A stretch of DNA of 63,875 nt, the filler included, from Octopus bimaculoides (taxonomy: Eukaryota), in NCBI RefSeq assembly GCF_001194135.2. It is 7 parts of 7 records of this genome, joined end to end, with 100 filler letters (N's around TTAATTAATTAA, not from the genome) between each part and the next. Parts side by side here need not be neighbours in the genome. Positions count along the whole stretch, not along the records: positions 1 to 5,996 come from NC_069005.1; 6 more parts are not named here. One strand, given 5' to 3'. The notes beneath the pieces are model-generated. The model ran no database searches. It was given only the letters and a program-made list of their open reading frames with translations, and was not told the origin of the DNA. Positions 1-63,875 of this stretch are shown piece after piece (the first letter of the stretch is position 1; every line of letters starts with the position of its first letter). Made by a program: the position numbers and the translations under genes.

Positions 1-83
1 ATACAAGGAATAAATTCAAAGCCTTGCTTTTTCTTAAATGTGTGATATTATACTAATTGTTAGAAATCATTATTTAGCCATTA

Positions 84-290
84 TAAGGCAGCGAGCTAGT
101 AGAATTGCTAGCTCGCCGGACGAAATGCTTAGAGGTATTTCGTCTGCCGCTACGTTCTGAGTTCAGATTCCGCCGAGGTCGACTTTGCCTTTCATCCTTT
201 CGGGGTCGATTAAATAAGTACCAGTTACGCACTGGAGTCGATATAATCGACTTAATCCGTTTGTCTGTCCCTGTGTGTAGCCCCTTGTGT
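84..290 (+). mobile_element. tRNA-derived SINE (family 1, TAAGGCGGCGAGCT head)
   Basis: The block ...GTTCTGAGTTCAGATTCCGCCGAGGTCGACTTTGCCTTTCATCC... recurs, diverged, at ~16842-17020, ~25905-26070, ~57650-57830 and ~61405-61545 (+), and at ~41305-41470, ~41500-41705 and ~61995-62100 (-). It has a B-box-like GTTCARATTCC. Boundaries are approximate. Confidence 0.75.
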
Positions 291-767
291 GCGTATGTGT
301 ACGAATGTGTGTATATGTATGCATATATGTGTGTGTGTGTGTGTGTGTGTATGCGTGTACCTGTGCGTAGACTCAACTGGAATCAATCGAAGGGAGATAA
401 CTCTATCTCGCCCATAAGTATTGTTGTACAGTAGAATTTCTTATCGGAGTTATTTTGGTTACTTCCAGTTGTAGACAGGTTACGAGGTTATAGCAGAAGA
501 TACTTACTATAATGTAAAAATATTACAATGATAAAATCGGTCCAATTACAATTAATCCATAATAATATTTTGGCATTCAATGATTTTGAGTCTCAGACTT
601 GTCAAGATACGTTCGTTAGGCGTGAAAGCGCGCGTTGTCAACTGTAAACACATGTTTTATAGTCGTTCACCACTTTTTATAGCCGGTTTGGTTACTGTTT
701 GTGTAACACTAATTTTATGTTTCCTATTTGGAAATCGATAATAAATATATTTTACTTTCGAAGTAGG

Positions 768-1000
768 GGATCTTTCTGATTTGGCGGGCGCCACTTTTTA
801 TTTATGTTTTATTTAGTGTGTTTTCTACCGAAACACTTTCAAACTTCATATACTTGTATATATTATGTTATAAAACAAGATAAAAAATTTTGTATTCGAG
901 ATCCGAAGTAGGAATATATATTGATAAACATGTCACTTATAACTTACTTATTTATAAGTGTTACTATTATATATAAATCCTGACTCCAGCTACATAAAGG
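768..1000. mobile_element. End of non-autonomous DNA transposon (GGATCTTTCTGATTTG terminus)
   Basis: The same terminus is seen as an inverted pair at 54468-54586 and in reverse at ~48615-48640. The internal ...GAAACACTTTCAAACTTC... segment is shared with ~48560-48580. Confidence 0.45.
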
Positions 1001-1603
1001 CCATAGCGAGAAATATATATACTCTGAAACGCAAACGGACATTTTATACGTGCATGTATGTTGAAGATAAATAAATTCGTGTTCTTTTAACCGCTATAAA
1101 AAAAAAATTTTTTAAACATAGTTTCATAATTGCAGAAATAAATTTCATTAACAAGTTGAAGAACGTGAAGAAAGAGAAAATAATTACTACATTATTTTAT
1201 TTATGTATATTTAGCATTTATAGTACAATAGGAATGTAAAGTCATTTTATCGTAGAGAATTATGACTTAAAATTCACACTAGCTAATCCTTCATACTAAC
1301 TACTAGGTTTTCACAACAATTCAAATAAGTCTTGTTGGACTTTTATCATAGACATGGCATGAAAAAATAGCCATTATCTCAATGAGTGAATATCGTGGAG
1401 TTTAGTAACATCCAACATCACTGATTAATTTCCCCCAAACCAGGGTTTTTATAACTGCTCATATCTAAATTCTCTAAGAACCGTATTTCGTGAAAGAATT
1501 CTCTTTGACGAAAGTTTAGAATTCAAATATGGGCAGTAATTTTAATCAATGGGATTACCAACAATTATGCTTGTTCGGGCAAACGACCATTACGTCAAAT
1601 TTG

Positions 1604-1768
1604 GGTAAATTTTCAGATTAACACCCGCACGATTTTTACTAGGGTGTTATGGTTAAGATTAGGGACGAAATTCCCTAACTCTAAAACCGTAACCGTAACT
1701 CTAAAACCTTAACCCTGACCCCTAACACCCTAGTGAAAATCGTGCGGGTGTTAATATGAAAATTTACC
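1604..1768. mobile_element. Merlin-like MITE family A, copy 1 (TTAGGG/CCCTAA-like core)
   Basis: Long TIR GGTAAATTTTCAGATTAACACCCGCACGATTTT..CTAGGGTGTTA. It is flanked by CAAATTTG on both sides (1596-1603, 1769-1776). Other copies lie at 45750 and 49746. Confidence 0.75.
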
Positions 1769-3094
1769 CAAATTTGTTACATATGATATACAGTAATCCT
1801 TCTCTATATCGCTGTTTATAAGATTAGGCCGATTCCTCCGTGGTGTTGTTTTGCTTTTATAATAAAATAAACGTATGCAAGTTATAAAAAAATGAAAAAA
1901 ATTACTTACAGTACAGTACTGTTTCTACTTCGCGGATTTTCACTTATCGCGGAGTTTCTTGGATAGTCGAGGGATTAAACCGTATTATCACTAATACGGG
2001 ATTTTCGATGTCAGCCTCGTTTTCTTCTAGGGAAATTTACATACACAAATGAAGCGGGTAAGATCGAACCCTGGGCGCGGAGAATCTGGATAAACTGGGA
2101 TTTTCAGGAAGAGAAATCGACCGGCTAATTCATACATTACAATCTGTGAGTGGAACAGTAAAAACAGGTAAGACTTTTAAGTTCCAAATGTGAATTTGCC
2201 TCTGTTACTTACGAGTGTAGGACAAAAGACCCACGGGCAAAAAGCCCCATGGTTAAAGTGTGAAAGTGGAAAAAAGCCCCACGGTTATATTTTTCGATTA
2301 TTTTTTCTTTTNNNNNNNNNNNNNNNNNNNNNNNNNNNNNNNNNNNNNNNNNNNNNNNNNNNNNNNNNNNNNNNNNNNNNNNNNNNNNNNNNNNNNNNNN
2401 NNNNNNNNNNNNNNNNNNNNNNNNNNNNNNNNNNNNNNNNNNNNNNNNNNNNNNNNNNNNNNNNNNNNNNNNNNNNNNNNNNNNNNNNNNNNNNNNNNNN
2501 NNNNNNNNNNNNNNNNNNNNNNNNNNNNNNNNNNNNNNNNNNNNNNNNNNNNNNNNNNNNNNTTTTCAACCATCGCATGAAGTTAAGCCTAGAAGGTATC
2601 TACGCATGCGAGAAACAACAGTCAAATCTCTTGAATTTTCTTTTATAAGTCCCTCGGTTTTTTTTTTGGTTTTTTTTCATTCTAAAAATCTCTTTACTTG
2701 TTTCAGTCATTGGACTGCGGCCATGCTGGAGCACCAGCTCTAATTTTTAGTCCGCTACATTTAGTTGGCAAACATTTTATGAATAAACGGAAAGGGATAA
2801 ATAGATAAATAAATAAATGGATGAAAAAGTTCAAATTTTAAAATTGGGGGTGAAATTTGAGCCCCTTATTAAACTTTATAGCATTTTCTCATAAAATGGT
2901 GGGTACTATCCAAGAAGAGTGGTCCCGGTGCGCGCACTCGCTAGTCGTGACTAGTCGATCCTAAACAAAGTAAATAATTTTTTTTTTGTTGAATCTTCCC
3001 CATCTTACTCTTAATAAAAGGGTCTATTTTGGTGTCATCTATTTCTGCGCATGATGCGCACTCGCGCTAGGTAGTTGTAGGATCGACTAATGGG

Positions 3095-3340
3095 CCCGTT
3101 TTCCCGGTTTCTATGGCGCATGTGTTCCCCTCCAGCAGGACGGGACGCCAGTCCATCGCAGCGTTACTCAAGAAACAGGAAGAAAGAGTGAGAGAAAGTT
3201 GGGGCGAAAGAGCACAACAGGGGTTGCCGCCACCTCGTGGAGCTTTAGATGTTTTCGCTCAATAGACATTCACAATGCCCGGTCTGGGAATCGAAACCGC
3301 GATCCTCCGACCGCGAGTCCGCTGCCCTAACCACTGGGCC
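3095..3340 (-). mobile_element. tRNA-derived SINE (family 3)
   Basis: The reverse strand reads GGCCCAGTGGTTAGGGCAGCGGACTCGCGGTCGGAGGATCGCGGTTTCGATTCCCAGACC, a tRNA-like head with A/B boxes. It continues into non-tRNA sequence and has no intact acceptor stem. Confidence 0.7.
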
Positions 3341-3507
3341 TCCATATTTAATTTACATTCAATTATTATTTACGATTATTTAAGGCAAACACAAGTAACA
3401 CGCAAATTCTTTTCACCTTTTGGTCTATATTTAATTTCGATTTGCATATATGTTCATCAATACACTATAATCTCTTCAAAGTAGACAAAATCATTTTTTT
3501 TTTTTTT

Positions 3508-3915
3508 GGCACTATCATGCTATTAGCTGTCAGAAGTGAAAGTGCTCACTGCCTGCTAGTGAAGTATCTGTCTGTCTGCCTGTATGCCTGTTGCTGGCCT
3601 GTCGATTCTTTGGCTACTGACAGCTAATACCATGACTGGCCGGAGCGAGCTATCTGTCTGTCTGTCTGTCTCTCTATCTATCTATTACTCGAAAGTTCGC
3701 GCGTCCGCGTTAGCTAGTCGTGAGTAGAAAACACAAATTTAATATAAAAACATATTTCCTGAAATTGCAAATTATTTAAAATATAAAAATATAATTTTCA
3801 ACAGAGAGAATTTATCAAAATAGAAAACAAATGAAGTTTGAAGTTTAAAAATAATAGGATCGACCACTCACGACTAGCTAGCGCGGACGCGCGAACTTTC
3901 GAGTAATAGATAGAT

Positions 3916-3964
<49 letters not shown>

Positions 3965-4103
3965 TATAGCTCGCTCCGGCCAGTCATGGTATTAGCTGTC
4001 AGTAGCCAACTGAAATTCTTTTTCTTCACTTTCGAAATCATAAGAAAACATTGAAAAACCACTGCACTGGAAGACACTTGACAGCTAATAGCATGATAGT
4101 GCC
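3508..4103. mobile_element. Fold-back non-autonomous DNA element (Merlin-like terminus GGCAC)
   Basis: Perfect 25-bp TIR GGCACTATCATGCTATTAGCTGTCA (3508-3532 / 4079-4103). Inner inverted arms ~3611-3726 and ~3866-4008 include microsatellites. Confidence 0.7.
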
Positions 4104-4132
4104 CATTTGTCAGCAATAAAGATTGTTTCCAG

Positions 4133-4246
4133 GGTAAATTTTCAGATTAACACTCGCACGATTTACCATATTCAGAGCTGTAAATGTTTTTTAGGGATAG
4201 GGTTAGGATCGACCACTGACCGGGTCCGCGCTGCTTTAGTAGTACC
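4133..4246. mobile_element. Mosaic MITE remnant (left end family A, right end family B)
   Basis: Starts GGTAAATTTTCAGATTAACACTCGCACGATTT and ends TAGGGTTAGGATCGACCACT...CTGCTTTAGTAGTACC. No matching TSD. Confidence 0.55.
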
Positions 4247-4474
4247 GTGTTGATATATGCATAGTAATTTAAGTCCCACTTAGATATCAGAGCTACAGTC
4301 ATTATAACTTAGATATTCAAGATCGTCCATACCTTCAAATATAATGAATAGCGTTGATATGCTCACAGAAGTTCAAACGTTCAACATCGTCCATTTAGAA
4401 ATCAAAGGTGCAGTCATAATCAAAATCATTCATATCTTCAAAAGTTTGGACATATAATCTGAGTTGAGTGAACA

Positions 4475-5090
4475 TTAAAAGTCTACCAAGTCGTCCATAT
4501 GATCGTAGTCTTGTGCACATTCAATTTCCTCTGCCAAGTCAAAATAAGCGTTGGCCATATGATCGTAGTCTTGTGCACANNNNNNNNNNACATTCAATTT
4601 CCTCTGCCAAGTCAAAATAAGCGTTGGCCATATGATCGTAGTCTTGTGCACATTCAATTTCCTCTGCCAAGTCGAAACCGAACATACGATCTAAGTCGTC
4701 CATTACGGAATTATTATGACTGGAATGACGTTTCGCGTCATTTGGCCTCCCGACCGTTCCACTACGACTAGGTGAACGTCGAATTCTGATACTAGTACCA
4801 TCGTTCTTCGTTGTAAACTTCGATTTATCACTGAGCTTCACAAATTTCGTCGTGATCTTAAAGTTTGGTTTGCTACGTTGCACTTCTTTCAAAACGTAAA
4901 GCTTTCTATTGTCACAAGCGTAGTATTTTCCATATTCTTTGAAAACTGCTATTTTTGTCATATTGTCTGTCATAGTTTCACCACCGATAATAGTTGAAAT
5001 CACTTTATCTAATGTTTCTCCATTATAAAATGTGTTGCTTATAGAATCCTGAGAATAGCGGATTTCATTTAGACTTAGTTCGGTGCACAT
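4475..5090 (-). CDS. Intronless protein with ParB/sulfiredoxin-like domain and acidic 20-aa tandem-repeat tail
   Basis: MCTELSLNEIRYSQDSISNTFYNGETLDKVI...IAVFKEYGKYYACDNRKLYVLKEV...KFTTKNDGTSIRIR shows the I-x-[FY]-S-Q-x-S...DNR[RK]L pattern. The reading continues through FDLAEEIECAQDYDHMANAY repeats to DDLVDF-TAA (4475-4477). The apparent frame break is a 10-N gap at 4580-4589. Fold assignment is from recalled motif similarity. Confidence 0.7.
4496..4674 (-). repeat. 60-bp coding tandem repeat (20 aa), copy number unresolved
   Basis: The unit ACATTCAATTTCCTCTGCCAAGTCAAAATAAGCGTTGGCCATATGATCGTAGTCTTGTGC is identical on both sides of the 10-N gap. Confidence 0.9.
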
Positions 5091-5137
5091 CGTGTTCGAA
5101 TGGGTGGGCAGTTATGGAAATTAGAGAATTCAACAAA

Positions 5138-5144
5138 TTTTATA
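5138..5144 (-). promoter_or_regulatory. Candidate TATA box of the ParB-like ORF
   Basis: TATAAAA on the minus strand, ending 47 nt upstream of the ATG at 5090. Weak on its own in AT-rich DNA. Confidence 0.35.
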
Positions 5145-5524
5145 TCTCGTAAAAAAAAACAAAACATAAAAGAACGAGAGATAGAGAGTATTAAACAGAA
5201 TCTAATGTCGATCGAGATACATTCGAAGAAACGTAATCCAGTCAGTCGTTATTTTCTTGGGGATTGAGATACAACTGATATTGTGAATGTACAGCCTTGT
5301 AAAAACACGAGCATAACTAACAAACTTACAGTTGGATGAGAGGAAGTGTGTGTGCGTTTGTGGGTGAGTCAGTTTCGTAGAAAACGAGTAGATTTCGAAG
5401 AAAATAAAGTGAAAGAAAAAGATTCCATCTCACTTTAGATAATATCCGCTACAAAAAAAAAATACTAATCATATACTTTTCACACACACACACACACACA
5501 CACTCACTATGTGTTTGTTTTATA

Positions 5525-5865
5525 TTTTCAGTCATTTGACCATGGCCATGCTGGAGCACCACATTTAGTTAAAATCAATCCCAGGATTTGTTCTTTGTAA
5601 GCCTAGTACTTATTCTATCGGTATTCTTTTGCCGAACCGCTAGTGTTACAGAGACGTAAACACACCAGCATCGAGTGTCAAGCGATGATGCTGGGACCAA
5701 ACACAGACACACAAGTATATATACAACACGAACGGCTTCTTTCAGTGTCCGTCTACCAAATCCCCTCACAAGGCTTTGGTCGGCCTGAGGCTATAGTAGA
5801 AGACACTTGCTCAAGGTGCCACGCAGTGGGACTGAACCCGAAACCAAGCTTCTTACCACCACACA
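5525..5865 (-). mobile_element. tRNA-derived SINE (family 2)
   Basis: TTCAGTCATTTGAC..GGCCATGCTGGAGCACC...GTAAGCCTAGTACTTATTC...GAAGACACTTGCTCAAGGTGCCACGCAGTGGGACTGAACCC. Many further copies, e.g. ~18176-18530, ~23220-23473, ~25070-25245, ~35480-35640, ~46890-47170, ~49160-49285 and ~51245-51480 (-). Confidence 0.85.
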
Positions 5866-5996
5866 TCCACTGTGGCCATGCTGGGGCACTGCCTTGAGGG
5901 GTTTCGTTAAAGAAATTGATCTTCCACCCGTACTTATTTTGGCAGAATTCTTTTAGCACGCTTTTAGCAAACTGACAACTCAAACAAGATTTTTTT

Positions 5997-6096
5997 NNNN
6001 NNNNNNNNNNNNNNNNNNNNNNNNNNNNNNNNNNNNNNNNTTAATTAATTAANNNNNNNNNNNNNNNNNNNNNNNNNNNNNNNNNNNNNNNNNNNN
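5997..6096. other. Artificial scaffold join (44 N + TTAATTAATTAA + 44 N)
   Basis: The identical 100-bp construct occurs six times in the window. Confidence 0.9.
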
Positions 6097-6116
6097 GACG
6101 ACGATGGTGGTACTTG

Positions 6117-6148
<32 letters not shown>

Positions 6149-6913
6149 GTATTGACGACAAGGATGATAATGAGAGGCTGATGGTAATGATGGTGACAGT
6201 ATCGGTGGTAGTGGTGGTGGTGGCGGCCGTGACAATAATAAATGGTAGTTGCCGCGATAGCCGTCGTGGAGGTTGTGGCGGAGGAACTAGTGTTGGCTGG
6301 AGAGATTATGACGTTTATAATGGTTGGTGTTGCTCGTGCTGTTGCAGCTGTTATTGTTGTTGTTGTTATTGTTATTGTTGTTGTTGGTGGTGTGGTGGTG
6401 GCGGTAGCGGTGGTGTTGGTGGAGACATCATCCTATTGGAACTATAAAAACAGCAGCCAATCTAAGACAACAATACGACCAAACGTCATCAAAAACAACA
6501 ACAACAACAACAACACTAGTGATTACCGAAAGGCAAGAGCAATTAAATTATAGCAACAAGAACAACAGCAACAATGATGACGTCAGCAACAAAAACAACA
6601 ACAACAACAACAGCGGCTTTGATGATAATTCTTCATTTCAGATGGACAGCAGAAATATATAAAGAAACATTAAAATGTTACAAGACAATAATAGACTCGG
6701 TGTATGTTTGAATGCTTGTAACAAATTATGCATAGACTCCTACATACACTTACACACATACAGATAGTCAACCCTCACCGACCGCGCACACATACCACGC
6801 ATTAATAAATTGCTAACTGTTGTCAGTAATTTGTTAAAATATATCAATTACTCTGCTGAGTTGCGTCGAGTTCCCTATGTGGCGTTCATTTTGTACGCAC
6901 ACACATACACACA

Positions 6914-6947
<34 letters not shown>

Positions 6948-7779
6948 CATACACACACACATGTGTGTATGTGTGTGCGTACAAAATGAACGCCACATAG
7001 GGAACTCGNNNNNNNNNNNNNNNNNNNNNNNNNNNNNNNNNNNNNNNNNNNNNNNNNNNNNNNNNNNNNNNNNNNNNNNNNNNNNNNNNNNNNNNNNNNN
7101 NNNNNNNNNNNNNNNNNNNNNNNNNNNNNNNNNNNNNNNNNNNNNNNNNNNNNNNNNNNNNNNNNNNNNNNNNNNNNNNNNNNNNNNNNNNNNNNNNNNN
7201 NNNNNNNNNNNNNNNNNNNNNNNNNNNNNNNNNNNNNNNNNNNNNNNNNNNNNNNNNNNNNNNNNNNNNNNNNNNNNNNNNNNNNNNNNNNNNNNNNNNN
7301 NNNNNNNNNNNNNNNNNNNNNNNNNNNNNNNNNNNNNNNNNNNNNNNNNNNNNNNNNNNNNNNNNNNNNNNNNNNNNNNNNNNNNNNNNNNNNNNNNNNN
7401 NNNNNNNNNNNNNNNNNNNNNNNNNNNNNNNNNNNNNNNNNNNNNNNNNNNNNNNNNNNNNNNNNNNNNNNNNNNNNNNNNNNNNNNNNNNNNNNNNNNN
7501 NNNNNNNNNNNNNNNNNNNNNNNNNNNNNNNNNNNNNNNNNNNNNNNNNNNNNNNNNNNNNNNNNNNNNNNNNNNNNNNNNNNNNNNNNNNNNNNNNNNN
7601 NNNNNNNNNNNNNNNNNNNNNNNNNNNNNNNNNNNNNNNNNNNNNNNNNNNNNNNNNNNNNNNNNNNNNNNNNNNNNNNNNNNNNNNNNNNNNNNNNNNN
7701 NNNNNNNNNNNNNNNNNNNNNNNNNNNNNNNNNNNNNNNNNNNNNNNNNNNNNNNNNNNNNNNNNNNNNNNNATGATTG

Positions 7780-8040
7780 AAGGCGCGTGACCTAGTGGTT
7801 AGGCGTGTTGCACTCACGATCGTGAGGTCGTGGTTTCGATTTCCAGACCGGCTGCACGCTGTGTTCTTGAGTAAAGTACTTGATTTTATGCTGCTCCAAT
7901 CCGCTCATCTGTAAAGGAATAACTCTGCGACAAATCAGCCTAAAGATGAAGGGAAAGTTAAAACCCATGCAAAGCACATTGTTACCAGCGCTGTCTAACA
8001 ACACCCAATAGTTTAGTCGGTCACGTGATCACGTGATATA
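7780..8040 (+). mobile_element. tRNA-derived SINE (family 3-like)
   Basis: GGCGCGTGACCTAGTGGTTAGGCGTGTTGCACTCACGATCGTGAGGTCGTGGTTTCGATTTCCAGACC head followed by GTGTTCTTGAGTAAAGTAC. A related head lies at ~63215-63310. Confidence 0.65.
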
Positions 8041-8419
8041 CGCGCACACACACACACACACACACACGCACATATATATGTATATGTCTGTATGTTTTTA
8101 AAGCTCAACTTTGCCTTTAATCCTTTCTGGATCGAAAAAGTAAGTACTTGTTGAACCTTTGGGTCAATGTAATCGACTTACCTACACCCGCTGAAATTGC
8201 TGGCCTTGTGCCTAAATTTGAAAGCATTGTTGTCGTCATTGTTCAGCGAGCAGGCGAATTCGTTATTGCGCATGATAAACTGCTCTGTGGTATTTCTTTC
8301 GGCTTTATGCACTCTGAGTTCAAATGCCTCTGAGGCTGACTTTGCTTTATATTCTTTCGAAATCAACGGACTAGTTTAAACTTGTTAGTCATGTACCAAG
8401 ATTAGAAAGTATTATTATT

Positions 8420-8931
8420 GAGTGAGAGAGCAGCACATATGATCAAAATGACACTGGAGTGAAATATACGAAACCCAGTATACCCATCATGACTACCTGT
8501 CTGGTAAGGTAACACCAAGCACATGCATCACAACCATACGTACGCGACATGGTGATCTCATATCAAGATAAACAGCACATGACCTTGCAGGTGGTACCCA
8601 ATTACAATTTTCTTCAGGTCGAGTAGCCCATCCCGCTCAAAAGCTCCCTGAATAAGGGTTGTGGTGAATTATTCAAACCACAAAAAAGCCTCTCAACACA
8701 TGGCTATGATGCTCCCCTACTACTTCTGCTCGTGATCAGAGATGCACATAGTGTCAGCCACCAAGGGACATGCTCAGTTGGCTGAGGTCAAACAACTGAT
8801 AAGCAAATCTGTGGTATTGCACAAGATATTTGCGGTAGTCTATCTTTGATACCAAGACAAAACAGGTAGATGATAACACTTCCAATCACTTAAGATCAGA
8901 AACCACGAGTGCCAGTGTCTGGTATTGCATT
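8420..8931 (-). mobile_element. (TAA)n-tailed non-coding retroposon, copy E1
   Basis: Aligns by eye along its length with 13636-14242 and 57216-57597. The minus-strand 3' end is ...GCTGCTCTCTCACTC(AAT)n. Confidence 0.8.
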
Positions 8932-8933
8932 GA

Positions 8934-8992
<59 letters not shown>

Positions 8993-8993
8993 T
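8934..8993. repeat. (TTA)n microsatellite between E1 and the R4/Dong 3' end
   Basis: Direct reading. Confidence 0.95.
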
Positions 8994-23100: not shown

Positions 23101-25572
23101 TGCAAAACATTAATATAGAGCTGACTCGAACCGTATATATAACACACACACACACGCGCATACACACACACGCAGACACACACATATGTATATATTCTTT
23201 TATTAATTTATTCTTTTATTTGTTTCAGTCATTTGACTGCGGTCATGCTGGAGCATCGCCTTTAGACGAAGAAATCGACCCCAGGACTTATTCTTTGTAA
23301 GCCTAGTACTTATTCTGTCGATCTCTTTTGCCGAACCGCTAGGTTACGGGGACATAAGCACACCAACATCGGTTGTCAAGTGATGGTGGAGGACAAGCAC
23401 AGACACACAGACAAACATGCACACATACATATATACATATATGACAGGCTTCTTTCAGTTTCCGCCTACCAAANNNNNNNNNNNNNNNNNNNNNNNNNNN
23501 NNNNNNNNNNNNNNNNNNNNNNNNNNNNNNNNNNNNNNNNNNNNNNNNNNNNNNNNNNNNNNNNNNNNNNNNNNNNNNNNNNNNNNNNNNNNNNNNNNNN
23601 NNNNNNNNNNNNNNNNNNNNNNNNNNNNNNNNNNNNNNNNNNNNNNNNNNNNNNNNNNNNNNNNNNNNNNNNNNNNNNNNNNNNNNNNNNNNNNNNNNNN
23701 NNNNNNNNNNNNNNNNNNNNNNNNNNNNNNNNNNNNNNNNNNNNNNNNNNNNNNNNNNNNNNNNNNNNNNNNNNNNNNNNNNNNNNNNNNNNNNNNNNNN
23801 NNNNNNNNNNNNNNNNNNNNNNNNNNNNNNNNNNNNNNNNNNNNNNNNNNNNNNNNNNNNNNNNNNNNNNNNNNNNNNNNNNNNNNNNNNNNNNNNNNNN
23901 NNNNNNNNNNNNNNNNNNNNNNNNNNNNNNNNNNNNNNNNNNNNNNNNNNNNNNNNNNNNNNNNNNNNNNNNNNNNNNNNNNNNNNNNNNNNNNNNNNNN
24001 NNNNNNNNNNNNNNNNNNNNNNNNNNNNNNNNNNNNNNNNNNNNNNNNNNNNNNNNNNNNNNNNNNNNNNNNNNNNNNNNNNNNNNNNNNNNNNNNNNNN
24101 NNNNNNNNNNNNNNNNNNNNNNNNNNNNNNNNNNNNNNNNNNNNNNNNNNNNNNNNNNNNNNNNNNNNNNNNNNNNNNNNNNNNNNNNNNNNNNNNNNNN
24201 NNNNNNNNNNNNNNNNNNNNNNNNNNNNNNNNNNNNNNNNNNNNNNNNNNNNNNNNNNNNNNNNNNNNNNNNNNNNNNNNNNNNNNNNNNNNNNNNNNNN
24301 NNNNNNNNNNNNNNNNNNNNNNNNNNNNNNNNNNNNNNNNNNNNNNNNNNNNNNNNNNAATGCATGTATGTATTTTTATGCCTATCAGTACAAAGTTAAG
24401 TATGGTGTCTATATTTTGAGCTTGTGCATTTAGCAAGCAAATGAATTAATCAACCGATTGATATTAAGCTTAATAAATAGAAACTATTATTCGCGATAAT
24501 GACAATCCTTTGAAAGAAAGCAAGGGAGAATATTAAGACATTTAAATGAATTAAAAATGAAATGGAGATGTGCTTTAGAGAGGACGTGAAATATTTTGTA
24601 AATACAGTTTCGACTCCGGACATATTTCAGTCTTATTACATCTCGTCAGCGAAGATATCTGACACGTTTAATACTTGACTTCTAGGAATCTTAGGAAATA
24701 GGAAATATGTCCATGCAGGTTATTTAGAGATTAGATTATTACAAATGATGGCATTTCGTCTGTTTGTACGTCATGGCCCACACATATATATACGCACGCA
24801 CGTGCACAAACACGTAACATGTGTATATAAATATAGTGCAAGTGGCTGTGTATACACTCACACATACACCCCCACACCCCCACATATATATGTATATGTG
24901 TGTTTTTGCGTATATACATATATGTATATATGTATGTGTGTGTGTATGTTTGTGTGTAAGTATATATATTTATGTACACATTTATGTATTTATACATATG
25001 TGTGTATACACACACGCGCATACACTGAGACATACATGTATGTATTCTTTCATTCATTTATTCTTTCACTTGTTTTAGCCATCTGACTGCGGACATTCTG
25101 GAGCACCGCCTTAAATGGTTTTTAGTCGACCCCAGAATTTATTCTTTGCAAGCCTAGTAATTATTCCATCGGTATCTTTTACCGAACTGCTAAGTTACAG
25201 GGATGTAAACATACCAACACCGGTTGTCGAGCGATGATGGTAGGTTGTACCACACTTTCGCTAATTGCATTATGTGCCTATATAGCCCCGAGAAGACATA
25301 GGCATTATCCTGACTCCCCCGCACTCGACCCAGATGAACAATGAGGATGTGACAGCTGAAGGGAGGAAGGAAGAAGGGCGGCACCAGTACTTACTCGGTT
25401 GGTACCCTGAAGGGCGGCACCGGTACTTACTCGGTTGGTACCCTAATTAAATAAGAACAGTGAGATGCAGTACCTTGCTCGTGGACACAATGTGCTGCCT
25501 GATCCTGTAATCGATCCCATGACCTTATGAACGTGATTCTAATGCTGTAAGCACTAGGTACAACACTTTAAT

Positions 25573-25687
<115 letters not shown>

Positions 25688-26079
25688 ACTATCTATCTAT
25701 CTATCGATCGATCTATCTATATTTAGTGGGTTATTAGAGGGCAGGAAAAAGTGTAAGTCAAAGAATTGACATTGATTACAAACCAAGTGTTTAGAATGAA
25801 CTAATATGTCGGACGCATATGAAGAGAGAAATAACATTTATGGAGTTAACAGAATTTAGATGTTAAGAGATGGATGAAAATGAAAATGAAAGTGAAACAC
25901 TCAGAAGCGGTATTTTACCGGCAATTTACGTTCTAAGTTCAAATCACGCCGAGGTCAACTTTGTCTTTCATCTCGGGATCGATAAAGTAAAGTAGGAACC
26001 AAGCACTGGGATCGATGCAATCGATCATCCATTCACCTAGTTGCTAGTTTTGTGCCAAAAGCCAAAATTTGAAACAATT

Positions 26080-26412
26080 ATTATTATTATTAATAATCTG
26101 TTCCGTTAATTCCCGGTAATGAACTTGTGTTCGGTTTAATTATGCTTTCTACCGAAAGACATTGTCTGTTTTCGGATGTGTACCTTCCGTATAAAATTGT
26201 TTTCTTCTCTGCATCTGGGGTTTAACATCGTATTGAGGACATTCTTGATAATTTTTGCTGAACGTAGCAAACATGTTTTCTGCACTGCACCGACGCCAGA
26301 ATTAAATTCAGGTTCTTCGAGGTTTGTTCGCAATCCTTTATTGATCGCTATTTCGAAGATCCCAATAATAATTGGTAGTATCAATATCTTGTTAACTTCT
26401 CTGTTCCATTTC
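26080..26412 (-). mobile_element. 3' fragment of a second R4/Dong-like LINE
   Basis: ILPIIIGIFEIAINKGLRTNLEE...VQKTCLLRSAKIIKNVL matches the R4/Dong C-terminal pattern (PIIIG...QK.ALL.SA.I...VL). A (TTA)n tail lies at ~26080-26095. Confidence 0.6.
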
Positions 26413-26460
<48 letters not shown>

Positions 26461-26614
26461 TAATAATAATAATGTTAAGTTCAAATTACGATAAACGTAA
26501 ACAAACAAACGAACGAAGTTTGCTTTTAGAAGCGTTGAGATGTCTTAGAAAGTTAAAGAAGTGATTTTAAATTCTCAATTAAAATTAATAATAATAATGA
26601 TAATAATAATAGTA

Positions 26615-26645
<31 letters not shown>

Positions 26646-27285
26646 TGATAATAATAATAATAACAGCAACATCAACAAGAACAATAATAATTATTATTGC
26701 TGTTGTTATAATATATGTATGCCCGAATATATATCTATATATGTGCGTATGTTTGTGTAGACATAATGTATCTAAATAAATGCACCTTAAGCGCGCTGAG
26801 CATGTCTTCGATTAGAAGAGGGAGACCGACCTCCATGATGAATAAATAGATAGTAGAGGCGGGGTTGGAGAAGGCGGTAGGTAGTGGATTGTCGAAATAT
26901 TATCATCTGACGTTTCACTTGCGAATAGGAAATAAAAATGACAAGAGAATAGAAAAGAATCTGAAATACGTGAATAGGATGAAGTCGAAATAGAGGCTAG
27001 GGAAGAGATTTTAATGGAAGTGTGATAAACAACAAAAAGATGAAACTAAAAATAAAACTAGCAGAAATCGAAAGTGAAAGTAAAAAGAAGAAAACGGAAA
27101 AAAAGATCCCAGCAAAAGGCTGTAAGGTTGTAAATGGCGGACGCCTCTATGGCGTATATTACTTGGTTTTAGTCGACATATGCTCCATCAGTGGCCATTC
27201 ATTCAACTTGCGTCTTAAATACCTTCTCGTTTTGTTATTTACTGCGTTTCGGGAAAGTGATTTGGACTAGGCTTATTGTAAAAGA

Positions 27286-27385
27286 NNNNNNNNNNNNNNN
27301 NNNNNNNNNNNNNNNNNNNNNNNNNNNNNTTAATTAATTAANNNNNNNNNNNNNNNNNNNNNNNNNNNNNNNNNNNNNNNNNNNN
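27286..27385. other. Artificial scaffold join
   Basis: 44 N + TTAATTAATTAA (27330-27341) + 44 N. Confidence 0.9.
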
Positions 27386-27438
<53 letters not shown>

Positions 27439-30400
27439 GTGTGCGTGTGTGTATGTGTGCGTATGTCGACGTAGAAACATCGCAAATATTTGAGATGATA
27501 ATTTTTTCGATTTGTATTCCGCTTGGGAGAAAATTAACACTAACTTATTTAAACACAATCTAAATAACCATTTTTATTTGCTTCAGCGAGCGACAGCATT
27601 GCATTATTATATTCTGTACTGAAATTGCTTAGTTCAAATACAGTTATTTACGTTCGTGTTAACGTACCTAAGGCAGTGAGTATCGAAAATTCAGAAATAT
27701 TTATGCAGCAAAGAAAACAGGATCTTAGCACAATAATCATTTGTATTTTAATTAGTTTAGCAGGTACGTGGGGAAAATCTGGGCATGTTTTGATTTTATT
27801 CATCTTTATCCGAAAATCATAAGTCATAAGTATAAGGGAATCACTAAGAATGTTTAATAGTGTATACCTGTTGGCCTAAAGGATTAGCATATAATACGAA
27901 CGAATATTGGAGATATTTACTCTTTAACTTTATAGTCATGAAACCATAGTTAAGTGAGTATTAACACATTTGATGAGGTAATCATAAAACTTCTAATCAG
28001 AATTTAGTGAACTCAATGAAAATTAGTATTTTAATCAGATAGGCAACTACAGAGGACCTGTTTTCGTCTTATACGTCGTTTGTAAGACAAAGTCTTTGAC
28101 GTATTTGCTCAAGTCATGATGGTAGATTCGTCAAGCAGATTCATTGTACTGAAAGAAAACATGAAGACGGTGTGAAAACGTGAAGAATTAGTATATTCAA
28201 CTGAATAAATATTCAACGATATTTTTATCCTCACTGATTTATTCGTTTAAATATAATGTTAGTTAAATTGGACTCATTGGACTGACTTGTCCTAAATGAA
28301 TTACACTGCATCGCCCAAATAATTAGGTGATTTAATGTATCGGAAATGTACTATTTTGAGATGGATTCAAATGATATATCATGAAAATAAAATTTATATT
28401 TCTGGAAAATTGTTAAAATGCTTTCTTGAACGATAAGGCAAATTTTATTTCTGGAAACAGCTGTGATAGAATATAAATTATCGGTTGTTAGATATATTGA
28501 TGTTTCAACTAGATGCAGTTATTTAAATGAAACAAGCGCCATCGTTAAATAATTTAAATAAGCACGGTTATTTGCCCGAATAATAATGCATATCATTTAA
28601 ATAACAGCTATATAAAACAAAGAAGTGCAAAATCACTGCAAATTATAACTTCAGCAATATATTCCCTTTTAGTCTTTTTCTGACTTTAGACATTGAGGTG
28701 TGGTCTCGACGATGAATGCTTCAATCACTTGAGCAACGGAATGCCCTAATCATTAAATTTGTGTATTAGTAACTGAGTATTCCTTAGACGTGTATGGCTA
28801 ATGTAATTTTCAAAGAGAGTCAGCGTTGTATATTAGCTTCCATGTGAGAACAGTTGGGGAGTTGGGCTTGTTAGTTGAGATCACATATTGAATTCGGTGG
28901 GGTAGCGACAACAGATGAACTCGTTTGCTGTCTCACATGGCGGACAGAACAGCTTAATGGAGTCAGCTGCTTGACTACATGTAGTAATTGTTAGCTTAGA
29001 CATAACAGATGGAATTGCATTCTGTTTTCGCTTTTCCATGTAGTGTGGCTAACAGTCTAATGATGTCAAGTTACTTGTTAGTATGTTGTACAACTATTTC
29101 GGTTTCTGAGTGTTAGCAATGGTAGACCGGTCTTTTTAAATACCCACGAACTAGTTAATGCTCATGCCCCTATGGTTAGCTACTCTTACCTAGATAACTT
29201 CTCTTTCAGCTTCTTACGCTCCAAGAGAAAACACATGCACCTGCACAAATCTCACCTCACACCTATACATTCAACAGCTGAAATCTCACTGTGGAGAATC
29301 CTATGTATCAAATGATGTAGTTTAAATAGCTACCGTTACACCACTCAGTTGTTTTTCGAAATACTTCATCAGCCTAAAGACTAGTGATTTCAAAAGGTTT
29401 CCACAGCATATGCAGGCTAATGATTTCAAAAGGTTTACACTCCATATGCTGTCTTTTAGATGTCGAAACAAGCAGGGCCCCGTCCCCATATTCGACTTTA
29501 TTTGGAGACTACAAGTAATGGAAATATTTTCCAGTGTCTCAAGGAGTATTCTTGATTGATACCCTCCTTACTCAACTGCTGCTTGTAAATGCAAACTCTA
29601 CTTCCATGAGAAATCTTAGATATTGCGGGAAAGTTCCTTTATTTCTTTTGTTTCTATCAAAAAATGCCCAGTTAAGTAAATTCAAACCAGTGGCGAATAA
29701 TACCTTAGAAAAATCATATAAATTTTATCTAGCCTCTATGCAAATATAGAGTAAACAACGCCTGTTTGCTAAATGGTGAAACTGTTCCTCTTGCACAGTC
29801 ATCAGTTCTGCCTAACATTGCTTACATCTAATATAAAACATATTGATTCAACACACCAACTATTAATCTGACAACTTTAGAATGTTGCAACGTGAAGCAG
29901 CTACAACAAGCATCTACATATCACTAACATGTCATCTATATCTTCATATCACCGACTTCCCAGCTTCAATGTATTGCCTGAATTACCAGGCCCCCAGGTA
30001 TTTTCATTTCAAAGCTATATTTTCTTTCGGGATTTTGATTCGAATGCATTGGATGACTTTGGCGTGCATGTTTACATCTAGTAAACTGAGTCTAACAGTT
30101 AATAAACTAAGTGTAACAGTGTGTGTGTGCCTATAGACAAGGAACGTCTGTCACGTTTACAGTCAAGTCCCACGCGTAGGCTTCGACTTTTCTATTTAAA
30201 GAGTTTTTAATTCAATATTTACTTGATTTTATATGAAGCTTTTACTACTTCCAGTTCCACATATAAAAGAAGAATTATTTCATGCCTCGCGGAGTCTCTT
30301 GATACTTGTGAATAAACAATATATATGATGAAAGTGATAAACGGAGAATTCGAAGGAAGAACATTGTAGAGTTTTATTTCATTCGAATTGCGGAGAAGCC

Positions 30401-30515
30401 GCATTTTCACTCCCACCAGCGTAAAAATGACAAATTAGTGATTTTCTTGTTGGAAAAGTGTAACTAAAGATGCTAATCTTCCCAAACGTTCACAACATAA
30501 GGAGAGTGAGTGAGT

Positions 30516-30556
<41 letters not shown>

Positions 30557-31638
30557 NNNNNNNNNNNNNNNNNNNNNNNNNNNNNNNNNNNNNNNNNNNN
30601 NNNNNNNNNNNNNNNNNNNNNNNNNNNNNNNNNNNNNNNNNNNNNNNNNNNNNNNNNNNNNNNNNNNNNNNNNNNNNNNNNNNNNNNNNNNNNNNNNNNN
30701 NNNNNNNNNNNNNNNNNNNNNNNNNNNNNNNNNNNNNNNNNNNNNNNNNNNNNNNNNNNNNNNNNNNNNNNNNNNNNNNNNNNNNNNNNNNNNNNNNNNN
30801 NNNNNNNNNNNNNNNNNNNNNNNNNNNNNNNNNNNNNNNNNNNNNNNNNNNNNNNNNNNNNNNNNNNNNNNNNNNNNNNNNNNNNNNNNNNNNNNNNNNN
30901 NNNNNNNNNNNNNNNNNNNNNNNNNNNNNNNNNNNNNNNNNNNNNNNNNNNNNNNNNNNNNNNTATATCAATTAATATTTATGAGAGAAAAGAAAAATTA
31001 AGTAGAAACGTTGGAAAATAGTGTAAAACATATTTTAACAAAGTATAAAATAAAGGCGATAAGCACACAAAAGAAAGAAACTCAATGAGAGCCCTGAGAT
31101 TATGATGCCAAAGTTCGGATCTCCAAAAAATTTCATGCTTGACACTGGAATGTTTCTTGCCATGAAATTCCAATTCCAGCGTTGTGTCCTTCACGTATTT
31201 ATTGAATTACGTTGTACAATCTTACATCACCAATCGCAATTGTTATTTTCTCCCACCCTGAAGAGAAGCCGAGGTGAACTGTCAGATATAAATAACATTG
31301 CCATTTATTGTTTCGACCATAAGATAACTCCTGCTTTCTTTGAGCTAGTATATTTATTGTGTCTCAAGTTTGCTTTCATCCTCAACAGCCGGAATCCAGC
31401 CTGCACCATATAACTTTCTTATTATTATTTATGTGTGGCATCATCAGTCGAATGACTTACCAAAATAGTCTCCATTGTTATATCATATTACATTAAAATA
31501 CATGTATATGTGAGTGCGTCTGCGCATGTGTATATCTGTATTTCGGAGTGTGTATTCGTACGCACGTTTGTGTCTGTGTGTGTACGTGTATGAATGAAAT
31601 TGACTGAAAGAAATTTATGTGTACGAAGGTAATTGGGA

Positions 31639-31674
<36 letters not shown>

Positions 31675-31740
31675 GTATACGTATGAGTATGTATGTCTGT
31701 ATGTATGTACGTACGCACGTATGTATGTATGTATATAAGT

Positions 31741-31805
<65 letters not shown>

Positions 31806-32321
31806 TCCATCCGTTAGCAGAAATCATCCATCCAACTATGATTTAAAGACATCTGTTTGGGACTGCGGATCTGCTGATGTTTAATGGACGATTAGCTACA
31901 TTATAGAATTTATTTGCAACTTCATTTCTCTTTGACATATCTTCTGAAACATTGACCACTTATCCTCATAACGCACACAGTTCTTTACAGAACATATAAC
32001 ACGGTTTGCATGAATGCACGTAACATACGGATATGTTTCCACATAAACATATTCAGAGAATCTTATTAATATATTAGTTTGTAAGAATCATTAAGCAGCG
32101 GACAAAATGCTTAGCAGTATCTTGTTACGGTGTTGTACGTTGTGGATTCAGTCCTCACCGACGATGATTTCACCAGTCATTCCTCCAAATTAATTAAATA
32201 CAAAAACAGCAATGTTATCGACTATGTTCTTTCCGGAAGTGGAAACCTTGTGTTTTTGTCGCAAATATCTATCTATCTATCTATCTATCAATCTATCTAT
32301 CTATCTATCTATCTATATATG

Positions 32322-32387
<66 letters not shown>

Positions 32388-32388
32388 C

Positions 32389-32482
<94 letters not shown>

Positions 32483-32502
32483 GTCTGTCTGTCTGTCTTT
32501 CA

Positions 32503-32539
<37 letters not shown>

Positions 32540-33195
32540 TCTATCTATATATCTATCTATCTATCTATCTATCTACTGTATGTTTGTCTGTCTGTCTGTC
32601 TGTACATACATACATGCATGCATACATATGTATCCGTATGTATATGCGTGTGTGTACGTGTGCCTGTGTGTGAGTGTGTGCGTGTGTGTACCTACATCCA
32701 CGCATACACACATGTATATATAATTAATCTCAGAGCATTGTTTATGTTCTAAATTCTAAACAAAACTTAACAAGAATACATTAGTAAACAAACACTCAAT
32801 TTATTCAGAATCCACCCCCAAATTAGAAGAGAGATGAAAAATGATGGAAGCGTTCTTCATAGCACAACAATTACATTAGTCAACGCACAAATAATATACA
32901 TTCACACTCAAGAAAAAAATGCCTAATTGTTGGCAGACAACAGTTAAGGTTAACGTTGAACCCTGTGGTTATCTTTTGGAAACATATTGCTCAACATCTC
33001 TTTCAATAGTCACCAGATTATAATCATAACAATTTCACAGGCTGTGACTCAGAGTGAATAATTAATGCAATAAATGTCATGTGCGTATCTCAGTAGACAA
33101 TGATGATTAATAATAGAAAAAAAAATACTGAAAAGAAGAATGATCAATGGCTTATGAGTAAATTTGGTACCCGGAAACTGTGTGGAAGAACGTCA

Positions 33196-33284
<89 letters not shown>

Positions 33285-33307
33285 ATAAACACAGACACAC
33301 ATATAAT

Positions 33308-33407
33308 NNNNNNNNNNNNNNNNNNNNNNNNNNNNNNNNNNNNNNNNNNNNTTAATTAATTAANNNNNNNNNNNNNNNNNNNNNNNNNNNNNNNNNNNNN
33401 NNNNNNN
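33308..33407. other. Artificial scaffold join
   Basis: 44 N + TTAATTAATTAA (33352-33363) + 44 N. Confidence 0.9.
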
Positions 33408-33498
33408 AAAAAGCTGAGACTCCAACAGATAGCATCACTTGTAACTCATTGCCTTTGTGAGTTACAAGTGATGCTATCTGTGGGATTCTCAGCTTTTT
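33408..33498. repeat. 41-bp-stem inverted repeat (hairpin)
   Basis: AAAAAGCTGAGACTCCAACAGATAGCATCACTTGTAACTCA / TGAGTTACAAGTGATGCTATCTGTGGGATTCTCAGCTTTTT, with 2 mismatches and a 9-nt loop. Confidence 0.9.
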
Positions 33499-33937
33499 TA
33501 GCTGCTATTTCTGAACTTCGGTATATGGTGAAGCAAATATTTGCTGATCCCTTAATTATGTGTGTATATATATATATATATAATTAAAATAGTAGGGTAA
33601 AAAATTGGATATTAATTAATATCAATTTAATACCAGATAACTAGCACATTAATAGAACCAGGAGATTCAGAAAAAATTGTCTGAGATCTCAAAAGGATTA
33701 TTGTATATGTATATATAAAAGAGACCACTAAGTGGACTGCTAATGTGCTAGAAGAAGATCACCGAATAGTTCTCAAAGAAAAAAAAATCTAGCGAAGCAA
33801 AAACATACGGGTGAGACTAGTGAAAATTACAGAAATCACCTGGCAACAATAGCATCTTTACTCCCCCTGCTATTAGCTGCCTCCCATCATTCTTCTTCGT
33901 CCCTCTGTCTACACCCAGCTCATGGTTCTGGTTTCAT

Positions 33938-34438
33938 CCACCCTTCGACCTCACCGGCAACAAAACAGACATTTTGACCAACCCAATACATACGTACAGT
34001 GGAATATGGCATGCGACTCTGGAAGCCCAACCTTCGTTATATACACACCAACTGACTTGTCTATCATCATCATCATCGTTTAACGTCCGCTTTCCATGCT
34101 AGCATGGGTTGGACGATTTGACTGAGGACTGGTGAACCAGATGGCTACACCAGGCTCCAATCTAAATTTGGCAGAGTTTCTACAGCTGGATGCCCTTCCT
34201 AACGCCAACAACTCAGAGAGTGTAGTGGGTGCTTTTACATGCCGCTGGCACGAGGGCCAGTCAGGCGGTACTGGCGACGGCCCACCCTTCAACCTCACCT
34301 GCAACAAAACAGAAATTTTGACCAACCCAATACATACGTACAGTGGAATATGGCATGCGACTCTGGAAGCCCAACCTTCGTTATATACACACCAACTGAC
34401 TTGTCTATCATCATCATCATCGTTTAACGTCCGCTTTC
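33938..34438 (-). mobile_element. RTE 3'UTR fragment with (GAT)n tail inside a ~344-bp-period local duplication
   Basis: CATCATCGTTTAACGTCCGCTTTCC occurs twice. The adjoining ~140 bp of flank is also repeated, with at least 3 substitutions. Confidence 0.75.
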
Positions 34439-34800
34439 NNNNNNNNNNNNNNNNNNNNNNNNNNNNNNNNNNNNNNNNNNNNNNNNNNNNNNNNNNNNNN
34501 NNNNNNNNNNNNNNNNNNNNNNNNNNNNNNNNNNNNNNNNNNNNNNNNNNNNNNNNNNNNNNNNNNNNNNNNNNNNNNNNNNNNNNNNNNNNNNNNNNNN
34601 NNGCACTGAAAAGACAAGACAAATATAATCTTGATTGAATTCAACTTACGATGAAAGTAAGCAAAACAAAGTTTGTTTTAGAAGCATTGAGATGTATTGA
34701 AAGATACAGAAAAAAATTTTTTTTTAAAATTCTCAAATGTGTTATAATGCTAATAAATAGCGCGATCAGGATAAATTATCCATACATTGCAGAAAAATAG

Positions 34801-34937
34801 GTGGCACCATCACCAATGCTTTTTATGTGGCACCATCACCAGTACTTTTTATGTGGAACAACCATCACCAGTGCCTTTTATGCGACACCATCACCAGAGC
34901 TTTTTATGTGACACCATCACCAGTGCTTTTTATGTGG
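34801..34937. repeat. ~26-bp minisatellite, ~5 copies
   Basis: GTGGCACCATCACCAGTGCTTTTTAT variants in tandem, with no unique spacers. Confidence 0.85.
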
Positions 34938-35298
34938 AGAGAGGGCATTTTGGAGTCGCGTGCAGCTGTTGTAGAAGTATGTCGCACGAAGACATTACTT
35001 CACCTCTGCTTCGTTAAATCATATATCCAAACTTAAGGATATAAAAAGTTTTAGGAGCTCAATTCAGTTGTGGTGAGCAGGTCTTCTTGAGTACAGCGAT
35101 ATGCCCCATATCTCAGTCCTCCATCATTTGAGACTGGCCTTCAATACTTTGTCCCATGTCTTCCTGGGTCTCCCTCTTCCACAACTTCCCTCCACTTTAA
35201 GTGACGCTTTGCCACTGTTCATCTGGTGAATTTGTCTCACAGCAAAATTTCCTAAAAACCAGAAGTCAGTAGAAAAATGGCCATGTATTCTTATTTAC

Positions 35299-35357
35299 CT
35301 GGTTTTCTAGTTCTTCAATGATCCTTTCCATAATCCATTCGTCTATCAAAGTATCAC
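35299..35357 (-). CDS. Jade: Jade-like exon (G)DTLIDEWIMERIIEELENQ
   Basis: ttgtag|GTGATACT...AACCAG|gtaaat. Phase 1 start joins the preceding exon. Matches Jade ELDE.TMERVLEE.E just before PHD1. Confidence 0.88.
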
Positions 35358-37088
35358 CTACAAGTATACAGAGAATGCATGAGAGAAATAATCTTGCATA
35401 CGTGTAAGCATACACACACACATGCACATATATACCAACATTTGGTACTGGCTGATGCAATGCCATATCTTTCTCTTTTACCTGTTTCAGCCATTAGACT
35501 GGGGCCATGCTGGGGAATTTTTAGTCAAATGATTCACCGCCTCACCCAGTACTTATTCAATCAGTCTATTTTAACAAACTGCTAAGTTATGGGGATGTAA
35601 ACACTCCAACAACAGTTGTCAAGTGGCAACAAACACAGACATTAAGTCACACGCATATATACATATATATAATTATTATAAAATATGGTAATTAATCATA
35701 TATTAATTAATATCGATTAATTACCAGGAGGCTAGCACATTTAAAGAATCAAAGAGATTCAGAAATAGTATCTGCAATCTCAGGGGATTAAGGTACATTT
35801 TTATATATAACGTTGACCACTAACGTGGACAATTAATGTGCTAGAAATAGATCACATCTTGTGTCTATTAAGACCTAAATTGTTCTGTCATATATATATA
35901 TANNNNNNNNNNNNNNNNNNNNNNNNNNNNNNNNNNNNNNNNNNNNNNNNNNNNNNNNNNNNNNNNNNNNNNNNNNNNNNNNNNNNNNNNNNNNNNNNNN
36001 NNNNNNNNNNNNNNNNNNNNNNNNNNNNNNNNNNNNNNNNNNNNNNNNNNNNNNNNNNNNNNNNNNNNNNNNNNNNNNNNNNNNNNNNNNNNNNNNNNNN
36101 NNNNNNNNNNNNNNNNNNNNNNNNNNNNNNNNNNNNNNNNNNNNNNNNNNNNNNNNNNNNNNNNNNNNNNNNNNNNNNNNNNNNNNNNNNNNNNNNNNNN
36201 NNNNNNNNNNNNNNNNNNNNNNNNNNNNNNNNNNNNNNNNNNNNNNNNNNNNNNNNNNNNNNNNNNNNNNNNNNNNNNNNNNNNNNNNNNNNNNNNNNNN
36301 NNNNNNNNNNNNNNNNNNNNNNNNNNNNNNNNNNNNNNNNNNNNNNNNNNNNNNNNNNNNNNNNNNNNNNNNNNNNNNNNNNNNNNNNNNNNNNNNNNNN
36401 NNNNNNNNNNNNNNNNNNNNNNNNNNNNNNNNNNNNNNNNNNNNNNNNNNNNNNNNNNNNNNNNNNNNNNNNNNNNNNNNNNNNNNNNNNNNNNNNNNNN
36501 NNNNNNNNNNNNNNNNNNNNNNNNNNNNNNNNNNNNNNNNNNNNNNNNNNNNNNNNNNNNNNNNNNNNNNNNNNNNNNNNNNNNNNNNNNNNNNNNNNNN
36601 NNNNNNNNNNNNNNNNNNNNNNNNNNNNNNNNNNNNNNNNNNNNNNNNNNNNNNNNNNNNNNNNNNNNNNNNNNNNNNNNNNNNNNNNNNNNNNNNNNNN
36701 NNNNNNNNNNNNNNNNNNNNNNNNNNNNNNNNNNNNNNNNNNNNNNNNNNNNNNNNNNNNNNNNNNNNNNNNNNNNNNNNNNNNNNNNNNNNNNNNNNNN
36801 NNNNNNNGATAGAATAAGTACTAGGCTTACAAAGAATAAGTCCTGGGGTCGATTTTCTCGACTAAAGGCGGTGCTCCAGCATGGCCACAGTCAACTGGTT
36901 TAATTAAGGGCAGTGTATTTCAGCAGGAATATGGTAAAAAAAAAAAAAAGAGTTAAATCACTAAAGGCTAAATAAGGCATGGTAGTTACTGATTCCGCTA
37001 TGTCAGGCACCATACACTAAGAACATCTTGGGGGTAGATGAGTGAACATGTACACCCCTACATAAGTCACACAAAGCCATCGACTTAC

Positions 37089-37258
37089 CCATTTCTTCCC
37101 GTTCTTCATTCACCTTCGTCAGCCAACACACATCGATATCGTCAAGGTCGTAACGCACCACCTGTTCTGCCAGCTGCTGCATGCCTGTCAGCTCATGTAT
37201 GCTCTGCCTGTAGTTCTCGTCCTGGGTGGCGTGGAGCAGTTTACGGGGGTTGCGAGGG
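37089..37258 (-). CDS. Jade: Jade-like exon, EPL1/EPc N-terminal domain
   Basis: Polypyrimidine tract-ttcag|C CCT CGC...ATG G|gtaagt. Encodes PRNPRKLLHATQDENYRQSIHELTGMQQLAEQVVRYDLDDIDVCWLTKVNEEREEM, matching Jade RYDL.D.D..WL...NEE..EMG. Confidence 0.92.
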
Positions 37259-37554
37259 CTGAATGTTAAAATGAGAAAGAAAAAAAAAGTGGGAGGAGCA
37301 GAGATTTTTAGTAAATTCAAGATGGAATATAACAAAAAGATAATTAAGTTTTCTGGGAAAAGAAAAAAATACTTACATTTTGAAGTCGCCAGATTTGGGT
37401 TTCTCTCGCAAAACTCTGAAATATTCAAAGAACAACAATATATATAAGCATTCGTAATGTTTGTTTAAAACATCTGATACTAACCAACTTGGACCCACCC
37501 TTAGCTCTATGATACAAACTTATTTTGAAATGATCTAAATTAAGATCTTTCATC

Positions 37555-37632
37555 AAAATTTCATGTTTATTTACATTTGACGGATATTTGTCCTCATCTT
37601 GTTTGTTAACACGTTTCAGCTGATACACCCTC
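37555..37632 (-). mobile_element. Penelope-like fragment (3' half of a hammerhead-like motif) abutting a tRNA-SINE head
   Basis: The minus strand reads GAGGGTGTATCAGCTGAAACGTGTTAACAAACAAGATGAGGAC. The CUGA half is absent, and a SINE head GGCGTAGTGGTTAAGAGCGCGGGC starts at ~37643 (+). Confidence 0.35.
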
Positions 37633-37844
37633 TACGGGCATATGGCGTAGTGGTTAAGAGCGCGGGCTACTAACTCCAAGATCGATTCTGGTTATATTGG
37701 CAATTCTGAAAACTTTCGGGTGCGAATTTTACACGAGTAGAAGCTTTTTTTAACAGTTTTTATCATGAAAATCACTTTTGTAAATTACATAGATGTACAA
37801 ATTACATGGGTTTTTACGGTATATATATATATATATATATATAT

Positions 37845-38135
37845 CATCATCATCGTTTAACGTCCGCTTTCCATGCTAGCATGGGTTGGACGATTTGACT
37901 GAGGACTGGTGAAACCAGATGGCTACACCAGGCTCCAATCTGATTTGGCAGAGTTTCTACAGTTGGATGCCCTTCCTAACGCCAACCACTCCGAGAGTGT
38001 AATGGGTGCTATTACATGCCACCGGCACGAAGGCCAATCAGGCGGTATTAGCAACGGCCACGCTCAAAATGGTGTATTTTACGTGCCACCTGCACAGGAG
38101 CCAGTCCAGCAGTATTGGCAACGAACTCGCTCCTC
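37845..38135 (-). mobile_element. RTE LINE 3'UTR fragment with (GAT)n tail
   Basis: Same sequence as the 3'UTR attached to the RTE ORF end at 40111-40939. Confidence 0.8.
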
Positions 38136-39238
38136 ATTTTAATTCATGTTCCAAACACCAGCTTAATAACAAGGTTATTTTATTAAATTCTTCTTTATAT
38201 TCAGAATTAATTGTAACAAAAAGCAGTGTGTTTCAAAGAAATATCTTAGATTATTTAACTTCCAGATCTTTTCTTCGCGATCATCATTATAACCATCATT
38301 TAACATGTTTTTCATGCTGGCATGGGTCGGGTTGGTTTTGACATGCACTGGCAAGTCAGACGATTGCACTAAGTAAGCTNNNNNNNNNNNNNNNNNNNNN
38401 NNNNNNNNNNNNNNNNNNNNNNNNNNNNNNNNNNNNNNNNNNNNNNNNNNNNNNNNNNNNNNNNNNNNNNNNNNNNNNNNNNNNNNNNNNNNNNNNNNNN
38501 NNNNNNNNNNNNNNNNNNNNNNNNNNNNNNNNNNNNNNNNNNNNNNNNNNNNNNNNNNNNNNNNNNNNNNNNNNNNNNNNNNNNNNNNNNNNNNNNNNNN
38601 NNNNNNNNNNNNNNNNNNNNNNNNNNNNNNNNNNNNNNNNNNNNNNNNNNNNNNNNNNNNNNNNNNNNNNNNNNNNNNNNNNNNNNNNNNNNNNNNNNNN
38701 NNNNNNNNNNNNNNNNNNNNNNNNNNNNNNNNNNNNNNNNNNNNNNNNNNNNNNNNNNNNNNNNNNNNNNNNNNNNNNNNNNNNNNNNNNNNNNNNNNNN
38801 NNNNNNNNNNNNNNNNNNNNNNNNNNNNNNNNNNNNNNNNNNNNNNNNNNNNNNNNNNNNNNNNNNNNNNNNNNNNNNNNNNNNNNNNNNNNNNNNNNNN
38901 NNNNNNNNNNNNNNNNNNNNNNNNNNNNNNNNNNNNNNNNNNNNNNNNNNNNNNNNNNNNNNNNNNNNNNNNNNNNNNNNNNNNNNNNNNNNNNNNNNNN
39001 NNNNNNNNNNNNNNNNNNNNNNNNNNNNNNNNNNNNNNNNNNNNNNNNNNNNNNNNNNNNNNNNNNNNNNNNNNNNNNNNNNNNNNNNNNNNNNNNNNNN
39101 NNNNNNNNNNNNNNNNNNNNNNNNNNNNNNNNNNNNNNNNNNNNNNNNNNNNNNNNNNNNNNNNNNNNNNNNNNNNNNNNNNNNNNNNNNNNNNNNNNNN
39201 NNNNNNNNNNNNNNNNNNNNNNNNNNNNNNNNNNNNNN

Positions 39239-39279
<41 letters not shown>

Positions 39280-40110
39280 CACACACATATATATAAGGAC
39301 AAGATCTGAGGATCCAAATGTAGGAAGTTTGTAAGCTCCAAACAGTCTATGGTAGGTATAGAAAACAAAAAATGGACTGTACAGTCAGGAACAATAACAA
39401 TTTATTGGCATTAAAGGTTTCACATTTTTTCCTATATCGAAGTTACGAGGAAATTCAATAAGCTGAAAGTTTCTGTGTAGCTCGGTTTCACTCCCTTCAA
39501 TTTGGATATACATACATACATACATATAAAGCCAGGAGATATGAGAGGTGAATATATATCTATTTAGCCACTTGACATCCTTAGGATTATGGTCGTTTTA
39601 CAGCCTACTTCATGTAGTAATAATTTCAATGCGTAATAAATTATGTTTACATGCTTGCATTAATATGCCAGCAATGCATTATACAATGCAATTGTATATT
39701 CACCAATCAGTGCAGGTAAGAAAGCCAGCTCATCAGATCACCACAACATCATGGTTACACCAACGATTCAACTTAGTATACATATGTAAGAACGACCGTA
39801 GTAGAAAAACACTATCACGTGACCTTATTAAGGGCTGTGATTGGTCAGTTTGCGTTCTGGCGGGAACGGTTCGAAGAAGTTGCCGCTTCGAATATTAATC
39901 AGTCACGTGATGACAAGGAGATGGGTTCTCCGCTACGCCCGCGCTTGTTTATATTTAAATGAGAAGACTGTATGTAATGGCGATAGTAGTTTTGTATCTA
40001 ATGGCGATAGGTAGTTTCACTACACATACAACAAATGGGAAGAAAATCTCAAAGCATTTAAAGTCCTCCATCAAACATACAGTGAAACGTGTTCAATACA
40101 AATACTGCAA

Positions 40111-40124
40111 ATCGTCATCATCAA

Positions 40125-40155
<31 letters not shown>

Positions 40156-40939
40156 GTTTAACGTCCGCTTTCCATGCTAGCATGGGTTGGACGATTTGAC
40201 TGAGGACTGGTGAAACCGGATGGCAAAACCAGGCTCCAATCCGATCTGGCAGAGTTTCTACAGCTGGATGCCCTTCCTAACGCCAACCACTCAGAGAGTG
40301 TAGTGGGTGCTTTTACGTGTCACCCGCACGAAAACGGCCACGCTCGAAATGGTGTCTTTTATGTGCCACCCGCACAAGAGCCAGTCCAGGGGCACTGGCA
40401 ATGATNNNNNNNNNNNNNNNNNNNNNNNNNNNNNNNNNNNNNNNNNNNNNNNNNNNNNNNNNNNNNNNNNNNNNNNNNNNNNNNNNNNNNNNNNNNNNNN
40501 NNNNNNNNNNNNNNNNNNNNNNNNNNNNNNNNNNNNNNNNNNNNNNNNNNNNNNNNNNNNNNNNNNNNNNNNNNNNNNNNNNNNNNNNNNNNNNNNNNNN
40601 NNNNNNNNNNCACTGGCAACGATCTTACTTGGCTTGCCGGGTCTTCTCACGCACAGCACATTTCCAAAGGTCTCGGTCAGTAGTCATCGCCTCGGTGAGG
40701 CCCAATGTACGAAGGTCTTGCCTCACCACCTCAGCCCAGCTCTTCCTGGGCCTACCTCTTCCACGGGTTCCCTCAACTGTTAGGGTGTGGCACTTTTTCA
40801 CGCAGCTATCCTCCTCCATTCTCACCACATGTCCATACCAGCGCAATCGTCTCTCTTGCACACCACAACTGATGCTTCTAATGTTCAGCTTTCCTCTCAA
40901 GATACTTACACTCTGACGGGTATTCACATTGACATTACA
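40111..40939 (-). mobile_element. 5'-truncated RTE LINE (ORF C-terminus + 3'UTR + (GAT)n)
   Basis: ...QERRLRWYGHVVRMEED...GRGRPRKSWAEVVRQDL..DRDLWK is a typical RTE C-terminus. There is an internal N-gap. Confidence 0.9.
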
Positions 40940-41161
40940 AATATACAACGTAAAGATGATCAGCTCTAATCCAGCCTGGTACTATGTACACATCCAGGAA
41001 CAAGACACCTGATGACGACCACAGATTAAACCAATTGAAGATGGAAATGTTGTAAATATACAGTGTAAAGATGGCTAGTTCTAACTGAGTTTGATACTTT
41101 GTACACATCAGGCAATAAAGATATCTGATGACAATAACAACAACAGAGTGACAATACTTAC

Positions 41162-41229
41162 TTCAGCAGGTTTATTGTGCTGTGAGCCAAACGTTGGACT
41201 CCGTAGACCATTGGGGCTCATTTTACTGC
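41162..41229 (-). CDS. Jade: Jade-like exon (S)SKMSPNGLRSPTFGSQHNKPAE
   Basis: tacag|GC AGT...GCT GAA|gtaagt. Phase 1 start matches the 42927 exon. NKPAE corresponds to Jade KPSE preceding VFRTDLI.AMK. Confidence 0.8.
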
Positions 41230-41713
41230 CTGTATAATAAAAAAAAACAAAAAACAAAGATGATACAGACAAGGAAAGAGGAAATGATTTTATATTTGGT
41301 ACGAAGTCAGCAATTTTAAGGGAGTTGGGGTAAGTCAAATTACTTCGACCCAGTGCTCAACTGGTATTTATTTAATCAAGACCCGAGAGATTAAAAGGCG
41401 AAGGTGACCTCTGTGGAATTTGAACTCACAACACAAGGATGGACACAGTAACAATTCTGCCAGCTTACTGCCTTAATATTAATAATAAGGACTTGAAATT
41501 TTGGAACAAGGCAAGCAATTTCAAGGAAAGGGCTAAGTTGATTATATTGATCCTAGAGCTCAACTGGTATTTATTTCATCGATCCCCCCGAAAAGGATAA
41601 AAAGCAAAGTCGACTTCAGTGGAATTTGAACTCACGACACAAAGATGGATGAAATGCTGCTAAGCATTTTGCTCAGTGCAGTAGTGATTCTGCCATCTCA
41701 TTACCTTACTACC

Positions 41714-41748
<35 letters not shown>

Positions 41749-41749
41749 C

Positions 41750-42495
41750 ACTAACGTAAAAGCACCATCCAAACATGGTCGATGCCAGCCCCCTCTGGCT
41801 CCCGTGCCGGTGCAGGGCATGTAAAGATTTCATGTGTCACCCGCACAAGAGCCAGTCCAGGGGCACTGGCAAACGATCCCGCTCGAAAGATTTCATGTGT
41901 CGCCCGCACATGAGCCAGTCCGGGGGCACTGGCAAACGATCCCGCTCGAAAGATTTCATGTGTCGCCCGCACATGAGCCAGTCCGGGGGCACTNNNNNNN
42001 NNNNNNNNNNNNNNNNNNNNNNNNNNNNNNNNNNNNNNNNNNNNNNNNNNNNNNNNNNNNNNNNNNNNNNNNNNNNNNNNNNNNNNNNNNNNNNNNNNNN
42101 NNNNNNNNNNNNNNNNNNNNNNNNNNNNNNNNNNNNNNNNNNNNNNNNNNNNNNNNNNNNNNNNNNNNNNNNNNNNNNNNNNNNNNNNNNNNNNNNNNNN
42201 NNNNNNNNNNNNNNNNNNNNNNNNNNNNNNNNNNNNNNNNNNNNNGGGGCACTGGCAAACGATCCCGCTCGAAAGATTTCATGTGTCGCCCGCACATGAG
42301 CCAGTCCGGGGGCACTGGCAAACGATCCCGCTCGAAAGATTTCATGTCTCGCCCGCACATGAGCCAGTCCGGGGGCACCGGCAACGATCTCGCTTGAAAA
42401 AAAACCCTCATGTGTCACCCGCACAAGAGCCAGTCCAGGGACACTGGCAATGATCTCGCTCGAAAGATATCATATGTCGCCCGCACATGAGCCAG
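41750..42495 (-). repeat. 63-bp minisatellite expanded within an RTE 3'UTR remnant
   Basis: The unit AAGATTTCATGTGTCGCCCGCACATGAGCCAGTCCGGGGGCACTGGCAAACGATCCCGCTCGA repeats at 63-bp spacing on both sides of a gap. It resembles ...TGCCACCCGCACAAGAGCCAGTCCAGGGGCACTGGCAATGAT in the RTE 3'UTR (~40364-40405). Confidence 0.85.
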
Positions 42496-42926
42496 ACCAT
42501 GCAAAAAATAATAAGTACTGGGGTCAATTCATTCAACTAAAAACCCTTCAAGGTGGTGCCCCAGCATGGCCAGTCAAATGACTAAAACAAGATAAAATAT
42601 AAATGCACAATACTTTAACAATTTTATTAACGCGATTCCTAATAATATTTAATTATAAAAATAGGAATTTTTTAATTATCGAATGGCTACAGGAGTCCAC
42701 CTGATTGAAATAGAAATCAAAAGGGTCAACCACTGAGCTAATTGATTAAATCAACTCCAATGCTTAAGTGGTACCTTATTTTATCAAAACCCCTACTCAT
42801 GAGAACAAACGGTAAATTCATCCCTGGTGTGATTAGAACTCAAAATGCAATGAACTGGAGGGACAACTACAATGTAGTATACCCTTTTGATTTTTTTTTT
42901 TTCCACAGCTAATAAGAATTACTTAC

Positions 42927-42989
42927 TCCGTCGATCCTCCTCTTCATCACTGCTGAGGCGCGATCGTTTATCACGAAAACATTCGTTAT
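42927..42989 (-). CDS. Jade: Jade-like exon NECFRDKRSRLSSDEEEDRR
   Basis: ttttcctcatattgcag|AT AAC...CGG A|gtaagt, phase 1/1. KRSRLSSDEEED resembles the Jade N-terminal KR.R..S..EDSDD. Confidence 0.72.
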
Positions 42990-44837
42990 CTGCAATATGA
43001 GGAAAAATAGAAAAATTAGCAAAATAAAACCGAAACATTTTTTGTTTGTTTCATAAGTGTTGCAAATCCTTGAGTTTATAACATCATAAAAGCACCTGAG
43101 CTTGATGAGACATAGCCTGTAATAGGGTCTGCGATGTTGAGAAGCCCTCTTCCCAGAGTCTCACAGTGTGACACCTTGGGCAAGTGTTTTCTATTACAGC
43201 ACCAAACCAATTAAAACACTGCAAGAGGAGATATATAGACAAACACATACATACATATATATGTGTGTGTGTGCTTGTATGGATGTGTGGTTGTATGGAT
43301 GTGTGGTAAGAAGCTTACCTCTGAACCACGTGGTTCTGGGTTCAGGAGCTGGCCAGCTGAACCATGTCTTTGCATGGTCCCTAGAGTTGGATGCCCTTCC
43401 TAATGCCAACCACTTTACAGAGTGTACACAGTGCTTTTATGCAGAACTGGCATGAGTGCCCACAAGCCTGCAAGATTAGGAATGGCTCAACTCGAGAGGG
43501 ATGCAGAGGACATGCCTATATGCAAGGACAATTTCGATTTTACTTAGCTTGATGTGTCTTCTCAAGTACAGCAAATCACCAAGGCCCTCAGTTCCCTGTC
43601 TGGCTAGCATAAAAGTGAGAGAAGTAAGAGAGAGAGAGAGAGAGAGAAAAAATAAAAGGGTCTTTTAGTTCCTAACCTGGACTTTGTTCCATCCAAAATG
43701 TTCTTTTACTGCGAATGGACATTGTGGTAAGTTGATGACGACTGAAATAAAAAATAGGAAATATTTTAATAAATATTCACAGTTCAGGATTAGAACAGTT
43801 CTATGTGAGTCTTATAAGACAGCAAAAAGAAAAGGAAAACTTTTGTGCAGGCATTCAATAAGCTTGCTCTGCAATTTGAAATCAATATTCTACCTCCGAG
43901 AGTAGGAAAAGGTGGTTTGAAGGGAGAGTCAAGTGTTCTTTTATTTCATAATGGAAATTGTTGTTGTTGGCACTCCCGTCACTTACGACATCGAGAGTTC
44001 CAGTTGATCCGATCAACGGAACAGCCTGCTCGTGAAATTAACATGCAAGCGGCTGAGCAATCAATCCACAGACACGTGTACCCGTAACGTAGTTTTTGGG
44101 GGATATTCAGCGTGACACAGTGTGACANNNNNNNNNNNNNNNNNNNNNNNNNNNNNNNNNNNNNNNNNNNNNNNNNNNNNNNNNNNNNNNNNNNNNNNNN
44201 NNNNNNNNNNNNNNNNNNNNNNNNNNNNNNNNNNNNNNNNNNNNNNNNNNNNNNNNNNNNNNNNNNNNNNNNNNNNNNNNNNNNNNNNNNNNNNNNNNNN
44301 NNNNNNNNNNNNNNNNNNNNNNNNNNNNNNNNNNNNNNNNNNNNNNNNNNNNNNNNNNNNNNNNNNNNNNNNNNNNNNNNNNNNNNNNNNNNNNNNNNNN
44401 NNNNNNNNNNNNNNNNNNNNNNNNNNNNNNNNNNNNNNNNNNNNNNNNNNNNNNNNNNNNNNNNNNNNNNNNNNNNNNNNNNNNNNNNNNNNNNNNNNNN
44501 NNNNNNNNNNNNNNNNNNNNNNNNNNNNNNNNNNNNNNNNNNNNNNNNNNNNNNNNNNNNNNNNNNNNNNNNNNNNNNNNNNNNNNNNNNNNNNNNNNNN
44601 NNNNNNNNNNNNNNNNNNNNNNNNNNNNNNNNNNNNNNNNNNNNNNNNNNNNNNNNNNNNNNNNNNNNNNNNNNNNNNNNNNNNNNNNNNNNNNNNNNNN
44701 NNNNNNNNNNNNNNNNNNNNNNNNNNNNNNNNNNNNNNNNNNNNNNNNNNNNNNNNNNNNNNNNNNNNNNNNNNNNNNNNNNNNNNNNNNNNNNNNNNNN
44801 NNNNNNNNNNNNNNNNNNNNNNNNNNNNNNNNNNNNN

Positions 44838-44987
44838 TGGTTGGCGTTAGGAAGGGCATCCAGCTGTAGAAACTCTGCCAAATCAGATTGGAGCCTGGTG
44901 TAGCCATCCGGCTTCACCAGTCCTCAGTCAAATCGTCCAACCCATGCTAGCATGGAAAGTGGACGTTAAACGATGATGATGATGATG
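44838..44987 (+). mobile_element. RTE 3' end with (GAT)n tail
   Basis: ...CCAACCCATGCTAGCATGGAAAGTGGACGTTAAACGATGATGATGAT. Confidence 0.8.
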
Positions 44988-45154
44988 TAAACAAACAAAC
45001 AAAGTTTGCTTTTAGAAGCGTTGAGATGTCTTAGAAAGTTAAAGAAGTGATTTTAAATTCTCAAACACTGGATAATGTTAATAATATAGCCTGAACAGGA
45101 TAAACTACCCCTATTTTGCAGAAAAAAGTGTTAACGGCCAACACAATTTAACTA

Positions 45155-45440
45155 GGGCGTAGGCGTGGCTGTCTGGTAAGAAGTTTACTTCCTAACCACA
45201 TCGTTCAGGGTTCAGTCTCACTGCGTGGCACCTTGGGCAAGTGTCTTCTATGGCCTTCGGCTGACCAAAGCCTTGAGTGAATTTGATAGATGGAAACTGA
45301 AAGAAGCCTGTCGTGTATATATGTGTGTGTCCTCCACTACTGCTTGGTATGTTTGCATCACCGTAAAGAGATCGATGAAGTATTACGAGCTTTAACAAAC
45401 AAGTAAAACTTTTTTCAAAGTAGTGCCCCAGTGTGGCCGC
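45155..45440 (+). mobile_element. tRNA-derived SINE (family 2)
   Basis: GGCGTAGGCGTGGCTGTCTGGTAAG...GGTTCAGTCTCACTGCGTGGCACCTTGGGCAAGTGTCTT. Confidence 0.75.
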
Positions 45441-45749
45441 ATTTTAGCGCATTTGTGTTCTATACACAAGAATTCATACCATTATGCAAACACCAAACAA
45501 AAAAATTGGGTGATTTAAGGGCAATTTAACTTATTTTTAACATAAATCACGACCAACCGATACCTTCCTCGTTTCTTTATCAATATTTTTTCTCCCCATG
45601 AACACATTTAATGGAATAATGCACTTAGTGGTGGTCCATTGCTGGGATTTAAGCAAAAAACTCGGGCCATCATTTTAATCTGACTACAAATAAATAATTT
45701 GAAAAAGAGTGGAAATTTTAGGATTTAGGGGGTGGGTATAACAATTTTT

Positions 45750-45894
45750 GGTAAATTTTCAGATTAACACCCACACGATTTTCGCTAGGGTGTTAGGGTT
45801 AGGGTTTTAGGGTCAGGGTTAAGGTTATTCCGTCCCTAACCGTAACCCTAACACCCTAGTGAAAATCGTGTGGGTGTTAATCTGAAAATTTACC
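45750..45894. mobile_element. Merlin-like MITE family A, copy 2
   Basis: Perfect TIR GGTAAATTTTCAGATTAACACCCACACGATTTTC with a TTAGGG-like core. The flanks do not give a clean TSD. Confidence 0.75.
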
Positions 45895-46488
45895 AAATTT
45901 AAAAACATTTTTGTATGAATTCCCGTGTGCTAAAAACGACAGTTAAATCACCCTTGACTCAAACACTTTGAGATTTAAAAAAAAGACTTTTTATGGCATA
46001 ATCGTATAAATCTCCATGTAGAACACAAATTCGCAAAAACTTTCTGAAAATTACAAAAAATAAAATTATGAGGAGTTATACGGGGTGCTTGAACTGGAAT
46101 TTCGCCAGCTAAATATACTAATTCAAGTAAGCATATCAGTGAAAATGATGTACAAGGTAGTTTATACAGAGGTATTTAGTTCGTGGTCTTATTGAGAATC
46201 CGAAATAAAAGCGAGACGAAATTGATAAGCAAGAACACTCGAAAAACACTAAATGATGACGGTGATGATGATGAAAACAGGGAGAGAGGAGTCGAGAACG
46301 CCTTCGTTAGGGGTTTATGTGTATAAGAAATGGAAACGGCGGTTAGAGAACCCGGGAAAAAAAAAACACACGTGGTTATGTCCCAAGGTTTGTCAGTGAC
46401 GAAGATAAAACCGCGCCATAACATTATAAGATCGTTTTGACCTCAATCAATGCAAACTGGATAATATAGGTCATGCGTTATGTTTGTC

Positions 46489-46597
46489 GGTACTACTAAA
46501 GCAGAGTGGTCCCGAACGCATGTGTTTAGGGTTAGGGTTAGGATCGACCACTCACAACTAGCTTGCGCGTTCGGGACCACTCTGCTTTAGTAGTACC
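46489..46597. mobile_element. Merlin-like MITE family B with 9-bp TSD
   Basis: TIR GGTACTACTAAAGCAGAGTGGTCCCGAACGC, TSD ATGTTTGTC (46480-46488, 46598-46606), core TTTAGGGTTAGGGTTAGGATCGACC. Confidence 0.85.
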
Positions 46598-47635
46598 ATG
46601 TTTGTCTACATACACAGACATACATATAAAAACTAACACACACACACACACACAAACAAACAAACGTCTTTTATCTTTTACTCGTTTCAAATCACCGGAC
46701 TGCGGCCATGCTGGGGCACCGCCCTAGAGAATTTGTGTTCTATACACAGGAATTCATACCATTATGCAAATACCAAACAAAAAACAATTGGGTGATTTAA
46801 GGGCAATTTAACTTATTTTTAGCATAATTCACGACCAACCGTTTCTCCCCATAAACACATACATACACACACACACATCTTTTATATTTTACTTTGTTTC
46901 AGTTACCAGACCGCGGCCATGCTGGGGCACCGCCCTAAAGAATTTTTAGGCGAACGAATAGACCCAGATACGTATTTTAAAGCCTGGTACTTATGTCAGA
47001 TTCTTTTGTCAAACCGCTGTTACAGGGAAGTAAACACACCAACATCGGTTGTCAAGCGGCGGTAAGGGACAAATATAGGAACATAGATAGATAGATAGAT
47101 AGATGGATGGATGGATGGATCATAGATAGATAGATAGACAGACGATAGGCTTCTTTCAGTTTCCATCTACACAGGTGTGGCAATATAGTTAAGAAAATCG
47201 ATATGCAGCTATGCGATTTTAGGTTTAGTACCTAAGCTTTGAAACTGCGAGGAAGACCCCGTGTAGCAAACGTGTGTGTTTTTTATGTTTGTCACTTTCA
47301 ACCCACTTGACAAACAGTCGATTAAACCCTACAAGGCGGTGCCCCAGGATGGCAGCAAGTCCAACGGCTGAAACTAGCAAAACAGGAAAGACACACATAT
47401 TTACACTAGAAAGAGACAAACACACAGATATACAAACATACCGACACATAAGATATAACAGAGACGTAGATTTACTGACCTACAAGAGACAGACGATCAG
47501 AGATCTAGACCATAGAGACATGTAGATATACAGACAGACATATATTCAAACAGTATAAGACACAGATATGCATATTTTGATGGTTAATCAACCCTCGAGT
47601 CACTAATAAGGATTATAGAGCAACAATCGGAATAC

Positions 47636-47651
47636 CTACATCTACAGCCAT
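47636..47651 (-). CDS. Jade: Tentative first coding exon of Jade-like gene (MAVDV-D)
   Basis: ATG GCT GTA GAT GTA G|gtattc. The phase-1 donor would complete GAT with the 42989 exon. It lies just downstream of a CpG-richer promoter-like patch. No homology support. Confidence 0.3.
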
Positions 47652-47779
47652 AAATCCAAAGCTATCATTTAATCCAGGCCAATGGTAGAAAGATCAAATA
47701 AGGAGCGACAAAGTTTGCCCCTTTGCAGAACGAAACACAAAAAGCGGTGACAGGAAATGATATTTAAAAAAGTAAATAA

Positions 47780-47850
47780 ATAACGCGCCATTTCCAGCCA
47801 AATGTTCGGTTACAAAGTCGGGGACCAGCTGGGGGGGAACTCCCGCCCGT
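47780..47850 (-). promoter_or_regulatory. Candidate promoter patch (YY1-like AAATGGCG, GC-box CCCGCCC)
   Basis: Short motifs in a locally CpG-containing, repeat-free stretch upstream of the Jade exons. A similar ATGGCGCGG lies at ~46411-46420. Confidence 0.25.
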
Positions 47851-49556
47851 TTTGTTCTAGGCTAAGTTTTCGTTATTTTCATTGCTTTATTTTTTTTTTT
47901 TTAAGGGGTTTTCGAGTTGCGTAGGGTGACACCACTGCGACGTTCAATTAGTCTTGTCTCCGATTTTTTCATTAATAAATTGCGATTTTAAGGGCAGTTT
48001 CGAACGATTAACAACCAAGTTCTCTAGAATGGTTGCTCACACACACAAGTATAATACTTCTCACTGTGATCATCACTTTTAAGGGTTCGTAAGACATGAT
48101 CCCAAATCTCATTTTAAGTGTGGACCAAACGTAAGCTATGTATAAATACGTGTGTGTGTGTGTGTGCCTCTATTATCGACACAAAACGTTTAACAATTTG
48201 GGGTTCGAACAACCCCCACCTCTCCTCTGGACTATGTGAATGAAAGGAAGACCCTGGAAGAATTTCTGATGTCTTGGGGCAGGGGTTTTCAAACTGTTGT
48301 CCGCAAGGACAAGACAGGGGGTCCTTAGACAGCAAATACTTTTTATGGGCAATTTGATTTTATATATGTTTTTTAATTGAAATCTTTTAATTGACAATAA
48401 AGAACGTGTTGTTTACATTCCACGGCAGTAATTGTTTTCACCTCAATAGACGTCAGTGATTGGTTGAAATTACCGAAATACGACAATTTTTTATACATGA
48501 AATAACTTCGAATACAAAATTTTTTTATCTGTTCCATAACACAAAATATACAAGTATACGAAGTTTGAAAGTGTTTCGGTACCAAAAACACTACATAAAA
48601 CATAAATGAAGAGTGTTGCCCGTCAAATCAGAAAGATCCAATTTCAGTAAAAAAATATCCACTTTTCAGAAAGCTATGAGGAAACAAAATTTTTTAGGTA
48701 CACCTGTGCAATATATAATACAAATAATGTGAGTATATGCATATATACGTACATGTATGTACATACCTACATCTACATGTATATCTGGGTACAGGACGTC
48801 ACAAAAAAAAAAACGTGGACAAAATGAAAAACAGAACATAAACAGAGCACAAACAGGCCACATAGATAATATTTCCTTCATCAGTTGCCCCTACACATAC
48901 ATATATACACACACAAACATATATATATATATAAACATGTACACAGACATATGCAAAATCTAAGACGATCAGTCAACAAATGTTTGACAAACGGCGTAGT
49001 TTCCACGAATGGGGAGTGTATAAAAATATCCAGTGTTAAACGCAATACCGAAACGAAAGACCATCTATTGCTGATTGTCATTTCAAGACCAAAAAAAAAA
49101 AAATAGGAAAGCTAGGTAACTTTCCCGTATTTAAATTATTGTTTTTTTTTTGTCTTTTACTAGTTTCAGTCATTTGACTGCGGCCATGCTGGAGCACCGC
49201 CTTTAGTCAAGCAAATCGACCCCAGAGCTTGTTGTTTGTAAGCCTAGCACTTATTCGATCGGCCTTTTTTGCCGAACCGCTACCCATTAATTATAAGATA
49301 CTATGACGTACANNNNNNNNNNNNNNNNNNNNNNNNNNNNNNNNNNNNNNNNNNNNNNNNNNNNNNNNNNNNNNNNNNNNNNNNNNNNNNNNNNNNNNNN
49401 NNNNNNNNNNNNNNNNNNNNNNNNNNNNNNNNNNNNNNNNNNNNNNNNNNNNNNNNNNNNNNNNNNNNNNNNNNNNNNNNNNNNNNNNNNNNNNNNNNNN
49501 NNNNNNNNNNNNNNNNNNNNNNNNNNNNNNNNNNNNNNNNNNNNNNNNNNNNNNNN

Positions 49557-50045
49557 GTAGTAAGAAGTTTGCTTCCCAACCACATGGCCCCGGGTTCAGT
49601 CCCACTGCGTGATATGTGTGTGTCTTTGTCCCACCCACACCCCAGTAGTGGCTAGTGTTTACGTTCCCGAAACTTGGCGGTTGGGCAACTGAGGCCAATA
49701 GAATAAGTACCAAGCAATCATTCGACTAAAAGTCCTTCAAGGCAGGGTAAGTTTTCAGATTAACACCCGCACGATCTTCACTAGGGTGTTAGGGTTAGAG
49801 TTTTAGGGTCAGGGTTAGGGTTTTAGGGTTACGGTTAGGGACGGACTTCCCTAACCCAAACCCTAACTGTAACCCTAACCCTGACCCTAAAACCCTAACA
49901 CCTTAGTGAAGATCGTGCGGGTGTTAATCTGAAAAAATTACCCAAGGCAGTGCCCCACCATGGCTGCAGTAAAATCCATTCACAAGGCTTCGGTTAACCC
50001 GCGGCTATAGTCTTAGAAGACACTTGCCCCAAGTGCCATGCAGTT
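49557..50045 (+). mobile_element. Family-2 SINE remnant interrupted by a MITE
   Basis: The SINE tail ...AAAAGTCCTTCAAGGCAG|TGCCCCACCATGGCTGCAGT is split by the MITE at 49746-49942. Confidence 0.75.
49746..49942. mobile_element. Merlin-like MITE family A, copy 3, 8-bp TSD
   Basis: TSD CAAGGCAG (49738-49745, 49943-49950), a long TIR, and the longest TTAGGG/CCCTAA-like core of the three copies. Confidence 0.88.
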
Positions 50046-52619
50046 CTCTGCAAAATTTCATTTAAAAAACATATTCATAAATGGATTTTTCAGAAAATTA
50101 AGAAGAAAATGAAAAATGGAGGTGTGGCACCGAAATCTTTGACAACACCAACATGCAATTGTAACCCAAGTAAACCTGACATATTGGAATAGTTCTGAAA
50201 GACCGGGAGTGGTTAGCAGGTCATGGCCGACTTTTCAATCGGGTCACCGCGATCTAACGTTGACCTGGACCTAAACGACAAACAACACATTTACCTAATG
50301 TGTCTCCCATGTTAGTGTGGCCTATTTAGGGCAAGGTATGAAGAGTACATCATCAGCTAGTGTGATCTGAAGGAGATTTGGTTGTTGTTTCTAGCAGGAG
50401 TAGCAACCATGAAGAGGCTACATGTTGATAGCTGTCTTTATGTTTAGCACTGGGTCGGTCAACCGTCAACTAGCCGGAAGGAAATTCGGTTCTTATTTCT
50501 AGCACGAGGGGCAACCACGAAGAGGCTACCTGCAAATTGTCGTTATGTTTAACCCCAGGATCAACCCTAAACAGGCCAATCAAACGTAGTTCAGCTGTAA
50601 CTACTTTGCCTTTTTCTTGGGGCCAGAATATAATATTTTGGTTCGGATGCACTGATGTGTCCTTCCCCCTTAGATAGGCATTGTAGTTGGTTTGAGGGGA
50701 TTTGGCTGCTGTTTCTAGCAATGGAAATCAATAACCCCCCCCCTTAGACAAATGTTACATTTCCAATAACCACAAAGACATGGATATATATATATACACA
50801 CGTGTAGATGTACATATATAGGTACACATGCACTGTACAAACGCATGTATATGATTATACATGCACACAATTATACATGTATATATTTACATGTAATATT
50901 CATGCATACATGTGTATACTCATGTCATTATAAATATATATAAGGATCGTTTGCAGAAATACATGAACCCGGAGGAGAAGCAGACTCTAAAATGTAGAGC
51001 AGTTAATATTTTTATAGTGGGGTAGGCCGGTTTATGGGGGTACCTCTTTAAAATAAACCCCTCATGAGCGAGAAACCCAGGGTAACCCCTTAAACCAGCC
51101 TACCTCACTAATAGATATACATACATACATATATATATATATACATATAAAACTGCCGAATTGATGCAAATAAAGAGATGACAGAAAAAGGATTGGTATC
51201 GAAAGATCGCCATATACATATATATATACTCTTTACTCTCTTTTACTTGTTTCAGTCTTTTGACTGTGGCCCTGTTGGAGCACCGCCTTTTAGTCGAGCA
51301 AATCGACCCCAGGAGTTATTCTTTGGGAAGCCTAGTACTTATTCTAGCGTTGTCATTTGCCGAACCGCTATGTTACGGGGACATAAACACACCAGCATCG
51401 GTTGTCAAGCGATGTTAGGGGGACAAACACAGACACACAAACACATACATATATATATAGATACATATATACGACGGGATATATAAACCCATACATACAT
51501 ATAGTCATATCTATGGGGCTTAATACTCTCACATGCACATAATCATATACACATGTATATTATACAAACATTATATACACATATATAAACACATCCATAC
51601 GTATATGAATTCTAGAGGGAGAGAGAGAGAGACAGACAGGGACGGGGATTAACCAAAGCGATCATGGCTGTTATTTTAATCCAAGATCAGAGCCAAGCCT
51701 GCCCTAGCAACAAACCCTTTGGTATGCGGTATGGAACCATCAAAGACTTCCCAGAGCCAGGACAATCTCCCCCCCCCCCATCTATATTTCAGTTATTGCT
51801 TGTTTTTCCCTTTCCTATTTACATTTTCGTTTGTTTTTTTGTTTTTTTTTTAAATAAATTTAAGGGTACATCTTCAGAATTTCAAAAAAAAAAAAAGATT
51901 TGACTGCTATTTCAGTTAAGTTTATCNNNNNNNNNNNNNNNNNNNNNNNNNNNNNNNNNNNNNNNNNNNNNNNNNNNNNNNNNNNNNNNNNNNNNNNNNN
52001 NNNNNNNNNNNNNNNNNNNNNNNNNNNNNNNNNNNNNNNNNNNNNNNNNNNNNNNNNNNNNNNNNNNNNNNNNNNNNNNNNNNNNNNNNNNNNNNNNNNN
52101 NNNNNNNNNNNNNNNNNNNNNNNNNNNNNNNNNNNNNNNNNNNNNNNNNNNNNNNNNNNNNNNNNNNNNNNNNNNNNNNNNNNNNNNNNNNNNNNNNNNN
52201 NNNNNNNNNNNNNNNNNNNNNNNNNNNNNNNNNNNNNNNNNNNNNNNNNNNNNNNNNNNNNNNNNNNNNNNNNNNNNNNNNNNNNNNNNNNNNNNNNNNN
52301 NNNNNNNNNNNNNNNNNNNNNNNNNNNNNNNNNNNNNNNNNNNNNNNNNNNNNNNNNNNNNNNNNNNNNNNNNNNNNNNNNNNNNNNNNNNNNNNNNNNN
52401 NNNNNNNNNNNNNNNNNNNNNNNNNNNNNNNNNNNNNNNNNNNNNNNNNNNNNNNNNNNNNNNNNNNNNNNNNNNNNNNNNNNNNNNNNNNNNNNNNNNN
52501 NNNNNNNNNNNNNNNNNNNNNNNNNNNNNNNNNNNNNNNNNNNNNNNNNNNNNNNNNNNNNNNNNNNNNNNNNNNNNNNNNNNNNNNNNNNNNNNNNNNN
52601 NNNNNNNNNNNNNNNNNNG

Positions 52620-53010
52620 AAGAGAGATAGAAACAAAGGGAGGAGGGAGAATGGGATGAGGAGAGGGAGGAAGAGAGATAGAAACAAAGGGAGGAGGGAG
52701 AATGGGATGAGGAGAGGGAGGAAGAGAGATAGAAACAAAGGGAGGAGGGAGAATGGGATGAGGAGAGGTAGATAGATATAGAAACAAAGGGAGGAGTAGA
52801 TAGATAGATAGATATAGAAACAAAGGGAGGAGGGAGATTGGGATGAGGAGGAGTAGATAGATAGATAGATAGATATAGATAGATAGATAGATAGATATAG
52901 AAACAAAGGGAGGAGGGAGAATGGGATGAGGAGAGGTAGATAGATAGATAGATATAGAAACAAAGGGAGGAGGGAGAAGGGGATGAGGAGAGGTAGAAAG
53001 ATAGATAGAT
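52620..53010. repeat. 51-bp purine-rich minisatellite degenerating into (GATA)n
   Basis: The unit GATAGAAACAAAGGGAGGAGGGAGAATGGGATGAGGAGAGGGAGGAAGAGA abuts a gap. Confidence 0.85.
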
Positions 53011-54467
53011 GTAGAAAGAAAGGGAGGAGGAAGAAGTGAAAAGGACAAATAGATATTAAAGAGAGAGAGAGCAGATGAGACTTAGTGTCAGAGAGGAAAA
53101 AAAATGGTGTAGGAGGAAGGGGAGGAGAAGGAGGCCACGAACGGGCATGTAGTCAGCGATGCAGATTTGAAGAGAGAGGAAGGGAGGAAAGCATGACGAG
53201 AAGTAAAACAAAAAGATACATATGGAAAGCAAGGGAGGAGGAGAGAGAGACGGTGACAAATACAATTTAAAGACAGAGAGAGGAGATGAGTGTTGGCGAA
53301 AAACGAGGACGAAAGAGGGGGAGGAGAAAAAAAAGGGTAACACAACAATTCAGATGATGTTGTAAAGAGAGGGAAGGGAAGCGGTGGGGAAAGGAGAGTG
53401 ATCAACAAATACATTTTGTATAGAAAGGGGAGGAGAGAAGATATAGTAAAAGGGGAAAACAAAGAAAGCATGAGTGGTGGGGGAAAAGGAAGGGGAGAAG
53501 ACCGAATGACGAAGGATGAGGCCGATTTTCCATTTGGCGCCATCTGCAGTGAAGATGTTAGCGCGGGATGTGAACTGCCCTTGTAGATTAATTTCTTACA
53601 CAAAATATCAGTTTCCAATATATTTATTCATTTCTTGTGCATACATTTTTGTTAAAATTTACTTTATGCTTAACTTAATCCAGTTTTTGTTTTGCAAAAC
53701 AAGTACAGGGGAATGAATTCGTTCCACAAAATCCTTCAAGGCGTGGTCCCTGCATGGCCATAGTTAAATGACTGAAAGGATCTAAATGCACACGCGTGCG
53801 TGCGTGTGTGTGTGTGTGTGTGTGTTGATTAGTCAGTTTTATTTCAAGATTTCTTGCCATTAGAGAAGTAGTCGGTTTCTAACCTAAATTCCTTTCCCTG
53901 GAATTTCAACTATGTACACGTATGAGCAAACAAAATTTTCAAAGAATTAAAAAATATATACAATTAAACCTTGGGAGAGGCATTATGCCAGTATTAAACA
54001 CACGCACTGGTTCAGTCCTTTATTAATTTATATAGTTTTTTGTTAAATTATTTCATTGCATTCTTGCAATCTCTTCACTAACTTGTCTCTCCACTTCCAT
54101 TTATTTTGAATGTATGATCTGGCGTTTTGGATCGCTATGATTTTTAGAAATAAAACATTTATCATATTTACAAATGTGTAAATATGATAAATATGCGGTA
54201 CTATTATTATTATTTGTACCGTTTCCCAGTAAGAACACAACAATTGGAACAGCACCACTACAGTAGTGACGCGGCGGTGGTGGTGGTGGTGGTAGTAGTA
54301 GTAGTAGGTTTCATTGAAGTAGTAGTAAACAACGTCTGTTTTCTCTTTCATTCAGTCGCTTTACCTTTCTCTCTTTCTACTTCCCTCCATTTCGTACGCG
54401 CGCTAGCAATACATAGATGTAACCTTGAACTAAAGCGTCGTCTATTGAAATACCACCTAAATATTTG

Positions 54468-54586
54468 GGATCTTTCTGATTTGACGGGCAACACTTTTCA
54501 TTTATGTTTTATGTAATGTTTTTTTTTGCATTCGAAGTTATTTCATGTTAAGAAAACAAGTGGTGCCCGTCAAATCAGAAAGATCC
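54468..54586. mobile_element. Short MITE, 23-bp perfect TIR
   Basis: GGATCTTTCTGATTTGACGGGCA ... TGCCCGTCAAATCAGAAAGATCC. Confidence 0.7.
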
Positions 54587-55799
54587 TTTTTATCTTCCAA
54601 ACTGTATTAACTTACTAAACTAGCTCTCTTTCTCTCATACGCATTCTACATTTCTGTAACCTTAAATCAAAGCGTCGTGAATTGAAATACCACCAAAATA
54701 TTTGGGTCATATTTAGTGATTGAAACAAATAAATGAATGCTTAAATTTGGTAATCATTATAAATTACTGTTTTTATCTCTCAAACCCATTGCTGTACTAA
54801 CGTGCTAAACTCAAGGCATTCAACACCAGAGCTGAGGTCACCTCCGAAAGTAGGGGGAGGGGCCCCGCACGTCGAAAACGGTATAGGAATAGGGGCCGAA
54901 ACCGGACGTGGTTCCTCCCGATGATGCCTTTAGCCACTGGATCCTATAAAGGGAGCTATTGAGGTAGCGAACCACGAAACGTGGTTGGAATTCCTCCTGT
55001 ATGTATGTGAAGGTGTGTATCTTTGTGTTTGTCCCCTACCGCCGCTTCATAACCGGTGTTAGTTTATTTACCTTCCCGGTAACATAGTGGTTCAGGATAA
55101 AGCTCACTTTGTTCGACTGAAGAACCCTCACAGACACACACACACACATACACCCACACAGAGAATATGTTCGAATTGGAAGGGCAATAACTCTTGTTAA
55201 TTATTTTTTTTCTCTTTCTGGCTTGTTGTTACACCGTAGTCACTCTCGTTCGTTCGGAGTACAATTTGTAAGAATGGCTCCAAGATGGTCGTGTTTACAA
55301 GATGTGATCATCACCAATGTTAATATTCTTCGCTATTTGGTCCCTTCTGCTCACTTTACCGGCTAGAATTCGCCTCACTCCTCACACGCGAACAGATCTA
55401 CTCCTTAAGCAATACAGGTTGTTTTAGTTCATTTACTAAATGTACATATTTGTCTCTTTGTTCGTCTGTCTTTGTTGTTTGTATACGATAACTAAGATAT
55501 ATATATATATATATATATTATACATACACACACCTGTGTTTGTAAATATATACATTCAAGTTATTTACATAGGGAAGCTGTTCAACCAACATGAGATCTT
55601 TAACATGATAATCAACGTACTATTAGTAACAACAAAATCTCGCTTTGAACAAACATCACCAACTTAAAAACGTTGCATCATGTAGTGCAACATATTCCTA
55701 TAAAGACGGGATAGTCATGATCGGAATGCCTTAATCTACACGGACAGGCTAACTTGGGGTTAAACCACAACTACACTCACGCACATATTGTATGTATGC

Positions 55800-56168
55800 A
55801 TGTTCGGAGAGCTTGCTTACCAACCACATGATTCCGGGTTCAGTCCCACTGTATGGCACCTTGGTTAAGTGTCTTCTACTATAGCCTCGAGCCGATCAAA
55901 GCCTTGTGAGTGGATTTAGTAGACGAAAACTGAAAGAAGCCCGTCGTATATATGTATATATATATATATATGTGTGTGCGTGCTTGTCCCCCCCCAACAT
56001 CGCTTGACAACCGATGCTGGTGTGTTTACGTCCCCGTAACTTAGCGGTTCGGCAAAAAGAGACTTATAGAATAAGTACTAGGCTTACAAAGAATAAGTCC
56101 TGGGGTCGATTTGATTCGACTAAAGGCGGTGTTCCAGCATGGCCGCAGTCAAATGACTGAAACAAGTA
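55800..56168 (+). mobile_element. Near full-length family-2 SINE
   Basis: ...GCTTACCAACCACATGATTCCGGGTTCAGTCCCACTG...(TA)n...GCATGGCCGCAGTCAAATGACTGAAACAAGTAAAAG. Confidence 0.85.
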
Positions 56169-56192
56169 AAAGAAAAGAATAAAAGTATATAT

Positions 56193-56292
56193 NNNNNNNN
56201 NNNNNNNNNNNNNNNNNNNNNNNNNNNNNNNNNNNNTTAATTAATTAANNNNNNNNNNNNNNNNNNNNNNNNNNNNNNNNNNNNNNNNNNNN
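56193..56292. other. Artificial scaffold join
   Basis: 44 N + TTAATTAATTAA (56237-56248) + 44 N. Confidence 0.9.
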
Positions 56293-56299
56293 GTGTGAC

Positions 56300-57144
56300 T
56301 ACTATCTAGATTTTCCTGATGTATTTTTCCTTTCAATTGTTCTACTTTTATTTCTGATATTTTTTTTTGCTTTTAGAATATATCTTCTTATGTTAGCTAG
56401 TTTGTTAGGTTCATTGTTTTATCGAGGTCTATATTTACATTATTTTTCTTCCATATTTTATATGCATGTGTTGTTGCGTTTTCGTTTTTTCGGTAGAGCA
56501 CTGCTGTGAAATAAGCGTGTAAGATCGAAATGTATTACTCACGTGTCCATTTATGCCGTTTTGGTTTTGTTTGCGCTACATGAGGAACAACGTCCGGTCC
56601 TTTATTTTGACGGTCATCGTTTTCGTAGGGTACCGGTTCGTTCATTTCTGTTGTCAGATTGTTTTGCACGTTCAGATCTTCGTAATGTTTGCGTAACAAG
56701 CTTACAGTACGCACTTCTCGGTTGTTATTCTTGGTCGGAATAATACCGGTGTTATTTAATCTGTTTGTAATTTTTTTGTACATGGTGTTTTGGGGTTCAA
56801 AGATGGTCTGATTTTGATGTAACACGTGTGTTTACGATCGCTGTGCTGGTAGTGGAGGTATCAAGTTAAAATACATCACTATATTTGGAAAAATAGAAAT
56901 AAATTTCAATGAGTATTACTTACTCGGATATAGTCCAACCCTTTGTCAGCTATTTTTTGGCTTCATGCGATGTCTTTATTTCCGATGTTTTTGGATAAAT
57001 TTCGGAGCAGTGATTTATCGTTCTCACATGTTTAAACATCCCCGGTGTAGTCTCTGTTTAAACATCCCCGGTGTAGTTTCTGTTTAAACATCCCCGGTGT
57101 AGTCTCTGTTTAAATATCTCCGGTGTAGTCTTGTTTAAACATCC
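56300..57144 (-). mobile_element. 5' portion of a third R4/Dong-like LINE
   Basis: The ORF at 56535-56825 ends QTKPKRHKWTRE, equivalent to QKSKNEKWSRE in the 8994-13525 element. The 5' end abuts (TTA)n at 57145-57215, and the element is truncated toward the join. Confidence 0.55.
57029..57144. repeat. 26-bp tandem array, ~4.5 copies
   Basis: TGTTTAAACATCCCCGGTGTAGTCTC, containing the palindrome TGTTTAAACA. Confidence 0.9.
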
Positions 57145-57215
<71 letters not shown>

Positions 57216-57597
57216 GAGTGAGATAGCAGCGCATGCCATGACAGACACCCAATATACCATCATGACTACCCGTCTGATAGGGATACACCATGCACATGCA
57301 TTACCAAGATATATGCCCGATATAGTGATTTCATCTCTAGATAAACAGCACATGATCTTGTAGGTGGGACTCAGTTAGAATTTTTGCCAGGTTGAGTAGC
57401 CTATCCCGCTCAAAAGGTCACTCAATGAGAGTTATTTAAGGACGTCAAATGAGACGTGCACGCTTCCAGAGTTAAATTATCCAAACACCAAAGAATTCCT
57501 CTCAACACATGGCTATGAATTTTCCCCTATAATTCTGCTCGTGTTCAGAGATGTACATACTGTTAGCCACCAAGGGATATTCTCAACTGGTTAAGTC
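57216..57597 (-). mobile_element. (TAA)n-tailed non-coding retroposon, copy E3 (5'-truncated, more diverged)
   Basis: Homologous to E1/E2 from GAGTGAGA.AGCAGC to ...CTCAACTGGTTAAG. Confidence 0.75.
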
Positions 57598-57829
57598 CAA
57601 TTATCAATGTTATCGATTATGAGTATTATTACTGTTTGTTCCGGGAAGGCAGCGAGCAAAGAGAATCGTATGCGGTATATCGTCTGCCTTTACGTTCTGA
57701 GTTCAAATTCCACCGAGGTCGACTTTGCCTTTCATTCTTTCGGGTCGATAAATTAAGTACCAGTGAAACATTGGAGTTGATGTAATCGGCTATCCCCCTC
57801 CGCCCAAATTTTAGGTATTGTGCCTATAA

Positions 57830-59150
57830 TAGAAAGAATTATCATTTGTTTTGGTTTTGCTGCAATTTTTACGAGTTATCATTGTGTCCGAACCAGTGAT
57901 TTCAAGGGAAAACAATTTATTATCTGAAAATGCTAACAGGTGAGGCACCATGCAATTGAAAACACTAATGTTTGAAGGATAAAAAAATATCAGAGTGCGC
58001 AAAGCTTCGTTTACGCGGAGAAGAATTTTGAAATTAGATAATTTTGGAGCTGCTAAGATTTAGTCTACATACTGATTTGCTCCTAATTGCTTCAACAATA
58101 ATAATAGGTAATACTGTGGATTGAGAACCCGATATCAGTTCATTCCTATGTGTCGCTATGGAAGTTCGATTATAAACTATTTGTGATTTACATCCTCATA
58201 GAAACTTTTCATGTTTACTTCATAAACGTGATTTCGAACAATATCACCAGTTTTATCAAAGACACTTGTCTTCTTTAAAAGGATTAGCAGCTTACATTTT
58301 CCCACTTAAAGCGTCAACTTTACTTTATCGAATATCTTTTTTCCATATATTTGTTATTTAGTATTCTTGTTTATGTTTTCTGCTTTACTATCATATATTG
58401 ACAATTTCCTTTATTTTTCATTTTTACAGTATGGCATATTGAGGGACTTTATTAGAACCAATCTCTGTTTCATGCTGCTTTGCTTCTGCTGAAGCAATTT
58501 TTTGGTTCGTCTGGACACACTTCCTCAGGGTAATTCTATGAATTTCCAGCAGATTAAGGAAATCGTTTCTTTCATATCAACTGCCGATTTGCTTTTGTAT
58601 TTTGAGTATTATTTATACTAAAATGGATGCTTCATTTTGCCATATCTGTCATGATATTTCTTATTTTTCTGTGTTGTAATATATGCGATTTAGAGAGATT
58701 ATATGCATTTGTCTTATGCATTTGATCCATTAATATTATCTAAACCCAGTTAAATCTTTCTAACTTCAGTTTTCAATAATTTTTCTTTCATGTTGTTTGG
58801 TACTTTTGTGATTACTAATCTCCTCCCTATGTTATCATCCACTTCTATGTGTTGTGACATACTTTTCTTGTTTATTTTTCCACTCCTTTCGTTATTTGCT
58901 GATAGATTAACTTTTTACTAAGCAAAAGATTTATCAGATATTTTATTAATGCTTCTTGAAACACTTTCCATTTCTTATATAAATCACCATGCATTCATTT
59001 ATAAATTGACTTTGCATTTTGTCTTATATCTCTTGTCTCCCATAATATTATATGGCTAGATATAACTCTAGTATGGGCGTTAGTTATTTTCACTTGGTAT
59101 ATGTTTTTTTTTGCAAGTGGATCATTATTTTCATTTCGAGAGTTATTAGA
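57830..59150 (-). pseudogene. Heavily decayed LINE-like coding remnant (ORF1-like + AP-endonuclease-like)
   Basis: Minus-strand fragments RRLVITKVPNNMKEKLLKTEV, LVILFEIT and AFSDNKL recall the ORF1 RRM, the QET motif and the SDH motif in the expected order. Many stops. Family uncertain. Confidence 0.3.
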
Positions 59151-59555
59151 ATTTTTATTTGCGCGTATACGATTGCAGTAAAAAATATTTTTCTTACGAC
59201 CAATTTGTAAGTAGATATATTCTTCATTATATCAATCAAATACAACTGTCTGCATTACAAACACTGTAGTGGTAGGCATTGACTTTATTATTGACATTTG
59301 AGATTTTGCCTATGACTTCACGTTGTTTCTGCGTTAAAAATTCATTCGTTACAAAAGACACACACGATAAAAAAATAACTATTTCTTTGGATTCGTACAT
59401 CTTTCAAATTCAATGATGATATTTTAAATTTTACCATTTTTTTATAAAAAATTCCAGAGCGACGTGATTTTCATCTGCGTTGTATCATAAGTTAAATTGC
59501 AGAATTTGGGGAATTTGTAAACAATCTATCGTAATCAAACACACGCACACGCACA

Positions 59556-59603
<48 letters not shown>

Positions 59604-59703
59604 NNNNNNNNNNNNNNNNNNNNNNNNNNNNNNNNNNNNNNNNNNNNTTAATTAATTAANNNNNNNNNNNNNNNNNNNNNNNNNNNNNNNNNNNNNNNNN
59701 NNN
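59604..59703. other. Artificial scaffold join
   Basis: 44 N + TTAATTAATTAA (59648-59659) + 44 N. Confidence 0.9.
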
Positions 59704-62618
59704 AGTCCCAAGTTCAGCGTTAGGGACTGTTCACCGTAGGTTTGGATCGGCGAGTGATTGACTGCCTGAAGACAGACTGGTGTCTCCGTTCGTTTTCCTG
59801 AAATGCTGGAAACAGGTCTGTCAGGGCCTGTATCAGTGAAGCCCGCTGAGTGACCAATGGCTGGGTCCACATAACAAAATAGTAAATTGTAGTATTTTAA
59901 GGGCCTCTGAAAAAATTTTTGCTTTAGATGTATGGTATATACTGTAAGAAACAGCCAGGTTTCTTTGTCTAACGTCTTCAACCTACACAAGTTAATGTGT
60001 TAAAAACTGATTTTGAAAACAGTTTCTTTAAAACTAGTTTTCAAACATCAAATGGCTATGGGGGTTCACCAGTATAAAATAGTAATATCAAAAGGGGTCC
60101 ATGAATAAAAAATGGTTGAAAATCCCTCTCCTAATGGCTTTTATTTAGTTATCTACTTTGTAGAATGAATAAGTCCTTCATAAAAAGTTTTAAAAAGTAA
60201 TATGAAACAATATTGTAAGTGACAAAATTTATTTCTCTTCCAATGAACAAAATACCTGGTATTTTTACATTTGAGGTGAACATAATTATAGTTAGAATCA
60301 TTAACTAAAAGTAAATTATTTGACTTTTAGTTAATGACTCTAACTATATGTTCACTGCAACTAAGGGTACCTAGACACATTGCTAGAAATAGGAGTAAAA
60401 TATTTCTTGTACTGTAGGAAGAGTGCAAATGTATACACATATGCTGAATTGAGAATCTCTCAGACTAAATGTTTAGTTTCGCATTTTTCCATACACTTCA
60501 TCAGTGAAAGCCATCTGATTGGCTGGTGTTGGCTAATTCTGCTTGTCAGCATATATGTATTTACCATAGAAATTTATGGATGATTTAGTGGAATGCTAAT
60601 GTATATACAAAAAATTAATATAAACAGCTGGGCACAATATAATACCATAAAGGAAAATTCAATTGTCACTAAATGAGGTTAAAGGTGCCTAGACACCCAC
60701 GTTGCTAATCTCAAAACATGATGTAACTGATACAATTTATAACACATTAAACAAAACAAATAAGTTTTCCTAAGATGCAAGTGTCTGTTTCCGAATTAGG
60801 CTCCTATAAATCTTATGGTGGTATTGGTGGTGGATGGATGAAAGGATGTTGTAATAATGATAGTGAAATTTGATAAAAGAAAATGATAGAGTACTATCTT
60901 TATAATTAAGATTGTGAAAGAAAGTTTATAATTAGGTATTATCAGTTAGTTGTTTCTTCTATGACAAACATTCTATGCCAACATGGAAAGGAAAAATGAA
61001 AACATTGAAATGTTGGAAGTACTTATTAGAGGCAAAGATATACTGAAGTAGCTACTATCAGGACTTGTATCTTGGAATCCAAACCAGTTCTTTACACTTA
61101 GCGTGCCAGAGGCTAACTTCTACTCTATAGTCCTTGGTAAATGCTGAATTTCAATGCCAGAGTGTTTTGTAACTTTTTGAGAAGGGGAAAATAGATAAAA
61201 CTGAAAGAATTAAAAAATTTAGATTCCAAAAGCTACCTTTGAATTTATTGATATAAAAACTAGAAATAAAAGAAGACTAAATGAAAACTTCAGAACAAAA
61301 GTGCTTATTATTGACCATTTAGTGATACCATGTGATCTTATATTGCATGATATTAATGAGTTGAATTGATGCCATCACATCACTAAATTTAATATTTCCA
61401 GCATTTAAGGTGGTGAGCTGTCAGAATTGTTATTGTGAAAGGGCAAAATGCTTAGCAGCATTTCGCCCGTCGCTATGTTCTGAGTTCAAATTCCACAGAG
61501 GCTGACTTTGCCTTTCATCCCTCCAGAGTCAATAAAATAAGTATCTGTTGCACTCTGTAGCATGGCTGTTCGCACACAAGTATCATATGATCTACCTTTC
61601 ACTCTGAGGGTGAAGCCCTTTGTGACCAACAAAGGTAGAAATTCTCTGAACTTTGGGCATGGTATTTCGTATACTAGTTTAAGGGAGCAGAAACTAATAG
61701 AAGAAAGGAATCAGAAAACAATGTATTTGTGATGTAGGGGGCAACATCATCATAATTGTCGTGATTTTGACATCCATCTTTTCCTGCTTGCTTAGGTCAG
61801 ACAATTCATTGTGGCAGATTTTCAATTCTTGGATAGCCTTCCTATCACCAACTCTCACCTGTTTCCAGGAAAGTTAATATTTTATCTTGGCCAGATATTT
61901 TCACTGCAAACTGGAACTGAATAACACCACTTGCAAGGCAGTGACACTCATTTACAACTATAGTGCAATGCCAAAAAAAAGAGACACAAACATACGTAAT
62001 AGTCGACTCGGCAGAATTTCAACTCAGAACATAAAGATGGACAAAATGTTGCAGAGCATTTTGCCTAGCATGCTAACAATTCTTCCAGCTTGCTGCTCTA
62101 GCTTAAATACAAATATTAACTAGAAGGGTAGCTGGTATTGTCTAGAAAATACTCAATACTGTCTAAAAAAAAATATTCAATTGTTGGCTAAGCAGCTGAA
62201 TTTGAAACATAGAATTCTGCTTAAATTTGTTATTTGAAATTGTTATTTATAATAAAGAGAGATTTTTCATATTTTACCATTTAAAATATCACATGCATTT
62301 GAATAACTCACAATCAAAATGACACCAAGGTATTCCAGGTGTGACAATTTAATCAATATACAGGCTTCATACGATCTACCCTTCACTCTGTTTTTTACAT
62401 ACATACATGTATATATATATATATATATATGTTAATTCTCTAAATGAAGTATTAACAGTAACTGCACGATAAAGTGTAGTATATTGCCACTTAAGTGTGG
62501 CTGACCCCTAGGGGTGGATGTTACTGTTGCTTTTAGCCCCAGGAGGACATCTCCTCCAGCTGGCTTATCGACACACGACTGTGTCCTGTTTGCCAAGGGA
62601 AGTTATCCCTCTCACCTC

Positions 62619-62718
62619 NNNNNNNNNNNNNNNNNNNNNNNNNNNNNNNNNNNNNNNNNNNNTTAATTAATTAANNNNNNNNNNNNNNNNNNNNNNNNNN
62701 NNNNNNNNNNNNNNNNNN
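62619..62718. other. Artificial scaffold join
   Basis: 44 N + TTAATTAATTAA (62663-62674) + 44 N. Confidence 0.9.
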
Positions 62719-63200
62719 AAAAGGCAGACTGTATGACGCATGTGTACGAACAGCCATGCTACATGGCAGTGAAACATGGGCTGTAACTGCTGAGGACATG
62801 TGTAAGCTCGCAAGGAATGAAGCCAGTATGCTCCGCTGGATGTGTAATGTCAGTGTGCATACCCGTCAGGGTGTAAGTATCTTGAGAGAAAAGTTGAACA
62901 TTAGAAGCATCAGTTGTGGTGTGCAAGAGAGACAATTGCACTGGTATGGACATGTGGTGAGAATGGACGAGGATAGCTGCGTGAAAAAGTGCCACACCCT
63001 AACAGTTGAGGGAACCTGTGGAAGAGGTAGGCCCAGGAAGACCGGGGCTGAGGTGGTGAAGCAAGACCTTCAAACATTGGGCCTCACCGAGGCAATGACT
63101 TCTGACTGAGACATCTGGAAATATGCTGTGTGTGAGAAGACCCGGCAAGTCAAGTGAGACCTAAATCTAAGGCCTCAGCCAGTTCACTTATGCGTACCAT
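62719..63200 (+). mobile_element. RTE LINE ORF C-terminal fragment with premature stop
   Basis: KGRLYDACVRTAMLHGSETW...LHWYGHVVRMDED...GRGRPRKT. An in-frame TGA at 63107-63109 replaces the R of DRDLW. Confidence 0.9.
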
Positions 63201-63875
63201 ATATATATGGTGAAGGCACATGGCTTACTGGTTAGGGTGTTGAGCTTACAATCACACGGTCAGCAATTCGATCCTTAATGGTACGTTGTATCCTTGAGCA
63301 AGACACTCTATTTTGCATTGCCTCAGTCCACTCAGCCGGCAAAAAGGAGTCATACTTGTATTTCAAAGGACCGATCCTGTCCCATTCTGTGTGATACTGA
63401 ATTCTCCTGAGAACTATGTTAAGGGTGCAGGTGTGTGTAGGGCACTGATCCAGTTGAAGGAGGTTGTTCCATCGATCAGATCAACTGGAACACTTGTTGT
63501 TGTAAACAAAGGAGTGCTCATTTATATACGTATGTGTATATATGCCTGTGGGCTCCATGGAAATGTTGTTTTAGTTTAGCCCCAGGCTAAGCCAGCCTGA
63601 GCAGAGCTTTAGTCATAAGGGTTCCATCTTTGACCCCCCCCCCACCATTTCTTTTTCTACCAACAAGCCCATGATGCTATGTGTTCTTCGTTTCATCATG
63701 TGACAGGGGAAATTTGACTGCTATTTTTAGCAAGTAAAAAGAACTCACATCAGGTCAGAGCTTCCTCAGCTTTTAAGACTTGGTTTTGTGTGTGTGTGTG
63801 TTTGTGTGTGCCTGGGTGCATGTGTTTTTGTGTGTGTTTTTGCATTTCTGGCTGCTTGGGTAGGTGTGTGTGTGT

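Follow-up and report, generated by a model that had tools for sequence, protein, structure and literature searches.

A predicted ParB/sulfiredoxin-fold domain of the Tox-ParBL1 toxin type in a single-exon gene of Octopus bimaculoides

The window analyzed here, a stretch of 63,875 nt of Octopus bimaculoides DNA (assembly GCF_001194135.2) made up of seven joined parts, holds a bona fide nuclear gene, RefSeq LOC128250772, whose N-terminal ~105 aa are predicted to form a ParB/sulfiredoxin (Srx)-fold domain of the Tox-ParBL1 type. Judging from homology, this is the same type of domain as the one that bacterial polymorphic toxins with RHS, HINT, or haemagglutinin modules carry as their toxic C-terminal tip. 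Octopus has several paralogues of the gene, and the family extends across molluscs, an annelid, and tunicates. Taken as a whole, the data are best explained by an octopus gene with a Tox-ParBL1-type nucleotide-binding head that would be modulated by its tail, i.e. a toxin-derived effector, a reading to which we assign a probability of about 0.7. The family was known from computation; the octopus gene is newly placed in it, and its arginine-to-lysine variant at a key position is of note.

Structure of the gene and its genomic setting

The gene lies on the minus strand of the window as a single-exon reading frame that runs from its ATG (5090-5088) to an assembly gap without a break (Table 1). 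The initial annotation, made from the sequence alone, had described an uninterrupted domain of ~105 aa followed by a Ser/Arg linker and an acidic tail, with no introns and a TATAAAA just upstream; analysis of the minus-strand ORF confirmed this architecture, the TATAAAA is found at 5144-5138, and the CDS is uninterrupted in three octopus species. The N-terminus is fixed, because an in-frame TAA stands 24 nt 5' of the ATG and the interval between the two contains no AG dinucleotide, leaving no extension by read-through or by splicing into this interval. The head (aa 1-106) is basic, with a net charge of +7, and the acidic tail carries about -23 overall. The protein has neither a signal peptide nor a hydrophobic segment (maximum Kyte-Doolittle 19-residue mean 0.47), which rules out a secreted venom toxin, and it is predicted to be cytosolic. 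Rfam and tRNA scans of the whole window returned no matches.

Table 1. Features of the octopus gene, in window coordinates (., no strand)
Feature	Position	Strand	Evidence or remark
Whole CDS, ATG to TAA	4475..5090	-	Sole break is the gap 4580-4589; orthologous ORFs uninterrupted
TATAAAA, candidate core promoter, 54 nt 5' of ATG	5138..5144	-	Conserved as GATATAAAAT in O. sinensis
Predicted ParB/Srx-fold, Tox-ParBL1-type domain, aa 5-106	4773..5078	-	Profile search, AF2, Foldseek, hhalign
IRYSQDSI N-terminal signature, aa 10-17, with the family's conserved Ser/Thr	5040..5063	-	Family alignment
DNRK, aa 60-63, aligned on ParB GERR and sulfiredoxin GCHR	4902..4913	-	hhalign
KFTTKNDG, aa 91-98, family-specific conserved motif; counterpart absent from ParB and Srx	4797..4820	-	
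Basic Ser/Arg-rich linker, aa 107-130, net charge +3	4701..4772	-	
Acidic tail before the gap: DDLDRMFGF, then 20-aa units DLAEEIECAQDYDHMANAYF	4590..4700	-	
Assembly gap, 10 N, within the 60-nt tandem repeat	4580..4589	.	
Acidic tail after the gap: CAQDYDHMANAYFDLAEEIECAQDYDHMDDLVDF, then stop TAA 4475-4477	4478..4579	-	
Presumed 3' UTR: conserved block with decayed repeat copies	4248..4441	-	90-96% identity, O. sinensis and O. vulgaris

The gap falls within the tandem repeat of the tail, which has a period of 60 nt, or 20 aa. The 63 nt flanking the 10 N are identical on both sides (4517-4579 and 4590-4652), and the edges of the gap are codon boundaries in the same repeat phase, the 5' side ending at 4590 (...EEIEC) and the 3' side starting at 4579 (CAQDYD...); past the gap, the frame ends in ...DYDHMDDLVDF and the stop TAA (4477-4475). 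Read literally, the 10 N break the frame, but any gap length of 3n, including whole 60-nt units, preserves it, since both edges lie at codon boundaries. The protein would thus be ~180 aa long if the flanks represent a single copy, 200 aa if they abut, and 200+20n aa otherwise. The chromosome-level O. bimaculoides record (CM046625.1 of GCA_001194135.2), to which the window corresponds here, contains the identical gap, which the RefSeq model XP_052832599.1 crosses by means of an artificial intron, taking its C-terminus from the 3' region. This intron is an annotation artefact, and for genome annotation the locus provides an example of how an assembly gap can distort a RefSeq model. The equivalent repeats are open throughout in the orthologues of O. 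vulgaris (197 aa) and O. sinensis (a 237-codon ORF), where they have a similar end (...FFDMD[DE]LFD*), and the number of tail repeats differs among octopus species.

Collinearity with O. sinensis and O. vulgaris extends over about 1.45 kb and resumes in blocks further downstream, and both species have orthologues with 71-75% identity over the full-length proteins; RefSeq carries protein-coding models in all three. Contamination, raised as a concern in the initial annotation, is excluded because the locus is syntenic in these two species and its composition (GC 33-40%) is that of its flanks. The chance that the gene is contaminant DNA from bacteria or was inserted horizontally only very recently is therefore negligible: the closest characterized domain context is indeed bacterial, but more than 1.4 kb and the downstream blocks are collinear in two further Octopus assemblies, the sequence is as AT-rich as its surroundings, its nearest relatives are animal, and octopus repeats flank it on both sides. 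The gene had been described as sitting in transposon-only DNA, which is an overstatement: MITE-like repeats are found nearby, but the surroundings are those of ordinary intergenic DNA, and the neighbouring genes lie at distances of 7-10 kb. It had also been suggested that the gene might be horizontally acquired or retrocopied. The first suggestion does not hold for the octopus gene itself, given its synteny across Octopus and its several paralogues; horizontal acquisition would at best be an ancient event that concerns the entire family, and the resolution of a neighbour-joining tree of the family is too weak to date or orient any transfer. The second has no specific support, the paralogues being likewise single-exon and arranged in tandem arrays. 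A retrocopy of an intron-bearing paralogue was considered and rejected, as the apparent 18.8-kb gene LOC118767871 of O. sinensis consists of three single-exon copies in tandem that the gene model had fused into one.

Selective constraint on the CDS is weak. The O. sinensis and O. vulgaris sequences are identical here, so that there is in effect one comparison, which yields 12 synonymous and 27 non-synonymous differences and a dN/dS of 0.57 that is not significantly below 1 (binomial P = 0.096). The initial annotation had proposed dN/dS as a test; the ratio falls short of significance, but the frame has accumulated no frameshifts. A decaying relic, that is, an inactive copy of a toxin-derived domain that is drifting and whose ORF is simply not yet broken, is a fairly unlikely alternative. 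In its favour, besides this dN/dS, the CDS has diverged at the level of substitutions as much as its non-coding flank (91% identity versus 90.6% for upstream non-coding DNA), the number of tail repeats is unstable, and positions that are conserved, some nearly invariantly, in the family have changed: O. bimaculoides has P7L, O. sinensis/vulgaris have I47T and R105C, and the key arginine is replaced (R63K) in all three; variable sites show no significant depletion at conserved columns (P = 0.22). On the other hand, the ORF is intact in three species, and the unique part of the CDS (405 nt) contains one indel, an in-frame codon, whereas 921 aligned nt of upstream non-coding DNA contain 17 indel events, of which 9 are frameshifting (P of no frameshift in the CDS = 0.019). 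None of the signature motifs (IRYSQDSI, DN-R, and KFTTKNDG) has been lost, the TATA region and the 3' block are conserved, and the protein-coding models in the three species also argue against decay.

Fold and family relatives of the N-terminal domain

Modelled with an alignment of 122 sequences, the domain reached a pLDDT of 87.1 and a pTM of 0.80 in AlphaFold2 (AF2), as compared with a pLDDT of 41 with a 4-sequence alignment. In a Foldseek search of the PDB, the first 44 places were all taken by ParB/Srx-fold structures, including sulfiredoxin 6ky4 (E 7e-3, probability 0.99), ParB 7bnk and 6sdk, Noc, KorB, PadC, Atu1540, and free serine kinase; E-values were modest (7e-3 and weaker), with probabilities of up to 0.99 and TM-scores of 0.42-0.50. 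All named matches in a viral structure library were to ParB/Sulfiredoxin; over the two libraries together, probabilities reached 0.99-1.00 and TM-scores ranged over 0.42-0.53. In profile-profile comparison by hhalign, the family scored 26.8 (P 1.8e-4) with human Srx and 20.2 (P 4.5e-3) with a ParB profile of 84 sequences, while a 4-sequence ParB profile gave P = 0.12; hhalign probabilities were below 50% throughout. For calibration, the accepted ParB-Srx pair scores 27.9 with identical settings, and reversed or shuffled controls reach at most 17.2; the ParB/Srx reference sequences were checked against PDB 6sdk, 1vz0, 4umk, 7bnk, and 1xw3, and 80 more ParB domains were added. Both alignments place the DNRR of the family on GCHR (Srx) or GERR (ParB). 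The ParB/Srx assignment of the initial annotation, for which a structure check had been suggested, is thus upheld by a predicted fold that matches ParB/sulfiredoxin structures only.

The link to ParB/Srx is visible solely by profile-profile and structure comparison. At E <= 10, the 122 family members matched 83 Pfam families, and PF02195 (ParBc) is not among the 25 of these that were matched by the most members; for the window protein itself there was no Pfam match at all, and searches of Pfam, NCBIfam, PADLOC models, and PDB sequences at E <= 10 gave no meaningful match to the protein or the family profiles. Matches to levansucrase and IgA-protease (E about 0.3-1) were dismissed as noise. Weak Pfam SRF-TF matches over DNRRLWVFKKAEEL in 14 of the 122 members (best E = 6.9e-5, below cut-off) might point to a MADS-box-like DNA-binding protein instead of a ParB-like enzyme. 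This is very improbable, because these matches score too low for the Pfam gathering cut-off, extend over some 30 residues, and do not occur in the window protein, and because the predicted structure matches ParB/Srx folds only.

An exhaustive domain-profile search returned 3,550 cluster representatives at E <= 1e-3, and the domain is not a chance resemblance, because 1,229 of them are found at E <= 1e-10. These relatives come from both bacteria and animals, the phyletic spread that the initial annotation had asked about, and they fall into two large classes. In the first, the domain forms the extreme C-terminus of a longer protein, as in 71 of the best 150 profile matches. For example, RHS/PT-HINT proteins (P0035, P0072, P0100, and P0101) were matched by the octopus-domain profile at E about 1e-21 to 1e-25, and in three of them (P0100, P0101, and P0072) the domain is preceded by the Pfam families RHS_repeat, DUF6531, PT-HINT, and Peptidase_S8; one match is named filamentous haemagglutinin, and one carries PT-HINT. 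Bacterial members include Kribbella, Micromonospora, Streptomyces, Paenibacillus, Luteimonas, and Sorangium, among others, and tblastn against plasmids gave six unannotated matches, including Bacillus and Sinorhizobium. Bacterial loci were located with seven bacterial family sequences as query. In Paenibacillus agilis, an RHS protein ending in the domain is directly followed 3' by a 123-aa ORF with a net charge of -13, and in Streptomyces longispororuber an RHS protein of the same kind is directly followed by a 110-aa DUF7660 protein with a net charge of -12; an RHS-domain protein with an adjoining small acidic ORF is the classic toxin-immunity layout.

In the second class, the domain is N-terminal in short proteins; those that are named belong to animals, namely bivalves of a dozen genera, Octopus (paralogues), an annelid (Dimorphilus), and two tunicates (Styela and Clavelina). 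The closest relatives of the octopus domain are these animal proteins, and its identity to the bacterial toxin tips is 30-40%. Both the resemblance to polymorphic toxins and the poorly characterized animal ParB-like family that the initial annotation had put forward are therefore substantiated, the former by homology to the C-terminal tips of RHS, PT-HINT, and filamentous haemagglutinin proteins and the latter by members in molluscs, an annelid, and tunicates.

Comparison with known ParB-fold proteins and the lysine at position 63

Tox-ParBL1 was predicted computationally as a divergent ParB-like toxin domain, with N. gonorrhoeae NGK_2271 as type protein (Zhang, de Souza, Anantharaman, Iyer & Aravind; Zhang et al. 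2012, PMC3482391). It is described there as having an N-terminal Ser/Thr that is absent from classical ParB and an [NT][RT][RT] motif whose last two positions are mostly R, as being tied to RHS, HINT, and FilH modules, and as occurring in Actinobacteria, Proteobacteria, Firmicutes, and scattered eukaryotes including metazoa. The octopus domain fits this type as a putative member, matched on the published description. Both are alpha+beta domains of ~100 aa with an N-terminal Ser/Thr and a motif akin to N-R-R, both are associated with RHS/HINT/FilH toxin tips, and both are connected to ParB only through profile or structure comparison; metazoan members had already been reported. Within IRYSQDSI, 138 of 156 family domains have S/T at position 13 and 137 have S at position 16; the window protein has S at both. 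The relatives recovered with the octopus profile (bacteria together with molluscs, an annelid, and tunicates) reproduce the Tox-ParBL1 phyletic pattern. A scan of bacterial genomes with a narrow family pattern returned no Neisseria. In contrast to the Tox-ParBL1 toxins, the octopus domain is N-terminal and stand-alone, without a delivery module or an immunity gene, is fused to an acidic tandem-repeat tail, and has N-R-K instead of N-R-R. In the literature searched, Tox-ParBL1 is treated only in the 2012 paper, with no biochemical activity reported, and the reports found on RHS or MafB ParB-like toxins after 2012 contain nothing on this family.

The sole experimentally characterized toxin of the ParB fold is ToxB, the classical Tox-ParB domain of CdiA, which binds and hydrolyses ATP, loses both activities in R108A, and is neutralized by an immunity protein that occludes its pocket (bioRxiv 10.64898/2026.05.05.722872). 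As predicted for the octopus family, it is a ParB-fold toxin tip with a phosphate-binding arginine motif in the equivalent place. However, ToxB is detectable with PF02195 and has a GNHR motif, whereas the octopus family does not have PF02195 among its 25 most widely matched Pfam families and has DNR[RK] along with its own IRYSQDSI and KFTTKNDG. Sulfiredoxin (PDB 1xw3, 6ky4) is the best structural match and shares with the octopus domain a eukaryotic origin, a single-domain form, a similar size, and the superfamily; by hhalign, DNRK aligns on GCHR and IPxIxV on PPIDV. The octopus domain nevertheless lacks the catalytic Cys, with N61 in its place, and identity is only 10-16%; the octopus protein is no sulfiredoxin. 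Zhang et al. (PMC3482391) regard sulfiredoxin as an independent acquisition. With the N-terminal domain of the ParB/Noc/KorB CTPases (PDB 6sdk, 7bnk, 7ol9, 8qa8), the octopus domain has in common the predicted fold and the placement of the arginine motif, at the start of the helix after the central strand, but it lacks Box III (ENLQRxDL) and has D for the G of GxxR. The HTH domain, C-terminal dimerization domain, and ParA-binding motif of canonical ParB are absent from the protein, which consists of a 105-aa head and a low-complexity tail.

In the octopus protein, the equivalent of GxxR is D-N-R-K (family consensus D-N-R-R), with D for G and K for the terminal R. The first two positions of N61-R62-K63 fit [NT][RT][RT], and the third departs from it conservatively (K for R). 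The initial annotation was accurate in reading DNRK for DNRR here: the last arginine position is R in 151 of the 156 family domains, K is confined to the three octopus orthologues and a single degenerate repeat copy, and DNRR is retained in all other octopus paralogues seen. By this distribution, R63K is a lineage-specific change at the presumed phosphate-binding residue. It also bears on the idea of a fully active toxin or defence enzyme (e.g. a nuclease or NTPase) that would work like the bacterial tip, with K equivalent to R and the tail a spacer. The identity to bacterial toxin tips, the retention of all remaining conserved residues, the positive charge preserved by lysine, and the bivalve and octopus expansions and tandem arrays, which are typical of conflict genes, would all agree with full activity. 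We nonetheless consider it improbable, since the prevalence of R, including in the other octopus paralogues seen, implies that the position is not freely exchangeable, the equivalent R108A in ToxB abolishes both ATP binding and hydrolysis (bioRxiv 10.64898/2026.05.05.722872), and a partnerless, unregulated cytosolic toxin would be self-harmful, there being no immunity-like neighbour gene at the locus.

Proposed mechanism and significance

By analogy with the proteins compared above, the most likely mechanism of the toxin-derived, tail-modulated effector would be nucleotide binding or hydrolysis by the ParB-like pocket, with the acidic tail modulating it. The head would bind a nucleoside triphosphate at D-N-R-K, at the start of the main helix, as in other ParB/Srx-fold proteins, and would then hydrolyse the nucleotide or transfer a phosphoryl group; IRYSQDSI and KFTTKNDG probably complete the pocket. 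The change from R to K probably weakens catalysis and may shift the protein toward nucleotide binding or sensing. The acidic repeat tail probably folds back on the basic head or competes for it, and because the tail of the window protein is acidic and the partners of the bacterial toxins are strongly acidic, we infer by analogy that it may regulate or mask the head. It would act as a regulator or docking peptide, much like the small, highly acidic proteins whose ORFs directly follow those of the bacterial toxins. Biologically, the protein would likely serve inside the cell in conflict or defence, as an effector that descends from a bacterial toxin, which is the least secure step of this scheme.

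The tails of the N-terminal-type members are diverse: a transmembrane-like tail is present in 33 of these proteins and a terminal CaaX box (e.g. CCVIL) in 13, and 21, the group to which the window gene belongs, have a strongly acidic tail. A separate screen of C-termini found 19 proteins with an acidic, hydrophobic-rich end and a mostly aromatic last residue (DDFW, DLYGW, DDFFL). A more speculative extension, for which we would claim only a slim chance, is that the animal proteins are single-chain effectors combining a toxin with a built-in antidote. The acidic, aromatic-ended tail would mask the head, as is presumed for the bacterial acidic immunity proteins, and the paralogues with CaaX or transmembrane tails would park the head on membranes. 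The protein would then be a latent intracellular defence enzyme of molluscs, freed upon infection or damage, and in octopus R63K would have turned the hydrolase head into a nucleotide sensor.

Together, these data show that Tox-ParBL1 is widespread across bacteria and animals, with thousands of cluster representatives, yet has no Pfam model. Animals, and molluscs above all, have retained and multiplied a bacterial killing-tip domain and joined it to membrane anchors or acidic tails, and with the octopus gene nature provides a variant in which lysine takes the place of arginine at the presumed catalytic site. Establishing the function of this domain would reveal both the activity of a class of toxins and how animals domesticate bacterial toxin domains, and possibly a new piece of invertebrate innate immunity.

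RefSeq gene models and the conserved block 3' of the gene

The RefSeq model of the window gene, XP_052832599.1 (LOC128250772), comprises 179 aa and spans 10001-10696 of the chromosome-level locus L022, equivalent to window 4395-5090, with an intron placed across the 10-N gap and a C-terminus (...EEIEYMNDFDYDCTFDF) that derives from a conserved block on the 3' side of the gene. In O. sinensis, in-frame "introns" within the repeats likewise account for the difference between isoforms X1 and X2. The gap and the repeats probably distort both the O. bimaculoides model and the X1/X2 models. The 3' block shares 90-96% identity with O. sinensis and O. vulgaris, a level of conservation no lower than that of the coding sequence, and consists of copies of the 60-nt acidic repeat that have decayed and whose frame is broken. 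It lies ~35 nt past the stop codon in O. bimaculoides but ~335 nt past it in O. sinensis and may represent a 3' UTR element.

Elsewhere in the window, a MITE-like element (1596-1776) has 62-nt inverted arms, 92% complementary and separated by 57 nt, and an extra copy of its terminus lies at 4132-4164, ~310 nt past the stop codon of the window gene. A large palindromic element (3610-4009; 81-nt arms, 91% complementary) includes (CTGT)n and (AGAG)n microsatellites, and a second assembly gap (2312-2562, ~250 N), larger than the 10-N gap, is intergenic and distant from the gene.

Features located at the octopus and bacterial loci
Feature	Coordinates	Position or comparison
O. sinensis single-exon paralogue 1	L103 3001-3408	CM016883.1, ~20.77 Mb
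O. sinensis single-exon paralogue 2	L103 12201-12568	CM016883.1, ~20.77 Mb
O. sinensis single-exon paralogue 3	L103 21412-21777	CM016883.1, ~20.77 Mb
Conserved 3' block	window 4248-4441	3' side of minus-strand gene; compared with O. sinensis, O. vulgaris
Small ORF, candidate immunity protein	L007 3325-3696	immediately 3' of bacterial toxin gene
Small ORF, candidate immunity protein	L013 3258-3590	immediately 3' of bacterial toxin gene

Octopus paralogues, shared head and tail types

The three O. sinensis paralogues are arranged in tandem at ~9-kb spacing, all carry an acidic tail, and are fused in the 18.8-kb annotation of LOC118767871 as one gene; the orthologue of the window gene lies on the same chromosome, ~9.7 Mb from this array. 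Across the family, paralogues (P0014, P0017, P0020 (Octopus), P0004, P0016, and others) share the head but differ in their tails, which carry a CaaX prenylation box (CCVIL), a C-terminal transmembrane-like helix, or an acidic stretch with an aromatic last residue. This variety suggests a single enzymatic head with differing destinations or differing regulation. Within the head, weak, sub-threshold matches to Pfam SRF-TF (MADS-box) occur in 14 of the 122 members of the family alignment and cover YxLDNRRLWVFKKAEEL (aa 55-75 of the domain), probably a chance likeness of a short basic helix.

Candidate immunity proteins in bacteria

The small ORFs following the toxin genes of Paenibacillus agilis (L007) and Streptomyces longispororuber (L013) encode strongly acidic products with net charges of -13 and -12, and one of the two products matches Pfam DUF7660 (E = 1.1e-15). 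As a candidate immunity protein, it would provide a likely role for the DUF7660 family.
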